64,000 nt of DNA from a virus: the IMG/VR virus record IMGVR_UViG_3300042398_001385, positions 64,001 through 128,000 of that record; one strand, written 5' to 3'. This document shows positions 1 to 64,000 of the stretch, one piece after another. Every line of letters begins with the position of its first letter. Position 1 is the stretch's first letter. Both the position numbers and the translations under genes were made by a program. The notes under the pieces were generated by a model. The model did not search any database, was not told where the DNA came from, and saw nothing but the letters and a program-made list of their open reading frames with translations.

Positions 1-409
1 CTGGACTTAATGTTTCTCTTACATACTCCCATCTTCCTCTCATGAAAGTACGATGGTCGTTTACAACAACTAAAAAATCGGGGGTTAATATTCTATCAAT
101 ATCATTTACTCCTATAACATAGTATTTACTAAAATCACTATAATAGTTTAGAGATGTACCACATCCAGCAACTATAAAAGTCTCACCGTCGAATTTATTT
201 ATATAATTAGGATATAGAGTGTTTCCTAGATGACTGCTTTTTACAGATGTTTTTATTCTGTTTATTTGAGTATCCGTATTTGGATCCTTTTTAATCTCTA
301 TTTCTTTTTCATAGTTTTTAGGAAGCTCCGATGGTATGTTAATTTTATTATTGTTTATAGATTTTTCTCTACTTATTCTTAGTAAGCTTCTTTTTCTTTC
401 TATTGACAT
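1..409 (-). CDS. Partial Maf/DUF115 (MptE-like) domain protein, possible glycosyltransferase; runs off the window start
   Basis: Not in the ORF track. ATG at 409-407 overlaps the upstream TAA. Translation MSIERKRSLL...GETFIVAGCGTSLN...YVIGVNDIDRILTPDFLVVVND resembles the Maf/DUF115 G-x-G-x-S-L...N...PD..V..D signature. Confidence 0.6.
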   Translation of the reverse strand, partial: MSIERKRSLLRISREKSINNNKINIPSELPKNYEKEIEIKKDPNTDTQINRIKTSVKSSHLGNTLYPNYINKFDGETFIVAGCGTSLNYYSDFSKYYVIGVNDIDRILTPDFLVVVNDHRTFMRGRWEYVRETLSP

Positions 410-1281
410 TACATAAATCGATTTATAATATTATTAGCTTTTTCTGTATGATCATCCTTAGATTCACCGTAAGATCTTTTACATATATCAGGAAAGTGCT
501 GAATCATTTGTTTTTTTGACTCCATTTCATTTTTAATCTCTAAAAACAATATAGCAAGAATAGCTTTTAAATCTATTGGCTCTTCTAATAAATCTGGATG
601 ATAACAGAAATAACAAAATGCCTCAGCTGCTTTTAAAATGTCCTTAAACGAACCATTAATAGATTTCCTTGAAAATGATATAAGGTTGTCGCTAGGATCA
701 GCTAAAACTGAATTAAATATAAGATTGTCGGATGGTATATCATCAACAAATTTTATTTTCCATCCAGTCCCCATAGGGCCTTCAACTGAGTTTCCTTCGG
801 TATCAATATAAGGATGATCTAGAATTTTATTTTCTAAAGATCCCCATACAATATTACCTCCGTTATATTTTAGATTTTGTGCGTTCTTCTCTCTTGAATC
901 TATTCCCATACCCATAACATTTTTTGAATTACCTCTATCCTCGTAAAATTCTATTGATCCGGGGATTAAGGTATATGTTTTTTTATCTTGTAAGGATTGT
1001 ATCTTTACGATGTATGATTTACCGTCAGTTGATTTTGACGTTTCTATTATCTCGCCTTTTATTTTTTTAGATTTTCCTTTTACTTTTCCTTTTACTATGT
1101 CACCAACCTGAAAAACTGAATCCTTTACTAATAAACTAGGATCTGCATCTCTACCTACAGCAATAGAAAGATCTGAATATGCTTTATAGTTAACTTTAAA
1201 AACCCCATTAGAGCTATTAAATCCATCGCCGTTTATCGATTGAGCAAACTGTTCGTTTATTAATTTAATTCTTCTTTTCAT
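409..1281 (-). CDS. Hypothetical protein with SH3/KOW-like segment, possible head internal protein
   Basis: 290-aa ORF; FQVGDIVKGK...KGEII segment; N-terminal IKLINE motif. Confidence 0.6.
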   Translation of the reverse strand: MKRRIKLINEQFAQSINGDGFNSSNGVFKVNYKAYSDLSIAVGRDADPSLLVKDSVFQVGDIVKGKVKGKSKKIKGEIIETSKSTDGKSYIVKIQSLQDKKTYTLIPGSIEFYEDRGNSKNVMGMGIDSREKNAQNLKYNGGNIVWGSLENKILDHPYIDTEGNSVEGPMGTGWKIKFVDDIPSDNLIFNSVLADPSDNLISFSRKSINGSFKDILKAAEAFCYFCYHPDLLEEPIDLKAILAILFLEIKNEMESKKQMIQHFPDICKRSYGESKDDHTEKANNIINRFM

Positions 1282-1820
1282 TTTTGTTTTTTATATACTT
1301 CAATTAGATCTCTAAGTTTAGAAGCCAACTCGTAGTTTTCGTCGTTTAAAGCTTTATCTAATTGTTTTTGTAGGTCAGCAGTTTCTGGTTTTTCATCTAT
1401 TTCTTCGTCAGTTAAAACAGTTTCCCTAGAAACAACAACCATTGGTGAAAAATACACCTCTAACATAGATTCCATGATAGGTATAAATGTGCTTTCACCA
1501 TTTTCTATTTCCTTACCATTATCATCTGTTTCTGGTATCTCCATTTCCCATTCTCCATTAACCCATATTACATTCCATGGTCCATACATATATTGTGATA
1601 TATCGTTTTCAACCACATGATTTATAACATGAAGAACCTCCTCTTTTATGTGTTCGTCTGTTAATTTAGTCTTCTTATCAAGCTTTTTTATACCTGGTAT
1701 CTGTGTAGTTTCAGTACCTATTGTCCTCCCCACCAATTTATAAAACTTATGGATTAAAGGCCAATCAATGGTATCAATTACTCTGCTTATTAGTGTTTTA
1801 TTTTTTTCTGATATTACCAT
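1278..1820 (-). CDS. UvrB/UvrC (UVR) motif protein
   Basis: C-terminal LQKQLDKALNDENYELASKLRDLI is a typical UVR coiled-coil motif. Confidence 0.75.
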   Translation of the reverse strand: MVISEKNKTLISRVIDTIDWPLIHKFYKLVGRTIGTETTQIPGIKKLDKKTKLTDEHIKEEVLHVINHVVENDISQYMYGPWNVIWVNGEWEMEIPETDDNGKEIENGESTFIPIMESMLEVYFSPMVVVSRETVLTDEEIDEKPETADLQKQLDKALNDENYELASKLRDLIEVYKKQK

Positions 1821-1878
1821 TGCCCTTTATTATTTTTACTCAAATCCTATAATTGTGTTCCAAAAAATAAAAATAAAA

Positions 1879-2502
1879 TTATGAAGTTGTTATACTTCTT
1901 ATTTTATACCATATTCTAAAGGTAACTAAATGATCTCCCACTGTAGCGTCATTTAATGGATTATCCCCATTATCTATTGCTACATTAAGAGGCTTATTAG
2001 TATTTATCGGTAAATTATATATTGATAAAGGGACGGATATAGCATATGACTCATCATTGCCTGTCCATAATGCACCAACAGAAAGAGAAATTGCAGATAT
2101 ATAATTAGTTGAAAATCCAGAAGTTTCTTGAGAAAAATAAATTCCTTTATATTCTGAATAATTGTAAGGAGTAGTTGCAGGTGAATCCCCAGGATAAGAT
2201 TCCGATATTATTCTAAATACGTCTATGTATTTTCCTAACCCTGGTGCTGGTATTAACTCGTAATATTGACTTGTTAGTACTCTAATATCAGATGGAGCTG
2301 GTTGAACTTCTATATAATTATAATCCCCTTGGAAAACGCCACTTATATTTCCATCTAGGTCTTTATAAAATATTTGGTTTAGATCTAATGAAAGAAAAAC
2401 CGTATCGTTTGGTATAGATACTGAATCGGCGGAAAAATCTGTAATAGTATATTTGTATTCTATACCAAATGAAGATTTTCTAGATAAAATTGATATTGCC
2501 AT
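1879..2502 (-). CDS. Hypothetical virion protein
   Basis: 207 aa, beta-rich composition, follows a fibre gene in the same operon. Confidence 0.55.
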   Translation of the reverse strand: MAISILSRKSSFGIEYKYTITDFSADSVSIPNDTVFLSLDLNQIFYKDLDGNISGVFQGDYNYIEVQPAPSDIRVLTSQYYELIPAPGLGKYIDVFRIISESYPGDSPATTPYNYSEYKGIYFSQETSGFSTNYISAISLSVGALWTGNDESYAISVPLSIYNLPINTNKPLNVAIDNGDNPLNDATVGDHLVTFRIWYKIRSITTS

Positions 2503-2504
2503 AA

Positions 2505-4277
<1,773 letters not shown>

Positions 4278-4343
4278 GCTAATATTTTTATTTACTTATA
4301 TATCCGATTTTTTTATTATTAAGAACTAGATAGCACAAATAAA

Positions 4344-4369
4344 AAAAGGATCCCTTTCGAGATCCTTTT
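4344..4369 (-). terminator. Intrinsic terminator
   Basis: AAAAGGATC-CCTTTCGA-GATCCTTTT hairpin; T-run follows on the minus strand downstream of 4395..6785. Confidence 0.7.
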
Positions 4370-4394
4370 AGAATTATGAAGATTTATTATTAAA

Positions 4395-6785
4395 TTATGC
4401 TTCAACTGTTTCTACTAGATTAAAATATTCAGTAGCTGTACTTGTAATATTTATTGTTCTAGTTGAATCCTCCCAACCAGAACTAACTGAAAATACCTCT
4501 ATTACATATTCATTATTATATGATGATGGAAGATCGTAGAAAGTAATACTTCTAAATCCATTATTTATAGATCCGCTTCCTATTGAAACTTGCTGAATAT
4601 TATCAGGACCAAATTCAAAAAGTCTATAGAGATTAATATTAGAATCTATAATTGTATCTGTTCCACCAACAACGTCTACATTTAAATTAATAACTCTATC
4701 TAGATTTATATCTACAGAAACATCCGAAGCTCCATCATATGATCCTGAAGCTCCTCTTTCTGGATAATTCGGAGATAATGCTGCATATACGTTGATCATC
4801 TGTGAATCGTTATTAGGTATAGTGAATTCATAATATCCATTGCTATCAGTGTTACCTGTATAATTCCAAGTATCTCCATCAGCAGATACTTCCGCTCCCT
4901 CTAGTGGATTATTGTTTTCGTCTCTAACATATCCATAAACAATATTATCTCCTGGATTTACATAATTTAGTTCGAAATTAATTTCTACGGAAGGAACCTC
5001 TTTTTCAACAACAATATTTGAATATTCGTATTCTTCATATCCTGCTGCTTCTACTGTTATTCTATCCAATCTTCCAAAAGGAACATCCAAGAAAATGTAA
5101 TTCCCGTTTTCGTCTGTTGAAACCGATATATTAAGAGGAGATAATCCAACTTTAGCCTTGCTTATTCCAACACCATTATCATCTGTAACTTTACCCCATA
5201 CTCTACCGTCTATCTCACTTATAGGAGTAACTTCACAAAGATCATTAAATGAAAGTGTTAATTGTATATTGGAAATAGAATCACAGAATATTCTATTCGC
5301 AAACTCTAAAGATTCTTTTTGCTCTGCTTGAATCTCTTTAAGGTTATCGTTACAATCTACATAAACTGAAATTTTATCAGCATTGAAAAGAACTCTAGAT
5401 CCTATTAGATGAAGTAATTTAATGAAATCATCATAAAACTTAACTCCAGTGGAGAATAAATCATTAAGCTTCTCTCTTCTTATATCACCATCTTCTAATA
5501 TACTTAATTCTTGATCAACTTTATTATGTAAATCCCTAGATATTCTAGTATCTATTGTATATTTTGGTGCTACGTTAGGTAATTTTGCCCAATTTTCTTC
5601 TTCATTTGCGCCTTCTAGATAAACTCCCAAAATACATCCTCCGTAAAGAAGTTCTTGATAAGTCTTATCTTTAGTTTCGTTCCATTTTTGATAAAACTCA
5701 TAAAGCTTATACCAAAGATCTGATCTCCCTTCAAAGAATTCTACAACATTTAATGGGCTTGGGTTGCAAAGATCTAAATATCTTCCTTGCCAATCTCCAC
5801 CAGGAAGGGGAATATAAAAACGTCTTTCTCCGTTACCCTCTATCCATAATCTATACGGTGAATATATTTCAGCATCTTTTGCAGCTGTTGCTCTTCCGTC
5901 TTTTATAGATGCTGATTGATAAGAAAGAGTTAATCCGCAAGCAGATTGAGCTCCTGTCACTAAGTATGGAGATATATTAGAAGAAACACCAAAATTATTG
6001 TATAGATAAGTATCACAAGCATCAGGAACGTTTGTACCAAAAACTATATTAGTTTTTTTACAATCATCCATACAAACATTTTTAAGGGATTTGCGGATAT
6101 AGCATATCTCTCCTTTTTTAAAATCCACATCTTTTATTTTAAAAATGTAATATTTCTCGGTTTTTCTGTCCAACATATAAAGAATAAGAGATTCAGGTCT
6201 AACTGGACCCACTGCTTCTAAAGCATTAGCTCTTTGCTGAAGATCTGAAATCCCTCCCCAACTTAAATGTTTTAAATAGTTTATTGATGGATTATAAGGA
6301 TCTACACCATCATGTTCATCCGGGTATGCAAACCAAACTCCTTTCGGTGTATCTTCGGAAGGTTCATTTTCTTGAAATACGTTATATAATAAGTATCCTT
6401 CATATTTTTCAGTATCCGCTAATTTAAGTCCAACATAGTCAGATATAGTATCTGTTAAGCATCCTGAAAGGCAAACGATTGCGATATCTTGAGATTCCTC
6501 AGTTCCGCTTTCTGTTAGATTTGTTTCCACATCACAAGGGTCCCATCCACCTATTTGATTTCCTTTAGTGTCCCAAGCCCATACGTCCCCGTTCCATATT
6601 TTTTCTGCTAGTGCTCTAGATTTTTTAATTTGCTCGACGTCGAATTTTTTTCCTAGATCGACGGTGGAATTTGCTTTCAATCTAATTCCACCAAGATCTG
6701 AAATAATAAGATCTCTTGAAAGTAGGTTAGTAACTTTAAAGATGTAATTCTCATTATCAGATTTTCTTGATGCTGATGCGTTCAT
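4395..6785 (-). CDS. Virion-associated protein with C-terminal carboxypeptidase-regulatory-like (Ig-like) domains
   Basis: Repeated GKVTDDNGVGISKAKV...TDENGNY and GYVRDENNNPLEGAEV...TDSNGYY motifs. Confidence 0.7.
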   Translation of the reverse strand: MNASASRKSDNENYIFKVTNLLSRDLIISDLGGIRLKANSTVDLGKKFDVEQIKKSRALAEKIWNGDVWAWDTKGNQIGGWDPCDVETNLTESGTEESQDIAIVCLSGCLTDTISDYVGLKLADTEKYEGYLLYNVFQENEPSEDTPKGVWFAYPDEHDGVDPYNPSINYLKHLSWGGISDLQQRANALEAVGPVRPESLILYMLDRKTEKYYIFKIKDVDFKKGEICYIRKSLKNVCMDDCKKTNIVFGTNVPDACDTYLYNNFGVSSNISPYLVTGAQSACGLTLSYQSASIKDGRATAAKDAEIYSPYRLWIEGNGERRFYIPLPGGDWQGRYLDLCNPSPLNVVEFFEGRSDLWYKLYEFYQKWNETKDKTYQELLYGGCILGVYLEGANEEENWAKLPNVAPKYTIDTRISRDLHNKVDQELSILEDGDIRREKLNDLFSTGVKFYDDFIKLLHLIGSRVLFNADKISVYVDCNDNLKEIQAEQKESLEFANRIFCDSISNIQLTLSFNDLCEVTPISEIDGRVWGKVTDDNGVGISKAKVGLSPLNISVSTDENGNYIFLDVPFGRLDRITVEAAGYEEYEYSNIVVEKEVPSVEINFELNYVNPGDNIVYGYVRDENNNPLEGAEVSADGDTWNYTGNTDSNGYYEFTIPNNDSQMINVYAALSPNYPERGASGSYDGASDVSVDINLDRVINLNVDVVGGTDTIIDSNINLYRLFEFGPDNIQQVSIGSGSINNGFRSITFYDLPSSYNNEYVIEVFSVSSGWEDSTRTINITSTATEYFNLVETVEA

Positions 6786-6865
6786 AGTAGTTTTTATTCA
6801 TATATATTCTAAAATTCCAATAAAATACTACTATACACAGAGGATCAACTAAAAAAAATAATTAT

Positions 6866-7411
6866 TTATTTATTTGGGGAAAGTATAGATGTAAATATAA
6901 GCTGCACGCCAGGATTTTGAACATTTTCTCCTTTTACAAATATTGAAATTTCAGATCCTTCTGAAATTTTATATTCATATCTACCACAAGCTATCTTGTT
7001 ACCTTCAGATTTTAATGATGCTATTATTTCATCATTAACATAAATTATAGCCTCCCAATCTTTTTCTTCCCTTGATGATAGAGATATACCCACAAGAACA
7101 CAATCATTCCAAGAAATAAAAGGTGTTATATTCGTATAATTTCCTCCCGCTCTCTTTATAAATCTATCTGTTACTCCCTCACATCCGCTCCAATCCTCAG
7201 AAGCATCAAATGTAAAAGTCATCTGATTTACAATTTCTGATGGATTCTTGTGATCTACATAATCAACAGGTATAGGCTTATCGTCATATTGTTCCCTGCT
7301 AATCTCTGTACCGCTATTGTCTAGATATATTATTTTTTTTCTTGTAACAGCATCTCCATTTGGTAGAGTTATCTGATATTCCTTTATTTGATATGATCCG
7401 CTATTAGACAT
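6866..7411 (-). CDS. Hypothetical virion protein
   Basis: 181-aa ORF overlapping its upstream gene in the fibre operon. Confidence 0.55.
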   Translation of the reverse strand: MSNSGSYQIKEYQITLPNGDAVTRKKIIYLDNSGTEISREQYDDKPIPVDYVDHKNPSEIVNQMTFTFDASEDWSGCEGVTDRFIKRAGGNYTNITPFISWNDCVLVGISLSSREEKDWEAIIYVNDEIIASLKSEGNKIACGRYEYKISEGSEISIFVKGENVQNPGVQLIFTSILSPNK

Positions 7412-7946
7412 TGGTTAGTTTAATTTTTATTTCTATTCTAGATCTAAGATTAGTAGGATTAGTTTCCCATGTAGGTGTAGTCCATTTTATGTATAACTTA
7501 TCTCCTCTAGATATAGATACAGGTGTATCTAGGTTTATACTTAAAGCTTCCACTGTATCTGTTGTGATATTAGTCTCAAATACGTTTAATTCTTTAGTTT
7601 CATTGTATAGTAAATAATTAGATAACTCTGAGGATCCTGTTACCATTCCTGGATATAAAAGAATAGAATATCCTGTTATCTCACCATCAAATAGTGATAA
7701 AACTTTAGAAGCATCAGATAATGTTGTTAGTGGTAATTGATCATTAAAATCGCCGAAGAAATATAACTGATTGTCTATGGGAGATATTGATGAGTGTCTA
7801 AATATAATAGAGCTATATGGCTGAACTGGTATAGCGCCAGCTGAATCCCAAGCATATCCGTTCCATATCCATGTTTTTCCGTTATCTGTATAGATGTATC
7901 CTATATCTAATCCCATTCTGGGCGGATTTGTTGGCCAGTTTGACAT
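7404..7946 (-). CDS. Hypothetical virion protein sharing its N-terminal module with 2505..4277
   Basis: MSNWPTNP...IYTDNGKTWIWNGYAWD. Confidence 0.6.
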   Translation of the reverse strand: MSNWPTNPPRMGLDIGYIYTDNGKTWIWNGYAWDSAGAIPVQPYSSIIFRHSSISPIDNQLYFFGDFNDQLPLTTLSDASKVLSLFDGEITGYSILLYPGMVTGSSELSNYLLYNETKELNVFETNITTDTVEALSINLDTPVSISRGDKLYIKWTTPTWETNPTNLRSRIEIKIKLTNV

Positions 7947-7954
7947 AATTTATT

Positions 7955-9178
7955 CTATTTAATTATATTTTTTTTATACTTACCCTTCAATAAAATATCT
8001 AATATTTCATCACTATGGTCTTTTTTCCAGTATGATTTAATTAGGTAATTATCTGACCTTGTTAAAGATCCCGATGGAAATGTATTACTTTCTCTTTCGT
8101 TATATATTAATCTATATCTTTCGTTTACATCTGATCCTATAGCTCCAAGTAAATCATTTTTTATAGCACCTTTTTCTACATTATCTAATGGTAATTTACT
8201 TTCGTTTATTAACGGAAATAACGAATCAATAATATTTCCATCTACGTCTAATAATTCCACAATGTATCCAATCTCAGGATCTTTAGCTAACTCAATAGAT
8301 TCTTCAGGGTCTAAATATTTAGGTAAGTATTTACAAGTAAAATCTAAAGATGTTTCAAATTCCTCAGGACTAGCTCCATTTAGATCTGAGGTAAATTTAG
8401 ATATCGAATATCCATTAGGATCTATTTTTGATTCCAATACTTCAGTTTTTAATAGCTGATTTCCTTTGTTAATATATTGATAGATTTTGTAGCTATCTGT
8501 TTGTATGGGTCCTGTCTTTGTAATAGAGTATGTCCTTAGGTTTATATAAGAAAAATCACCATTTATCCAATCAACTATTCCGTCTATTTTATCCTTATTA
8601 TAGCTTTGAATGCCGTGATTTTTATAAAAGTCAAATAGAGATTGTGTACTTACTATAAAATCCTTAAAATTAAAGTCATCTACATTTCTTCTTAAATATC
8701 TAAAAACAGCTTCTTGTCTATCATCCCTACATTTTTTTATGCTGTTATTGAATTCGTCCCAATTGATTAGGATATCGTTCTCACTAAGTATTTTTTTTAT
8801 TATTTCTGAATCAGGTATAAAATGCTTACATAGGATATTTAATTCAATCTCAGTGAATGAATCAATATCCACTGAATCATTACCATTCTTTTCTTTGTAT
8901 TTTTTGGAAGAATATATTAGTTCAAGCTCATCTAAAAAATTTATATAATCCATTCCTGAAAATGTCCATAGATCATTTAGATTTGATATTGATAATATGT
9001 TTTCATATCCATCTATTTCTGAGTCTGAATATACCCAGGGAGCATTTCCTTTTAGATCTTTTATATCCCAATTAAAAATATCGACGTTAATTATTTTTCC
9101 GTCAATCTTAAAAGCCAGAAGTTTTCCTTGATCCTTAGAAATTGAATGTCTTCTATATGAATTGTTTTCTCTTATCAT
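7955..9178 (-). CDS. Hypothetical protein
   Basis: 407-aa ORF in the fibre operon. Confidence 0.55.
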   Translation of the reverse strand: MIRENNSYRRHSISKDQGKLLAFKIDGKIINVDIFNWDIKDLKGNAPWVYSDSEIDGYENILSISNLNDLWTFSGMDYINFLDELELIYSSKKYKEKNGNDSVDIDSFTEIELNILCKHFIPDSEIIKKILSENDILINWDEFNNSIKKCRDDRQEAVFRYLRRNVDDFNFKDFIVSTQSLFDFYKNHGIQSYNKDKIDGIVDWINGDFSYINLRTYSITKTGPIQTDSYKIYQYINKGNQLLKTEVLESKIDPNGYSISKFTSDLNGASPEEFETSLDFTCKYLPKYLDPEESIELAKDPEIGYIVELLDVDGNIIDSLFPLINESKLPLDNVEKGAIKNDLLGAIGSDVNERYRLIYNERESNTFPSGSLTRSDNYLIKSYWKKDHSDEILDILLKGKYKKNIIK

Positions 9179-9184
9179 TTGATA

Positions 9185-13102
<3,918 letters not shown>

Positions 13103-13139
13103 TTATGTTTAGAATATATATCCGGATTTTAAATCTCAA

Positions 13140-13541
13140 TCAACTTATTAGAGTTTCAATCTCCTTATAAAAAGAATTAAATTTAGACGGAAAAAAAATT
13201 TTAAGCTCTTCTATCTCCCTATTAGATAGACTATACTTATCTTTTATGAAGTTTATAATTTCTTCTTTATACTCTTTTTTCTCCTTTTCCTTCTCTTTTT
13301 TTGATGTTTTTGTCCATACCCAAGATGGATTATTTTTGTGTTTGTGTGTTATAAATATCTTCCAAAAGTCTACTACTTTTTCAGGATTTATTTTTATATT
13401 ATTAAATGAATTAGCTTGAAGTGGATATGCTATAGAACATATACGATTAACCATAAATAGATTTCTAGCTTTATCTCTATCACTTATTTTATCCCAAGAT
13501 TTGGAATAAAATGATTTTATTATATCAAATGGATTATTCAT
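13140..13541 (-). CDS. gp62: Clamp loader small subunit (T4 gp62-like)
   Basis: PFDII...FMVNRICS...KW-K-rich...YSLSNRE pattern of gp62; lies near gp44. Confidence 0.6.
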   Translation of the reverse strand: MNNPFDIIKSFYSKSWDKISDRDKARNLFMVNRICSIAYPLQANSFNNIKINPEKVVDFWKIFITHKHKNNPSWVWTKTSKKEKEKEKKEYKEEIINFIKDKYSLSNREIEELKIFFPSKFNSFYKEIETLIS

Positions 13542-14671
13542 TAGTTAAATAGTTCGAATGGATCAAATCCCTTAGGGGGTTTAGCTTCGCTAGCCCATGG
13601 TGAATTTTCAATCATTTCTTTTTTATCTATATTTAATGTGATTTTTTCTTTGGAATCTAATTCCTGTACGTGATTCTTTAATCCTTCAACCATATTTTTT
13701 GGAAGAGTCCTAGAATTAAGCCAAACCAATCTAGCGTTTTCCTCGTAGAATTTTTTAAATTTATCTCTATTCTCAGAGTTGTCTGTTTGTGATATTAATC
13801 TTAATGAAAGACCAGCTATCCATCCGAGAAAATCTTCATTATCCCATAGATACTCCATCGAATAATCTTTCCATTTCGACTCCTGATAAAGCTCCCAAAT
13901 TTTATTAGATTTTCCTTCCGCTATATTAGAATTCTTTCCGCTTTTAGTTTGGTGAGGAAAAACTCCAGGAACGTCATCTTTTTTGTCACCCATTAGGATT
14001 TTTTTAAAAATGTATTCCTTAGTGTTAATTCTTTCTAAAGTACAAGAAGATAATAGCTTTTCCATCTTTGATGAATTAGCTCCGGAGATAGGATTAACGT
14101 CAAATATAGTTGTTTCTGATTCGGATTCTTCTTTCCAATTTTCAGAAACAATTAATTTGTTATTTTTAGAATTACTGTTCCATATTCCAACCCAAACATC
14201 TTCGTTGTATTTTACTAACTGGTGCATGTCTTTATCACCACTTATTACAATAACAGATTCTTTCTTATCTGTAAAATATTCAGACCAAGCCCAAATTAAA
14301 TCGTCTCCTTCCGCTCCTTGATATGAGCTATAAATAAATCCATTAGATTCTAGATATTCCGAAAACTCGTCCATTAATCTAAAAAAAGATCCCCAGTCTA
14401 CACCTTCTCCTTTTACCCTACTTTCCTTATAAACACTTCTTGTTATTTTGTAATCTTTTCTCCAAGATCTAGAATCCTTACAAAATATCACTTGTTTTAT
14501 TTCTGGTATTTGTTTAAGAGAATAGCAAAGATCCGTTATCACCTTTCTTATAAACATATTTCTTTCAGCCTCTGATGATAATACATCTCCAGGGTTCTTA
14601 CTTCCAAATCCAGAAAATATACCGAATGTCTTATGGAAGATATAATTACCGTCTACTACTACTGTTGTCAT
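13541..14671 (-). CDS. rnh: RNase H / 5'-3' exonuclease (flap endonuclease)
   Basis: VVVDGN, DSRSWRK, YKESR, EGDDLI, SGDKDMHQL and GDKKDDVPG motifs. Confidence 0.9.
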   Translation of the reverse strand: MTTVVVDGNYIFHKTFGIFSGFGSKNPGDVLSSEAERNMFIRKVITDLCYSLKQIPEIKQVIFCKDSRSWRKDYKITRSVYKESRVKGEGVDWGSFFRLMDEFSEYLESNGFIYSSYQGAEGDDLIWAWSEYFTDKKESVIVISGDKDMHQLVKYNEDVWVGIWNSNSKNNKLIVSENWKEESESETTIFDVNPISGANSSKMEKLLSSCTLERINTKEYIFKKILMGDKKDDVPGVFPHQTKSGKNSNIAEGKSNKIWELYQESKWKDYSMEYLWDNEDFLGWIAGLSLRLISQTDNSENRDKFKKFYEENARLVWLNSRTLPKNMVEGLKNHVQELDSKEKITLNIDKKEMIENSPWASEAKPPKGFDPFELFN

Positions 14672-15141
14672 TAAAAATCTTCATTTGTTATCATTATATC
14701 ATAGTCAAAAAAACCAGAAAAATCCCTCTCGTCTGCTAAAAATCTTCTCTTGACGTCGTCGGCGTCATTTCTTTCAGCGAGTCTTTTCATTCTTATATCT
14801 GATGGGGGATTTAGATATATTACGAAGCTTTTATCTCGGAGATCCTTAGGTAGGGACCTTAATCCTGCAGGACTTAGAATAAAAAGATCCTTTTCGTTAA
14901 ATTCACCTTTAGAGATTCCATATTTCCAGCCATTGAATTCCTGTAATTCTAAAAATAGATCCGAATTAGCCTCGAAGAAATCTGGATCTCTAAAAAAATA
15001 ATCCTTTCCCTCTTCCTCTCCTTTTCTAGGAGGTCTACTCGTAAAAGAAATCCCATAAGAAAATCCCTTCTCTACCATCTTCTTTCTTAAGAAATCTTTT
15101 CCGGATCCCCCTGGTCCTACTATTATAATTTTTCCTTTCAT
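14671..15141 (-). CDS. gmk: Guanylate kinase-like protein
   Basis: GPGGSGK P-loop, SFTSRPPRKGEEEGKDYFF, YGIS. Confidence 0.85.
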   Translation of the reverse strand: MKGKIIIVGPGGSGKDFLRKKMVEKGFSYGISFTSRPPRKGEEEGKDYFFRDPDFFEANSDLFLELQEFNGWKYGISKGEFNEKDLFILSPAGLRSLPKDLRDKSFVIYLNPPSDIRMKRLAERNDADDVKRRFLADERDFSGFFDYDIMITNEDF

Positions 15142-15156
15142 ATTATTTTTTCGTAT

Positions 15157-15205
15157 AGTATACTACTCATTATCATTGGTTTTCTGACATAACGAGTAGT
15201 ATACT
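15157..15205. repeat. Inverted repeat overlapping a putative middle promoter
   Basis: AGTATACTACTC (15157-15168) and GAGTAGTATACT (15194-15205); extends to about 17-20 bp with a G-U pair in the minus-strand RNA. Confidence 0.75.
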
Positions 15206-15207
15206 GG

Positions 15208-16155
15208 TCATTTATTGAACATCTGCTGAAGTTCAAATATTAAAGCTAGTAAACTAACTATTGGATCAATTACCTGGCTTCTTTGAGATTGATATCTAGC
15301 AACAGTAATAACTATTGATGGAATCAGATTTAATTTCTGTGGATTCTTTTCTTCTATCCATTTAATAAAGTCTGAGCTTAAAGAAGCCATAACCTCATCA
15401 ACCCTTCCGGAATATTGACCAACTACATATTGGTAGTTTCCGATTGGATCTGGTTTAGATAAAACCATATTAAAAACTTCTTCGTGGTCGAATGTTATTT
15501 CGTTTATTTTACTTTCTGTTAGATCTGTTACTCCATCTATTTGCCATCTCTGTATGGTATTAAGTGCAGATCTCATATCAGGAAAATACTTCTTTGTAAA
15601 TAACTCAAGACTTCTGTCGTCGTGATTTATTTCCATTAGATTAAGTATTTTAGAAACGCGATCTTGCCATTGGTTTTTTATTTCGCTTTCCTCCTCCTTA
15701 CTCATAGGATCAAAATCATAAACTTCGAATCTTGACCTAATAGCATCCGGAATTTTACTTAAATAGTTACACGTAGCAACAAATCTTGTTGTTCTAGCAT
15801 ATTTCTCTATTGTACCTCTTAAAGCTTTGTAGAACTGATCTGATGCACCGTCGAACTCATCTAGGACTACAATCTTAATCTGATTCTCTCCGTCTAGTAT
15901 AGAAACTGTAGAACAGAAATCGTGAACTTTAGTTCTAATTGTTTCTACTGAACTTTCATCTGATACATTTATAAAAATGTATGGATGGTTCTTTATTAGA
16001 ATTTTAGCCATACTTGTTTTACCAGATCCTGGAGAGCCAGCTAATAGAACATTCTGTTGAAGACCGCTTTCAAACGATCCCTTTATTCTTTGTGGAAGGA
16101 TCATATGTTTTAGTTCCTTCGGTCTTAATTTTTCTGTTAATAGTTCTTGTATCAT
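15208..16155 (-). CDS. gp44: Clamp loader large subunit (T4 gp44/RFC)
   Basis: EKLRP, GSPGSGKT, LDEFD, AIRSRF motifs. Confidence 0.92.
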   Translation of the reverse strand: MIQELLTEKLRPKELKHMILPQRIKGSFESGLQQNVLLAGSPGSGKTSMAKILIKNHPYIFINVSDESSVETIRTKVHDFCSTVSILDGENQIKIVVLDEFDGASDQFYKALRGTIEKYARTTRFVATCNYLSKIPDAIRSRFEVYDFDPMSKEEESEIKNQWQDRVSKILNLMEINHDDRSLELFTKKYFPDMRSALNTIQRWQIDGVTDLTESKINEITFDHEEVFNMVLSKPDPIGNYQYVVGQYSGRVDEVMASLSSDFIKWIEEKNPQKLNLIPSIVITVARYQSQRSQVIDPIVSLLALIFELQQMFNK

Positions 16156-16733
16156 TTAATATTTTTTAATATTCTTTCCATCTCAGCATCAACAACTTTC
16201 TTTGCTATTCTTTTATACTCATCTCTTATAATAGATTTCTGCTCTTCTGTTGCAGATCTCATATTAAGAGACTTAAGATGATTCCATTTAACCATTGTGG
16301 AAGCTCTATATCTCTCATAGTTGATTAATTGGGCTCTTTTAGATTTTATAAGGACTTTAAGTATTTTATCCTCTGTAGGATTATTCATTCCTTTAAATTT
16401 TTGACCACTAGGCATTTTTTTTAAAGAAATTTTAGATGCTATATCTTCTATGTAGGATCCAAATTTTTCATAAAAATCAGCTTGATCTTTCATTGTTTTT
16501 CTCCTACTTATTTCCTTGTGCCTATCGTTTAAGAGTTTTATTCTATCCAGATTTTCTTCCCTATATTTAATCGAATATTGTCTTTTGTAACTAGTGTTTT
16601 TTAAACTCCATTCTTTAGATTTTTTCTTAGTGCACTCAGCACACTTATGTGCTTTCTCTTTATAAATATAAAAATCAGTCTCCCCGTGAATTTTACATAC
16701 ATCTTTTAAAAATTTTGTTACCTTAACCTCCAT
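16152..16733 (-). CDS. Basic hypothetical protein with N-terminal Zn-finger
   Basis: CKIHG...KCAEC; lysine-rich. Confidence 0.55.
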   Translation of the reverse strand: MEVKVTKFLKDVCKIHGETDFYIYKEKAHKCAECTKKKSKEWSLKNTSYKRQYSIKYREENLDRIKLLNDRHKEISRRKTMKDQADFYEKFGSYIEDIASKISLKKMPSGQKFKGMNNPTEDKILKVLIKSKRAQLINYERYRASTMVKWNHLKSLNMRSATEEQKSIIRDEYKRIAKKVVDAEMERILKNIK

Positions 16734-16748
16734 ATATTAAAATTTAAA

Positions 16749-18104
16749 TCATTTACATAAACCACTCATATTGTCACCTAAATCCTTATCGTTTCTTATT
16801 TCTATAAATCTTGGTAAGAACAAAGACCAATTATCATTCTTATCATTTATTATGACGTTGTATTGTATAGCACAAACCTTACCTATTTGAGAATCTGGAT
16901 TTTCACTAAGATCCTTAAGATCCTGATCTGTAAATCCTGCTCCTACTTTTACTTTAACTGTACCTGAAGAATCCTCACAGTAAAATCCTCCTATAAATCC
17001 CTCTCTCTTTCCTTCTCCTGGATACCATCCAGTAATTATTAGATCACAATCATTAACCTCTTTAAGTTTAATCCAATTCTTAGATCTTTTACATTCATAT
17101 ACATGTTCAGGATTTTTAAGAATTACTCCCTCTCCGCCACGAGCAACAATTTTGTTATAGTAAGCGTAGATGTCTTCTTTTTCTGTAGTCAAGAAAGAAT
17201 CTGCAAGAGTGAGTGAAGTTGTCTTATATGTACTAAAAACCCCCTCTAGCGTACTTCTTCTTACATCAAACGGAATTATACCTTTTCCAGATTTTAACGT
17301 GTCTGCATCTTCAAGATCAAAAACATTATAAAGAAGATCGTCACCTATAGAATCTAATGGTTTTCCTTTTAACATTTGTGTAACTTTACCCGATACACTT
17401 TTCCTGTTTAGATCAGTAAGTTCCCCGTCAAAAAACCATTCTCCTTTTAATCCTGAATTTTTAATAAGTATCAAACATTCATCTGCAATCTTTTTCAAGT
17501 ATTGATTAGGAATTTCGTTGAAAGCCCTTGTGTAAAATTTTACTTCACCACCGGAAATAAATGCTATTACTCTTACACCATCATATTTTTCCTCGCAAAC
17601 GATTAGATCCCATTTTTTTATTTCGTCCTCATCGTCTTGTGCAAGCATTAGACTTGGATCTGGTATAACTTCCTTATTGAAAGCTTTGTTTATTAACTTA
17701 GCTCCAATTCCTATGTTTAATCTTTTTGTTAAAACTTTAGACAAAATCTTTCTTTCATCAATAGAAAGGGGATAACAGTTAACAACTTCAAATGCTTCCT
17801 CTCTTAATTTATCATTTGCTGCAGGTGCAAAAAATAATTTTTCAGTAAGATCCTTAAATCTTTCAAATAGATCTCCATCCTCTATGATATAGGGTGATTC
17901 TTCTAAAACTGGAAGCTTGTGTAGTTTTGTTGTTAAAAATGGATCTAGAGCAACTTTTAAAAGATATTCTAATTCCTTAGAGTAATTATTTTTTATTAGA
18001 TCCTGTTTAATTTTTTGTGACCCGTTGCCTGTTGAATTTTCAATCTCTAATAAAATTCTAAGTTCTTTCTGCATGAATTGGTTTTTAGCTAATATAGAAA
18101 TCAA
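16749..18104 (-). CDS. gp30: ATP-dependent DNA ligase
   Basis: EEKYDGVR adenylation motif, DGEL, EGVILK, WIKLK, LFLPRF. Confidence 0.95.
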   Translation of the reverse strand: MISILAKNQFMQKELRILLEIENSTGNGSQKIKQDLIKNNYSKELEYLLKVALDPFLTTKLHKLPVLEESPYIIEDGDLFERFKDLTEKLFFAPAANDKLREEAFEVVNCYPLSIDERKILSKVLTKRLNIGIGAKLINKAFNKEVIPDPSLMLAQDDEDEIKKWDLIVCEEKYDGVRVIAFISGGEVKFYTRAFNEIPNQYLKKIADECLILIKNSGLKGEWFFDGELTDLNRKSVSGKVTQMLKGKPLDSIGDDLLYNVFDLEDADTLKSGKGIIPFDVRRSTLEGVFSTYKTTSLTLADSFLTTEKEDIYAYYNKIVARGGEGVILKNPEHVYECKRSKNWIKLKEVNDCDLIITGWYPGEGKREGFIGGFYCEDSSGTVKVKVGAGFTDQDLKDLSENPDSQIGKVCAIQYNVIINDKNDNWSLFLPRFIEIRNDKDLGDNMSGLCK

Positions 18105-18131
18105 ATCTAAATAATAAAAATGATTTAAATA

Positions 18132-18158
18132 TTATACTAAAAAAATAAGTAAGTTTTC
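18132..18158 (-). promoter_or_regulatory. Putative phage middle promoter GAAAA-N17-TATAA
   Basis: Same motif and spacing recur upstream of several replication/metabolism genes. Confidence 0.55.
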
Positions 18159-18170
18159 GGTTTATTGGTT

Positions 18171-19814
18171 TTAAATAGCAGGTTCTGCTCCTGTTGCTTC
18201 GCCTCCAGTAGCTTCAGCTTCTGCTCCAGTAGCTCCAGCTTCTGCTCCAGTAGCTCCAGTAGCCCCAGCTTTACCTTCTTCCTCGGATTTTTTAACGTAG
18301 GATTTATTTAACTGTATATCCTCATAGTTAAGATCTAACCATCTCTCTATCATAAAATCTTGATCAAAAAATTGAACCTCTTCTTCGTTTACTGTTTCTT
18401 TTATTTCTCCCATTGCAGTAATGAAATCAATTTTTTTGATCAGTTGTTCTATTTCTCTAGATTCACCAAATAAATTATCACTTTCAAATTTAACACCTAT
18501 TTGACTTCTAAATTCAGCATCGTTTTTAAGATCCGGAAATTCTAAGCACATTTGTATCCATAGAGGTTTTACTATAATCTCTTGGAATATAGATCTCAAT
18601 CTTGTTATAAATTTAGCAAATCTAACCTCATCCCTTTCTGCTCCTTCCGCCCCTGTTTTAAAAGTATTATTTGAGCCCATACCAAATCTTGAAGAGAATC
18701 TGTTATAAGGTATTTTGGAATCTTGTCTTAATTTATTATAGAAATAAACAACCGAGTCCATTATATTTAAATTAGGACCTTGAGCATTAAGTGTTTCTAC
18801 TTTTACTGATTCGCCTCCTTGCTGAGGGAAAAGATAGTTTTTATAGAATTGAAGATCAGGTCTTCCGTTTATAGCTAATTCTCCTGAGCTTGTATCTAGT
18901 TTAATATCCTCTTTATATACGGACATAAGTTCTCCAAGTGTCTCTTTAGCCTTTTGAGGAGCTTTACTTCCAATAGGAACTGTCATTTTAATCCTATACT
19001 GAGCATTCATAACATTCCATATTATTCTGGAGTGTTCCATAATCTTTAATAAGTTATAAGACCTTATTAATCTTTCAGTGTAAGATACTCTTGAAACAAC
19101 GTTGGCTTTAGCATATGAAATATAAATAACCTGAGCGTCTAATAATTTTCTTTGTCTAACAGTTTCTCCGTAATACTGCCACCATATAGTTTCTCTTGTT
19201 CCGTCAGGCTTTTTTTCGATAGCTGGAGTTAAACTAACAGCATCCAATTCTTTAAAACCAACTATTTCTTTACCGTCGTTTGAATATATTATCTCGAATG
19301 CTAAAAAACCTTCTACGATTAGTTGTCTAAAGTATTGCCATCCGGTTAATCCATTTGCAAAATTGTGGAGAACATATAGTTTTCTGAAATTCTTCCTCAT
19401 GGATTTTATAACATCATCCTTTAGATCCATATTCATTAAAGCTGGATGACAGAAAAAATTCTTCTCATCATATACTACTGCTTCGTCACATATAGTATCT
19501 AAAATGTATTCTATCTCAGCATTTAAAGCAAAGGTTCTTAGAAAATCCCTTTTGAATGGATAATCTTTATCAAAATATGCTATGTACTTTCTGTTTGATG
19601 TGTCTTGGGCTGCTATACTATAGATAAAGTCTTCGTCGCTATCAGTAAATCCAAATCTTTCTCTCATGCTGGCTTCAGATGCACCTATAGCCATGGAGTC
19701 TTGAATAACCATATCCTTATACTCCATCCCAAAAGATCCAAGACCACTAATAGTTTTTAATATCCTAGAGATATTCGGATTTATCTTTCCTAAATTATCT
19801 AAAAAGCCCGCCAT
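18171..19814 (-). CDS. gp20: Portal vertex protein, copy B (T4 gp20 family)
   Basis: EIEYILDTICDEA, GFLAFEII, SY-ERLIRSYNLLKIME, YFYNKLRQDSKIP-NRF, RDEVRFAKFI-RLR. Confidence 0.9.
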   Translation of the reverse strand: MAGFLDNLGKINPNISRILKTISGLGSFGMEYKDMVIQDSMAIGASEASMRERFGFTDSDEDFIYSIAAQDTSNRKYIAYFDKDYPFKRDFLRTFALNAEIEYILDTICDEAVVYDEKNFFCHPALMNMDLKDDVIKSMRKNFRKLYVLHNFANGLTGWQYFRQLIVEGFLAFEIIYSNDGKEIVGFKELDAVSLTPAIEKKPDGTRETIWWQYYGETVRQRKLLDAQVIYISYAKANVVSRVSYTERLIRSYNLLKIMEHSRIIWNVMNAQYRIKMTVPIGSKAPQKAKETLGELMSVYKEDIKLDTSSGELAINGRPDLQFYKNYLFPQQGGESVKVETLNAQGPNLNIMDSVVYFYNKLRQDSKIPYNRFSSRFGMGSNNTFKTGAEGAERDEVRFAKFITRLRSIFQEIIVKPLWIQMCLEFPDLKNDAEFRSQIGVKFESDNLFGESREIEQLIKKIDFITAMGEIKETVNEEEVQFFDQDFMIERWLDLNYEDIQLNKSYVKKSEEEGKAGATGATGAEAGATGAEAEATGGEATGAEPAI

Positions 19815-19817
19815 ATT

Positions 19818-21437
19818 TTATATTGTAATTTCTCCTCCTTCAGATCCAGCTTCACCTCCTGTTGCTCCTTCAGCTCCTGTTGCTCCTGCTTCAGCTGCTG
19901 CCGCTTCTTTCTTTTTCTCTGCTGCTTTTTCTTTGAATTTTTTATTTGTAACTAAATCCTGTCCTTTCACTCCTAAAAATCTATCAACTAAAAAGTCCAT
20001 ATTAAAATATTTTTTACCCTCTGAGTTCATTAGGGCGGATATTTTTATAACCTGGTCTTTTCTAGCAGCTAATACCTCCATTTCTTTTGCTTCCCTAAAT
20101 ATATTTTCTTTTACATAATCTAAACCAAATTCGGATTTAATTATGTAATCTTTCTTAAGATGCGGAAAGTCTAAGCAGAATTGTACCCATAGTGGCTTCA
20201 TTAATATCTCTTGATATATTGACCTTAATCTGTTAATAAATTTAGCAAATCTTATTTCCTCCTGATCCAATCCTTCTGCTGTAAAAGTAATTGTTCCTTC
20301 AGATCCTGCTTCTTCTCTACCAAATCTAGTTGCTGGTATTTTAGAGTCCATTCTTAATTTATTTGCAAAATATTTAAGAACTGTTGTATCCGAAAATGCA
20401 GTTGCGTCTCCTCCCCCAGGAAGTGGCTGTATATCAGGAGTTCCATTAGGAGATGATGGCATTAAGTAATTTTTAAAGAATTGTATCTTTGGTTTTCCGT
20501 CGATTGTTAATTCTCCACTGCTATTATCTAATCTTATATCTTCTTTATAGATTGACATTAGTTCACCTAATGTTTGTTTTGCTTTTTGTGGTGATCTAGT
20601 ACCTATAGGAACTGTCATTGCCATCCTATATGAAGAGTTCATTACGTTCCAGATGATTCTTGTGTGCTCCATTATTCTTAGGAGATTAAATGACCGTATC
20701 ATTCTTTCACAGTAACTAACTCTTGAAGATGTTCCACCTCCCTTAGCATAACTTATATAAATTATCTGGGAGTCATATAGTTTTCTAGTCAAAGATGGGT
20801 TATCTGGATATTGTATCCATATATCAATAAAAGATCCATCTGGCTGTGCCTCTACTGTTGGTATTAGTGACCATGGATCCAATTCTTTGAATCCAACAAT
20901 ATTCTTACCTTTTTTATCAAATACGATTTCAAAAGCTAGAATACCATCAACTAGAAATTTTCTGAATAAATGCCAAGCTGATATATCTTGATTAAATCCA
21001 AAAAGATTATATACCTCTTTATACCTCTTTTGTACTTTTTCGTAAGTTTCCTCATTAACATCATCATGTTGCATGAAAGAGAAATAAGCCCAAAAGTTTT
21101 TGTCATCATATACTATTGATTCGTCGCATATAGTATCAAGAATAAATTCTATTTCTGGATTCTGAGAAAATCCTTGTAGATAATGTCTTTTGTTTTTATA
21201 GTCCTTATCAAAATAAGCTATGTATTGTTTAGTGGTAGTATCTGCTCTTCTTAATCCAAAAAGAAAAGATTCATCCTTTATCCCTCCCTTTTGTAGAAAT
21301 TGAGCTTCTGTTATACCTACTGCTTGAGAATTTTTAACTACAAGATCTTCGTAGGCCATACCGAAACTACCCACTTTCTTTATACTATCTAAAATAGAAC
21401 TAAAGAATGATTTTTTATCGTCAGTAAATCCAGCCAT
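19818..21437 (-). CDS. gp20: Portal vertex protein, copy A (T4 gp20 family)
   Basis: Same gp20 motifs (EIEFILDTICDE, DGILAFEI, LKYFANKLRMDSKIP, EEIRFAKFINRLR). Confidence 0.9.
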   Translation of the reverse strand: MAGFTDDKKSFFSSILDSIKKVGSFGMAYEDLVVKNSQAVGITEAQFLQKGGIKDESFLFGLRRADTTTKQYIAYFDKDYKNKRHYLQGFSQNPEIEFILDTICDESIVYDDKNFWAYFSFMQHDDVNEETYEKVQKRYKEVYNLFGFNQDISAWHLFRKFLVDGILAFEIVFDKKGKNIVGFKELDPWSLIPTVEAQPDGSFIDIWIQYPDNPSLTRKLYDSQIIYISYAKGGGTSSRVSYCERMIRSFNLLRIMEHTRIIWNVMNSSYRMAMTVPIGTRSPQKAKQTLGELMSIYKEDIRLDNSSGELTIDGKPKIQFFKNYLMPSSPNGTPDIQPLPGGGDATAFSDTTVLKYFANKLRMDSKIPATRFGREEAGSEGTITFTAEGLDQEEIRFAKFINRLRSIYQEILMKPLWVQFCLDFPHLKKDYIIKSEFGLDYVKENIFREAKEMEVLAARKDQVIKISALMNSEGKKYFNMDFLVDRFLGVKGQDLVTNKKFKEKAAEKKKEAAAAEAGATGAEGATGGEAGSEGGEITI

Positions 21438-22033
21438 TAGACTTGTGAGTTTTTATTATATATCTCATTTAACTGGGTCCCTTCAATAGACCTAGTATTT
21501 AGATATACTATTCTAGTCCAATCTTCCAAAGGAATTTCCACTACATCACGAACTTTTTTTAAATCCCAAGCTCTATAAGCATGTTTATAAGGTATTCCTT
21601 TTAAAATTATATCCATAGTTTGGTAGTCAGTTTTAAGAGGAGCTTGTCCTCTTCCTTCCCCCATTTCTATTTTTTTTAAGTTTCCTTCTATCTGATCCTT
21701 GAATACGCTTTGTACTCTTTCAAAGAATGCTATTCTAAATATCGGTGAAATTAAAATTAGATCAAGACCTTTAAAAAGGTTCTTTTTTTCGTAATTATCG
21801 TATTCAGTAAAAAAAATAACTGGTCTTTTGTTTATAAAAGGTTTCCCTTTTTCTAATTGATCATTGTATTGAAAAGAATAAACTTTCCCAGATAAAAAAT
21901 TTAAAGGGCTAAATTCAGATTTTTTATTCACATAATTATTTGCCCAATACGTAAATGATTCTTCAGGTAATGAGGTTAGACCTGAGACTGAAAGTTTGTA
22001 ATCATTAAATTGTTGTTTAAAGGAAGAAATCAT
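21437..22033 (-). CDS. gp2: DNA end protector protein (T4 gp2-like)
   Basis: GKVYSFQY...P-I-KRPVIF...FKGLDL...P..R..F pattern; adjacent to gp4. Confidence 0.65.
   Translation of the reverse strand: MISSFKQQFNDYKLSVSGLTSLPEESFTYWANNYVNKKSEFSPLNFLSGKVYSFQYNDQLEKGKPFINKRPVIFFTEYDNYEKKNLFKGLDLILISPIFRIAFFERVQSVFKDQIEGNLKKIEMGEGRGQAPLKTDYQTMDIILKGIPYKHAYRAWDLKKVRDVVEIPLEDWTRIVYLNTRSIEGTQLNEIYNKNSQV
21457..21464 (-). promoter_or_regulatory. Putative late promoter GATATATA for the portal genes
   Basis: About 20 nt upstream of the portal ATG; exact copy of the motif seen before many virion genes. Confidence 0.6.
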
Positions 22034-22515
22034 CTCATTATAAAGCTTTCATTTATAGCACCGAATTTATATCCTCTAGATTCAGCAAATCTAGTTGCTG
22101 CTTCAAATTTAGCTCTATTGGTTATCCATATTTTAAGTTTCTCATTATAGGATCTTATCTTTTTTTCAGTTAAATTTCCTACAGGTTCTTTGGGCCTTTT
22201 ATTAAGTGCATATTGATCCTCGGGTTTTATTTCTATAAACCAATTTTCAAATACATCTCCCTTTTGTACTTGTATATAGTAATCTACAAAATACTTATGT
22301 TCCTTTTTGTCTATTGGAGACCAATATGGTATATCTGTTGGTTCTGAGCTCCATTTGGTTATATTGGGATTTATATCACAATATTGACAAAATTTTCTTT
22401 CCCATGAGCTTCGGTATATTATATTGTTAATATCCCCAATGTACTTTAATGGATTAACTGGATTATATTTTCCAGATTTCCACTTTCCATTGGGCTTTAA
22501 CTTTTTTATATCCAC
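22030..22515 (-). CDS. gp4: Head completion nuclease (T4 gp4, TnsA-like)
   Basis: GKYNPVNPLKYIGD, YRSSWERKF, WSSE, YFVDY, IEIKP, N-AKFEAA. Confidence 0.92.
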   Translation of the reverse strand: MDIKKLKPNGKWKSGKYNPVNPLKYIGDINNIIYRSSWERKFCQYCDINPNITKWSSEPTDIPYWSPIDKKEHKYFVDYYIQVQKGDVFENWFIEIKPEDQYALNKRPKEPVGNLTEKKIRSYNEKLKIWITNRAKFEAATRFAESRGYKFGAINESFIMR

Positions 22516-22517
22516 CT

Positions 22518-22874
22518 TTATACATTATAGTTGGAATTTTCCTCCCTTACTATTCTAGAAAAAGGAATAGTTTTCGGTGACTTAGGTGGATGAATTTTTT
22601 TCCATCCTTTTTTCATTCCGTTATGTGCTATTTGGGATATAAAGGCAAAAGGATTATCAGACTTTGCTGGATCGTATCTATTCCAATACTTAACTAGATC
22701 TTCAAGACCAGATGATATGCAATCTTCTTTGTCTTCGTTATCTCTATAAGAATGTGTCTTAGACATTCCGTTTACTATAAGAGTAAACATTTTAACGGTC
22801 TCATCAGTTAGTTGACCTTTTTCTTTACTTTCGAGGAGAGCTCTTTTTAGCTCTTTGTTTTTTACGTATATCAT
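22518..22874 (-). CDS. gp55: Late transcription sigma factor (T4 gp55-like)
   Basis: YVKNKEL...YDPAKSDNPFAFISQI motif. Confidence 0.88.
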   Translation of the reverse strand: MIYVKNKELKRALLESKEKGQLTDETVKMFTLIVNGMSKTHSYRDNEDKEDCISSGLEDLVKYWNRYDPAKSDNPFAFISQIAHNGMKKGWKKIHPPKSPKTIPFSRIVREENSNYNV

Positions 22875-23125
22875 TCTTCTTGCGGTGGAATATTATTTTG
22901 GAGCTTTTCTATTTGTTTTTCTAAATTAACCCTTAATTCTTCCAAATTTTTCCTCGAATTTCTAATTGTGTCTATACCTATCTTACCATTTTCTTCACTA
23001 GAAGTTTCTAATTCTTTTATTTTTTCTAGACAATTTTTCAAATCGTCTAAAACAAAATTGAGTCTGTTACCAATTCCCTCATCCGGGTCATTAGCAACAG
23101 ACTCATTTATTCCTTTTGTATTTAC
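22871..23125 (-). CDS. 84-aa coiled-coil extension of the 778-aa protein, reached by -1 frameshift
   Basis: Open -1 frame VNTKGINESVANDPDEG...LEKQIEKLQNNIPPQEE*, no in-frame ATG, begins at A_AAA_AAG-TAA, fills the gap exactly, TGA overlaps the gp55 ATG. Confidence 0.75.
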   Translation of the reverse strand, partial: VNTKGINESVANDPDEGIGNRLNFVLDDLKNCLEKIKELETSSEENGKIGIDTIRNSRKNLEELRVNLEKQIEKLQNNIPPQEE

Positions 23126-23131
23126 TTTTTT
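23052..23131 (-). promoter_or_regulatory. -1 programmed ribosomal frameshift signal (slippery heptamer plus 3' stem-loop)
   Basis: A AAA AAG at 23131-23125; 15-bp stem 23104-23090/23074-23060; lower stem ACAAAA/TTTTGT starts 5 nt after the heptamer. Confidence 0.7.
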
Positions 23132-25458
23132 TTTGTTTTTGGAGCGGAAGAAAAATTAGACACTTTGTCATTTTCAGCAAATCTTCTTCCATTTTTTTTG
23201 CTGTTTCCGTGTGCATCAGCAAAATTAAAATCGTCCTCGTCTTCCATGAATTTTTTAGACTTTTCGGATTTTCCTTTAGGAGCTTTCTCTATGTGAGAAT
23301 TTTTTTGATTCTCCTTAAGTGTAGCTAGATTCATGTTTTTAAGATCCTGTATAAATTTAGAAGATCCTTTAATAGAAGCGCTAGGAGCTTTAGCTAAATC
23401 TAGATTATCTAGAGTATCTATAAACTTTTTACCACTTCCGACTTTTCCTTTGGTAGGAAGATCTGCCATATTAGCAGATTTTGATTTAACACCTCTACCA
23501 GTTAAAGGTGCTGATTTACCGCTCTTTGGTAAACCTGCCATAGTTCCTTTTTCATTGTTTATAAACTTAGAAGAAGATCCTGTTTTTTTATCTGGTGCTT
23601 GAGCCATGTGTTTTTTAGAAAGATTCTCTATTCTAGAATCTTTGTGTGATCCTCCTCTGTTTCCTGGAGCATTAGCAAAATTCTGATTTGATTCATTAGC
23701 AAAATCTTCAGTATATTCGATATCTAACTGAGGTGCTTTAATATCATATCTGTCTATTTCGTCATCCAGATCTTCAACATCAGAGAAGAAGTATTCCCCT
23801 GTTTTACCCTCTTTAAAAAGAATAGTATAAGTTTTAGAGCTTCCGTCTACTCCAATAACTCTTCCTTTAACGCCATTTCTTTTTATTCTAACCTCAGTAT
23901 CAATAGGATATCCAAGGTCTTCATTCATTGAAGGAAGTTCTTTAGCTTTACTTTCAAATCTTGAAATCTCTAGGTTGATTTGATTCCATCTGTCTTTTAG
24001 GGATTCGATTTCATTTTCAATGCTTTCTTCTAAAGTTACAAGTTCATCAGATTTAGCGATAAGAGGATTTTCTTTTTTAGCAACATCCAATTTTCTTAGT
24101 TCGCCTTCTAATACATCGATATTTTTGATAATCTCTTTTTTATCATTCTTCATTATACTCAAGAATGCTTGTTCTCCTTCTAAAAATTCTGTAAGAGATT
24201 CAGTGATATCATATTTAATAAAGTCTTTAACTATATTAATAGCTTGAGTTGCATTAGCTTCGTATATTTTATTTAATCTCATAGCTGGATTAACTGTTTG
24301 TACATAAATACCAGCTTCTGTTTTAAATATATTAGCCTCTACGTTTTCAAAAACTCTAGATTTTATTTTTTTACCAAAATCAAGATCTATAATTTCCTCA
24401 GCATTACTAGCTACAAATACTGCTTTAGCTATTTTGTGGTTTGAACTTTCTAAAAGATTGTTTGTACTTACACTAACTGCAAGTGGAAGATCATCTTCGT
24501 TAATTCTTTTTCCGTCAAAATAAACCTCCTTAGATTCGTTTGTAAATACTATCTCTACCTTATTATTTCCAATATTTAATGATATCTTATTGTTATCTAT
24601 TTTAACGTCTCTATCGCTTATAATTTGAGCCTGATCAGCTAGTTCTTGTGGAACTTCATCCATGCTACATTCTTGAATAACTTGTGTGTTCTGATCTATC
24701 TTTAAAAATTTACCAGATGAGTAAAATACTGTCTCTTCATTTTCGTTTAAATAGATAGGTGAATAAAGATTGCTTATTTCACAAACGTTATTATCAAATC
24801 CAACATTGAATTTTCCTGTATTTTCATTTTCGTATATAGATAAGAAACTAACAAGATTTCTAACCATTGGATTAAATCCAAATCTTTTAAGACCATGCAC
24901 AAGAGATTCTGTTGATTTAGTTTCAGAAACTAACCATCCTTTCATTTGATCTGTAGCATCGGAAAATAAATCCCTTCCTGGACTATTTCTCATAGTTTCG
25001 TAAGTCTTAATAACCTCAATCTCTCTTTTTCTGTTTTCTAATATTCTATTTAAGTTCTCTAGAACTGGAGTTACTGCATTTTCCCAAGAAAACGATTTAA
25101 GATCGTTTATAAATCCTTCAATTACAAATGATTCAGATATTCCTTTCCCAACCAATATATGATCATATTTTTCTAACATAATCTTACCAGCTGGTATCTC
25201 ATTTAAAGTTGAATTTTTTAAAGCCGAAACTGTATTTATTAGACCAAAGCTAAAAGAAATACCTTTATTAGAAGGTCTAGATGAAGAACCATGTGATTGT
25301 GATTCCTTAAGCATTTGAGCAGTTGAGCCTCCAAGGAAAGTAGAAGCAACAGGTTTTTTTGTTGCTCCTAATCCAGCCCATTCTCTTAAAGAATCTGCAG
25401 CATTTTTAGAAGTCTCCATATTTAGTCTATTGATCTCTGGATTAATATTTTTTTCCAT
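23122..25458 (-). CDS. Large head-associated (prohead core/internal-like) protein with coiled coil, SH3-like domain and basic C-terminal repeats
   Basis: Many [LIM]-x-E motifs (MLKE, ISE, LLE, ITE, LKE), GATATATA upstream, located in the head gene cluster; function is inferred. Confidence 0.6.
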   Translation of the reverse strand: MEKNINPEINRLNMETSKNAADSLREWAGLGATKKPVASTFLGGSTAQMLKESQSHGSSSRPSNKGISFSFGLINTVSALKNSTLNEIPAGKIMLEKYDHILVGKGISESFVIEGFINDLKSFSWENAVTPVLENLNRILENRKREIEVIKTYETMRNSPGRDLFSDATDQMKGWLVSETKSTESLVHGLKRFGFNPMVRNLVSFLSIYENENTGKFNVGFDNNVCEISNLYSPIYLNENEETVFYSSGKFLKIDQNTQVIQECSMDEVPQELADQAQIISDRDVKIDNNKISLNIGNNKVEIVFTNESKEVYFDGKRINEDDLPLAVSVSTNNLLESSNHKIAKAVFVASNAEEIIDLDFGKKIKSRVFENVEANIFKTEAGIYVQTVNPAMRLNKIYEANATQAINIVKDFIKYDITESLTEFLEGEQAFLSIMKNDKKEIIKNIDVLEGELRKLDVAKKENPLIAKSDELVTLEESIENEIESLKDRWNQINLEISRFESKAKELPSMNEDLGYPIDTEVRIKRNGVKGRVIGVDGSSKTYTILFKEGKTGEYFFSDVEDLDDEIDRYDIKAPQLDIEYTEDFANESNQNFANAPGNRGGSHKDSRIENLSKKHMAQAPDKKTGSSSKFINNEKGTMAGLPKSGKSAPLTGRGVKSKSANMADLPTKGKVGSGKKFIDTLDNLDLAKAPSASIKGSSKFIQDLKNMNLATLKENQKNSHIEKAPKGKSEKSKKFMEDEDDFNFADAHGNSKKNGRRFAENDKVSNFSSAPKTKKK

Positions 25459-25545
25459 TTGTAATTCGCTTTTTTAGTATATATCTAATCTTTTATAGAT
25501 TCCCTTTTGTTATTTATTTCCGATCGAAAGTATTTTTCAATTCTT

Positions 25546-28431
<2,886 letters not shown>

Positions 28432-28444
28432 TTAATTTATTTAT

Positions 28445-28999
28445 TTAAAAAATTATAAAGTCGCCATCCTCGTTAACTAAGATGTTTCCATTTTGATCTG
28501 TAAGATATTCTGTAATTTCGCTATCTACTAATCCCTCTCCTATTATAACCTCGACATTAACTCTAACTGAATGAGGATTATATAATAGCATACCTCCTTG
28601 TTCAAAATAAGGAGATTCTATATCGCTTCCATTAGGATCTAAATCCCATCCACCAAATATATAGTTGCTATTCCCTGTTAATATGGTTAGATTTGCCATA
28701 GGCAAATAGTTACCGTTGTATAGTATATTTATAAATCTGTTGGAAACGGGTAATGATGTTGGGTATGTTGCCTTAATCATTACAAAGTCAACATTATTTA
28801 ATCCTTCGGCACTAAGTAGTAAAGATGAGTTTCCATAAACACATCCACTGAATGATGAGTAGTTATTAAGTACTATATCAGTGTCACAAAAGCTTATTTC
28901 TCTAACAACTTTAGTCCCATTGACTATTTGAAGATTGCATCTTTGAAAGATAGCACCTTCAAATTGTATTGTATCACATACTAGAGGTGGTGTAGCCAT
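28445..28999 (-). CDS. Hypothetical virion protein (paralogue of 28999..29583)
   Basis: Shared FQ-CNL, CD, ILTG, GWDL motifs; C-terminal YLTDQNGNILVNEDG. Confidence 0.6.
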   Translation of the reverse strand: MATPPLVCDTIQFEGAIFQRCNLQIVNGTKVVREISFCDTDIVLNNYSSFSGCVYGNSSLLLSAEGLNNVDFVMIKATYPTSLPVSNRFINILYNGNYLPMANLTILTGNSNYIFGGWDLDPNGSDIESPYFEQGGMLLYNPHSVRVNVEVIIGEGLVDSEITEYLTDQNGNILVNEDGDFIIF

Positions 29000-29583
29000 T
29001 AGTTAAAAACAAATATTTCTAATTCCATACTATATGTATCGTTAATGTTACTAAACATAATACCACCAAACGAGAGATTCGGAGAGGCGGGAGTTGGATA
29101 TATGTGTGGACTAAAACCAGGATTCGGAGGATTATTGGAATAATAGCTAAGATCCCATCCCTGCCAAGGTATTTCTGGTTCAGTTCTACCTGTTAAAATC
29201 ATCAGGCTTCTTATTGGATATGTTTGTCCTTTATATTCCCATGTTAGAAATCTTTGTTCCTCTGGACAATTCTTTTCATATTTAACCTTAACAACTATCA
29301 TCTGAACTTCTCCTTGAGCTTGTCCAATTTCTGGAGCATTAAGTGTATAGCTAATATTTGGTCCTAGTGTTATGCTTTTTTTAAGAGATCCTCCACATCC
29401 TCCCATCTCAGAGCTTCCTAAAGATTCCAATTTAAAATCACAGAGAGATACACTAGAAAGTATATTTGCACCCTCTTTTACATCCAAATTACACGACTGA
29501 AAATATACCCTCTTATAAACACCAGGATTACAATCCAAGTTTTCTATATACTTTGGATCGGTTGTATAAACTTTTTTGATCAT
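28999..29583 (-). CDS. Hypothetical virion protein
   Basis: FQSCNL...LCDF...MILTGR...GWDL...GGIMF-N. Confidence 0.6.
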   Translation of the reverse strand: MIKKVYTTDPKYIENLDCNPGVYKRVYFQSCNLDVKEGANILSSVSLCDFKLESLGSSEMGGCGGSLKKSITLGPNISYTLNAPEIGQAQGEVQMIVVKVKYEKNCPEEQRFLTWEYKGQTYPIRSLMILTGRTEPEIPWQGWDLSYYSNNPPNPGFSPHIYPTPASPNLSFGGIMFSNINDTYSMELEIFVFN

Positions 29584-30836
29584 TTTAAATTTAAAGGGTT
29601 ATCTTCACCCCCTGGATTATTTCTAAAATTTTTTCTAGATGCAGAATAATCGGGATTGCTTCTAAATCTTTCCCTTTCGATTCTTTTTTTTCCTAGCATT
29701 ATCTCATCATTATATTTATCAGAATTTTCTTCTTTATTCTCATCTTTTTCTGTATCTTTTTCTACATTTTCGTTATGAGTATCCGGATCTTCTGAAATTT
29801 TTAAATCCTCTTCATTTTCTATAGGATCTAGCTCGGACGATTCTTCCGTCTTTTCATTATCTAATTCAGCTATATGGTCAATCACTGACTCTTCAATAAT
29901 ATCTTCTTGATAAGGCTCTTCAATAATTTTTTTGGAATTATCTTCGTTATTTTTAACTCTTATTTTTTTTATTCTATTCCATATATTTTTTATAGAATTT
30001 TCTTTATTTTCGTTTTTCATTTCTTCCTCTTCCTCTTTTTTTTCACTCATTTCAAATGCAAAATTTGCAGCTATAACTAAAGCAATAGCCAAAGGATCAA
30101 AAACTAGCATCAAAATTATTATGTACCAGTTAACTACACTGTCTATATCGCTTCCCGTTAGTTTTGCAATATATTTTAAAGGTCCTACCTCTTTTGCAAG
30201 ATCTGCATTAGAGGAAACACCAAACTTTTCTTGTTCTATTGATGATATCCTAGTATTTTTAGATGATATTGAATCATTTAATATTGATATTTCAGAATCC
30301 ATTCTTTTTATTTCTCCGTCGACATCTTTTATCTGTTGGCGTACTGCATTTGTTGATTTTGATTTCTCTATAAGGACATCCTGTGTTGATTGTAGATTTG
30401 TCCTTATAGTAGTTAATTGACCTAGACGATCATTCTTTTGTTTTATCTGAGATTCATAATTGACGATCTCTGTTTTTATTATCGAGATATTTTTATCAAG
30501 AATCTGAATATTTTTATCTTGATTCTGAACTTTAAAAGATGTTTCTTGATAAGCAGATGATAGGAATCCATATATTCCTGCAGATGTTATAATTATTAAT
30601 ATAAGGGTTGCTATTGATAGGTATAGTTTCAAACCTAGATTAAGCTTTTTCCAATATTGATATAACAAAGAAGCAGTAACAAGTTTAGCAAATTCTAAGC
30701 TTCCTGCTAAAACCATTACTTGTAATGATGCACCAGCAAACATTTTACCAAGTCCTGTAACCGAATAAAAAGCAGCTGATCCTGAAACGGATAATGCGGA
30801 TAAGGCTATTATCCACGGTAATAATTTCTTTTTCAT
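29580..30836 (-). CDS. Membrane protein with coiled coil
   Basis: Three N-terminal transmembrane segments, coiled coil, EVGPLKY, VFDPLAIALV; start more likely MKKKLL at 30836 because the GATATATA motif lies at 30844-30851. Confidence 0.7.
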   Translation of the reverse strand: MKKKLLPWIIALSALSVSGSAAFYSVTGLGKMFAGASLQVMVLAGSLEFAKLVTASLLYQYWKKLNLGLKLYLSIATLILIIITSAGIYGFLSSAYQETSFKVQNQDKNIQILDKNISIIKTEIVNYESQIKQKNDRLGQLTTIRTNLQSTQDVLIEKSKSTNAVRQQIKDVDGEIKRMDSEISILNDSISSKNTRISSIEQEKFGVSSNADLAKEVGPLKYIAKLTGSDIDSVVNWYIIILMLVFDPLAIALVIAANFAFEMSEKKEEEEEMKNENKENSIKNIWNRIKKIRVKNNEDNSKKIIEEPYQEDIIEESVIDHIAELDNEKTEESSELDPIENEEDLKISEDPDTHNENVEKDTEKDENKEENSDKYNDEIMLGKKRIERERFRSNPDYSASRKNFRNNPGGEDNPLNLK

Positions 30837-30856
30837 ACTTAAGTATATATCCACAA

Positions 30857-30884
30857 AAAAAGACTGGCATTAATACCAGTCTTT
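30857..30884 (-). terminator. Intrinsic terminator
   Basis: AAAAGACTGG-cattaata-CCAGTCTTTT hairpin. Confidence 0.7.
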
Positions 30885-30909
30885 TGTATTATAATTTATG
30901 TAGTAACTA

Positions 30910-31410
30910 TTATTCTAGTTCTATTCCTTGTTCAGCAGCTGCAAGCTGTTGCTCAAGATCTTTAACTACCATATTGTCTTGTTGAATTAACATCAATGTT
31001 TCTTCTAATGTTTTCCAAAGAGTTACAAAAGATTCAATTTCTTTTTCTCCTTTCCCTTCCATTCTTAGAACGAAATAATGTGAAGCCTCAACCTCTAGAT
31101 TTGTAAAATAAACTACTCCGTCTTTAATTCCTTCAGATTTTACCTCTTCAATTCTTTTTAGAATTTCTTTAACGCCAAGAGCTTCTTTAGATCTCCATTG
31201 AACTTCTTCTCTCATATAGATTTCAAATCTATGTAAAAGTGAATCCGACATTGATACTGCATACTCTTTGTCTTTAAGACTTGCCTTATAATTTTCTAAA
31301 TCTTTCTTAATTGATTCTACTTTTTCAGTATCAACTTTACTGATGTATTTTTCAAGTTTAGCTTCATTTTGAGCTACTAACTCTTCCTCTAATTGTGGTT
31401 TATTTGCCAT
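30910..31410 (-). CDS. Hypothetical acidic helical protein
   Basis: 166-aa ORF preceded by GAAAC-N18-TATAA. Confidence 0.6.
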   Translation of the reverse strand: MANKPQLEEELVAQNEAKLEKYISKVDTEKVESIKKDLENYKASLKDKEYAVSMSDSLLHRFEIYMREEVQWRSKEALGVKEILKRIEEVKSEGIKDGVVYFTNLEVEASHYFVLRMEGKGEKEIESFVTLWKTLEETLMLIQQDNMVVKDLEQQLAAAEQGIELE

Positions 31411-31451
31411 TTTGTTTTTATTTTTATATCTGTTATTGTCACAGAAGTTTC

Positions 31452-32252
31452 TTATATTCCGTGTATTTCTCTGAATTTTTTAGCAAGATCTATAAATTGT
31501 TCCAAATAATATTTCAATTCGTAGTCATGAACTATAAAAGTTTGTATATCTGATGTTTGTTCGTTTGCTATTCTTATTCTTCCACATTTAGGTACTTCCT
31601 GATATTTTTCAGCACACATAAACATATAAGCGGCTATCTGCAATTTATAGCTTAAGATATCATCTTCATCTTTTAAAGATGTTGAAGATTTAAAGTCGTC
31701 AACTATTAAATATTGTTCTTTGTTTCTATAAACAAAGTCACAAGCTCCTGCCCATCCACCTTTAAAGGTAGTATATAAGAATGCTTCGTTATCTACTACT
31801 TCTTCTATATCTTCCCAAAAATTAGTGTGATAAAAATTCCAAAATAGATCCCTTCCTTTATTTACATACTTAGCATATTTTCCTTCGTCCCTACTAGATT
31901 CCTCTATTGCAAAGATCTGTGCTTTTTTTAATGATCTATCTACATCTTTTTCTTTTGCCCATTCTAATAAGAAGAGTTCAAGCATCCTGTGCATAACAGT
32001 TCCTCTTTCTGCAGCATCGTGTAATATTTTATCCCATCGAGCTTCTCCAAATTGAATTTTTAAAGCTTCATATTTTTCATTCTTTACTAGCTTTAATATA
32101 GTAGTAACAGAAGGCAAAATTAAAGGAGCTTCACCAGCTCCTTCTACTACGTAAGCTCTTCCCCAAGGAAATGCTTGTCTATTTATTTGTATGTCAGAAG
32201 ATAACATTCCACAGGTATTTAATTCCTCCCAAAATCCATGATATAAATCCAA
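31452..32252 (-). CDS. PD-(D/E)XK exonuclease
   Basis: LPSVTTIL, RGTVMH, WAGACD, DDFKSS, YKLQIAAY; true start may be at about 32208. Confidence 0.85.
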   Translation of the reverse strand: MDLYHGFWEELNTCGMLSSDIQINRQAFPWGRAYVVEGAGEAPLILPSVTTILKLVKNEKYEALKIQFGEARWDKILHDAAERGTVMHRMLELFLLEWAKEKDVDRSLKKAQIFAIEESSRDEGKYAKYVNKGRDLFWNFYHTNFWEDIEEVVDNEAFLYTTFKGGWAGACDFVYRNKEQYLIVDDFKSSTSLKDEDDILSYKLQIAAYMFMCAEKYQEVPKCGRIRIANEQTSDIQTFIVHDYELKYYLEQFIDLAKKFREIHGI

Positions 32253-32655
32253 ACTTATATTGAAGCCACATCAGAAGTAAAATTAATATTATTCTGTAGA
32301 TGATCCATCTTATAGATAATCTCTGGAAGTATGGTGTATAAACTATAAGATAAGAAATCGAACTATCTATAGGAGATATTTTAGGAATTATAACCTCTTG
32401 AAGATTTAATCTAGTTAAATATTCATTAAGGGGTCTAGACTCTTCTAAAACATAAGCAGGTCTTATCTCATCAGGAGAATCTGGGGAATAAATAACCTCA
32501 GGTGGTAAATTTACTACGGTGTATATTCTACCTATCCAATCTACCCTGAGCTTAAATTTTTCCCACTCGATTGTTCCTTTATTTTTCTTTATCGTTTTCT
32601 TTATAAAGAAATAGTTATTAATGTCAGTTATAACTCTTTTAAAGGGATAATTCAT
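32194..32655 (-). CDS. Hypothetical membrane-anchored protein
   Basis: LRVDWIGRIYTVVNLP; C-terminal transmembrane segment. Confidence 0.6.
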   Translation of the reverse strand: MNYPFKRVITDINNYFFIKKTIKKNKGTIEWEKFKLRVDWIGRIYTVVNLPPEVIYSPDSPDEIRPAYVLEESRPLNEYLTRLNLQEVIIPKISPIDSSISYLIVYTPYFQRLSIRWIIYRIILILLLMWLQYKFGFISWILGGIKYLWNVIF

Positions 32656-32689
32656 ATCAATTATATCTATCTATTAGAAAAAGTTACGA

Positions 32690-33313
32690 TCAATCATTAA
32701 AAGTCAAATTAACACCAGGAAACATATCCCTAACTTTTAATCTCGCTCTTCTAATTCTTGTAGCAATGGCTCTTTTCTTCATACCATACTTATCTGCTAT
32801 TTCCTGATATTTCATTCTAAGGATCTCCCTATCAAATAATATATCTTTGTATATTTCTGGGAGATCATTCATTCTTTCTATAACATTGTCGTATAAATCC
32901 TCCATTTCGTCATTTTCTACAGAAATAAAATCGAAATCAGATTCGAATGTTACCGGGGATCTTCTTATTGATGCTGTATTATATTCTTCAGAGTCATCAT
33001 TATTTTTTACTACCTCTTGTATAATAGGCATGTATCTGTCCTCGTTCTTTTTTATAACTAATGATTCGTTTTTAGCTATATTATAGATCCACGTGGAAAA
33101 GTTCCCTCTTGCTGAATCATATTGGGATATCTTTGTCCATATTTTAGCCATTGTATTAGACACTGCATCTTCTGCTGATTCTTGCTCTATTAATATAGAT
33201 CTACAATGTTTTAATAACCCCGGTTTAATTCTTTTATATAATTCAACAAAATCTTTCTCTGATGATGTTCTCATAAAACTTTCTGCCAATTCCTGAATAT
33301 TCTTTGCCGCCAT
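32690..33313 (-). CDS. ECF-type sigma-70 factor
   Basis: Region 2 (AEDAVS...KIW...YD...FSTWIYNIAKN) and region 4 (LPE...MKYQEIA...TRIRRAR). Confidence 0.9.
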   Translation of the reverse strand: MAAKNIQELAESFMRTSSEKDFVELYKRIKPGLLKHCRSILIEQESAEDAVSNTMAKIWTKISQYDSARGNFSTWIYNIAKNESLVIKKNEDRYMPIIQEVVKNNDDSEEYNTASIRRSPVTFESDFDFISVENDEMEDLYDNVIERMNDLPEIYKDILFDREILRMKYQEIADKYGMKKRAIATRIRRARLKVRDMFPGVNLTFND

Positions 33314-33343
33314 AATTTTTTAATTTTTTTCTAGTTTTTTAGT

Positions 33344-33781
33344 TTATAGGTTTACTTTTTTTATTTCTATTCCTGCCTCCTCGAAAAGTTTAAAAGAATC
33401 CGTATTTCTATAGACTTCTAAGTAAACTATTCTTTTTATTCCTGCTTGTATAATAATCTTAGCACAATCAAAGCAGGGGGAAAGAGTAACGTAAAGTGTA
33501 GCTCCTTCCGCGCTGTTGGTACTTTTAGCTATTTTAGTAATGGCATTTGCTTCAGCATGTAAAACTGTAGGCAAGGTATTATTATCACAGTCCTCACACT
33601 CGTTTGGAAATCCAGATGGTGTTCCGTTATATCCGTCAGATATTATTTGTCTATCTTTTACTATTAGACAACCTACCTGACTTCTTTTACAGTGAGAGTT
33701 CTCTGACCAAACTTTGGCCATTCTTAAATAGAGTACGTCTAGCTTATTCTGCTTGTTCTGTGGTAGGCTCTGATTGTTCAT
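33344..33781 (-). CDS. cd: dCMP deaminase
   Basis: GYNGTP, HAEANAI, SPCFDC. Confidence 0.95.
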   Translation of the reverse strand: MNNQSLPQNKQNKLDVLYLRMAKVWSENSHCKRSQVGCLIVKDRQIISDGYNGTPSGFPNECEDCDNNTLPTVLHAEANAITKIAKSTNSAEGATLYVTLSPCFDCAKIIIQAGIKRIVYLEVYRNTDSFKLFEEAGIEIKKVNL

Positions 33782-34019
33782 CAGATTGGGCTGTTTTTAA
33801 AGGTGTAACTTCTATTTTGAATCTTTCAACCATATGGAAAGTTTCCATAAGTCTAAAAACGCCCAGGAGATTTAGGACTTGATTAATTTCATCCTCAGTA
33901 AATTCAATTTTTTCTTCATTTTCCAAAAGTTCCAAACATTCCTTGTAGCCTGCATAGTTTTTTAAAAACTCAAGAACTGTTTCTCTTAGCTCTTTCGTAA
34001 TTTCATAGTTTTTACTCAT
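33744..34019 (-). CDS. Hypothetical protein
   Basis: 91-aa acidic ORF at the head of the cd/sigma operon. Confidence 0.6.
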   Translation of the reverse strand: MSKNYEITKELRETVLEFLKNYAGYKECLELLENEEKIEFTEDEINQVLNLLGVFRLMETFHMVERFKIEVTPLKTAQSDEQSEPTTEQAE

Positions 34020-34045
34020 AATTTATTATTTAGGTTTATTTTTTA

Positions 34046-34053
34046 CAAATATA
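34046..34053 (-). promoter_or_regulatory. Possible host (Bacteroidota sigma-A) -7 promoter element TAnnTTTG
   Basis: TATATTTG 26 nt upstream of the ATG at 34019. Confidence 0.45.
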
Positions 34054-34079
34054 TTAATTCTTACTTAAAAAGTAAACCC

Positions 34080-35879
34080 CTAATTGAAATTTTTCTTATT
34101 AGGGATAACAATAAGAGGATTCTGTAATGTAGTATTTAATTGAGATAATAATCTCACCATACTTTTTATATCATCAGACATATCTTTGCTCATCTTATCA
34201 GATTCCTCTTTACTTTTAGTTTCTTCTGCTTTTTTACTGTCTTCTTTTTGTTTATCTGCACTCGTAGATGCGGTATTCATATCGGAGCTAGATGTGCTTG
34301 TAGCCGTACTAGTACTTGTGTTTGTATTAGCAGTTGAACCCGTCGTTGTTGTATTCGTTTGTGTTGTATTGGTTTCAGTCTTAGCAGGTTCACTAACACT
34401 ATTTAAATTTTGTACTTGTGTTTCTTTTATAGAAGTACTACTTGAAGAAGTTTCAGACTTTTGTTGATTTGTTTCTGGTTTTTTGTCTTCTATTTTGGTT
34501 TCTTTGGTTTCTTTCTTTGCTTTTTCTGTTGTTCCTTTAGAATCCCCATCTTTTTTATCCTCAGCTTTCTTCGAGAGTCCTAAATCTTGTAATATTTTAT
34601 CCTGTGCAGCTTCTACCTCAGCATTTCCTTTTCCTTTTTTAGATTTAGATTTATCATCCTCTCCGCCTCCTTCACCCTCTTTTTTATCTCCTCCTATTTT
34701 TATTCCTAGAGATTCTAAAATTGCATCTTGTGCTTTCTCTGTATTTGATTTCTCACCCTTTTTAGTCTTCTCATTACCTTTTTTTGTATCCTCAACTTTT
34801 GTTGCTCCTGTTGCTCCTGTTCCTCCAGTTGTACTCTTATTTGTTAAATTTTCTACTGACGTCGAAGAAGCGGGACCTGTAGGACCAGTAGATGATTTTT
34901 CAACATTGGATGTAGTGGAAGATCCCTCAACAGGTTTTACGTCTCCTGTTGTTCCTGCTGTTCCTGTGGGGGTATTTGTAGAAGCAGGTCCAGTAGCAGA
35001 TGGAGATTTCTTCTCCTCAATTTTTGTCTCATCCGTTTTTGTCTTCGGTTCTTCCTTTTTAGCCTCCTGTGCAGCTTCTTTTATTACATCCTCCGCTTTT
35101 TTTCCTTCTTTTTTTTCTATTAGTTTTTTTATGTTATCATCATATGCTTTTGACATTTTGGTAATACTCTCATTAGTAAATCCTTCAGCTTCTAGAACTT
35201 TTGCTAAAGCAGAAATTATAGCCATATTTTCAGGAGTATATAAAATAGGAGCATATTGGCTAGCTGCAGGTTGAGACTTTACCCCAAAATAGTCTAGTAC
35301 CTCAGAAAACTTATCGAGTAGTGGATCGAATTTAAGTTTTTCGTCCTTTATTTTACTGTCAAAATCGCTTTGTACGTCCTCATATGAATCGAATTCCATT
35401 ACATCTCTTAGTCCCAGATTTTCTACTATATCAGTAACCCTACCGTCTTTAAGAAGTTTAGCATTTCCTATTTTATTTTCTGCAGCTTGCTTAGACATTT
35501 CAAAAATCTCCTTCCCGTCTATAGTTTCCCCTTTATCTATTTTTCTGCCTATTGTACTCCTGTCCGAATCTGCACCTGAATAAGCTTCTGTAAAATATAT
35601 AGCTTTGGTGTCTATTCCCTCCCCTAATTCTTTTAAATTCTTCTCAAAGGATTCATTATAGAACTTTCTGGCATTTTTTATAACCTCGTCTGCAGATTTT
35701 TTTTTAACCTTAAGATCCTCGTCAATTTCTTTACCAGTCAATCTGACATTTACTCCATCAGATACAACTCTTGCTTTGTCTTGTTCTTCGTATTTAGCTC
35801 TATCAAAAGCACCTTCACCTGCTTTAAAAACAGGAAATTCCGATCCTGCTGCTCCTGATGTTCCTGTTTCTCCTGCCAA
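34080..35879 (-). CDS. Tape-measure/baseplate-hub-like protein (gp29-like)
   Basis: TTG start; follows the tail tube and gp26/gp51-like genes; helical N-half and low-complexity K/T/S C-half. Confidence 0.5.
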   Translation of the reverse strand: MAGETGTSGAAGSEFPVFKAGEGAFDRAKYEEQDKARVVSDGVNVRLTGKEIDEDLKVKKKSADEVIKNARKFYNESFEKNLKELGEGIDTKAIYFTEAYSGADSDRSTIGRKIDKGETIDGKEIFEMSKQAAENKIGNAKLLKDGRVTDIVENLGLRDVMEFDSYEDVQSDFDSKIKDEKLKFDPLLDKFSEVLDYFGVKSQPAASQYAPILYTPENMAIISALAKVLEAEGFTNESITKMSKAYDDNIKKLIEKKEGKKAEDVIKEAAQEAKKEEPKTKTDETKIEEKKSPSATGPASTNTPTGTAGTTGDVKPVEGSSTTSNVEKSSTGPTGPASSTSVENLTNKSTTGGTGATGATKVEDTKKGNEKTKKGEKSNTEKAQDAILESLGIKIGGDKKEGEGGGEDDKSKSKKGKGNAEVEAAQDKILQDLGLSKKAEDKKDGDSKGTTEKAKKETKETKIEDKKPETNQQKSETSSSSTSIKETQVQNLNSVSEPAKTETNTTQTNTTTTGSTANTNTSTSTATSTSSSDMNTASTSADKQKEDSKKAEETKSKEESDKMSKDMSDDIKSMVRLLSQLNTTLQNPLIVIPNKKNFN

Positions 35880-35904
35880 AATTGTTTTTTATTTATATAC
35901 CTAA

Positions 35905-35932
35905 AAAGCCAAAAAGTTATCTTTTTGGCTTT
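35905..35932 (-). terminator. Hairpin/terminator overlapping the stop of the gp51-like frame
   Basis: AAAGCCAAAAAG-ttat-CTTTTTGGCTTT, 12-bp stem. Confidence 0.6.
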
Positions 35933-36130
35933 GAAAATGCAAATGCTTCTACTAATTCGCCTTGCTCGTTTTTCTTATTTTCTCTTTCTATTCTTTCGTT
36001 AAGCTTATCTATAAACAGTTGATATTCGTAGAAAGGTAAATCCTCCAAATAATCTATTGATAATTTAAATTCTTCCCAGAGTCTAAATTTAATATCAAAG
36101 TAGTTGGCTAAAGATATCTGAAATAACGAA
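35917..36130 (-). CDS. gp51-like baseplate hub/tail assembly chaperone segment, probably expressed by frameshift from the upstream gene
   Basis: SLANYFDIKFRLWEEFKLSIDYLEDLPFYEYQLFI resembles the gp51 family; lies in the +1 frame overlapping the end of 36095..37147. Confidence 0.6.
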
Positions 36131-37147
36131 AAGAGATCTGTACCCTCCGGGAAAGGAAATCTCTGCTGTGACCTCCCCATCACAGCTTTCACATTTACTA
36201 TTGATTCTTGATTTTGTAGCAAAGTTTATCTTCTCTGTTATTTGATCTGCAATAGAGAATTGCAGGGGTGACCATTCTCCAGAAGCTCTCTCGTATTGGT
36301 CATATAACCTCTCATCTAGTCCTCTCCAATCTGGAATAATAAAAGAAGCGACTTTAGCAAAACTTTCATCAAAAGTTTTTCCTTTTCTTCTTTTTTCTGA
36401 TAATATTTTTCTACATACTGTGGTTACTCCAACAGTAGGAATGTAAAGATTCATTTCTTCAGATCCATCCTTTGGTACAAACTTAAATGAATAGCTATCT
36501 CTGCTATATCTTTTTAATATTTCATCATCAACAACAAAGCTATCTAAGATGTTGGATCTTAGCTCTATCATATCGGGTATATTGCAATCTTCTTTTTTAC
36601 AATTTTTAGTTACTGGTAGAAGTATTTTATTTTCACCCCTAATAAAAGTAAAATCTCTAATTGCCATTATAATATAAAATCTATCCTCATACCATAAATC
36701 ATAAGATTCTAGAATACCTCCATTCCATCTTATCTTCATACATTTAGAAATTATGGTATTTAATTTATCGTCTAGATCTAATCTGTCGTCTTCATCTACT
36801 GTTGAGTAGTGTCTTATTTCTTTTACTCCCGCGGCTCTTATAGCAATCTCAAATCCGTCAGGATATCCAAATCCCTTAGAAGGAAGATTGGAAACTGGAA
36901 TATTTTTCCATTCTGATTCCATTCCTAAAGGATTCCTATTCATATTTACTTTCCCTAAATTACTATTTTGTGGTGTAATTGATTGGTTCCCAATAGGTTG
37001 CGTATCTTTTGTTGTATCTGATTCTTTATCTATCCAATTGGGTATTTCATATGATCCTACGTCCGGATCATTGTCATATTGGAATTTAGATTGCGCTTCT
37101 CTTTTATTGAGCTCATTAAGCAATTCGTCATTTGTATTATCTGCCAT
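36095..37147 (-). CDS. Baseplate hub/tail assembly chaperone (T4 gp26-like)
   Basis: LPSKG-GYP...IRA...E, DRFYII-AIR, C-terminal CxxC; lies between tube and tape measure. Confidence 0.7.
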   Translation of the reverse strand: MADNTNDELLNELNKREAQSKFQYDNDPDVGSYEIPNWIDKESDTTKDTQPIGNQSITPQNSNLGKVNMNRNPLGMESEWKNIPVSNLPSKGFGYPDGFEIAIRAAGVKEIRHYSTVDEDDRLDLDDKLNTIISKCMKIRWNGGILESYDLWYEDRFYIIMAIRDFTFIRGENKILLPVTKNCKKEDCNIPDMIELRSNILDSFVVDDEILKRYSRDSYSFKFVPKDGSEEMNLYIPTVGVTTVCRKILSEKRRKGKTFDESFAKVASFIIPDWRGLDERLYDQYERASGEWSPLQFSIADQITEKINFATKSRINSKCESCDGEVTAEISFPGGYRSLFVISDIFSQLL

Positions 37148-37162
37148 AACTTATCTTATATC

Positions 37163-37384
37163 TTATTCTACTTTTTTTCCGGGTTTTAGTTTCTTATTTG
37201 ATGACAAAAAGAAATAAAATCCAAAGAAAAGAGCCGAAAGGAAGTAAAAAATCGCTACTGTATGCCAGTAGGAATTTGTCCATTTCATTATCGTTGCAAA
37301 AAGGATATCGAATCCGAAGGGATTGAAGAAAGTTGCTAAGACCAAACATACTGATGATATTCTTGTTCTGTTTTTCTGATTCAC
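37163..37384 (-). CDS. Small two-TM membrane protein (holin-like?)
   Basis: Two hydrophobic segments and a basic C-terminal tail. Confidence 0.5.
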   Translation of the reverse strand: MNQKNRTRISSVCLVLATFFNPFGFDILFATIMKWTNSYWHTVAIFYFLSALFFGFYFFLSSNKKLKPGKKVE

Positions 37385-37438
37385 AATCGTCGTCCATATT
37401 ATTTTAATATCTACATTTTTGATTTCTATGAAAACAAA

Positions 37439-37466
37439 AAATGGAGACTTTGTAGAGCCTCCATTT
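37439..37466 (-). terminator. Intrinsic terminator after the tail tube genes
   Basis: AAATGGAG...CTCCATTT stem followed by a T-run on the minus strand. Confidence 0.65.
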
Positions 37467-37486
37467 ATATATTTGTTTTATTTTTA

Positions 37487-38065
37487 TTAGTTAAAAATGT
37501 CCTCGAAATAGTCAGCTCTAAAAGATAAAGCTATCTTATAAGGTGTTGTACCGTTAGTGTAATCAAGATCTAAAGCTTTTATTTGATCTACTGGGAAGCA
37601 ATTAATTAGTTTAACTCTTCTAAATACATCACCTTGCTTATTAAATACTGATATTAAAATATAAGTTCCTCCTGCATAAGTAGATTTTATACCAGTAGCA
37701 CCAGTTAAAGGATTGTAAATAAGATCTGACCACTGTCTAAGTGTTTTAAACACATAGTTACTGTTATTATCATTAAGGTTAGTCTCAAATTCAATTCTTA
37801 CTTTAACTCCTGTATCATCAACTGCACCTGCAGCATATCTTCTTTTAGAGAACTTATATCTTTGTTCTGCTATACCTGGGTTTTTATCAACTGTTAAACC
37901 AGCAACAGATAAAACGTTTTCCACTAACAAGCTTCTTCCGTTGTTTCCTTGCTCTAATGCAACTCCAGCGGGTGGTTGAATAATAACCTCAAACTGATTA
38001 AGGTATACTGGTTCGTATAATTGTACCGCTGCTTTTGACGATGTAAAATGTGGTAATCCTGCCAT
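37487..38065 (-). CDS. gp19: Tail tube protein, copy B
   Basis: YEPVYLNQFEV, RQWSDLIYNPLTG, CFP, F-ADYF. Confidence 0.85.
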   Translation of the reverse strand: MAGLPHFTSSKAAVQLYEPVYLNQFEVIIQPPAGVALEQGNNGRSLLVENVLSVAGLTVDKNPGIAEQRYKFSKRRYAAGAVDDTGVKVRIEFETNLNDNNSNYVFKTLRQWSDLIYNPLTGATGIKSTYAGGTYILISVFNKQGDVFRRVKLINCFPVDQIKALDLDYTNGTTPYKIALSFRADYFEDIFN

Positions 38066-38076
38066 TTTTTAATTAT

Positions 38077-38649
38077 TTATATAAATATATCATCGAAATA
38101 GTCAACTGCCCATTGCATAGTCAATTTGTAAATTGATGTTTGTGTATAGTTTAGACCCATTTCAGTGATAGGAGACATAGGGAAACAATCTCTAAGATTA
38201 ATTTTTCTGAAAATATCACCTTGCTTGTTAAAAACATTTATTAATATATTTCCTGTGTAATCCTTTTTAAGACCCATTGCACCCGTTAAAGGATTATAAA
38301 TAAGATCAGACCATTGACGAAGAACTTTAAATACGTACATAGAATTGCTGTCATTAAGGTTAACCTCAAATTCTATATCAACATCTAAACCAGTTCTTTG
38401 AGGAGCTGCACCAGCGTAATATCTTTTAGCAAATTTATATTGCTGTGTGATTTCCGATGGTGTCTGATCTACCTGTAATCCAGAAACTCTAGTTACTTGC
38501 TCAAGCAATATATTAGAACTCTGAGGGTTTCCCTGTGGAGTAGATATACCTGTTGGCGGAGTAATCTGTACTTCGAATTGGTTAAGAAAAACCGGTTCGT
38601 ATTTATTAACTGACGCCTTGGAGCTTGTATAATGTGGTAATCCTGCCAT
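38077..38649 (-). CDS. gp19: Tail tube protein, copy A
   Basis: Directly downstream of the sheath; LRQWSDLIYNPLTG, DCFPM, WAVDYF. Confidence 0.85.
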   Translation of the reverse strand: MAGLPHYTSSKASVNKYEPVFLNQFEVQITPPTGISTPQGNPQSSNILLEQVTRVSGLQVDQTPSEITQQYKFAKRYYAGAAPQRTGLDVDIEFEVNLNDSNSMYVFKVLRQWSDLIYNPLTGAMGLKKDYTGNILINVFNKQGDIFRKINLRDCFPMSPITEMGLNYTQTSIYKLTMQWAVDYFDDIFI

Positions 38650-38693
38650 ATTTTTATTTTATATATTTATCTTAGATAATTCTATACAAATTA

Positions 38694-41600
38694 TTAACTA
38701 AATTGGATGAATCCTCCAGAAGCTATACCTCCTGTTCTAGTAACCGTCATTCTATTAATGAATTTATGAATACCTCTTGCTGGTTCGATTATAACATCGA
38801 TGATTCCGATGTTCTGATCTATAATAGCAGGTGTATTATTAGAAGAATCCATAATAGTTAAGAAGTTATAAATACCACCTACTGATCTTACTCCTGATAA
38901 GTAGTTATCAACTAGAGTTTTAATCTCAAGTCTTACGTTATCTTCGTTGAAATCAAATACGTAGTTTGATAGTATATCCTCTACTGCACTTTCTACAGTA
39001 ATTAATAAGTCTCTTACGTGTAGGTTATTAAATGCAGAGTTTGTTCTTTGGTAGCTTGTTTGGTTACCATATATTACTATACCAACACCTCTTTTACGAA
39101 TGATAGGGTTAATTCCGAAAGGCTCTAAGAATTCTCTATCTTGAATATCAAAATCATATTCAAGACCAACTAGATTACCAGCTGATATAATACCTCTCTT
39201 AAGACCTGCCACGATAGAATAAGGTTCTCCAGTAATGAACTTACGTATAAAGTTGTTAGAAACGTAAGGAGATGGCGGAACGTTTAGATTCTTATTGTTT
39301 TCTCTGATTGTTAAGAAAGGAGCAAAGAATCCTGAGAATTTAGCACCTAGATCTTCATCAGGTAAAGAGAAAGTAAATGAAGGATTTAAACTTAAATTAC
39401 CTCCATCTGCAATATATCTAGCTTGTAAAAGTGGAGCTGGATCTGTTGCAGTAGGTGCAGAAGTAAATCTAGGATCAATAGATTCAGAGAACTTCTTCAT
39501 TGAAGGTAAGTTACAAATTGCTAAACATTTTTGTCTGTTTTTAGCAAGTTTAGTAAGTTGGTATTTACAGTTTGGCTGTATACCTCCGTCAAATGTATCT
39601 ACGATGTATCTGAATGTTATTACGTCAGTATCAGCTAATGTTCTAGCAAGATTTGTATTGTATAAAACATCTAGAATCTCATTCATTCTTGTATCTGTTC
39701 CGTTAGGCATAGAAGCAGCTTTAATATCAGAACCAGGAAGATAAGTAAAGTTGAACGTTTTAACAAATTCTTGGATATTCTTAAACTTCCAAACTCTTGT
39801 TGTAGTACCAGGATAAAGTTTAATAGGTCTTTCAGTTTTAACCTGTACTGTGTAAAGTCCAGGAGAAGACGCAGAAGCTACTGTTTTAACCTCCAATACT
39901 CTTGTTAATCTTGATTGTAGATTTTCAGTCAAAGGATTATCATATATCTGAACATCCGTTGATACTAATAGATCTCCAACTTTTATTTTAGAAGCTGTTG
40001 CTTCAGCAGTACTTAATTCTATAATATTAGGTTGTAACTGTGTTATGATGTCTACGAAATCACTAATATTACCAGCAGTTGAAACTATGTTAAAGCTTTC
40101 TCCTGATGCTTGGTTAGCTCCTATAGGTAAAGAACTAATATAAGTAGAATCCCAAGTAGCAATAGATTCAGGGGTTGATAATGTATCATCAGCATAAGCT
40201 CGGCAAACTAGGATATTGTATCCGTCTCTATCTACATTTACTTCGAATTTTAAATATTGTAATAAAGTACCTGTATCATCTTTCCAGTCAATGTCGCCAT
40301 CGCCTATATTCCCTTTAACCCAGTCTCTATACATAGCAGAGTTCTCGTAAGCTAAATAGCTATCCAATCCTACTGGAATATCTGGTGAGAAGTATACGTC
40401 ATCATTATCAAAGTAATCAGGATTACCTATTTGGTAAGCTGAAACTGAGCTCTTATTTGTTATATCATAAGGTTCAACATATGTTGTAGATGCAGTAGAA
40501 CCAATTAGTGGGTGGTTAAGCCTCAATCTCAACTGTTGCTTAAGTCCAACAGGTAAAGTGTTATTTGTTATAAATTTATTCTCTACTACTCTTAATTTAA
40601 CAAGATCACCCTCATAGAATCCTAAATATCCAGGAGTTGGAAGATTGGAAGTAACTTTACCAACTACCCATTTTACTGCTGGTGCATTGCTAGAAGTATC
40701 TAGGAAACTTTCTAGTGTTGTTATTTGATCGTCATGTAATGTTGGAGACGTAAATAATGTATCTAGATAAATTGCTCCACCATCTCTAGCAGTAGGATTA
40801 TAAGTATCCCATAATGTTGTAGGGATACCTGCATCACCAGTTGTATTGTATAAAATATCCTCTACAAGAGTACCAGTTTCAGGAAGAATATCCATACCAG
40901 GACCAGGAGAAACAGCATCCTGTAACTCAGTTCCTCCAGTAGAACCTGCTAAATTCTTATAGTAAGTATAATCAGCAAATAAATTTTGACTATAAGATAA
41001 GAAATTAAGGTTCTTAGGAATAGCTGTGATATCTGCATCAGGACCTATTTCGTCTACTATATGGTGACCAACTAAGTCAAAAACTGATGAGTTATCTAAT
41101 AGATCGTCTAAAGCTTCCTCATTAACAGCACAGAATATACCAGTTGTAGCTGTTTGATTATTAATTAGCGTCTGGATGTATCTTAATGTACCGTTTTGGT
41201 CTGTAAAGTTAGGTATAATTGTACCAGTAGTGGTTAGAACTATATTAACTCCATTAAGGGATAAGAAATTATCTATTTGAGATTTAATAAACCCTTTAGA
41301 TGTAAAATATTGACTGTAAACTGGGTCGTTAGCTAAAGCTTGATAATCCGTCCAGTTTCCACTTACAACTATAACATCTACAAACCAATCTGAAAGATAA
41401 TCATACTGATTCATGTAAGATGGAACGTTATCCGATCCAAAATATTCTCTAGCTGTAATATCAAATCCTTTTAAAGGGAATTTAGAATCTAGAGATTTTC
41501 TTACTATGATACTTACGGGGTTTTGCCCAAGATTAACTAAGCTAAATAATTTTCTAGAATCTGGTTGAGATCCAGAATTATCCTCAGTTGCTAAGAAATA

Positions 41601-42092
41601 TGTCGTATCTGGGAACCAAAATTTCTCCTTATTGTAGTATGAAGATAATAATTTATCCTGTTTTGTTAGTGGATCTGAGTACCCTCCTGTCGCATTAGCT
41701 CCGTTTTGCTCCTCAGTGTCCATAGAGAAAGCTCTATATCTAGCTACATCAGCTCCTGCAGAATATTCAGGATCTCCATTTTCATCAACAGAATTATTTA
41801 ATAATCTTAGATTTAGTGCAAAGATAGGTCCGCTCTGAAGACATACTAAAGAAGATCTGTGGAAAAATGATCCTTTTTTCTCTAAAGCCTTATCTATACC
41901 GCCAAATACAGATTGGAATGTCGTGATATCTGGACAATAAACCGGGGTATTGAAGTTACCAATATTAGAATAACCAACTACCAATCTAATCGTAGAAGGA
42001 TTTATAATAATGTTTTCACTAGCATCAAATTCTAAAGTATAAACCCCAGATGCTTTAAATTGGGATAAATCAAGTTTGACTTGTCTTGCCAT
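38694..42092 (-). CDS. gp18: Tail sheath protein (enlarged)
   Basis: SGVYTLEFD N-terminus; AGLKRG, GINPI, GNQT, LHVRDLL, VFDFN, DSSNNT, EPARG. Confidence 0.93.
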   Translation of the reverse strand: MARQVKLDLSQFKASGVYTLEFDASENIIINPSTIRLVVGYSNIGNFNTPVYCPDITTFQSVFGGIDKALEKKGSFFHRSSLVCLQSGPIFALNLRLLNNSVDENGDPEYSAGADVARYRAFSMDTEEQNGANATGGYSDPLTKQDKLLSSYYNKEKFWFPDTTYFLATEDNSGSQPDSRKLFSLVNLGQNPVSIIVRKSLDSKFPLKGFDITAREYFGSDNVPSYMNQYDYLSDWFVDVIVVSGNWTDYQALANDPVYSQYFTSKGFIKSQIDNFLSLNGVNIVLTTTGTIIPNFTDQNGTLRYIQTLINNQTATTGIFCAVNEEALDDLLDNSSVFDLVGHHIVDEIGPDADITAIPKNLNFLSYSQNLFADYTYYKNLAGSTGGTELQDAVSPGPGMDILPETGTLVEDILYNTTGDAGIPTTLWDTYNPTARDGGAIYLDTLFTSPTLHDDQITTLESFLDTSSNAPAVKWVVGKVTSNLPTPGYLGFYEGDLVKLRVVENKFITNNTLPVGLKQQLRLRLNHPLIGSTASTTYVEPYDITNKSSVSAYQIGNPDYFDNDDVYFSPDIPVGLDSYLAYENSAMYRDWVKGNIGDGDIDWKDDTGTLLQYLKFEVNVDRDGYNILVCRAYADDTLSTPESIATWDSTYISSLPIGANQASGESFNIVSTAGNISDFVDIITQLQPNIIELSTAEATASKIKVGDLLVSTDVQIYDNPLTENLQSRLTRVLEVKTVASASSPGLYTVQVKTERPIKLYPGTTTRVWKFKNIQEFVKTFNFTYLPGSDIKAASMPNGTDTRMNEILDVLYNTNLARTLADTDVITFRYIVDTFDGGIQPNCKYQLTKLAKNRQKCLAICNLPSMKKFSESIDPRFTSAPTATDPAPLLQARYIADGGNLSLNPSFTFSLPDEDLGAKFSGFFAPFLTIRENNKNLNVPPSPYVSNNFIRKFITGEPYSIVAGLKRGIISAGNLVGLEYDFDIQDREFLEPFGINPIIRKRGVGIVIYGNQTSYQRTNSAFNNLHVRDLLITVESAVEDILSNYVFDFNEDNVRLEIKTLVDNYLSGVRSVGGIYNFLTIMDSSNNTPAIIDQNIGIIDVIIEPARGIHKFINRMTVTRTGGIASGGFIQFS

Positions 42093-42161
42093 TTTTAAAT
42101 TTTATTTTATATTCTAAGAAGTTCTGTATACTTCTTTTTCTATGTATATATCATTCTTCCT

Positions 42162-43967
42162 TCAAGAATCAAGGAGACCGTTTAAGAAAGTATAATTTGA
42201 AATGTCGCTATTTTTGTTTTGAGCGGATTCATTAGCTTCTGATAGCCTTTCTTCTATCATTTTTTTGAATTTTTCTGGGATAATATCGTAAATATCCATC
42301 ACAGTCTCTTGAAAATCGCCATTATCGAATACACAATTTATGTTTACGAGGGTCATAGCTTCGTCATCTTTACCTATTTGACTGGAGAAACTACCATTAG
42401 GATTTATACCAAAATTTGCCAATTCGTGTATACCGTTTTTATTAGAAGGGATTATTTTATATGATCTTGTGTTTATTTTTAGATCGTAGCAAAATTTTTC
42501 TTTGTTTTTTACTGTGAGTTTAACTCCAGGCTTTAATTTGGTGCTTGCTTCAGAGTGTTTAGTATAAACAAACATTTCATCAAAGAAATCTTCTGAATCT
42601 AGTAGCTTGTCCATTAACATTTCACCCTTATGATCTAATTCTAATACTACTCTTGTATTATCTACTCCTAGTATATCTAATATTAAAATCTCGAGAAAAA
42701 CTTTAAACTCTTCTATCTCTATAATATTAGATCTAAATATTCCAACCTGAAGCAAGCAGAAAAAATCACTTTCGTCCTCAAAAAATCTCTTACTTTTTAT
42801 CACACTGCTAGGCATGGGTGCTACTTTGAAAATATTAGCTACAGAATAGTCTCCGCCACCACCACTAGCTGTATCTATAGAAATATAAAATTTTTGACCA
42901 TCCTTTTCAAATATTGAAGCTGGATCGAATTTTGGGTGCCATAAAAGATTAGAATAATCTATGGTACTTCTTTCAAATGATGATAGTTCGTGGTATCTAA
43001 ATTGCTCCTCTGATGTTTTTAATCTTTTTAACGTATTAGAATCCAATAGCAATCTAGATGAAGAAAGGAATTGACACCCATACTCCTGGTTAAAATCCTC
43101 TTCAGACCCTAAAGCAGCTATTTCTTTTCTTTTCCATTCTTCGTCTCTTCCAGGGACCTGCCACCATTCAACCCTTATTGGATTAAATTCATTTTCACCT
43201 TCAACCGCTCCTTTATAAATTTCAAAAAATTTATTCATACCGTTAGGAGTAGAAGTTATAATAACCCTTGCAATTTGTGATGATGATATGGTAGGATAAA
43301 CCGATTTAAAGAATTGGTTTATGAAGTTAGGGTTAATGTGAGCAAACTCATCCATGTATAACATATGGATTGTATAACCGATAGAAGATGTTTTAGTTGT
43401 TGTTTTAGCCATTATACGACATCCATTATCAAACTTCATAGTCATTACGTTATAAACAACTAAACCTGGCTTTAGGAAGAAAGGTAATCCTTTCATAATT
43501 ACCTTGATCTTATCCATTAACTCTGCTGCGGTATCTCCAATATTCGCCATAATCATGGCATTTTTTTCAAAATTAAATAGAAGATACCATAATAAAAATA
43601 TAGATGATGTAATGGTTTTACCAGATTGTCTAGGAGATACGAAGACGTTTTTTCTGTGGTGTTGGTATTGATTTAATATTTGTATCTGATAATCTCTCAG
43701 TAATATCTGTCTAATGCCCTCGTCGGTCATTACGTGACAATATTTATTAGCAAAATAAACTACATCCTCCGCACATTTTTTAATCTCCTCTAACTCGAAT
43801 TCAGTATATTCAAAAAGAATATTTCCTTTTCTTAACTCTGGATCGTTCTCATGGAAGGGATTATCCACATCCTTGTAGTCTACTCCATTTTCCTCTGCAT
43901 CGTATACTAGTTTATCAACTTTTGCAGTAGACCAAAAATTACTGGATTTTTCTTCCTTCATAAGCAT
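42162..43967 (-). CDS. gp17: Terminase large subunit
   Basis: LRDYQ, PRQSGKT, YMDEFAH, ITSTPNG, FNQEY, IDTASGGGGDYS, KDDEAM. Confidence 0.95.
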   Translation of the reverse strand: MLMKEEKSSNFWSTAKVDKLVYDAEENGVDYKDVDNPFHENDPELRKGNILFEYTEFELEEIKKCAEDVVYFANKYCHVMTDEGIRQILLRDYQIQILNQYQHHRKNVFVSPRQSGKTITSSIFLLWYLLFNFEKNAMIMANIGDTAAELMDKIKVIMKGLPFFLKPGLVVYNVMTMKFDNGCRIMAKTTTKTSSIGYTIHMLYMDEFAHINPNFINQFFKSVYPTISSSQIARVIITSTPNGMNKFFEIYKGAVEGENEFNPIRVEWWQVPGRDEEWKRKEIAALGSEEDFNQEYGCQFLSSSRLLLDSNTLKRLKTSEEQFRYHELSSFERSTIDYSNLLWHPKFDPASIFEKDGQKFYISIDTASGGGGDYSVANIFKVAPMPSSVIKSKRFFEDESDFFCLLQVGIFRSNIIEIEEFKVFLEILILDILGVDNTRVVLELDHKGEMLMDKLLDSEDFFDEMFVYTKHSEASTKLKPGVKLTVKNKEKFCYDLKINTRSYKIIPSNKNGIHELANFGINPNGSFSSQIGKDDEAMTLVNINCVFDNGDFQETVMDIYDIIPEKFKKMIEERLSEANESAQNKNSDISNYTFLNGLLDS

Positions 43968-43970
43968 ATA

Positions 43971-44741
43971 TTAAAATATATCGTCGTCTAGTTCAAAATC
44001 TATTTCGTCGTCACCTCCTAAAAGATCTGTTGTTCCTCCGAATTTTGTCCTAGGATTTATAAGGCTATCGTCAGGTGGATCATTGTTTACTATTTCTGCA
44101 TCTTTTACTATACTACCGTTTTTCATAACATTCTGAAGATTTTCCATAAGACTTCTAGTTCCTCTTGCTTTCAATAAATCTTCATTTTCTTTAGATTGTA
44201 TAATATTTCCGTTTTCGTCAAATTGTATATCTCCGCCTTTATTAACCTCCTCTGATTCTATTTTTAATTGTTTATAGTTTTTCTCCATTTGTGTCATATA
44301 TGAAGAAAAGTTTTTAGGCATCTGCATTATTTGATTTTGTAGCTGTGCTAAAACCTCGAATAATCTTGGCTCTACTCTTCCTGAATCAATTTCTTCTATA
44401 AGCTTAGCTATAGCATGCTGTGCAGTTCTTATTTGAAATGCCATAGTAGATATACTCATGGCATCTATTTTTTGTTTGTGCTTTATGTATGAATCTTCAG
44501 AAAGATTATCCATATCATTATAAAATTTTGAAAGAGAATCTAATATAGCTCTTGCTTCTATTTCAACCTCAGTTTTTACCCCATCTATATTAAGCTCTCT
44601 GTGTTGCTTAATTGGTGGTATATCTGGTGTACTTAATCCGGATAGCATTTCATCTGCTAAAATTATACTATCAAGCCTATCTTTAAGATTAAGCTCTTGT
44701 TCTTTAGAAAGATTCTGCGTTTTTGGTTTTCTTCTTGGCAT
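43971..44741 (-). CDS. gp16: Terminase small subunit-like protein
   Basis: Immediately upstream of gp17; EPRLFEVLAQL resembles the gp16 HPRAYEV motif. Confidence 0.6.
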   Translation of the reverse strand: MPRRKPKTQNLSKEQELNLKDRLDSIILADEMLSGLSTPDIPPIKQHRELNIDGVKTEVEIEARAILDSLSKFYNDMDNLSEDSYIKHKQKIDAMSISTMAFQIRTAQHAIAKLIEEIDSGRVEPRLFEVLAQLQNQIMQMPKNFSSYMTQMEKNYKQLKIESEEVNKGGDIQFDENGNIIQSKENEDLLKARGTRSLMENLQNVMKNGSIVKDAEIVNNDPPDDSLINPRTKFGGTTDLLGGDDEIDFELDDDIF

Positions 44742-44744
44742 AAA

Positions 44745-46934
44745 TTATCTGTTTCTGGCAACTTTTGGAAGTTTCAAGATAGGCTTAGCATTATCTATTA
44801 TTATAGCTAATTGAGCATCTCCGACTATATTCTGATTTAATAAAGTCGATTGTTTTTCCTCTTCTACCATTTGTTTAAAAAATCTATAATTAGTTACCCA
44901 TAATGGGCAAGATCTTGTTTTATATGAATAATTATTTGTTCCATAAAAAGGACTATCGTAACTTTCCTCTATAACAGGAGGAATGTCGAAAGTGTATACT
45001 TGACTTGTTACCCCATCTAAAGAATGTACTAAGCTAAGATCCGATGTTTGTGTGGAGGGATTATCTGGATCATATGTCAATCTCCATACATTTATAGAAT
45101 ATTGTCTGAATATATTAGAGAAATTAAAAACAAATCCATACCAATCATCAGTAGTAGGTATAAATTCTCCTATTGTACTTGGTATACCTGCTCCAAAAGG
45201 TGAGATTATCTCTAGGTTGTTTATTTTAATTCTAAAACTTCCAGTTTGTAAATAATTGTTATCCGATGGGCTATTAACTGAATTTGATCCACTCCATATA
45301 AAATCTATCAATATTCCCTGGCCGTTATAATATCCATCGAATAAAATCCTGGATTGAGCCTTTTGCATTTTCCAACCAGCTGTATTAGCTGGTGAAGGAG
45401 CTCCGTTATCTTTTATTTTAAATCTAAACTGGTCTAAGATCTCTATTAATTCAAATCCTCCAGATCTAGTCCCGTCTGCTAATATTGAAACAAACCCATT
45501 AGGATTCCCGCCCATTACTAATTTATGTGGAATAGGATAAGTGCTGTAAGTTATTTCATCAGTCCCTATATTATCTATAGTAATAGAAAGCTTAGAAGCG
45601 GGCTTAGGAACTAACTTAGACCTGTCTAAATAGTTTCTATTCCTAAACCAGCAAAGAAAAGATCTTTCTTCGTTTTCTGTTAATATAGGATCAGCTTTCC
45701 ATCTAACTGCGTCTCTTTCTATTTGTAAAATTTCAGGAGATGATGGATCTACTTGATTTTGTGAATCAACAAATATTTTATCTAGATCATAATAATTATT
45801 AAATACTATGGTCCAATTATTATTAAGATCATATTCTATTATAGGAAGATCCTTATTTATATATGATCTTATAGGATCCTCGAATCTTCTTTGGGATGTA
45901 ATAGCATATTGCTGTGGCTTTGTTAATTCTATCTCCTCATTTTTTATTTCCTCACCAAATAGGTCTTTAGTATTAACCGTGTAATCTAAAAGTTCCGTTT
46001 CTGCCTCTGTATTTAAAAATGTAGTATTTTTCTTAACCTCGTATTTAGCTAATTGTATTTTAAAATATACTGGATAATTATTAATGTCTCTAAAAACGTA
46101 CATAGAATCTATTTGGTAGATCCTATTGGTTATAGGAAAGTATATTATATCTCTTTTTCTTGGTTGTGACCCTTTACCAAATATTCCTTCGAAATACTTT
46201 CTATCTATATGAATTTCAAAAGGCTGGGCAAAGTTTAACCCCCATGAATCAAATGTTAATGCTGCATCTGGGAATTGGTTGTTTGGAACCATAACCTTAA
46301 TACATTTTTCATCTACAACATTAAATAAATTATATTCCTTTAGTACTACATCCTTTCCCCTTCCTTGTGGTTGTACTGAATAATAAACAACCTCATGGCC
46401 AAATACATTATTAACGATCTTACTTAGATCCTGGTACATATTTATTGACCTGTTTATATCATAAGGTCTAAAAGTAAAATCACAGTCAGAAAAAACTATA
46501 GGATAATTTGTTAGCTCCTTACTACATAAGGGTGCTGGAGGATTACTCATCAAGCTCCTAGGATCTACAGTTTTATATGTTAGATTAAGCTCAAAGTCTA
46601 ATAATACTATAGGAGGGCTCAAAGGAGTTCCTGGCGGATAATATGGACTAGAATTTTCATCAGATGAAGCAGTCATCCTTATCTCTATCCATAGTGGATT
46701 ATCAGGGGATATTAATATGCTTTGTATTGAAGATTCTGTAAGCTCTGTCCACAAAGACCAATTGGAACCGTTTATACTCCATCTATACTCTAGATATAGA
46801 TATATGTGTGGAGGATCTTCTCCGCTAGTATCTATGGTCCATCCAGTAAATGATTCTACATTTTTGAATGGTTCTGACCAGGATATGATCCTATAGTTTC
46901 CTATACCTGAAAATTCTATTAAGCTTTCTGCCAT
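44745..46934 (-). CDS. gp14: Neck/head-closure protein (gp14-like) with extra domains
   Basis: FG-EVVYY, FEIHI-RKYF, QPRKRDIIYFPI-NRIYQI. Confidence 0.7.
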   Translation of the reverse strand: MAESLIEFSGIGNYRIISWSEPFKNVESFTGWTIDTSGEDPPHIYLYLEYRWSINGSNWSLWTELTESSIQSILISPDNPLWIEIRMTASSDENSSPYYPPGTPLSPPIVLLDFELNLTYKTVDPRSLMSNPPAPLCSKELTNYPIVFSDCDFTFRPYDINRSINMYQDLSKIVNNVFGHEVVYYSVQPQGRGKDVVLKEYNLFNVVDEKCIKVMVPNNQFPDAALTFDSWGLNFAQPFEIHIDRKYFEGIFGKGSQPRKRDIIYFPITNRIYQIDSMYVFRDINNYPVYFKIQLAKYEVKKNTTFLNTEAETELLDYTVNTKDLFGEEIKNEEIELTKPQQYAITSQRRFEDPIRSYINKDLPIIEYDLNNNWTIVFNNYYDLDKIFVDSQNQVDPSSPEILQIERDAVRWKADPILTENEERSFLCWFRNRNYLDRSKLVPKPASKLSITIDNIGTDEITYSTYPIPHKLVMGGNPNGFVSILADGTRSGGFELIEILDQFRFKIKDNGAPSPANTAGWKMQKAQSRILFDGYYNGQGILIDFIWSGSNSVNSPSDNNYLQTGSFRIKINNLEIISPFGAGIPSTIGEFIPTTDDWYGFVFNFSNIFRQYSINVWRLTYDPDNPSTQTSDLSLVHSLDGVTSQVYTFDIPPVIEESYDSPFYGTNNYSYKTRSCPLWVTNYRFFKQMVEEEKQSTLLNQNIVGDAQLAIIIDNAKPILKLPKVARNR

Positions 46935-46973
46935 TTTTGGCTTTTGTTTCTAATATATATCAGTAAAAACTAT

Positions 46974-47294
46974 ATGAAAAAATTTAGAGCGCAAATGGAG
47001 AGGTTTAGTTTCGCACAGCTTACTTCAAATTCTGACGGTAAAACATCCGGTAGCGGTACAGCAGGACTTTACATAGTTTTCATTGGGGGAATATGCTTTT
47101 TTCTTGGCTGTATAGATAAAATGTTTTTAGATAAGAGTGTTGATATTCTTACTCAATCTATAATCCTAGTATCATTAGGAGCAGCACTTCTTGGATATAG
47201 AAAATCAAAAGATTCTGGAGTATCCGATTTAGAAGGTGAAGTTAAAGAGGAAACTTCTAGCGAAGGATCAGCTGAAGAGCCACTAAATTCTTAA
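46974..47294 (+). CDS. Small two-TM membrane protein (holin candidate)
   Basis: ATG at 46974 (track gives 46944); TSNSDGKTS followed by two transmembrane segments; divergent from gp14. Confidence 0.55.
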   Translation: MKKFRAQMERFSFAQLTSNSDGKTSGSGTAGLYIVFIGGICFFLGCIDKMFLDKSVDILTQSIILVSLGAALLGYRKSKDSGVSDLEGEVKEETSSEGSAEEPLNS

Positions 47295-48127
47295 GGATTA
47301 GAAGGAGCTTCTCCAGTTGCACCAGTTGCACCAGTGATATCTTTTTTGATATCATATATTCCTAGTCCAGATATTATTGTGCTGTTATCAGGAGGAGCTG
47401 TACCTAATTCAACATTAAGTCTTATTCCACCTTGCATTAGATTTCCTCTAAATCTTTCGGTTGTTTGATCTATATCAGGTAAATAAGTTTCTAACTCCAT
47501 AGAAAAACTTAATGTTATTGCTTCTCCTCTTTGAGATCCATATGATAATTGAAAATTATTAGGTTGTTTATCTGGCGGAGCATCTCCTAGACTAACCTGT
47601 ACAGGTATTCTGAATCCTTTGTAATAGAAATAATAAACGAATCTTTTGTAAAGTATCTCTAAAACACTTTGCTGTATTTTAAAAGCATCTAGTGTAGTAT
47701 CAGCTTTTATCTTAGCATTTATCGATATGCCTAGAGGAATTGGGTAGAAATAAGATGAATATGTAACCATTTCGCTACCTGTATCTTTTTCTACTTCCTT
47801 AGCATATGAACCACGAACGAATTTAGTTGTAGCAGATCCGGTGTCTATTCTAGTAGCACCTAGCTCTAAAATACCTCTAGGAATTACGTCATAATTACCT
47901 TCTGCAAATGCTGGTTTACCGTCGCAGTCTTCATAAGATAGATAAAAATCCTGAAGGAATGGTTCGTCACCAACCATCGAATAAAAGAAAGGTATGTATA
48001 TAGTTGTAACATTCTGATCACTATCAGTTTGTTCGTATGTTACAGCTTCATTAAGCTTACTTAAAAGTCCTATTATAATACCTCTAAAAAATACATCGTC
48101 TGTATTATATTTTTCTAAAAAATTCAT
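47291..48127 (-). CDS. gp15: Tail sheath stabiliser/terminator (gp15-like)
   Basis: IPFFY, IPRGIL, PIPL, D-FKI-Q-VL, LSF-MELETYLP. Confidence 0.7.
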   Translation of the reverse strand: MNFLEKYNTDDVFFRGIIIGLLSKLNEAVTYEQTDSDQNVTTIYIPFFYSMVGDEPFLQDFYLSYEDCDGKPAFAEGNYDVIPRGILELGATRIDTGSATTKFVRGSYAKEVEKDTGSEMVTYSSYFYPIPLGISINAKIKADTTLDAFKIQQSVLEILYKRFVYYFYYKGFRIPVQVSLGDAPPDKQPNNFQLSYGSQRGEAITLSFSMELETYLPDIDQTTERFRGNLMQGGIRLNVELGTAPPDNSTIISGLGIYDIKKDITGATGATGEAPSNP

Positions 48128-48567
48128 ATAGTATTATTTAAATCGTTATCCAGAATAGCGGACGTTTTATCTCTAATTATTGGTTTACTACCGTATTGAT
48201 AAGGATCCTTCTCTAAATCTATAACCCTTATTTTTGATTGTAAATAGATTGGAATTTCTCTCATCTTAAATCTTAAAGGCTGTTTATTTGAATTTTTGTA
48301 ATCCGGGTGGTAAAAATCACCTGTTGCATATTCTAGATCCGTAAGTTCTCTACATTCATAAACTGTTGACGTTTCAACAAATTTAAAGTATCTTTTAAGT
48401 TGGGATATTCCGTCATTCTTGTTAACAGGAACTATAAATCTGTAAACAAAATATTCTTTCTGTGGGATGTCATCTGCTAAAGAGTCTGATTTAACAACAA
48501 GAAAATAGTTAAAAGTGGGATTAAGATTCCTTATTGATTCCGTTCCCGCGGGATATAATTCTGCCAT
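48124..48567 (-). CDS. Hypothetical late protein
   Basis: 147-aa ORF with GATATATA upstream. Confidence 0.55.
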   Translation of the reverse strand: MAELYPAGTESIRNLNPTFNYFLVVKSDSLADDIPQKEYFVYRFIVPVNKNDGISQLKRYFKFVETSTVYECRELTDLEYATGDFYHPDYKNSNKQPLRFKMREIPIYLQSKIRVIDLEKDPYQYGSKPIIRDKTSAILDNDLNNTI

Positions 48568-48579
48568 GTTTTATATATC

Positions 48580-50247
48580 CTATGATATCTTATCGAAAGA
48601 AATATCGGAGAAGTTATTTTTCTTAGCGATTTCTATTTTATAATCAAATATTTCAGTAGGCATAGGTGCATGGTTTATTACAAAAATGTTCATACCTAAA
48701 TCATCAGATAATTTTCTAAGTGTGTTTAGAATACTATGAACTCCATCTGGATCTACTGAACTAAATATCTCATCCAGGAAAAGTATATTTACTGAAGAGA
48801 ACCTTATTTTCATCAATTTTATAACGGCAATTAAAACAGCAAAATCAACTTTTTTCATTTCCCCAGTAGATAATGTACCGTGTGATATCTCCTCCCCTAG
48901 ATGAAATATCTGTGCATTAAACTCTTCGTTAAATACCACCTTATATGGTAAATGTAGAGAAAGCAATGTATTTAATATCTCGTTATTTAAAGAGGGCAGT
49001 ATCGATTTTATTGCTAATTGTTTTACTCCCTTTTCACTGAGCACCTCGTCTAGTGTTTTTACCCAAGATTGTTTTTCTTCAAATGTAACTTTCTCTTGAT
49101 TAAAAGATGTGAGATCCTCGTTTGCCTGGTTTAAAAGTTTTCTTATAGAATTAGCTTCGTCATTGTTTTTAGCTGTTTTAAGAGACTTTAATTTATCTTT
49201 TAGGGTTTTAATTCCATTTTCGATTTTACTTCCCTTAGAGAAAAGATCATTCTTGACATCAACTAAATCATTTTGTGATTTTTTTGAACTTTCATAATTC
49301 TTTTTTAAATCTTTAAGATCCTCGTCAGATTTTTCTTTTAATCTACATAGATCATCAAATATACTCTTATGAAAATCTGTTGATAAATCTGATGAACATG
49401 TTGGGCATTTATCTTGATTGTAAAGATTTATTTTGGAATTAATTTCTTTTATTTTAGATGCTAGGTCACTGTATTTCTCGTATGCTTTAGTTACTGCTCT
49501 GTTTATTTCGCTCTCACTAGTTTTAAAAGATTTAATCCTGTCAGTATGTAAAGATAAAAGATTCTTATAATTTTCTAACTGGTCCTCCGTCTTTTCTATC
49601 TCTGATCCAGAATTTTCAATTATTTTTTTCTGAAGCTCTTCCAATTCCTTCTGTGATGCTGATATAGATCTACCTGTAGCAAATATTTCACCAGTTAATC
49701 TATCAATGGAAGATTTTATATTTTTACTTTCCTCTTTTAGAATATCTCTCATATCGTTTAAGATATAGAATCCAAAGATCTTGTCTATAATAAGCTTCTT
49801 GTCAGCTGTACTCATTTTTAAGAAGCTTTTGAAGTCGTTTATCGAAAGAGATATTGTGTTATTGAAAACATAATAAGGTATTTTTAGAATATCATCGCTG
49901 AGATAATCCTGAACATTATTTTTTCCAGCTTGGTCATATATTTTTCCGTCTATAGAAAGTTGAAAGTGTGCGGGTTCTAATCCCCTTTCAACCTCATATA
50001 TTTTACCGTCCTGTTCGAATTCTATTTTCATCCATGCAGATTTATTAGATCTGTTAGGAATATCTTTTAATTTTTTACCCTCTAACTTCCCGTATAGACC
50101 AAAAGTTATAACATCAGATATGGTTGACTTACCTACACCATTCTCACCAAATACTTGAATTAAACCAGTATTCTCCGGCAATTCTAGCTTTTGTACTTTA
50201 TTTCCGTAAGAGGCAACGTTCCTCCATTCAATCTTCTTGATCTTCAT
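48580..50247 (-). CDS. gp46: Recombination endonuclease ATPase subunit (SbcC/Rad50)
   Basis: GENGVGKS, CPTC zinc hook, LSTGE, LFLDE, H-loop. Confidence 0.95.
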   Translation of the reverse strand: MKIKKIEWRNVASYGNKVQKLELPENTGLIQVFGENGVGKSTISDVITFGLYGKLEGKKLKDIPNRSNKSAWMKIEFEQDGKIYEVERGLEPAHFQLSIDGKIYDQAGKNNVQDYLSDDILKIPYYVFNNTISLSINDFKSFLKMSTADKKLIIDKIFGFYILNDMRDILKEESKNIKSSIDRLTGEIFATGRSISASQKELEELQKKIIENSGSEIEKTEDQLENYKNLLSLHTDRIKSFKTSESEINRAVTKAYEKYSDLASKIKEINSKINLYNQDKCPTCSSDLSTDFHKSIFDDLCRLKEKSDEDLKDLKKNYESSKKSQNDLVDVKNDLFSKGSKIENGIKTLKDKLKSLKTAKNNDEANSIRKLLNQANEDLTSFNQEKVTFEEKQSWVKTLDEVLSEKGVKQLAIKSILPSLNNEILNTLLSLHLPYKVVFNEEFNAQIFHLGEEISHGTLSTGEMKKVDFAVLIAVIKLMKIRFSSVNILFLDEIFSSVDPDGVHSILNTLRKLSDDLGMNIFVINHAPMPTEIFDYKIEIAKKNNFSDISFDKIS

Positions 50248-51340
50248 CTTCTTTAATTTGTACCGAGACCTTATGTAATAGTTTTTCTATTGCAGAATAT
50301 ATTTTTGTTTTTTTGTCATCCTCATAGTTACATTTATCTAAATACAATTTAGTTAAGTCAAGGATGGAGAAGCTTTTACCCTCTAAATCGTGAAATCCTT
50401 CGTCTATTATTTCTTCCCCTGGATTTGTTATAGGAGTAAAAGATATCTTAAGTGGAGGATCAACGTATTCTGTTAAAAGTCCCAAAGGAGCTTTTACTGC
50501 TAATTCTGGATCTACAAGGATATCTATAAAATTGTTTTTAAATATTTTATTTAATTCCTCTGGGGTTGAATTTATTACCTTGTCGAATGTTATTCTTACA
50601 AATTTGGGAGAATAATTGTTATCATAATAGTCCTCATATCCTGTTTCAAGGTCAAGAACTGTTATTCCCTTAGGATTATCAGTATCAGATCTTGTTAGCT
50701 GATACGGAGATCCAAGCATTCTCATTTTACCAAAAGTCTGAGAATAATGGATATGTCCAGAATAAACTCTTTCAAATTTATCTATATCGCTATATTCTAA
50801 TCCCTCATCTATCCTAACAAATTTATTAAACATTAATCCCTTAAGATCTGTGTGACAAAACATATAATCATGAGGCACAGCTACAGATTTTAATGTCTCT
50901 CTTTCAGCATCGTGATCTTTTCTCCATGGCATTAGAAAAACTTTTCTGTCTCCCATGATAATAGATTCGGGCTGTTCGTATATTTTTATTCTAGGAATCC
51001 ATTTTAAAGATTTAAGTGAGTTAACATCATTTGTGTTTTTACCGTAAATGTCATGGTTACCACATATTATGAATATTCCATCTTTAAAAATATCGGAGAG
51101 AGATTCAAATATTTCTATTCCTAAATTAAGAACCCTTAGATTTAAAGATTGTCTACTGTCATAAACATCTCCTAAATGAACTAAGCAGTCTCCAGGTTTA
51201 TAGATCTTTTTACAGAAAGGTATAAACCAATTTTTAAAATAGTCCTCGTGTATTTCTATCCAATCGTTGGAATTATTTCTTACACCTAGGTGAGTATCTG
51301 TTATAAATATTATTCTTTTAATGTTTGGGAATTTGTCCAT
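50228..51340 (-). CDS. gp47: Recombination endonuclease nuclease subunit (SbcD/Mre11)
   Basis: DTHLG, LGDVYD, GNHD, SGHIH, GSPYQ. Confidence 0.95.
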   Translation of the reverse strand: MDKFPNIKRIIFITDTHLGVRNNSNDWIEIHEDYFKNWFIPFCKKIYKPGDCLVHLGDVYDSRQSLNLRVLNLGIEIFESLSDIFKDGIFIICGNHDIYGKNTNDVNSLKSLKWIPRIKIYEQPESIIMGDRKVFLMPWRKDHDAERETLKSVAVPHDYMFCHTDLKGLMFNKFVRIDEGLEYSDIDKFERVYSGHIHYSQTFGKMRMLGSPYQLTRSDTDNPKGITVLDLETGYEDYYDNNYSPKFVRITFDKVINSTPEELNKIFKNNFIDILVDPELAVKAPLGLLTEYVDPPLKISFTPITNPGEEIIDEGFHDLEGKSFSILDLTKLYLDKCNYEDDKKTKIYSAIEKLLHKVSVQIKEDEDQED

Positions 51341-51813
51341 TAAAATATTTTTTTAATTCCTTTTTTTCCTAATATCCCGTATTTCTGATCCATTTCTTGT
51401 ACTATAAGTTCTTTATATTTCATATGGATAGATTCATAAGCCTTCTGATAATTTATTGCTGTATAATCACAAATAGCTACAAATTTTTCAACCATGCTGT
51501 ATTCAGTGCTTTCTAGTTCTTTCAGTATATCCTGAAATATTAATGGTATAAGATCCTTTGGTATTTTCTTACTTGGATTTATAATTGTCCATCTAGATTC
51601 TTGGAATATTTCGTCTATTTTATCATTTAGGTTACATGAATATATGTAGTCTTCATCCTCGTAAGTTACGACAGATTGAAGGCTTCTATAGTCTAGATTA
51701 GGATCGGATTCCATCTCTTCCTCCGATGATTCTTCCTCTTTTTCCTGCTCTAGCTCTTGGTCTATATTTAGGTCGTCTTTTTCATCTTCAATTAATTTTC
51801 TTTGCTTTTTCAT
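51340..51813 (-). CDS. Possible late transcription coactivator (gp33-like)
   Basis: Acidic N-terminus; C-terminal YSMVEKFVAICDY...YKELIVQEM...GIL resembles the gp33 helical domain. Confidence 0.4.
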   Translation of the reverse strand: MKKQRKLIEDEKDDLNIDQELEQEKEEESSEEEMESDPNLDYRSLQSVVTYEDEDYIYSCNLNDKIDEIFQESRWTIINPSKKIPKDLIPLIFQDILKELESTEYSMVEKFVAICDYTAINYQKAYESIHMKYKELIVQEMDQKYGILGKKGIKKIF

Positions 51814-53114
51814 TGATCATTCATTATTTGAGAATTGGGATCCTCAGAAATTCTCATATGGTTATAATCAACCAAAAATTTCTTATAAGAGTTTTTATAC
51901 CCTTCGTCCCTATTTGCTAATAGCTTTAGCTTATATTCGTTATTCGTGTACATCATCGGATCTTGTATAATCCCAAACATACCATCTACCGTAGCAACTA
52001 ATCCTGATGATTCAGAAGCTGAATTCATACTTAAATCAGTAGCATCAAATTCACTTTGTTTAGTTTGTGTTGCTGTAACAATAGCCCATTGGTTTCTTTG
52101 AGCAGCTGCTCTTAAATCCTCTGCTATTTGTTTGATCTTCATATATGTATTTTCGGAGTTAGGATTTCTCCAGTTCTTCATAATGTTGATATAGTCAATT
52201 ATTACAATCTTAAATTTTATACCCAATATCTGTTCAACTTTAGTTAACCAGTTTTCCACGTCTATTGCAGATGCTTGAGAAGTTGGGAATTCCTTAACTA
52301 CTAATTCTCCAGGAGTTCTAAGATTTTCAAAAGCTAAATTTGTAATCTTCTTTTTTATTAAAACATCGTTCTCTGCACTATCTTTATATTCAGACATTCG
52401 TATACCTAATAGATTAGATCCTAGCCTTTTCATATATTTCCTGTCTCCTAATTCTAGTGTAATAATAGCTACATTATTAGAAGCTCTGATCGCCTGTGTT
52501 GCTATATTACCAAGCCATAATGTTTTACCAACTTTAGGTTGGCCTAATAAAACATATAATCCTTTGGCAGAAAATCCACCTCCTAAGCAAAAATCGATAT
52601 AATCATATCCACTGGAGAAGGTTAAATTGCTAGGCTGTTTATGAGATTCGGGATCTCTAAAGTTAAGCCCCATATCAAAAGAAAAGTCGACTTTATTTCG
52701 GTCGACTACTATAGATTTATAGGTGTTTATTACATCCTTAATGTTATCGGGTGTTACATCAGTACTTCTTATATAGTTTATAGAATCAACTGCACTTTTC
52801 TCTAGAGTTTTCCATTCAATCCATGATTCTACATTTTGTTCTAACCAATCTATATCATAGTCCTCCAGATTTATCATCCACATTGAATCTAATAAAGAAT
52901 CGTGTAGCTTATCGTCTATCTTTAAGAGCTTAGCAGATTCCCTTACTTGTATCTTACTTGGTATCTGTTGATATTTTTTCCAAAAAGACTTTATTACTTT
53001 AAATGCTTCCTGATAGTCAGTGTTTTTAAAAAAACTAACATCAGTAGCATCTATATAAGCAGGGTTTTCTATTACTGCTCTAAACCAAATATTTTCTAAG
53101 TGTTGATTCTGCAT
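51810..53114 (-). CDS. gp41: Replicative DNA helicase (DnaB/gp41)
   Basis: GQPKVGKT, ITLE, KEFPT, IIDYINIM, AEDLR, TATQ, SESSGL. Confidence 0.95.
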   Translation of the reverse strand: MQNQHLENIWFRAVIENPAYIDATDVSFFKNTDYQEAFKVIKSFWKKYQQIPSKIQVRESAKLLKIDDKLHDSLLDSMWMINLEDYDIDWLEQNVESWIEWKTLEKSAVDSINYIRSTDVTPDNIKDVINTYKSIVVDRNKVDFSFDMGLNFRDPESHKQPSNLTFSSGYDYIDFCLGGGFSAKGLYVLLGQPKVGKTLWLGNIATQAIRASNNVAIITLELGDRKYMKRLGSNLLGIRMSEYKDSAENDVLIKKKITNLAFENLRTPGELVVKEFPTSQASAIDVENWLTKVEQILGIKFKIVIIDYINIMKNWRNPNSENTYMKIKQIAEDLRAAAQRNQWAIVTATQTKQSEFDATDLSMNSASESSGLVATVDGMFGIIQDPMMYTNNEYKLKLLANRDEGYKNSYKKFLVDYNHMRISEDPNSQIMNDQ

Positions 53115-53117
53115 TTT

Positions 53118-53411
53118 TTAATAATGTGGATTATCCTTTATTTTGTACCAATTTTTATTCCCTATACTTTTCTCTGTTTTTTCAAATACTTCAGATTCTA
53201 TTAATTCTTTTACTAATTTTCCATGATTAGTTTTCTCCCAACCTGGATTTAAAAAAGAATTAAAAGTTTGATCTGAAAATTCTCCATCTGGCCTTCCGTC
53301 TCTAACTAGATACGAATTTAGCTCATAGATTATATCTTCTTTTGTTGGATATTCAGGAAGATCTTTCCATATTCCTAGAAGATATTTTAATTTAAGCTTG
53401 TTCTTCTCCAT
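53118..53411 (-). CDS. Hypothetical protein
   Basis: 97-aa ORF between uvsX and gp41. Confidence 0.55.
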   Translation of the reverse strand: MEKNKLKLKYLLGIWKDLPEYPTKEDIIYELNSYLVRDGRPDGEFSDQTFNSFLNPGWEKTNHGKLVKELIESEVFEKTEKSIGNKNWYKIKDNPHY

Positions 53412-54573
53412 TTTCTTCTACTTCTGATTCTTCATTTTCAGGATTAGCTAATTCTTCTAATTCTGTTTCATCAAAAAGATCTGGCAATAAGAAATGAGGT
53501 TTAATAGCTTTTTCGTCAATCATATGCAGTACTTCGTCTGTAAATATTTCCGAACTAAATAATTGAGAGGATGTAACGGTTTTGCCCAAATGCTTAATTG
53601 CCCATCTGGTAGAAGAAGCATTGGGTGTAAATTCCATTTCTCCTGTTTTCTTGTCAACCTCCAATTTACCTCTTTCAATTCCGCAAATTTCCCAAGAAAC
53701 AAAATCTTGTAATCCAACATAAGCATTCATACCATTCATAAATGAGATATGAAACTTAACTGGATAAGGTCTAGTAAATCTTGCTTTCTTTGGAGTAGAA
53801 GTTACAACAATACCAGTTCTTGTATTATCACTTCCTTCTTTTAATTGTGCTTTAGAAAGCATAATAACATTACTCATTGAGAAGATTGGTCCATCACCAC
53901 CTGCAGCTTCTTTTGTTGGCATAAATCCTCCAATGTTACCAGTAGTTGTGTGGTTAGTACAAATCAATGGAATTTTAACTGCTGTAAGATCTAATGTAAT
54001 AACTCTGAATAAAGATCTTAATTCCTTAGATCTAATACCCATATCCATTACACTTTTACCTTTTAGTGCATCCCCTGATTCTTTATCAGTAGATAACATT
54101 CCTAATGAATCCAAGATAATAGCAATCTTAGGATCTGCTCCTTCTTTTCTATAAGTTTTAACCTTATCAACTAAATTAGCTACAAAAACTTTAAAATCTG
54201 AAATAGTCTTAATCGGTTGATATCTCACTCTATTAGTATCGATACCGAATTTTTTTGCTCCTGTCTTATCAATAGCACCTTCAGTATCACAATAGATTAC
54301 GTTGTAATCTTTTTTCTGTGCCTCTCTTACTATATTCATACATAAGAAAGATTTACCTGTTTGTGGATCTCCTGCAATACCCATTGATCTATTGTTTGCA
54401 ATACCACCAAATAGAGTACCTGATAACTGTGCATTTAATAAATAGTTACCTGTAGGAATCCAATCTCCGACCTCGGAGAAATCGTTAGTTTCTAAAATTG
54501 ATCCCATTTCAAATCCTTCTATTTTAGATAGGGATTTGTCTAATTCTGCGAATGAAAATTCTTTTTTTGCCAT
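53392..54573 (-). CDS. uvsX: RecA-like recombinase
   Basis: TGNYLLNAQLSG, GDPQTGKS, DTEGA, LDSLG, TNHT, GGDG. Confidence 0.95.
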   Translation of the reverse strand: MAKKEFSFAELDKSLSKIEGFEMGSILETNDFSEVGDWIPTGNYLLNAQLSGTLFGGIANNRSMGIAGDPQTGKSFLCMNIVREAQKKDYNVIYCDTEGAIDKTGAKKFGIDTNRVRYQPIKTISDFKVFVANLVDKVKTYRKEGADPKIAIILDSLGMLSTDKESGDALKGKSVMDMGIRSKELRSLFRVITLDLTAVKIPLICTNHTTTGNIGGFMPTKEAAGGDGPIFSMSNVIMLSKAQLKEGSDNTRTGIVVTSTPKKARFTRPYPVKFHISFMNGMNAYVGLQDFVSWEICGIERGKLEVDKKTGEMEFTPNASSTRWAIKHLGKTVTSSQLFSSEIFTDEVLHMIDEKAIKPHFLLPDLFDETELEELANPENEESEVEENGEEQA

Positions 54574-54584
54574 CTTTATTTTTC

Positions 54585-54890
54585 TTATTTAGTTATTTTA
54601 CACATTGCCCTAGTAATAATTTCAGAATCCTTTAATTCTTCATTTCCAAATCTTCCGTCCATTTCTCTAAGAATGTACAGATCTTTTCCAATTTCTCTTG
54701 CTACATTTTCTAATTGTTCTTTTTCTTTAGTGACATCAATATCACCATACCAAATTTTACCCTCCCCTAAAACAAAAATGTTTGCATTGAAATAAACCTC
54801 GTTGTCTGGGAATCGATCTCTATATCCAGATTTAGAGAAAGAAAGCATTCTACCAGAAAATAATTTTTCATTTTCAAAAATCGATTCCAT
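54585..54890 (-). CDS. Hypothetical protein
   Basis: GRM-S-SKSGY...FNANI...KIWYGDID...LYILREMDGRF. Confidence 0.6.
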   Translation of the reverse strand: MESIFENEKLFSGRMLSFSKSGYRDRFPDNEVYFNANIFVLGEGKIWYGDIDVTKEKEQLENVAREIGKDLYILREMDGRFGNEELKDSEIITRAMCKITK

Positions 54891-54948
54891 AATTCCTTAT
54901 ATTTTAATAATCTTATATTATAGAGGAAAAATTAAAAAAGATTCGTAT

Positions 54949-55203
54949 TTAGATATTATTTCTTAAATACAAAAGTCGTGAGCAAGATTCGAAATTTTGA
55001 TTCGTTTCGTTCCACTCTATTAAATAGTCTAGGATTTTTATTGTTTTGTCCTTATCCTCACTCAGAGATTCTTCGAGCAAATAAGGGGAGGAAAGCCAGA
55101 GCTTTGTTTTTTTATCTGGGTCTATGGAGTATACAGGTTTCTCTATATACAAAAAAAATCTGCCATCAGCAGATTTTTTGATATATCGTTTTCCTTTTTC
55201 CAT
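54949..55203 (-). CDS. Small protein with degenerate UVR-like C-terminus
   Basis: LIEWNETNQNFESCSRL. Confidence 0.5.
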   Translation of the reverse strand: MEKGKRYIKKSADGRFFLYIEKPVYSIDPDKKTKLWLSSPYLLEESLSEDKDKTIKILDYLIEWNETNQNFESCSRLLYLRNNI

Positions 55204-55240
55204 ATTTATATTATATGGAAAAACTTGGAAAAAGTTTCTT

Positions 55241-55549
55241 TTATTTTACAAGATCTTTAAAAGAATTTTTTATGTAATCATTCTTTATTTTTCTTGATAA
55301 TTTAAGAACGTAATCGCACTTTTCGTATTCCTCTGTAGATTCAAAATGTGATATAAGTCTTTCAAAAAGATCCGTTCCTAAGAATTTATTTAAAGGATTT
55401 CCTTCTTCAAAAGCTTTATCTCCCTCCAATAACATATAATCATACAGTTTTCTTGTTTGAGCGTCATACATTCTATCTATATCACTCTCTAATTTTTCTA
55501 ATCTGTTTATTTCTTCTGGTTCCATTTTGCTTATTTTTTTATATACCAA
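55241..55549 (-). CDS. Small protein with UVR-like motif
   Basis: LISHFESTEEYEKCDYVLKL. Confidence 0.55.
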   Translation of the reverse strand: MVYKKISKMEPEEINRLEKLESDIDRMYDAQTRKLYDYMLLEGDKAFEEGNPLNKFLGTDLFERLISHFESTEEYEKCDYVLKLSRKIKNDYIKNSFKDLVK

Positions 55550-55584
55550 ATGTAGAGTAATTTGAATCTTTAAAAAAATGATTC

Positions 55585-55938
55585 CTATAAATAACTTTTA
55601 TAATTTATAAATATTTCTTCTCCGGGATCTATATCCCTAGTTGTAAAGAATATTATCTTGTTTTTGGATTTATCTGTATTCCAATCAGCATTATAAGATT
55701 CCTCAGAATGATTAAATATACTACCGTATCCTAAACATATAACTATACCATCTATCTCTCCCTTAGGCCAACTAAAGAAATAGTCATTTAATATTTGGGG
55801 ATATTCAAAATCCGGTGGTACTTTTATAAAATGACATTCTTCTAAAAGTTCACCCTTTTTAATCCTATCGGAAGAAAAAACCCCTCTACCATGTACCAAG
55901 GATTCTTCTACATAAATTTTATTTGATCTATAAAGCAT
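55585..55938 (-). CDS. SET-domain protein methyltransferase
   Basis: HGRGVF, GSIFNHS, RDIDPGEEIFINY. Confidence 0.9.
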   Translation of the reverse strand: MLYRSNKIYVEESLVHGRGVFSSDRIKKGELLEECHFIKVPPDFEYPQILNDYFFSWPKGEIDGIVICLGYGSIFNHSEESYNADWNTDKSKNKIIFFTTRDIDPGEEIFINYKSYL

Positions 55939-56007
55939 GTTTTTTATATTGTATAGATGAAAAAGATTTCAGATGTAAAATATGATATATAATAGAAAAC
56001 CTTCTTA

Positions 56008-56808
56008 ATGAACAATATTCTTACCATAGAGAACTATTTATTAGAGAATAGACAACCAATATTTTTTACAGAGGAACAAATCAAAGAATCCCTCGAATAT
56101 CTAAACTCTGAGGATCCAGCATTAATGGAAGCTTGGTATAATACTGTACTAGACTTTGCAGCTCTTATACCAGGAGTAGGATCAGTAGCAGAGGGTATAA
56201 ATTTAGTATCTTACGCAAAACAAGGAGAATATCTTCTAGCAGGTTTATGTGCTATAGGATTAATTCCAATTTTTGGTCAATATGTAGGAGCTGGGGGATC
56301 ACTATTAGTTAAAGCACTAGGAAAAGGAGCTTCATTAGGATCGTCTATACTTAAACCTTTAATTAATGTTGTAGCTAAATTTTTTCCTAAAATAGTAGCA
56401 TTTTTAAAAAGTTCTAAGTTTTTAACTAAGTTTTCTGGAATTGCACCTTTTGTTGGAAAAATCATTGGCTCTCTTAAAAATTTCATATTAAAAGGAGGAT
56501 CTAAATTAACTGCATTAGCTACTAATGCTTCTAAAATTAAAGCACTAAGATCAACTACAAGAGAAGTTAAAACTGGTTATAAAGCTTATAATTGGTTATT
56601 CGGTCCTAAAGATACACCACAGGTTTCAACTACTCCAAGTATTGCTGGGTATTCAGGAAATTCTTCAGTTTCTCCTGAATATCAAATACCAGTTCCTAAA
56701 GATGCTTATATGGCTTATCAAGGAACTCCGCTTAAAAATATTAGACCATATACAGATATGGAAATATCTCAAGCAGAAATGGCTCAGGATTGGGAAAAAT
56801 ATCTATAA
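56008..56808 (+). CDS. Pre-toxin-TG-like hydrophobic domain protein, probable head internal (ejected) protein
   Basis: LDFAALIPGVGSVAEGIN...Y...GEY..AGL...GLIPIFG; N-terminal YLLE leader; GATATATA at 55984. Confidence 0.6.
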   Translation: MNNILTIENYLLENRQPIFFTEEQIKESLEYLNSEDPALMEAWYNTVLDFAALIPGVGSVAEGINLVSYAKQGEYLLAGLCAIGLIPIFGQYVGAGGSLLVKALGKGASLGSSILKPLINVVAKFFPKIVAFLKSSKFLTKFSGIAPFVGKIIGSLKNFILKGGSKLTALATNASKIKALRSTTREVKTGYKAYNWLFGPKDTPQVSTTPSIAGYSGNSSVSPEYQIPVPKDAYMAYQGTPLKNIRPYTDMEISQAEMAQDWEKYL

Positions 56809-56815
56809 AAAATAC

Positions 56816-56839
56816 AAACCCAGGATCTCTCCTGGGTTT
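56816..56839. terminator. Bidirectional intrinsic terminator
   Basis: AAACCCAGGA-tctc-TCCTGGGTTT between convergent genes. Confidence 0.8.
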
Positions 56840-56854
56840 TTTGTGTAGCATGGT

Positions 56855-57652
56855 TTAGATCTTAGATCCGCAATTAGGACAGAATTTCCAAGTTTGTTTT
56901 TTCATTCTAGTTCCACAGTCGGTGCAATAGTTTCTTATAGAAGAAGTCTCTAATGGTTTTTGAGATTCCGGTAATATTCTGTATTTAATAATTGTTTCTG
57001 CTATATCCATAAAATTTGCAGAAACACTTATAAATTCTTGATTACTAGATTCGCCCATTTCAACCCTTCCAGTTTCTAAGCTATTGCTAGCATTTGATCC
57101 TTTAACTGAATCGTTAGTCATACTGGTAGTAGTAAATAAATTGTTTATTGTTGATCCACCTACCGATAAGCTTGAGTCCGAACAATAAGATCCCAAGACA
57201 TCAGAGCTGTAATAAATCCCAGTAGATCCTCCAATATTAATTGTTGGATTGTAAAGAGATCCTTTAAAATAACCGCTTCCGGTATAATTAGTTAAAGGTA
57301 GTGATTCTTTATAGAAAGAAACCTCTAACATACCATTATCAATTATAGCTTTAAGAGCCTCATCAGATTTATCAACCTCATATGTTTCAAAAAGAAACTT
57401 ATTATTAGTATCAATAAATCTTTCTAGATAGATTCTTTCTCCTGGTCTTAAAATAATACCAGATTCGGAAATACTCTTACCGTTTAGATTGATCTTTGCA
57501 AGGACCCTTGCTGTTGTGGGATTGAATAATTCAATCTCGAAATTTTCTCCGTCTTTAAGGTAGACTGAATCACCATAGATCTTAGATCTATTTCTGTTTC
57601 TTGTGATGTGTGCAGTACAGCCCACATTCACGCTTGGCGTTGAATAATACAT
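56855..57652 (-). CDS. Hypothetical protein with C-terminal zinc ribbon
   Basis: YCTDCG...WKFCPNCG. Confidence 0.7.
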   Translation of the reverse strand: MYYSTPSVNVGCTAHITRNRNRSKIYGDSVYLKDGENFEIELFNPTTARVLAKINLNGKSISESGIILRPGERIYLERFIDTNNKFLFETYEVDKSDEALKAIIDNGMLEVSFYKESLPLTNYTGSGYFKGSLYNPTINIGGSTGIYYSSDVLGSYCSDSSLSVGGSTINNLFTTTSMTNDSVKGSNASNSLETGRVEMGESSNQEFISVSANFMDIAETIIKYRILPESQKPLETSSIRNYCTDCGTRMKKQTWKFCPNCGSKI

Positions 57653-57666
57653 AAAGATTATTTTAT

Positions 57667-57742
57667 TTGGCCCCTTCCTTTGCGTCCATTTCTGAAAACT
57701 CTACGGTTCGTTGACCGGGAAGTGACTAGAAACCTCTAGTTC
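57667..57742 (-). ncRNA. Candidate structured cis-regulatory 5'-UTR RNA
   Basis: GC-rich island between a promoter and an ATG; hairpin plus three-way junction with a GAAA loop and GGACGCAAAG. Confidence 0.45.
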
Positions 57743-57760
57743 TATTATTATATAACTCTA

Positions 57761-58042
57761 TTAATAAAAGTTCCCGAATTTAGCTACAGGAATATACTCT
57801 TTTACAAGCTCCGAATGTATTAGTTGAGGAATTCTCTTGTATTCTTTATACCATTTATTACATACGTAAATCTCGCTACCTCTAGGATCTTCTATTATTT
57901 CTACCACATCATATTCTGCTTCCTCGAAAGGACCTATAGGTTTTGTTATAACTTTTCCTATGACTGGCATTCTAGTTACATCCTCTCCACTGTACTCTAT
58001 ATTTTCTTTTATGTGGAATTCTTTTAATTTCTTTATTTTCAT
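57761..58042 (-). CDS. Small putative head internal protein
   Basis: N-terminal MKIKKLKEFHIKE leader. Confidence 0.55.
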   Translation of the reverse strand: MKIKKLKEFHIKENIEYSGEDVTRMPVIGKVITKPIGPFEEAEYDVVEIIEDPRGSEIYVCNKWYKEYKRIPQLIHSELVKEYIPVAKFGNFY

Positions 58043-58878
58043 TTCGTAGTATTTATTCCTAAGGGCACAGTGTTAGCATTAGACTGCTTAGATTTTTCTG
58101 TGTTTGCTAAATCTTGTTGTTGTATTTCTTGATTGAGATACGGGTCTTCTATTGAATCTAATAATCCTCTATAATATTCCAAAGGTTTTTTTTCTCTATA
58201 AGATTCAGGATCTGCAAATGCTCCGGAGAAATTACCCAATATATAATTATTGTTATCGTCTTGCTCTATATCGCTATTAAATACCTGGTCTATGTATTCA
58301 TAGTAGTTTTTCTTTGATTTTCCCCCTGAAGGAAATTTCTTAAAAGTTTCCATGTTTTTGTCGACAACATATTCTGGAAATTCCCATTTCCAATCTTTTC
58401 TTATAGTCTCTGGATAAAAAGTTAATGAAGCAAAATCTCCAGGAGACATTTCACCTTTTAAATTCATTTCAGAAAGCCAGGATTTATAAAATGCTCTAAC
58501 TAGATCTAGCTGATCAACATTTGACATTTGTATAACATCGTTAGGTGTATAATACTTACCGCTATCTGGATTTATAAATGTTTTTAATAAAGAAGGCATA
58601 AAAGATAATAAACCAACTTGTCCAGATACAGGATCCTTATACTTAGGATCGAATCTACTCTCGTGAAATATAGTATGTAGTAACCATTGTGGTTTTATTC
58701 CAATTTCCTCTGATATTTTTATTAATTTCTTAAGGAATGAATTTCTGTTTTCTTCTATAAGATTAGTATAAGGTAATTCAGTAACGGTTTCCATCTTATA
58801 CGAAGATGGATCCATTTTTTCTATCTTATTGCTTTCTAATAAATAAAAACTTTTAAAATCTTTTAGATGTCTTAGCAT
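58039..58878 (-). CDS. Lytic transglycosylase/lysozyme-like protein
   Basis: IGIKPQWLL-TI-HESRFDP...GLLSFMP...MS-VDQLD-V pattern; N-terminal leader. Confidence 0.7.
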   Translation of the reverse strand: MLRHLKDFKSFYLLESNKIEKMDPSSYKMETVTELPYTNLIEENRNSFLKKLIKISEEIGIKPQWLLHTIFHESRFDPKYKDPVSGQVGLLSFMPSLLKTFINPDSGKYYTPNDVIQMSNVDQLDLVRAFYKSWLSEMNLKGEMSPGDFASLTFYPETIRKDWKWEFPEYVVDKNMETFKKFPSGGKSKKNYYEYIDQVFNSDIEQDDNNNYILGNFSGAFADPESYREKKPLEYYRGLLDSIEDPYLNQEIQQQDLANTEKSKQSNANTVPLGINTTK

Positions 58879-58891
58879 CTAATATATATCC

Positions 58892-59677
58892 TCAGATTAA
58901 ATTCTTTAGCATAGGTTTTTCAGAAGCCCATGCGTGTAGTGAAGTTATGTGCATTGTTAGCATTCCAGGCTTAACGTCTTTCCAATTTTCTGGGTCTATT
59001 TCTTTTAATCTTTCTATAAGCCAAAATACCTTTCTAGCACATAAATAGATATCATCCCTGAAGTGTCTAAAGAAGTCACATGATCTAATATAATAAACTA
59101 CATGAACCCATTCTGCTCTTCTTATGAAATGATATCCTATTGTACAAGGAACTCTTTCTCCGTGAGCAGATCCAGTATCCTCTGGAAACCAAATAGGTAA
59201 AAATGCCTGTCTAGTAAAAGGCTCTCTAGCCATTAAAGAAACAACGTCATTGAAATCTCCATAGTCATATCTTATACCGGACATCTTACTATTAGGTATT
59301 TCTGATGCAAATTTAGGCCAGATTCTTTCTGGATATGTATGAGAGAATTTTTCATTACCGCCAAACTCTTCATTATTCTTTTGAGCATAAGGCCAACGAA
59401 CATGGGAAGGAGGTGGATTTAGGGGTAAACCACTTACTCTTTCTTCAAAGTGTTCGTCAGCCCATGCAAAATTTGGTTTTATCTGATCCCCTATAACTTT
59501 TAAATCTGTATCCATCTGACAAGAGAAGGATAAATTTAGTGTCTCTATCATAGCATATCTAGGATCATGTTTAATCTCTTTTCCTTGCCACCTTTCTGTG
59601 TGGACAATATAAGAATAATCATACATTTGTTCAGCGGTCCATCTAATGACATCACTGAATCTCCCAAATTTTTTCAT
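58892..59677 (-). CDS. Thymidylate synthase homologue, probably dCMP (hydroxy)methylase
   Basis: TRQA, RVPCT (catalytic Cys), RSCDFFRHFRDD, HITSLH. Confidence 0.8.
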   Translation of the reverse strand: MKKFGRFSDVIRWTAEQMYDYSYIVHTERWQGKEIKHDPRYAMIETLNLSFSCQMDTDLKVIGDQIKPNFAWADEHFEERVSGLPLNPPPSHVRWPYAQKNNEEFGGNEKFSHTYPERIWPKFASEIPNSKMSGIRYDYGDFNDVVSLMAREPFTRQAFLPIWFPEDTGSAHGERVPCTIGYHFIRRAEWVHVVYYIRSCDFFRHFRDDIYLCARKVFWLIERLKEIDPENWKDVKPGMLTMHITSLHAWASEKPMLKNLI

Positions 59678-59721
59678 TTATGCTATTTTCTTTATTATAT
59701 GATAGTTTTTATAAAGGTTTC

Positions 59722-60789
59722 TTATTTATGAAATCTATCGAAAGAATTTTTAGATATTTTATTGAACCGTACTTTGCCAATAAATTCTCCTATTGTTAAA
59801 CAGTCGGTATAACTCATTGCAGACCTTAGATAATCATTAAAATTTTCACACCATCCAGATAGTGTATATTCAACCTGTTGCATTTTAGATATTCCCTCGG
59901 ATGTTTTAATCTCCCCCCTTCCTAAACTTTTTTGAGCCTCTTTAGTAGACATTCCTCTAAACTTTTTAAAGAATTTTCTTCCAGCTTCAAATTGTAAAAG
60001 TACATCTATTGAATATTGATCTACCTTATCTCCTGGCTCTGTCCAAGAATCGTATTTTTTATTTCCTTCGAATGTTTCACCGCAGCTTTCTAAAGCTTTA
60101 TTAAAGATACTTCCTAGCATCACATAATCAGCTCCTAAACCTAATGCTTTTATAACGTCAGCATATTTTTTAAATCCTCCATCAGCAACGATTTTAGTTG
60201 AAAGATTTCTTTCTTTTTGTATTTTAGCAGTATCATGTATTAGAGAAGCCATTGGATATCCAACACCTGTTTGCACAGTGGTTAAACATCCAGCACCGTT
60301 ACCTATACCCATTCTAACATAGTCTGCACCAGCATTTGATAAGGAAAGAAAGGTATGGGGGTTAGCACAATTACCAACCATGATAACAAGAGAAGGCCCG
60401 TATATTTTTTTTGACTCCTGTACTAGTTCCTTAACTATTTCCATGTGTCCATTGGCTATGTCTATTAAGGCGTACATTCTTTTTCCTAAAGGAATACTTA
60501 TATTATTTTCTATAAATACTCTCCTAAAGTCATCTAATCCGTATGAATACCATACTTTGTAATCAGTAGAAAAATAGTCTAATGGGTAATTTACAGGAAG
60601 TCTTGGTATTATTCCGTATATCTTATTATCATTGAATATTGTAAAATTGTTTTTGTCTATTACTGTATCCATAGGAGCAGTAAAAATCGGGAGCATTTGT
60701 TTTTCGTCGAAGGGATCTACTTTTTTTCTAGATCTAATACTAGTATGGATTTCCGGCTCTATAAGAATATCATCAAAATCGAATAACAT
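59722..60789 (-). CDS. guaC: GMP reductase / IMP dehydrogenase family protein
   Basis: APMDTV, DIANGH, GIGNGAGCLT, ADGG, KAL-LGADYVMLG, FRGMS, SEG, LRSAMSY; no CBS domain. Confidence 0.85.
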   Translation of the reverse strand: MLFDFDDILIEPEIHTSIRSRKKVDPFDEKQMLPIFTAPMDTVIDKNNFTIFNDNKIYGIIPRLPVNYPLDYFSTDYKVWYSYGLDDFRRVFIENNISIPLGKRMYALIDIANGHMEIVKELVQESKKIYGPSLVIMVGNCANPHTFLSLSNAGADYVRMGIGNGAGCLTTVQTGVGYPMASLIHDTAKIQKERNLSTKIVADGGFKKYADVIKALGLGADYVMLGSIFNKALESCGETFEGNKKYDSWTEPGDKVDQYSIDVLLQFEAGRKFFKKFRGMSTKEAQKSLGRGEIKTSEGISKMQQVEYTLSGWCENFNDYLRSAMSYTDCLTIGEFIGKVRFNKISKNSFDRFHK

Positions 60790-60842
60790 GTTTTTATTTT
60801 TTATAGAGTATAATACTATAAAAATTTCCTAATAAAACAAAA

Positions 60843-60864
60843 AAGTCCGGATTAAACCGGACTT
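60843..60864 (-). terminator. Intrinsic terminator
   Basis: AAGTCCGG-attaaa-CCGGACTT followed by a T-run on the minus strand. Confidence 0.75.
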
Positions 60865-60883
60865 CCTAAAAACATATTTTTTA

Positions 60884-62332
60884 TTAATTTAATCCGAATC
60901 CACTGAATCCACCGAATCCTGAAGGACCACCGAATCCTGAAGGACCATTTGATCCTCCTTGATCTGTATCAGAAGATCCCTCTTGTGAACCTCCGTACTT
61001 ATCCTTCCAGTCTTGGTATTCTCTCTCAGCATCCATATCGTCTAGACATTGGTTAATAATAACATCAACCTCTCTTCTATCCATATTTTTACCTATCTCA
61101 GAAATAGGCTTTAACCTGTTTCCTGTAGGATCAAAAGCTTGAGCAAGTATAGAATTTGTTATCTCTAAGCATTTTTTAGCTGGAGTAATTTTAGCTAACT
61201 TTCCGTAAAACAACCAATGTAGCTGTTCCATAAAAGCAGCAGCTCCTTCGTAATCCTCGTTATTATTAAGATCTTTTAATATAGCTTCTGCTCTAGAGTT
61301 ACTATTTATAACAAGTCCAAATACTCTTTGTAGAGTCTTTCCGATAGCTTGTTCTTCGATTTCGTCAAACATAGTTTCAGTGTTAGCTTTAACTATGTCT
61401 GCAGCCTCTAAACCTAATGTATCTCCTACCTGCATAAGAAGAGTTTGTGTTATTAACTTATAAACTCCCTTAACTGATTCGTGGATTAATAAACCAAAAT
61501 CCAATGCTCTAGCTATAACTGTTGACTGAGTTCCCTCTAAAGCTTGAGCCATATCAGGATTTATCTCGCCATCTTTCTGTATATCGTCTAATAGATCCTC
61601 AGGATTTATTTCTTCATCTTCCTCTTTTTTCTTAGGTTTTTCGATATCTATGTCACATGCTCCTGGAGGTGCATCTCTAAACATTGAAGATTTCTGAGCT
61701 GGTGTTAGAGTTAAGTCGTAATAGTGAGCTCCTGCTGCTATTTTATTTGCGAGTCTTCTGTATTCCTCACCCTCATTTTCCCCTAATATTTGTTTTAATC
61801 TTTTAGAAACCATTGGCAAGTTTATGATCTCCTTTACATTTAATCCCTTTCCTTGTTGTACGGTTCTTATTATTTTTCTTCTGTTTATTTCATCTATGAT
61901 TTCTTGATCCTCTAATTCTACAACGTTAGGAAGTCCACAATTTTTACATTCCTTCATTTTATCTTTTAGAGATTGATCCGGTCTAGTAACTATTTTAAGA
62001 TCCAATATTACATCATCTAGAAAAGTACCATATACTTGTCTTATAACTTCAACAGCCAAATCTGAAAGTTCTTGTTCGTGACCTCTCTGCATTCTTTGAG
62101 CCTGCATAGCATTACCCATTAGATTACTAATGTCCTGTGGAATTTCTGCTCTCATTCTTTGAGCTTCCTCTTGGTTAGCTGTAAGTATTGCGTCTATAAA
62201 GTTTCCTTCTCCTCCGAGAGTATTGTATATGTCCTGGTTTTTATTATTAGCAGGAGTTTCTCCAGGAAATCCTGTATTTCCTCTAAGAGTAGCCTCAGAT
62301 AGGAAATGGTCGAATTTAGATATATTTTTCAT
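60884..62332 (-). CDS. Hypothetical protein, putative head internal protein
   Basis: MKNISKFDHFLSE leader; LLIHESVKG motif; G/F/S-rich tail. Confidence 0.6.
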   Translation of the reverse strand: MKNISKFDHFLSEATLRGNTGFPGETPANNKNQDIYNTLGGEGNFIDAILTANQEEAQRMRAEIPQDISNLMGNAMQAQRMQRGHEQELSDLAVEVIRQVYGTFLDDVILDLKIVTRPDQSLKDKMKECKNCGLPNVVELEDQEIIDEINRRKIIRTVQQGKGLNVKEIINLPMVSKRLKQILGENEGEEYRRLANKIAAGAHYYDLTLTPAQKSSMFRDAPPGACDIDIEKPKKKEEDEEINPEDLLDDIQKDGEINPDMAQALEGTQSTVIARALDFGLLIHESVKGVYKLITQTLLMQVGDTLGLEAADIVKANTETMFDEIEEQAIGKTLQRVFGLVINSNSRAEAILKDLNNNEDYEGAAAFMEQLHWLFYGKLAKITPAKKCLEITNSILAQAFDPTGNRLKPISEIGKNMDRREVDVIINQCLDDMDAEREYQDWKDKYGGSQEGSSDTDQGGSNGPSGFGGPSGFGGFSGFGLN

Positions 62333-62631
62333 TATGCCATCGGTAAATTTTTAAGCTTTCTTAGCCTACTTATAATGCCCATTGCTAGTTTAGTACCTCT
62401 TTCTTGAGATAGGGAATTTTTTATATTTCCCATAGCATCACCAAAAGCTCTAGCTATCGGTCTTTCCGTTTCCTCTGGATTAGGCTCTCTGTCCGGAACA
62501 GGTCTACCTGGTCTTGCAGGAGCTGGCGGAGTTTCAGGCCTAGTAGGTGTAGGTACCGTAGTAGGTGCAGGCTTTGTTGAAGGCTGAGTCATAACGAACT
62601 CATATAACTTAGTTATTATCTTTCTACCCAT
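62332..62631 (-). CDS. Small proline-rich protein
   Basis: P/T-rich linker; late motif upstream. Confidence 0.6.
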   Translation of the reverse strand: MGRKIITKLYEFVMTQPSTKPAPTTVPTPTRPETPPAPARPGRPVPDREPNPEETERPIARAFGDAMGNIKNSLSQERGTKLAMGIISRLRKLKNLPMA

Positions 62632-62649
62632 TTTTTGTGTATTTATTTT

Positions 62650-62661
62650 AGATATATATCT
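62650..62661. promoter_or_regulatory. Palindromic bidirectional late promoter AGATATATATCT
   Basis: Reads GATATATA on both strands between divergent genes starting at 62631 (-) and 62677 (+). Confidence 0.65.
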
Positions 62662-62676
62662 TACTAAAAGAAAAAA

Positions 62677-64000
62677 ATGATAAAGACATTCGACGGGTAT
62701 TTTGATATCAATGAAGACGTTGCAACTGCTAAGGTGTGGTTATTAAAGAATGCAGCAAAAAATAGTAAAAGATCCCGATCTGGTGAAAAGGTAACATTTA
62801 CACCAGAAGAGGAAAAGAAAATATTAAACGATCCCAGATATACAGAAATTAGAGACTATCTAATAAAAATAAATAAGCCGGGATTGGTATATCCATTTAC
62901 TTATTTTATTATAGAAGAGAAACTACCCAGATTCAATCAGAAAGATTCGGAAGGAAATTATGATAAAAGAGCATTTACTGTAGAGAATCTATTGGATCTA
63001 TATTTACAAGCAGCATCAAATTTTTCTATATTTCCTTTACCTCTAGGAAGCATTAGTAATTATATAAAAGAGAAGGAACTAAAAAAATCTAATACCCCTG
63101 CTTACGAGGTTCTTTTTTCTGATCTGGAAAATATTCTTTCAATGAAAGGATTAAAAGGATTTGTAGATAAAATACAATCCAAAGACGTTAGAGATGAATT
63201 TAAAAGAGCTGTACAATTAGGTGATAAGGATCCGGAGATGAAAGCATTATTAGACACCTTATATGATTCTTACAAAGCTTTTAAAAACTTGGCACCTAAG
63301 GTAGATATGCTAGGGGTTTCTCACACTCCCGAATCTGGAATACTTAAAGGATCTAAAAAATATTTAGATGAATACAATCTTCACAAATTTCAAAACCCAC
63401 AAGAAAGATTTGCTATGTTTGTGGATGATTGTAGAAAAAAAGTCGAGGGATGGGATACAGGTATAGAGGATTTTCTTATAGAGATAGAAAATATATCTCC
63501 TTCAATAAAGCTATTATACAGTGATCCTTTTTCGAAAGTTGTTGTGACATCCTCAAGATCAGCAAAAGGAATGGAGGAAGTATGTAAGATCTCTAATGCA
63601 GATTTATGTATATTGAGCCCAGCAAACTTCTGGTCGATAACAGGGGGACATTTACAAATATCCATTAACATGATGGATCTTTCAAAAATGGATCTTAAAT
63701 ACCTAACTACATTTACAGTTGCTCCTAGTGGAAGGATAAAAGAAGCTAGAACAAGGGTTAATATGTCAGCGCCACAGCCTTGTAAGCCAGGAGAAGACTA
63801 TAGAGATTTTATACCTAGATATTTACCAGAAATAAATTACGAGGAAGTAGTAAAATCAATAGAAAGAAATTTCTCTACTGAGTTAACAATTAAAAAATTA
63901 GTACAAATACTAGAACAAAAATCTAATAATGAAAGAAGATCTTTTGTTTTATTATTAGGTAGTATGGAAGTACAAAGATCTATAGAAAATGGAGATTACA
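62677..64000 (+). CDS. Partial large hypothetical protein, putative head internal protein
   Basis: Not in the ORF track because it has no stop in the window; MIKTFDGYFDINEDVATAK... appears open to the window end. Confidence 0.7.
   Translation, partial: MIKTFDGYFDINEDVATAKVWLLKNAAKNSKRSRSGEKVTFTPEEEKKILNDPRYTEIRDYLIKINKPGLVYPFTYFIIEEKLPRFNQKDSEGNYDKRAFTVENLLDLYLQAASNFSIFPLPLGSISNYIKEKELKKSNTPAYEVLFSDLENILSMKGLKGFVDKIQSKDVRDEFKRAVQLGDKDPEMKALLDTLYDSYKAFKNLAPKVDMLGVSHTPESGILKGSKKYLDEYNLHKFQNPQERFAMFVDDCRKKVEGWDTGIEDFLIEIENISPSIKLLYSDPFSKVVVTSSRSAKGMEEVCKISNADLCILSPANFWSITGGHLQISINMMDLSKMDLKYLTTFTVAPSGRIKEARTRVNMSAPQPCKPGEDYRDFIPRYLPEINYEEVVKSIERNFSTELTIKKLVQILEQKSNNERRSFVLLLGSMEVQRSIENGDY

Follow-up and report, generated by a model that had tools for sequence, protein, structure and literature searches.

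In the window analysed here (the whole stretch of 64,000 nucleotides, positions 64,001 to 128,000 of IMG/VR record IMGVR_UViG_3300042398_001385), a gene for a 778-aa protein ends in nine consecutive A's (A9), a G and a stop codon, and the -1 frame stays open beyond that stop as far as the start of a gene for a gp55-like late sigma factor. The locus thus raises the question of whether a fraction of the protein is extended into the -1 frame and, if so, whether it is the ribosome or the RNA polymerase that slips. Our comparative analysis indicates that recoding at the A9 run is very probably real.

Organization of the locus

All genes at the locus lie on the minus strand, and its features, in window coordinates, are the following.

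25478..25485, minus strand: T4-late-promoter-like motif GATATATA, 20 nt upstream of the ATG of the 778-aa ORF, recognized from sequence only
25458..23122, minus strand: 778-aa ORF (short isoform), whose 3' end reads ACA AAA AAA AAG TAA
23134..23126, minus strand: A9 run, the proposed recoding site, which together with G 23125 contains the heptamer
23131..23125, minus strand: heptamer A_AAA_AAG in the zero frame
23124..23122, minus strand: zero-frame stop TAA, adjoining the slip codon
22871..23125, minus strand: -1 frame extension of 84 codons plus TGA (first codon GTA at 23125; TGA 22873..22871)
23060..23104, minus strand: hairpin with a 15-bp stem (arms 23104..23090 and 23074..23060)
23049..23059, minus strand: U-rich tract AAUUUUGUUUU, directly 3' of the hairpin
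22980..23008, minus strand: promoter-like element GAAAC-N18-TAAGAT, within the extension ORF and 5' of gp55 (hexamer 22985..22980)
22518..22874, minus strand: gp55-like late sigma factor gene, 118 aa, whose ATG (22874..22872) overlaps the extension TGA

These coordinates confirm what a sequence-only reading of the locus had described, namely an ORF of 778 aa ending in A_AAA_AAG and then TAA, a -1 frame open for 84 codons without an ATG and with the translation as first read, and an extension UGA that overlaps the gp55 AUG as ATGA. The GATATATA motif may function as a late promoter.

The 778-aa protein is predicted to consist of a helical domain, a beta domain, a coiled coil, a small beta barrel and a disordered, Lys-rich tail of ~210 aa. 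Searches of Pfam, PHROGs, PDB profiles and the ESM Atlas, and a Foldseek search against the PDB, returned no function for it, and its structural neighbours are only uncharacterized phage proteins, including those of Tenacibaculum phages PTm1 and pT24. More than 150 homologous protein clusters of 740-785 aa were found, all of which end at ~770-780 aa. A DNA search against cultured and deposited phages gave no match, and a protein search gave only weak partial matches, to Lak megaphages and to one 462-kb uncultured phage with a 617-aa homologue that has neither the tail nor the A9 run. The source of the window is a freshwater T4-like phage, and its lineage is large, uncultured and abundant in lake metagenomes.

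Conservation of the A9 run and the adjacent stop

The A9 run, the adjacent stop and an open -1 frame occur together in 45 of 49 non-redundant homologous loci, a recurrence far above chance. The 45 loci, taken from 79 IMG/VR contigs with the site, encode main proteins that are 31-99% identical, and the run and its stop are unchanged in every one of them. Positions -10 to -2 relative to the stop are A throughout (45/45), the run itself being nine A's long in 44 loci and ten in one, with G (39 loci), C (5) or A (1) at the next position. The stop stands at exactly the same place in all loci (TAA 42, TAG 2, TGA 1), and the frame of the heptamer is correct in each. The codon before the run is ACA, TCA, GCA or AGA, always with A as its third base. 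Because this holds despite the low use of A-ending codons for Thr, Ser and Ala in the genome (just 0.33-0.42; AGA 0.80), it appears that nine A's are selected, beyond the six of the heptamer. Third positions and synonymous sites of the flanking codons vary freely, and in a control A9 run, encoding a KKKK motif in another gene of this phage, AAG codons break the run in most homologues. Three further A9 runs lie within ORFs of this genome, which suggests that this host either tolerates slippage on such runs or slips on them without great efficiency.

Coding evidence for the -1 frame

The extension translates as VNTKGINESVAN...NNIPPQEE, includes the peptide GINESVANDPDEGIGNR, and has a TTG at 23041 as its sole common start codon. 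Its pN/pS is 0.40 in this frame versus 0.89 and 1.47 in the other two, and across the three extension groups the -1 frame gives values of 0.40, 0.41 and 0.23 (other frames 0.9-2.4); the -1 frame is therefore under purifying selection. Within the extension, pN/pS is 0.43 across ESV..NRL and 0.33 across NFVLDDLKNCLEK. The extension is predicted to form a disordered linker (~15 aa) followed by a helical hairpin, with a pLDDT of ~90 for helices 18-45 and 51-77. Group 3, a distant clade, carries an unrelated coding extension of 56-59 aa at the same A9-C-stop site, and in all three extension families the -1 frame opens exactly at the A9 run. No conserved start codon was found in the extension across homologous loci, and gene callers begin the ORF at no fewer than 10 different places, giving products of 45-113 aa. 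Two separate clades without the A9 run both lack the extension ORF. In one of them, the remnant in the relative L047 retains 71-74% DNA identity, yet has stops in all frames, and the extension there survives, to judge from its sequence, as decayed DNA.

Given the invariant A9 run and stop, a coding -1 frame without a conserved start, and the disappearance of the ORF where the run has been lost, two isoforms of 778 and ~862 aa, produced by a change into the -1 frame, would be the sole reading that fits the comparative data, and the two isoforms proposed in the sequence-only reading thus find support. We infer the production of the long isoform, its mechanism and its amount from sequence comparison. 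Gene callers miss the site and report a 778-aa protein together with small ORFs that are not consistent in length, and an A9 run followed by a stop at the gene end could serve as an annotation rule for this gene family.

Two other readings dispense with recoding. An assembly miscount in the homopolymer or a recently broken gene might be invoked, as one added A would join both frames and two singleton short ENA contigs (P0123 and P0130), judged from their called proteins, appear to be A10 and A8. However, the same run and stop recur in the 79 IMG/VR contigs, 16 sequencing runs contain at least half of the sampled words of the window, and a fused form of ~860 aa is present in none of the best 120 of the >150 homologous protein clusters. 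Furthermore, the split persists over branch lengths of 0.3-1.7 changes per site (quick tree) with both frames under selection. A sequencing or homopolymer error is excluded by the clusters ending at ~770-780 aa and by the contigs with the site, and artefact or decay taken together is barely conceivable. The 84-codon frame, or its distal part, might on the other hand be a separate small gene, with a non-ATG start or translated by termination-reinitiation after the TAA. Such a gene would be in keeping with the TTG at 23041, which yields a 56-aa ORF (22871..23041), with the ORFs of 45-75 aa called here in many metagenomes, and with the promoter-like element inside the frame. Yet this TTG, at the Leu of LKNCL, where independent initiation would according to the sequence-only reading have overturned the frameshift, is not conserved, being TTG in 16 of 28 group-1 loci and TTA, CTT or CTA in the rest. 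Called starts vary from locus to locus, the coding constraint reaches upstream of every candidate start, and the codons overlapping the stop (GTA, CTA and ATA) are not start codons. Since, in addition, the frame opens at the A9 run in three extension families and the ORF is missing from both clades without the run, we regard a separate gene as very unlikely.

A conserved hairpin and U tract downstream of the stop

The 85 nt after the stop fold with -32.3 kcal/mol (z = -6.6 versus shuffles). In the hairpin alignment, 92.6% of cells are paired, 7 of 15 pairs show compensatory double changes, and the covariation score was matched by 0 of 500 shuffles; two codons within the hairpin, CTC (a rare Leu codon) and GAG (Glu), are fixed in 29/29 group-1 loci. 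Across homologues, the stem frequently contains G-U pairs; an RNA from the opposite strand would have A-C mismatches in their place, which fits an RNA structure on the sense strand. The 15-bp stem with G-U pairs specific to the sense mRNA, as first described, is real and covaries in groups 1 and 2. The lower stem ACAAAA/UUUUGU fared differently: its sequence is not conserved, and the general feature is a spacer rich in A's with the capacity for loose pairing to the U-rich tract.

In this window, the stable stem starts ~19-20 nt after the slip codon and 17 nt after the stop. When the A-rich spacer, folded alone, is paired with the U tract, the distance between slip codon and helix base is 3-21 nt across loci, with a median of 8, so that the hairpin may still act as a frameshift stimulator. 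This lower pairing is weak, A-U rich and not conserved in sequence. At the group 3 recoding site, on the other hand, the RNA does not fold significantly (z -1.3 to -1.7). Hairpin and downstream U-rich tract occur together in groups 1 and 2 and also in the A9-less relatives L047 and L066, where they lie at the equivalent place, ~20 nt past the stop. A stable hairpin followed directly by the U-rich tract AAUUUUGUUUU downstream of a stop is the arrangement of an intrinsic terminator. Because hairpin and tract are present in relatives that do not recode and group 3 recodes without structure, they most likely serve to terminate the late transcript and not as a dedicated stimulator of frameshifting. 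For termination at the hairpin, it is awkward that such a terminator would lie inside an ORF that needs read-through. The 15-nt loop is larger than usual for an intrinsic terminator, and a simple terminator scan, limited to loops of 8 nt, did not list the hairpin.

A promoter-like element ahead of gp55

The gp55-like ORF matches the late sigma factor family phrog_234 (E 2e-16) and Pfam Sigma70_r2. It is preceded by GAAAC-N18-TA(A/G)(A/G)AT in all five clades, whether the element is in coding sequence or not; in the two clades without the A9 run the hexamer is TAAAAA and the spacer 17-18 nt. The -10-like hexamer opens with the synonymous T of a GGT or AGT codon, and this T is invariant in 29/29 and 12/12 loci. 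GAAAC-N18-TARRAT has 7 hits in the genome on both strands, too rare to validate it as a promoter class. GAAAC-N18-TAAGAT may be an active promoter, and gp55 is most likely transcribed from this element of its own inside the extension ORF. This argues against the suggestion that translational coupling to the extension limits gp55 output and creates a recoding-damped feedback loop on late transcription. That loop is further weakened by the terminator-like hairpin between the late gene and gp55 and by the overlap of extension stop and gp55 start, which occurs as ATGA or TAATG in most loci and is absent in several. An ORF for a predicted folded domain that also carries a covarying hairpin and a promoter-like element makes a compact example of overlapping constraints.

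Possible slippage of polymerase or ribosome

We propose that most of the 778-aa gene product would end at the TAA, while a fraction would continue in the -1 frame through the short linker into the 84-aa helical-hairpin domain to give ~862 aa. Host RNA polymerase would slip on the A9 run and produce some transcripts with ten A's, on which ordinary translation would run directly on through the extension. The ribosome may in addition, or instead, slip by -1 on A_AAA_AAG or at the Lys codon beside the stop, and the junction ...TKKKV... would be identical either way. The hairpin and U tract would terminate the late transcript, and the gp55 transcript would start from the promoter-like element within the extension ORF. 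RNA-polymerase slippage on the A9 run is slightly favoured over a ribosomal -1 shift: given recoding, the former stands at roughly an even chance, the latter somewhat below that, and the small remainder falls to both acting together. The slippage-based explanation as a whole, with the terminator and the separate gp55 promoter, falls just short of an even chance.

Nine A's are the length for efficient slippage by bacterial RNA polymerase (PMC5009743); the run here has that length and is kept at the nucleotide level beyond coding need. The base after it varies (G, C or A), a difference of little consequence for polymerase slippage, whereas on E. coli ribosomes A_AAA_AAC and A_AAA_AAA are far less shift-prone than A_AAA_AAG (PMC5009743). 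No conserved upstream nascent-RNA hairpin able to stimulate polymerase slippage was found. The RNA data comprise assembled contigs from four metatranscriptome runs covering small parts of the window; one of these (22967..23134) halts at the 5' end of the A run (23134) with 5 unaligned letters and, being assembled, carries no indel information.

The ribosomal alternative, programmed -1 frameshifting by tandem slippage on A_AAA_AAG or by slippage of peptidyl-tRNA-Lys with the stop in the A site, with the downstream stem-loop pausing the ribosome and RNA polymerase uninvolved, is a serious contender that nonetheless stays appreciably below an even chance. The heptamer is in frame throughout the loci, and in 39 of 45 the base after the run is G, which gives A_AAA_AAG, the heptamer on which E. 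coli ribosomes shift most readily (PMC5009743, PMC4066793) and the best bacterial one. A stop immediately after the slip codon, fixed in 45/45, is not needed by polymerase slippage but is needed by a 'shifty stop' ribosomal mechanism, and the overlapping -1 codons have a pN/pS of 1.24 in group 1, indicating no protein constraint (0.50 in group 2). The phage encodes tRNA-Lys(UUU) without tRNA-Lys(CUU), and nine A's would also permit re-pairing of three tRNAs. Groups 1 and 2 show strong conservation of the hairpin along with compensatory changes, and its base comes close to the slip codon when the spacer is paired. However, three A's that the heptamer does not include are likewise invariant, one of them at a synonymous third position, the stable stem begins ~19-20 nt downstream in this window with weak pairing below it, and group 3 recodes at A9-C-stop, where A_AAA_AAC is a poor bacterial heptamer, without significant structure. 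Moreover, relatives without the A9 run keep the hairpin and U tract, and a conserved G-rich or SD-like element was not found in the 24 nt upstream, although such an element is not obligatory for the wider class. Of the dnaX/IS3-type shift put forward in the sequence-only reading, the heptamer and a coding -1 ORF without its own start therefore stand, whereas stimulation by the hairpin is not established and the SD-like element is missing. The natural variants, which differ in the base that comes after the A's (G, C or A), in the presence of the hairpin and, in some clades, by loss of the site, could separate polymerase from ribosomal slippage.

An extended reading, which we consider unlikely, couples slippage to antitermination. 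On unslipped transcripts, the lead ribosome would halt at the TAA with the hairpin still 17-25 nt ahead; the terminator would form and the late transcript would end ahead of gp55. Where the transcript has ten A's or the ribosome has shifted into the -1 frame, the lead ribosome would enter the hairpin and block its folding, so that the event producing the long isoform would also extend transcription into gp55 and the head-completion and portal genes. If this were true, the extension ORF would overprint a terminator and a promoter, and the recoding ratio would be converted into a transcriptional read-through ratio.

Comparison with known recoding systems

The locus almost certainly adds a new natural example of a mechanism type already known, programmed frameshifting or slippage of RNA polymerase, and on the comparative evidence it offers a well-supported natural recoding site in uncultured freshwater T4-related phages, seen in 79 viral contigs and >150 protein clusters. 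In the E. coli dnaX and IS3-family systems, A_AAA_AAG is combined with a 5' SD-like element and a 3' stem-loop or pseudoknot as stimulators. The present site shares the identical in-frame heptamer and has a stable covarying 3' hairpin, but it has no SD-like element, conserves nine A's rather than six, and has its strong stem ~19-20 nt away, whereas a stimulatory structure typically lies ~5-9 nt after the heptamer. It differs also in that relatives lacking the slippery site keep a hairpin and U tract, and such structure is absent from one of the recoding clades. In T7 10A/10B and lambda G/GT, some copies of a virion or assembly protein receive a C-terminal extension by -1 frameshifting, and the likeness would lie in a late gene with a major short and a minor extended form whose ratio is set by the site; however, the T7 and lambda slip sites are different (G_GUU_UUC-like and G_GGA_AAG), and the protein here belongs to no known family.

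Thermus thermophilus dnaX (tau/gamma) uses programmed transcriptional slippage on nine A's (PMC5009743). As here, there are exactly nine A's on the sense strand, no stimulator is needed, and mixed mRNAs would give two proteins with a common N-terminal part. On the other hand, slipped transcripts yield the shorter product in T. thermophilus, whereas the putative slipped form here would be the longer one, and host and gene family are unrelated. In tssM of Citrobacter rodentium, transcriptional slippage on a poly-A tract within the gene likewise gives two length variants of one protein (PMC4256274). That event rescues a prematurely interrupted gene, whereas the site described here is ancient and conserved and would add a distinct folded domain.

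Conservation of the A9 site at the end of the 778-aa gene

In this part of the window, the minus strand is the coding strand for every gene, and the 778-aa ORF ends in a run of nine adenines (A9) abutting its stop codon. The sequence-only reading had described the ORF end, a slippery heptamer, an open -1 frame (the extension) and a TGA/ATG overlap with the next gene, and all of these were re-read and found to be accurate.

Features of the locus (window coordinates)
25458..23122, minus strand: 778-aa ORF, 3' end reading ACA AAA AAA AAG TAA
23134..23126, minus strand: A9 run, from the sequence
23131..23125, minus strand: heptamer A_AAA_AAG, from the sequence
23124..23122, minus strand: zero-frame stop TAA, from the sequence
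GTA at 23125 to TGA at 22873..22871, minus strand: -1 frame, open for 84 codons on translation
23104..23090 with 23074..23060, minus strand: hairpin stem of 15 pairs, from covariation
23008..22980, minus strand: promoter-like element, inside the extension ORF in the window; its counterparts in the homologous loci L047, L066, L052 and L072 take the same place upstream of gp55
ATG at 22874, minus strand: gp55-like ORF of 118 aa, T4 gp55 late sigma family (phrog_234, E 2e-16; Pfam Sigma70_r2), overlapping the extension TGA

The 5' neighbour of the 778-aa ORF is a collagen-like tail-fibre gene, and 3' of the gp55-like gene lie genes for a gp4-like head closure protein, a gp2-like DNA end protector and two tandem T4-type portal proteins. 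The portal (gp20) genes (18171-21437, minus strand; 539 and 547 aa, 3 nt between them) are both intact, have diverged from each other and each hit Pfam Portal_T4 with an E value near 1e-60.

A protein search with the 778-aa ORF returned more than 150 homologous clusters; among the 120 listed, none is a fused form of roughly 860 aa: no cluster exceeds 785 aa, and the matches that span the entire query measure about 740-785 aa. In IMG/VR, scanning yielded 79 loci, 49 of which, after removal of duplicates, reach the gene end, and 45 of these 49 carry the A-run followed immediately by a stop. The absence of a fused form among the listed clusters and the recurrence of run and stop rule out a sequencing or assembly error. 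For this stretch, at least half of the words sampled from the window are present in each of 16 public sequencing runs. Across the 45 loci, the slip codon ends in G (39 loci), C (5) or A (1), the nine positions preceding that final base are invariably A, and the codon that follows is always a stop (TAA 42, TAG 2, TGA 1). The codon preceding the run is ACA, TCA, GCA or AGA, with A as third base without exception, whereas A-ending codons make up only 33-42% of Thr, Ser and Ala usage in the genome (AGA, 80%); at the third positions of the codons before it, all four bases occur. Judged by this pattern, the A9 site is under selection as nucleotides. In a control A9, within the KKKK motif of a 599-aa ORF (34080..35879), the lysines are kept and AAG codons break the run in most homologues.

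Genome-wide, base composition predicts about 13 sense-strand A9 runs; only four occur, and no run exceeds nine. The three others inside ORFs (window 35697-35705, T9 on the plus strand; positions 33956 and 51486 of the whole contig) have no open alternative frame, and the one tested is unconserved in homologues. Two proteins from singleton short ENA contigs, P0123 (...YSKKKVKT...) and P0130 (...RKQKKVKT...), imply runs of ten and eight A's, which may reflect misassembly, variation in the population or contigs built from transcripts.

Coding evidence for the extension

Three clades (groups 1 to 3, the window belonging to group 1) carry three extension families on the same A9 site, with main proteins 55-99%, about 40% and 31% identical, respectively, to that of the window. 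The extensions of groups 1 and 2 (80-86 aa) are homologous to each other, and that of group 3 (56-59 aa) is unrelated to them. For the -1 frame, pairwise comparison gives pN/pS values of 0.40 in group 1, 0.41 in group 2 and 0.23 in group 3, as against 0.89-2.41 for the other two frames of the same alignments. In group 1, roughly the first eight codons past the site show no constraint (pN/pS 1.24), which is how a linker should behave; AlphaFold2, run on the extension alignment, predicts a 15-aa disordered linker and then, with confidence, a helical hairpin (helices 18-45 and 51-77, pLDDT about 90).

Independent initiation of the extension was considered and judged unlikely. No start codon is conserved in its frame across the loci; the starts chosen by gene callers fall at ten or more positions, giving 45-113 aa, and coding constraint reaches upstream of all of them. 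The TTG of LKNCL, raised in the sequence-only reading as a possible start, occurs in only 16 of 28 group-1 loci. Two clades lack A9 (L047-49 and L066/67/79), and a quick maximum-likelihood tree places them apart, one sister to group 1 and the other to group 2, which requires a minimum of two losses. In each of these clades, a stop ends the -1 frame within 3-8 codons, and the intergenic DNA of L047 aligns to the extension ORF at 71-74% identity yet has stops in every frame. Site and ORF thus stand or fall together, as predicted by recoding and not by independent initiation. Together with the invariant A9 and stop and the selection on the -1 frame, this co-loss bears out the earlier proposal of two isoforms, and the long one (about 862 aa) is very probably made. 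On comparative grounds, the locus is a genuine case of -1 recoding, of a known general kind, at a deeply conserved site; no earlier description of it was found in the literature searched.

Groups 1 and 2 share an [I/L]-x-E motif immediately 3' of the shift site (window 23101-23109, minus strand; extension residues 6-9), which reads INES in the window and ISEH, ILEN or ITEN in group 2. It is short, overlaps a hairpin arm in group 1 and resembles T4 prohead-protease cut sites, so cleavage there might remove the extension.

The 778-aa protein

Family and structure searches returned no family or solved-structure match for the 778-aa protein. Its predicted model (mean pLDDT 64) begins with an N-terminal helix.

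Further regions of the predicted model
Residues 73-214: helical domain
Residues 226-401: beta domain
Residues 429-504: coiled-coil hairpin
Residues 522-563: small beta barrel
Residues about 566-778 (window 23122-23760, minus strand): Lys-rich disordered tail of about 210 aa

A ...KKF(I/M)...N(L/M)AxAP motif recurs five or six times in the tail. In the long isoform, a small folded helical domain would thus be carried at the end of a flexible tail. The position of the gene suggests a virion or assembly role; GATATATA at 25478-25485 (minus strand), possibly a late-promoter motif of this phage, lies 20 nt 5' of the ATG, which fits a late gene.

A covarying hairpin and U tract

The stem is real by covariation: over 40 aligned loci, 92.6% of cells are paired, 7 of the 15 pairs show compensatory double changes (e.g. 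GAGUCUGUU/AACAGACUC in group 1 to GAGUUCGUU/AACGAACUC in group 2), and none of 500 shuffles reached its score. The stem-end codons, rare Leu CTC and Glu GAG, are fixed in 29/29 group-1 loci, and the frequent G-U pairs fit a sense-strand RNA structure. The lower stem proposed earlier is not conserved in sequence; weak pairing of the A-rich spacer to the U tract is nevertheless possible, and would bring the helix base to a median of 8 nt from the slip codon.

Whether this hairpin stimulates frameshifting is doubtful. From the proposed dnaX/IS3-type signal, the heptamer and a covarying hairpin stand, but the stable stem lies about 19-20 nt off, group 3 has no such structure, and both A9-less clades keep a plain hairpin and U tract at an equal distance from the stop. 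With a U-rich tract 3' of the hairpin in groups 1 and 2 also, the simplest reading is an intrinsic terminator ending the late gene, kept with or without recoding; a double role as terminator and stimulator is possible. Coupling of recoding to terminator read-through seems improbable. After the U tract, a second, weaker hairpin (UUAGACGAUUU / AAAUUGUCUAG; window 23026-23050, minus strand) is kept by group 1 alone, where 72% of cells pair.

Polymerase slippage or ribosomal shift

Either route gives the junction ...TKKKV..., so sequence alone cannot decide the mechanism; we lean slightly towards RNA-polymerase slippage on A9. Bacterial polymerase slips efficiently on nine A's, as exploited by Thermus dnaX (PMC5009743), and the run length used there is the one conserved here, three A's beyond the heptamer's need. 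In E. coli, A_AAA_AAC and A_AAA_AAA are far poorer ribosomal sites than A_AAA_AAG (PMC5009743), yet G, C and A all occur as the base 3' of the run, and group 3 recodes at A9-C where no significant RNA structure lies close by (z -1.3 to -1.7); we count both in favour of slippage. The metatranscriptome data consist of assembled contigs; one, from an RNA library, spans the hairpin, stop and run, terminates at the run's 5' end (23134) and bears on neither route.

A ribosomal -1 shift, on the other hand, is a serious candidate, if a somewhat less than even one. A stop adjoins the run in every locus, even though group 1 shows no constraint on the -1 codons that overlap it, as for a 'shifty stop', and G is strongly preferred after the run. 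Nine A's would let three tRNAs re-pair, the phage supplies tRNA-Lys as UUU only, and the three other A9 runs inside ORFs do no obvious harm; the start of the stable stem about 19-20 nt 3' of the slip codon in the window speaks against it.

Expression of the gp55-like gene

All five clades have, 5' of gp55, a bipartite element, GAAAC-N18-TA(A/G)(A/G)AT, in coding or non-coding DNA: inside the extension ORF in groups 1 and 2, just past it in group 3, and in non-coding DNA in the A9-less clades (L047, L066), where the second half is TAAAAA and the spacer 17-18 nt. The extension ORF overlaps this promoter-like element as well as the RNA hairpin. The T opening the -10-like hexamer occupies a synonymous third position, fixed in 29/29 (group 1) and 12/12 (group 2) loci, in a codon for Gly in one group and Ser in the other. 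A similar element precedes the ORF starting at window 37147.

Production of a late sigma factor must precede late transcription, and gp55 is therefore expected to have its own promoter. With this element, and a terminator-like hairpin upstream, gp55 output need not depend on frameshifting, and several group-2 loci and group 3 lack the overlap of extension stop and gp55 ATG; the suggested feedback loop on late transcription is accordingly not upheld. Translational coupling of gp55 on read-through transcripts is possible.

Phage genome and relatives

The contig carrying the window (153 kb, 32.5% G+C) has 26 tRNA genes in three clusters outside the window (contig positions 130531-139031), including tRNA-Lys(UUU) and tRNA-Ile(UAU) and lacking tRNA-Lys(CUU). 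Among the structural neighbours of the 778-aa protein are uncharacterised Tenacibaculum phage proteins, which hints at a Bacteroidota host. The nearest portal relatives, 33-44% identical over most of the length of this phage's portal, belong to huge uncultured phages and Lak megaphages. One homologous locus, L080 (LR756500.1, a 462-kb uncultured phage), has neither A9 nor extension at its homologue of the 778-aa protein and keeps the gene order of that homologue, gp55, gp4, gp2 and portal, with an HNH homing-endonuclease gene inserted after gp55 and a transposase gene before the homologue.
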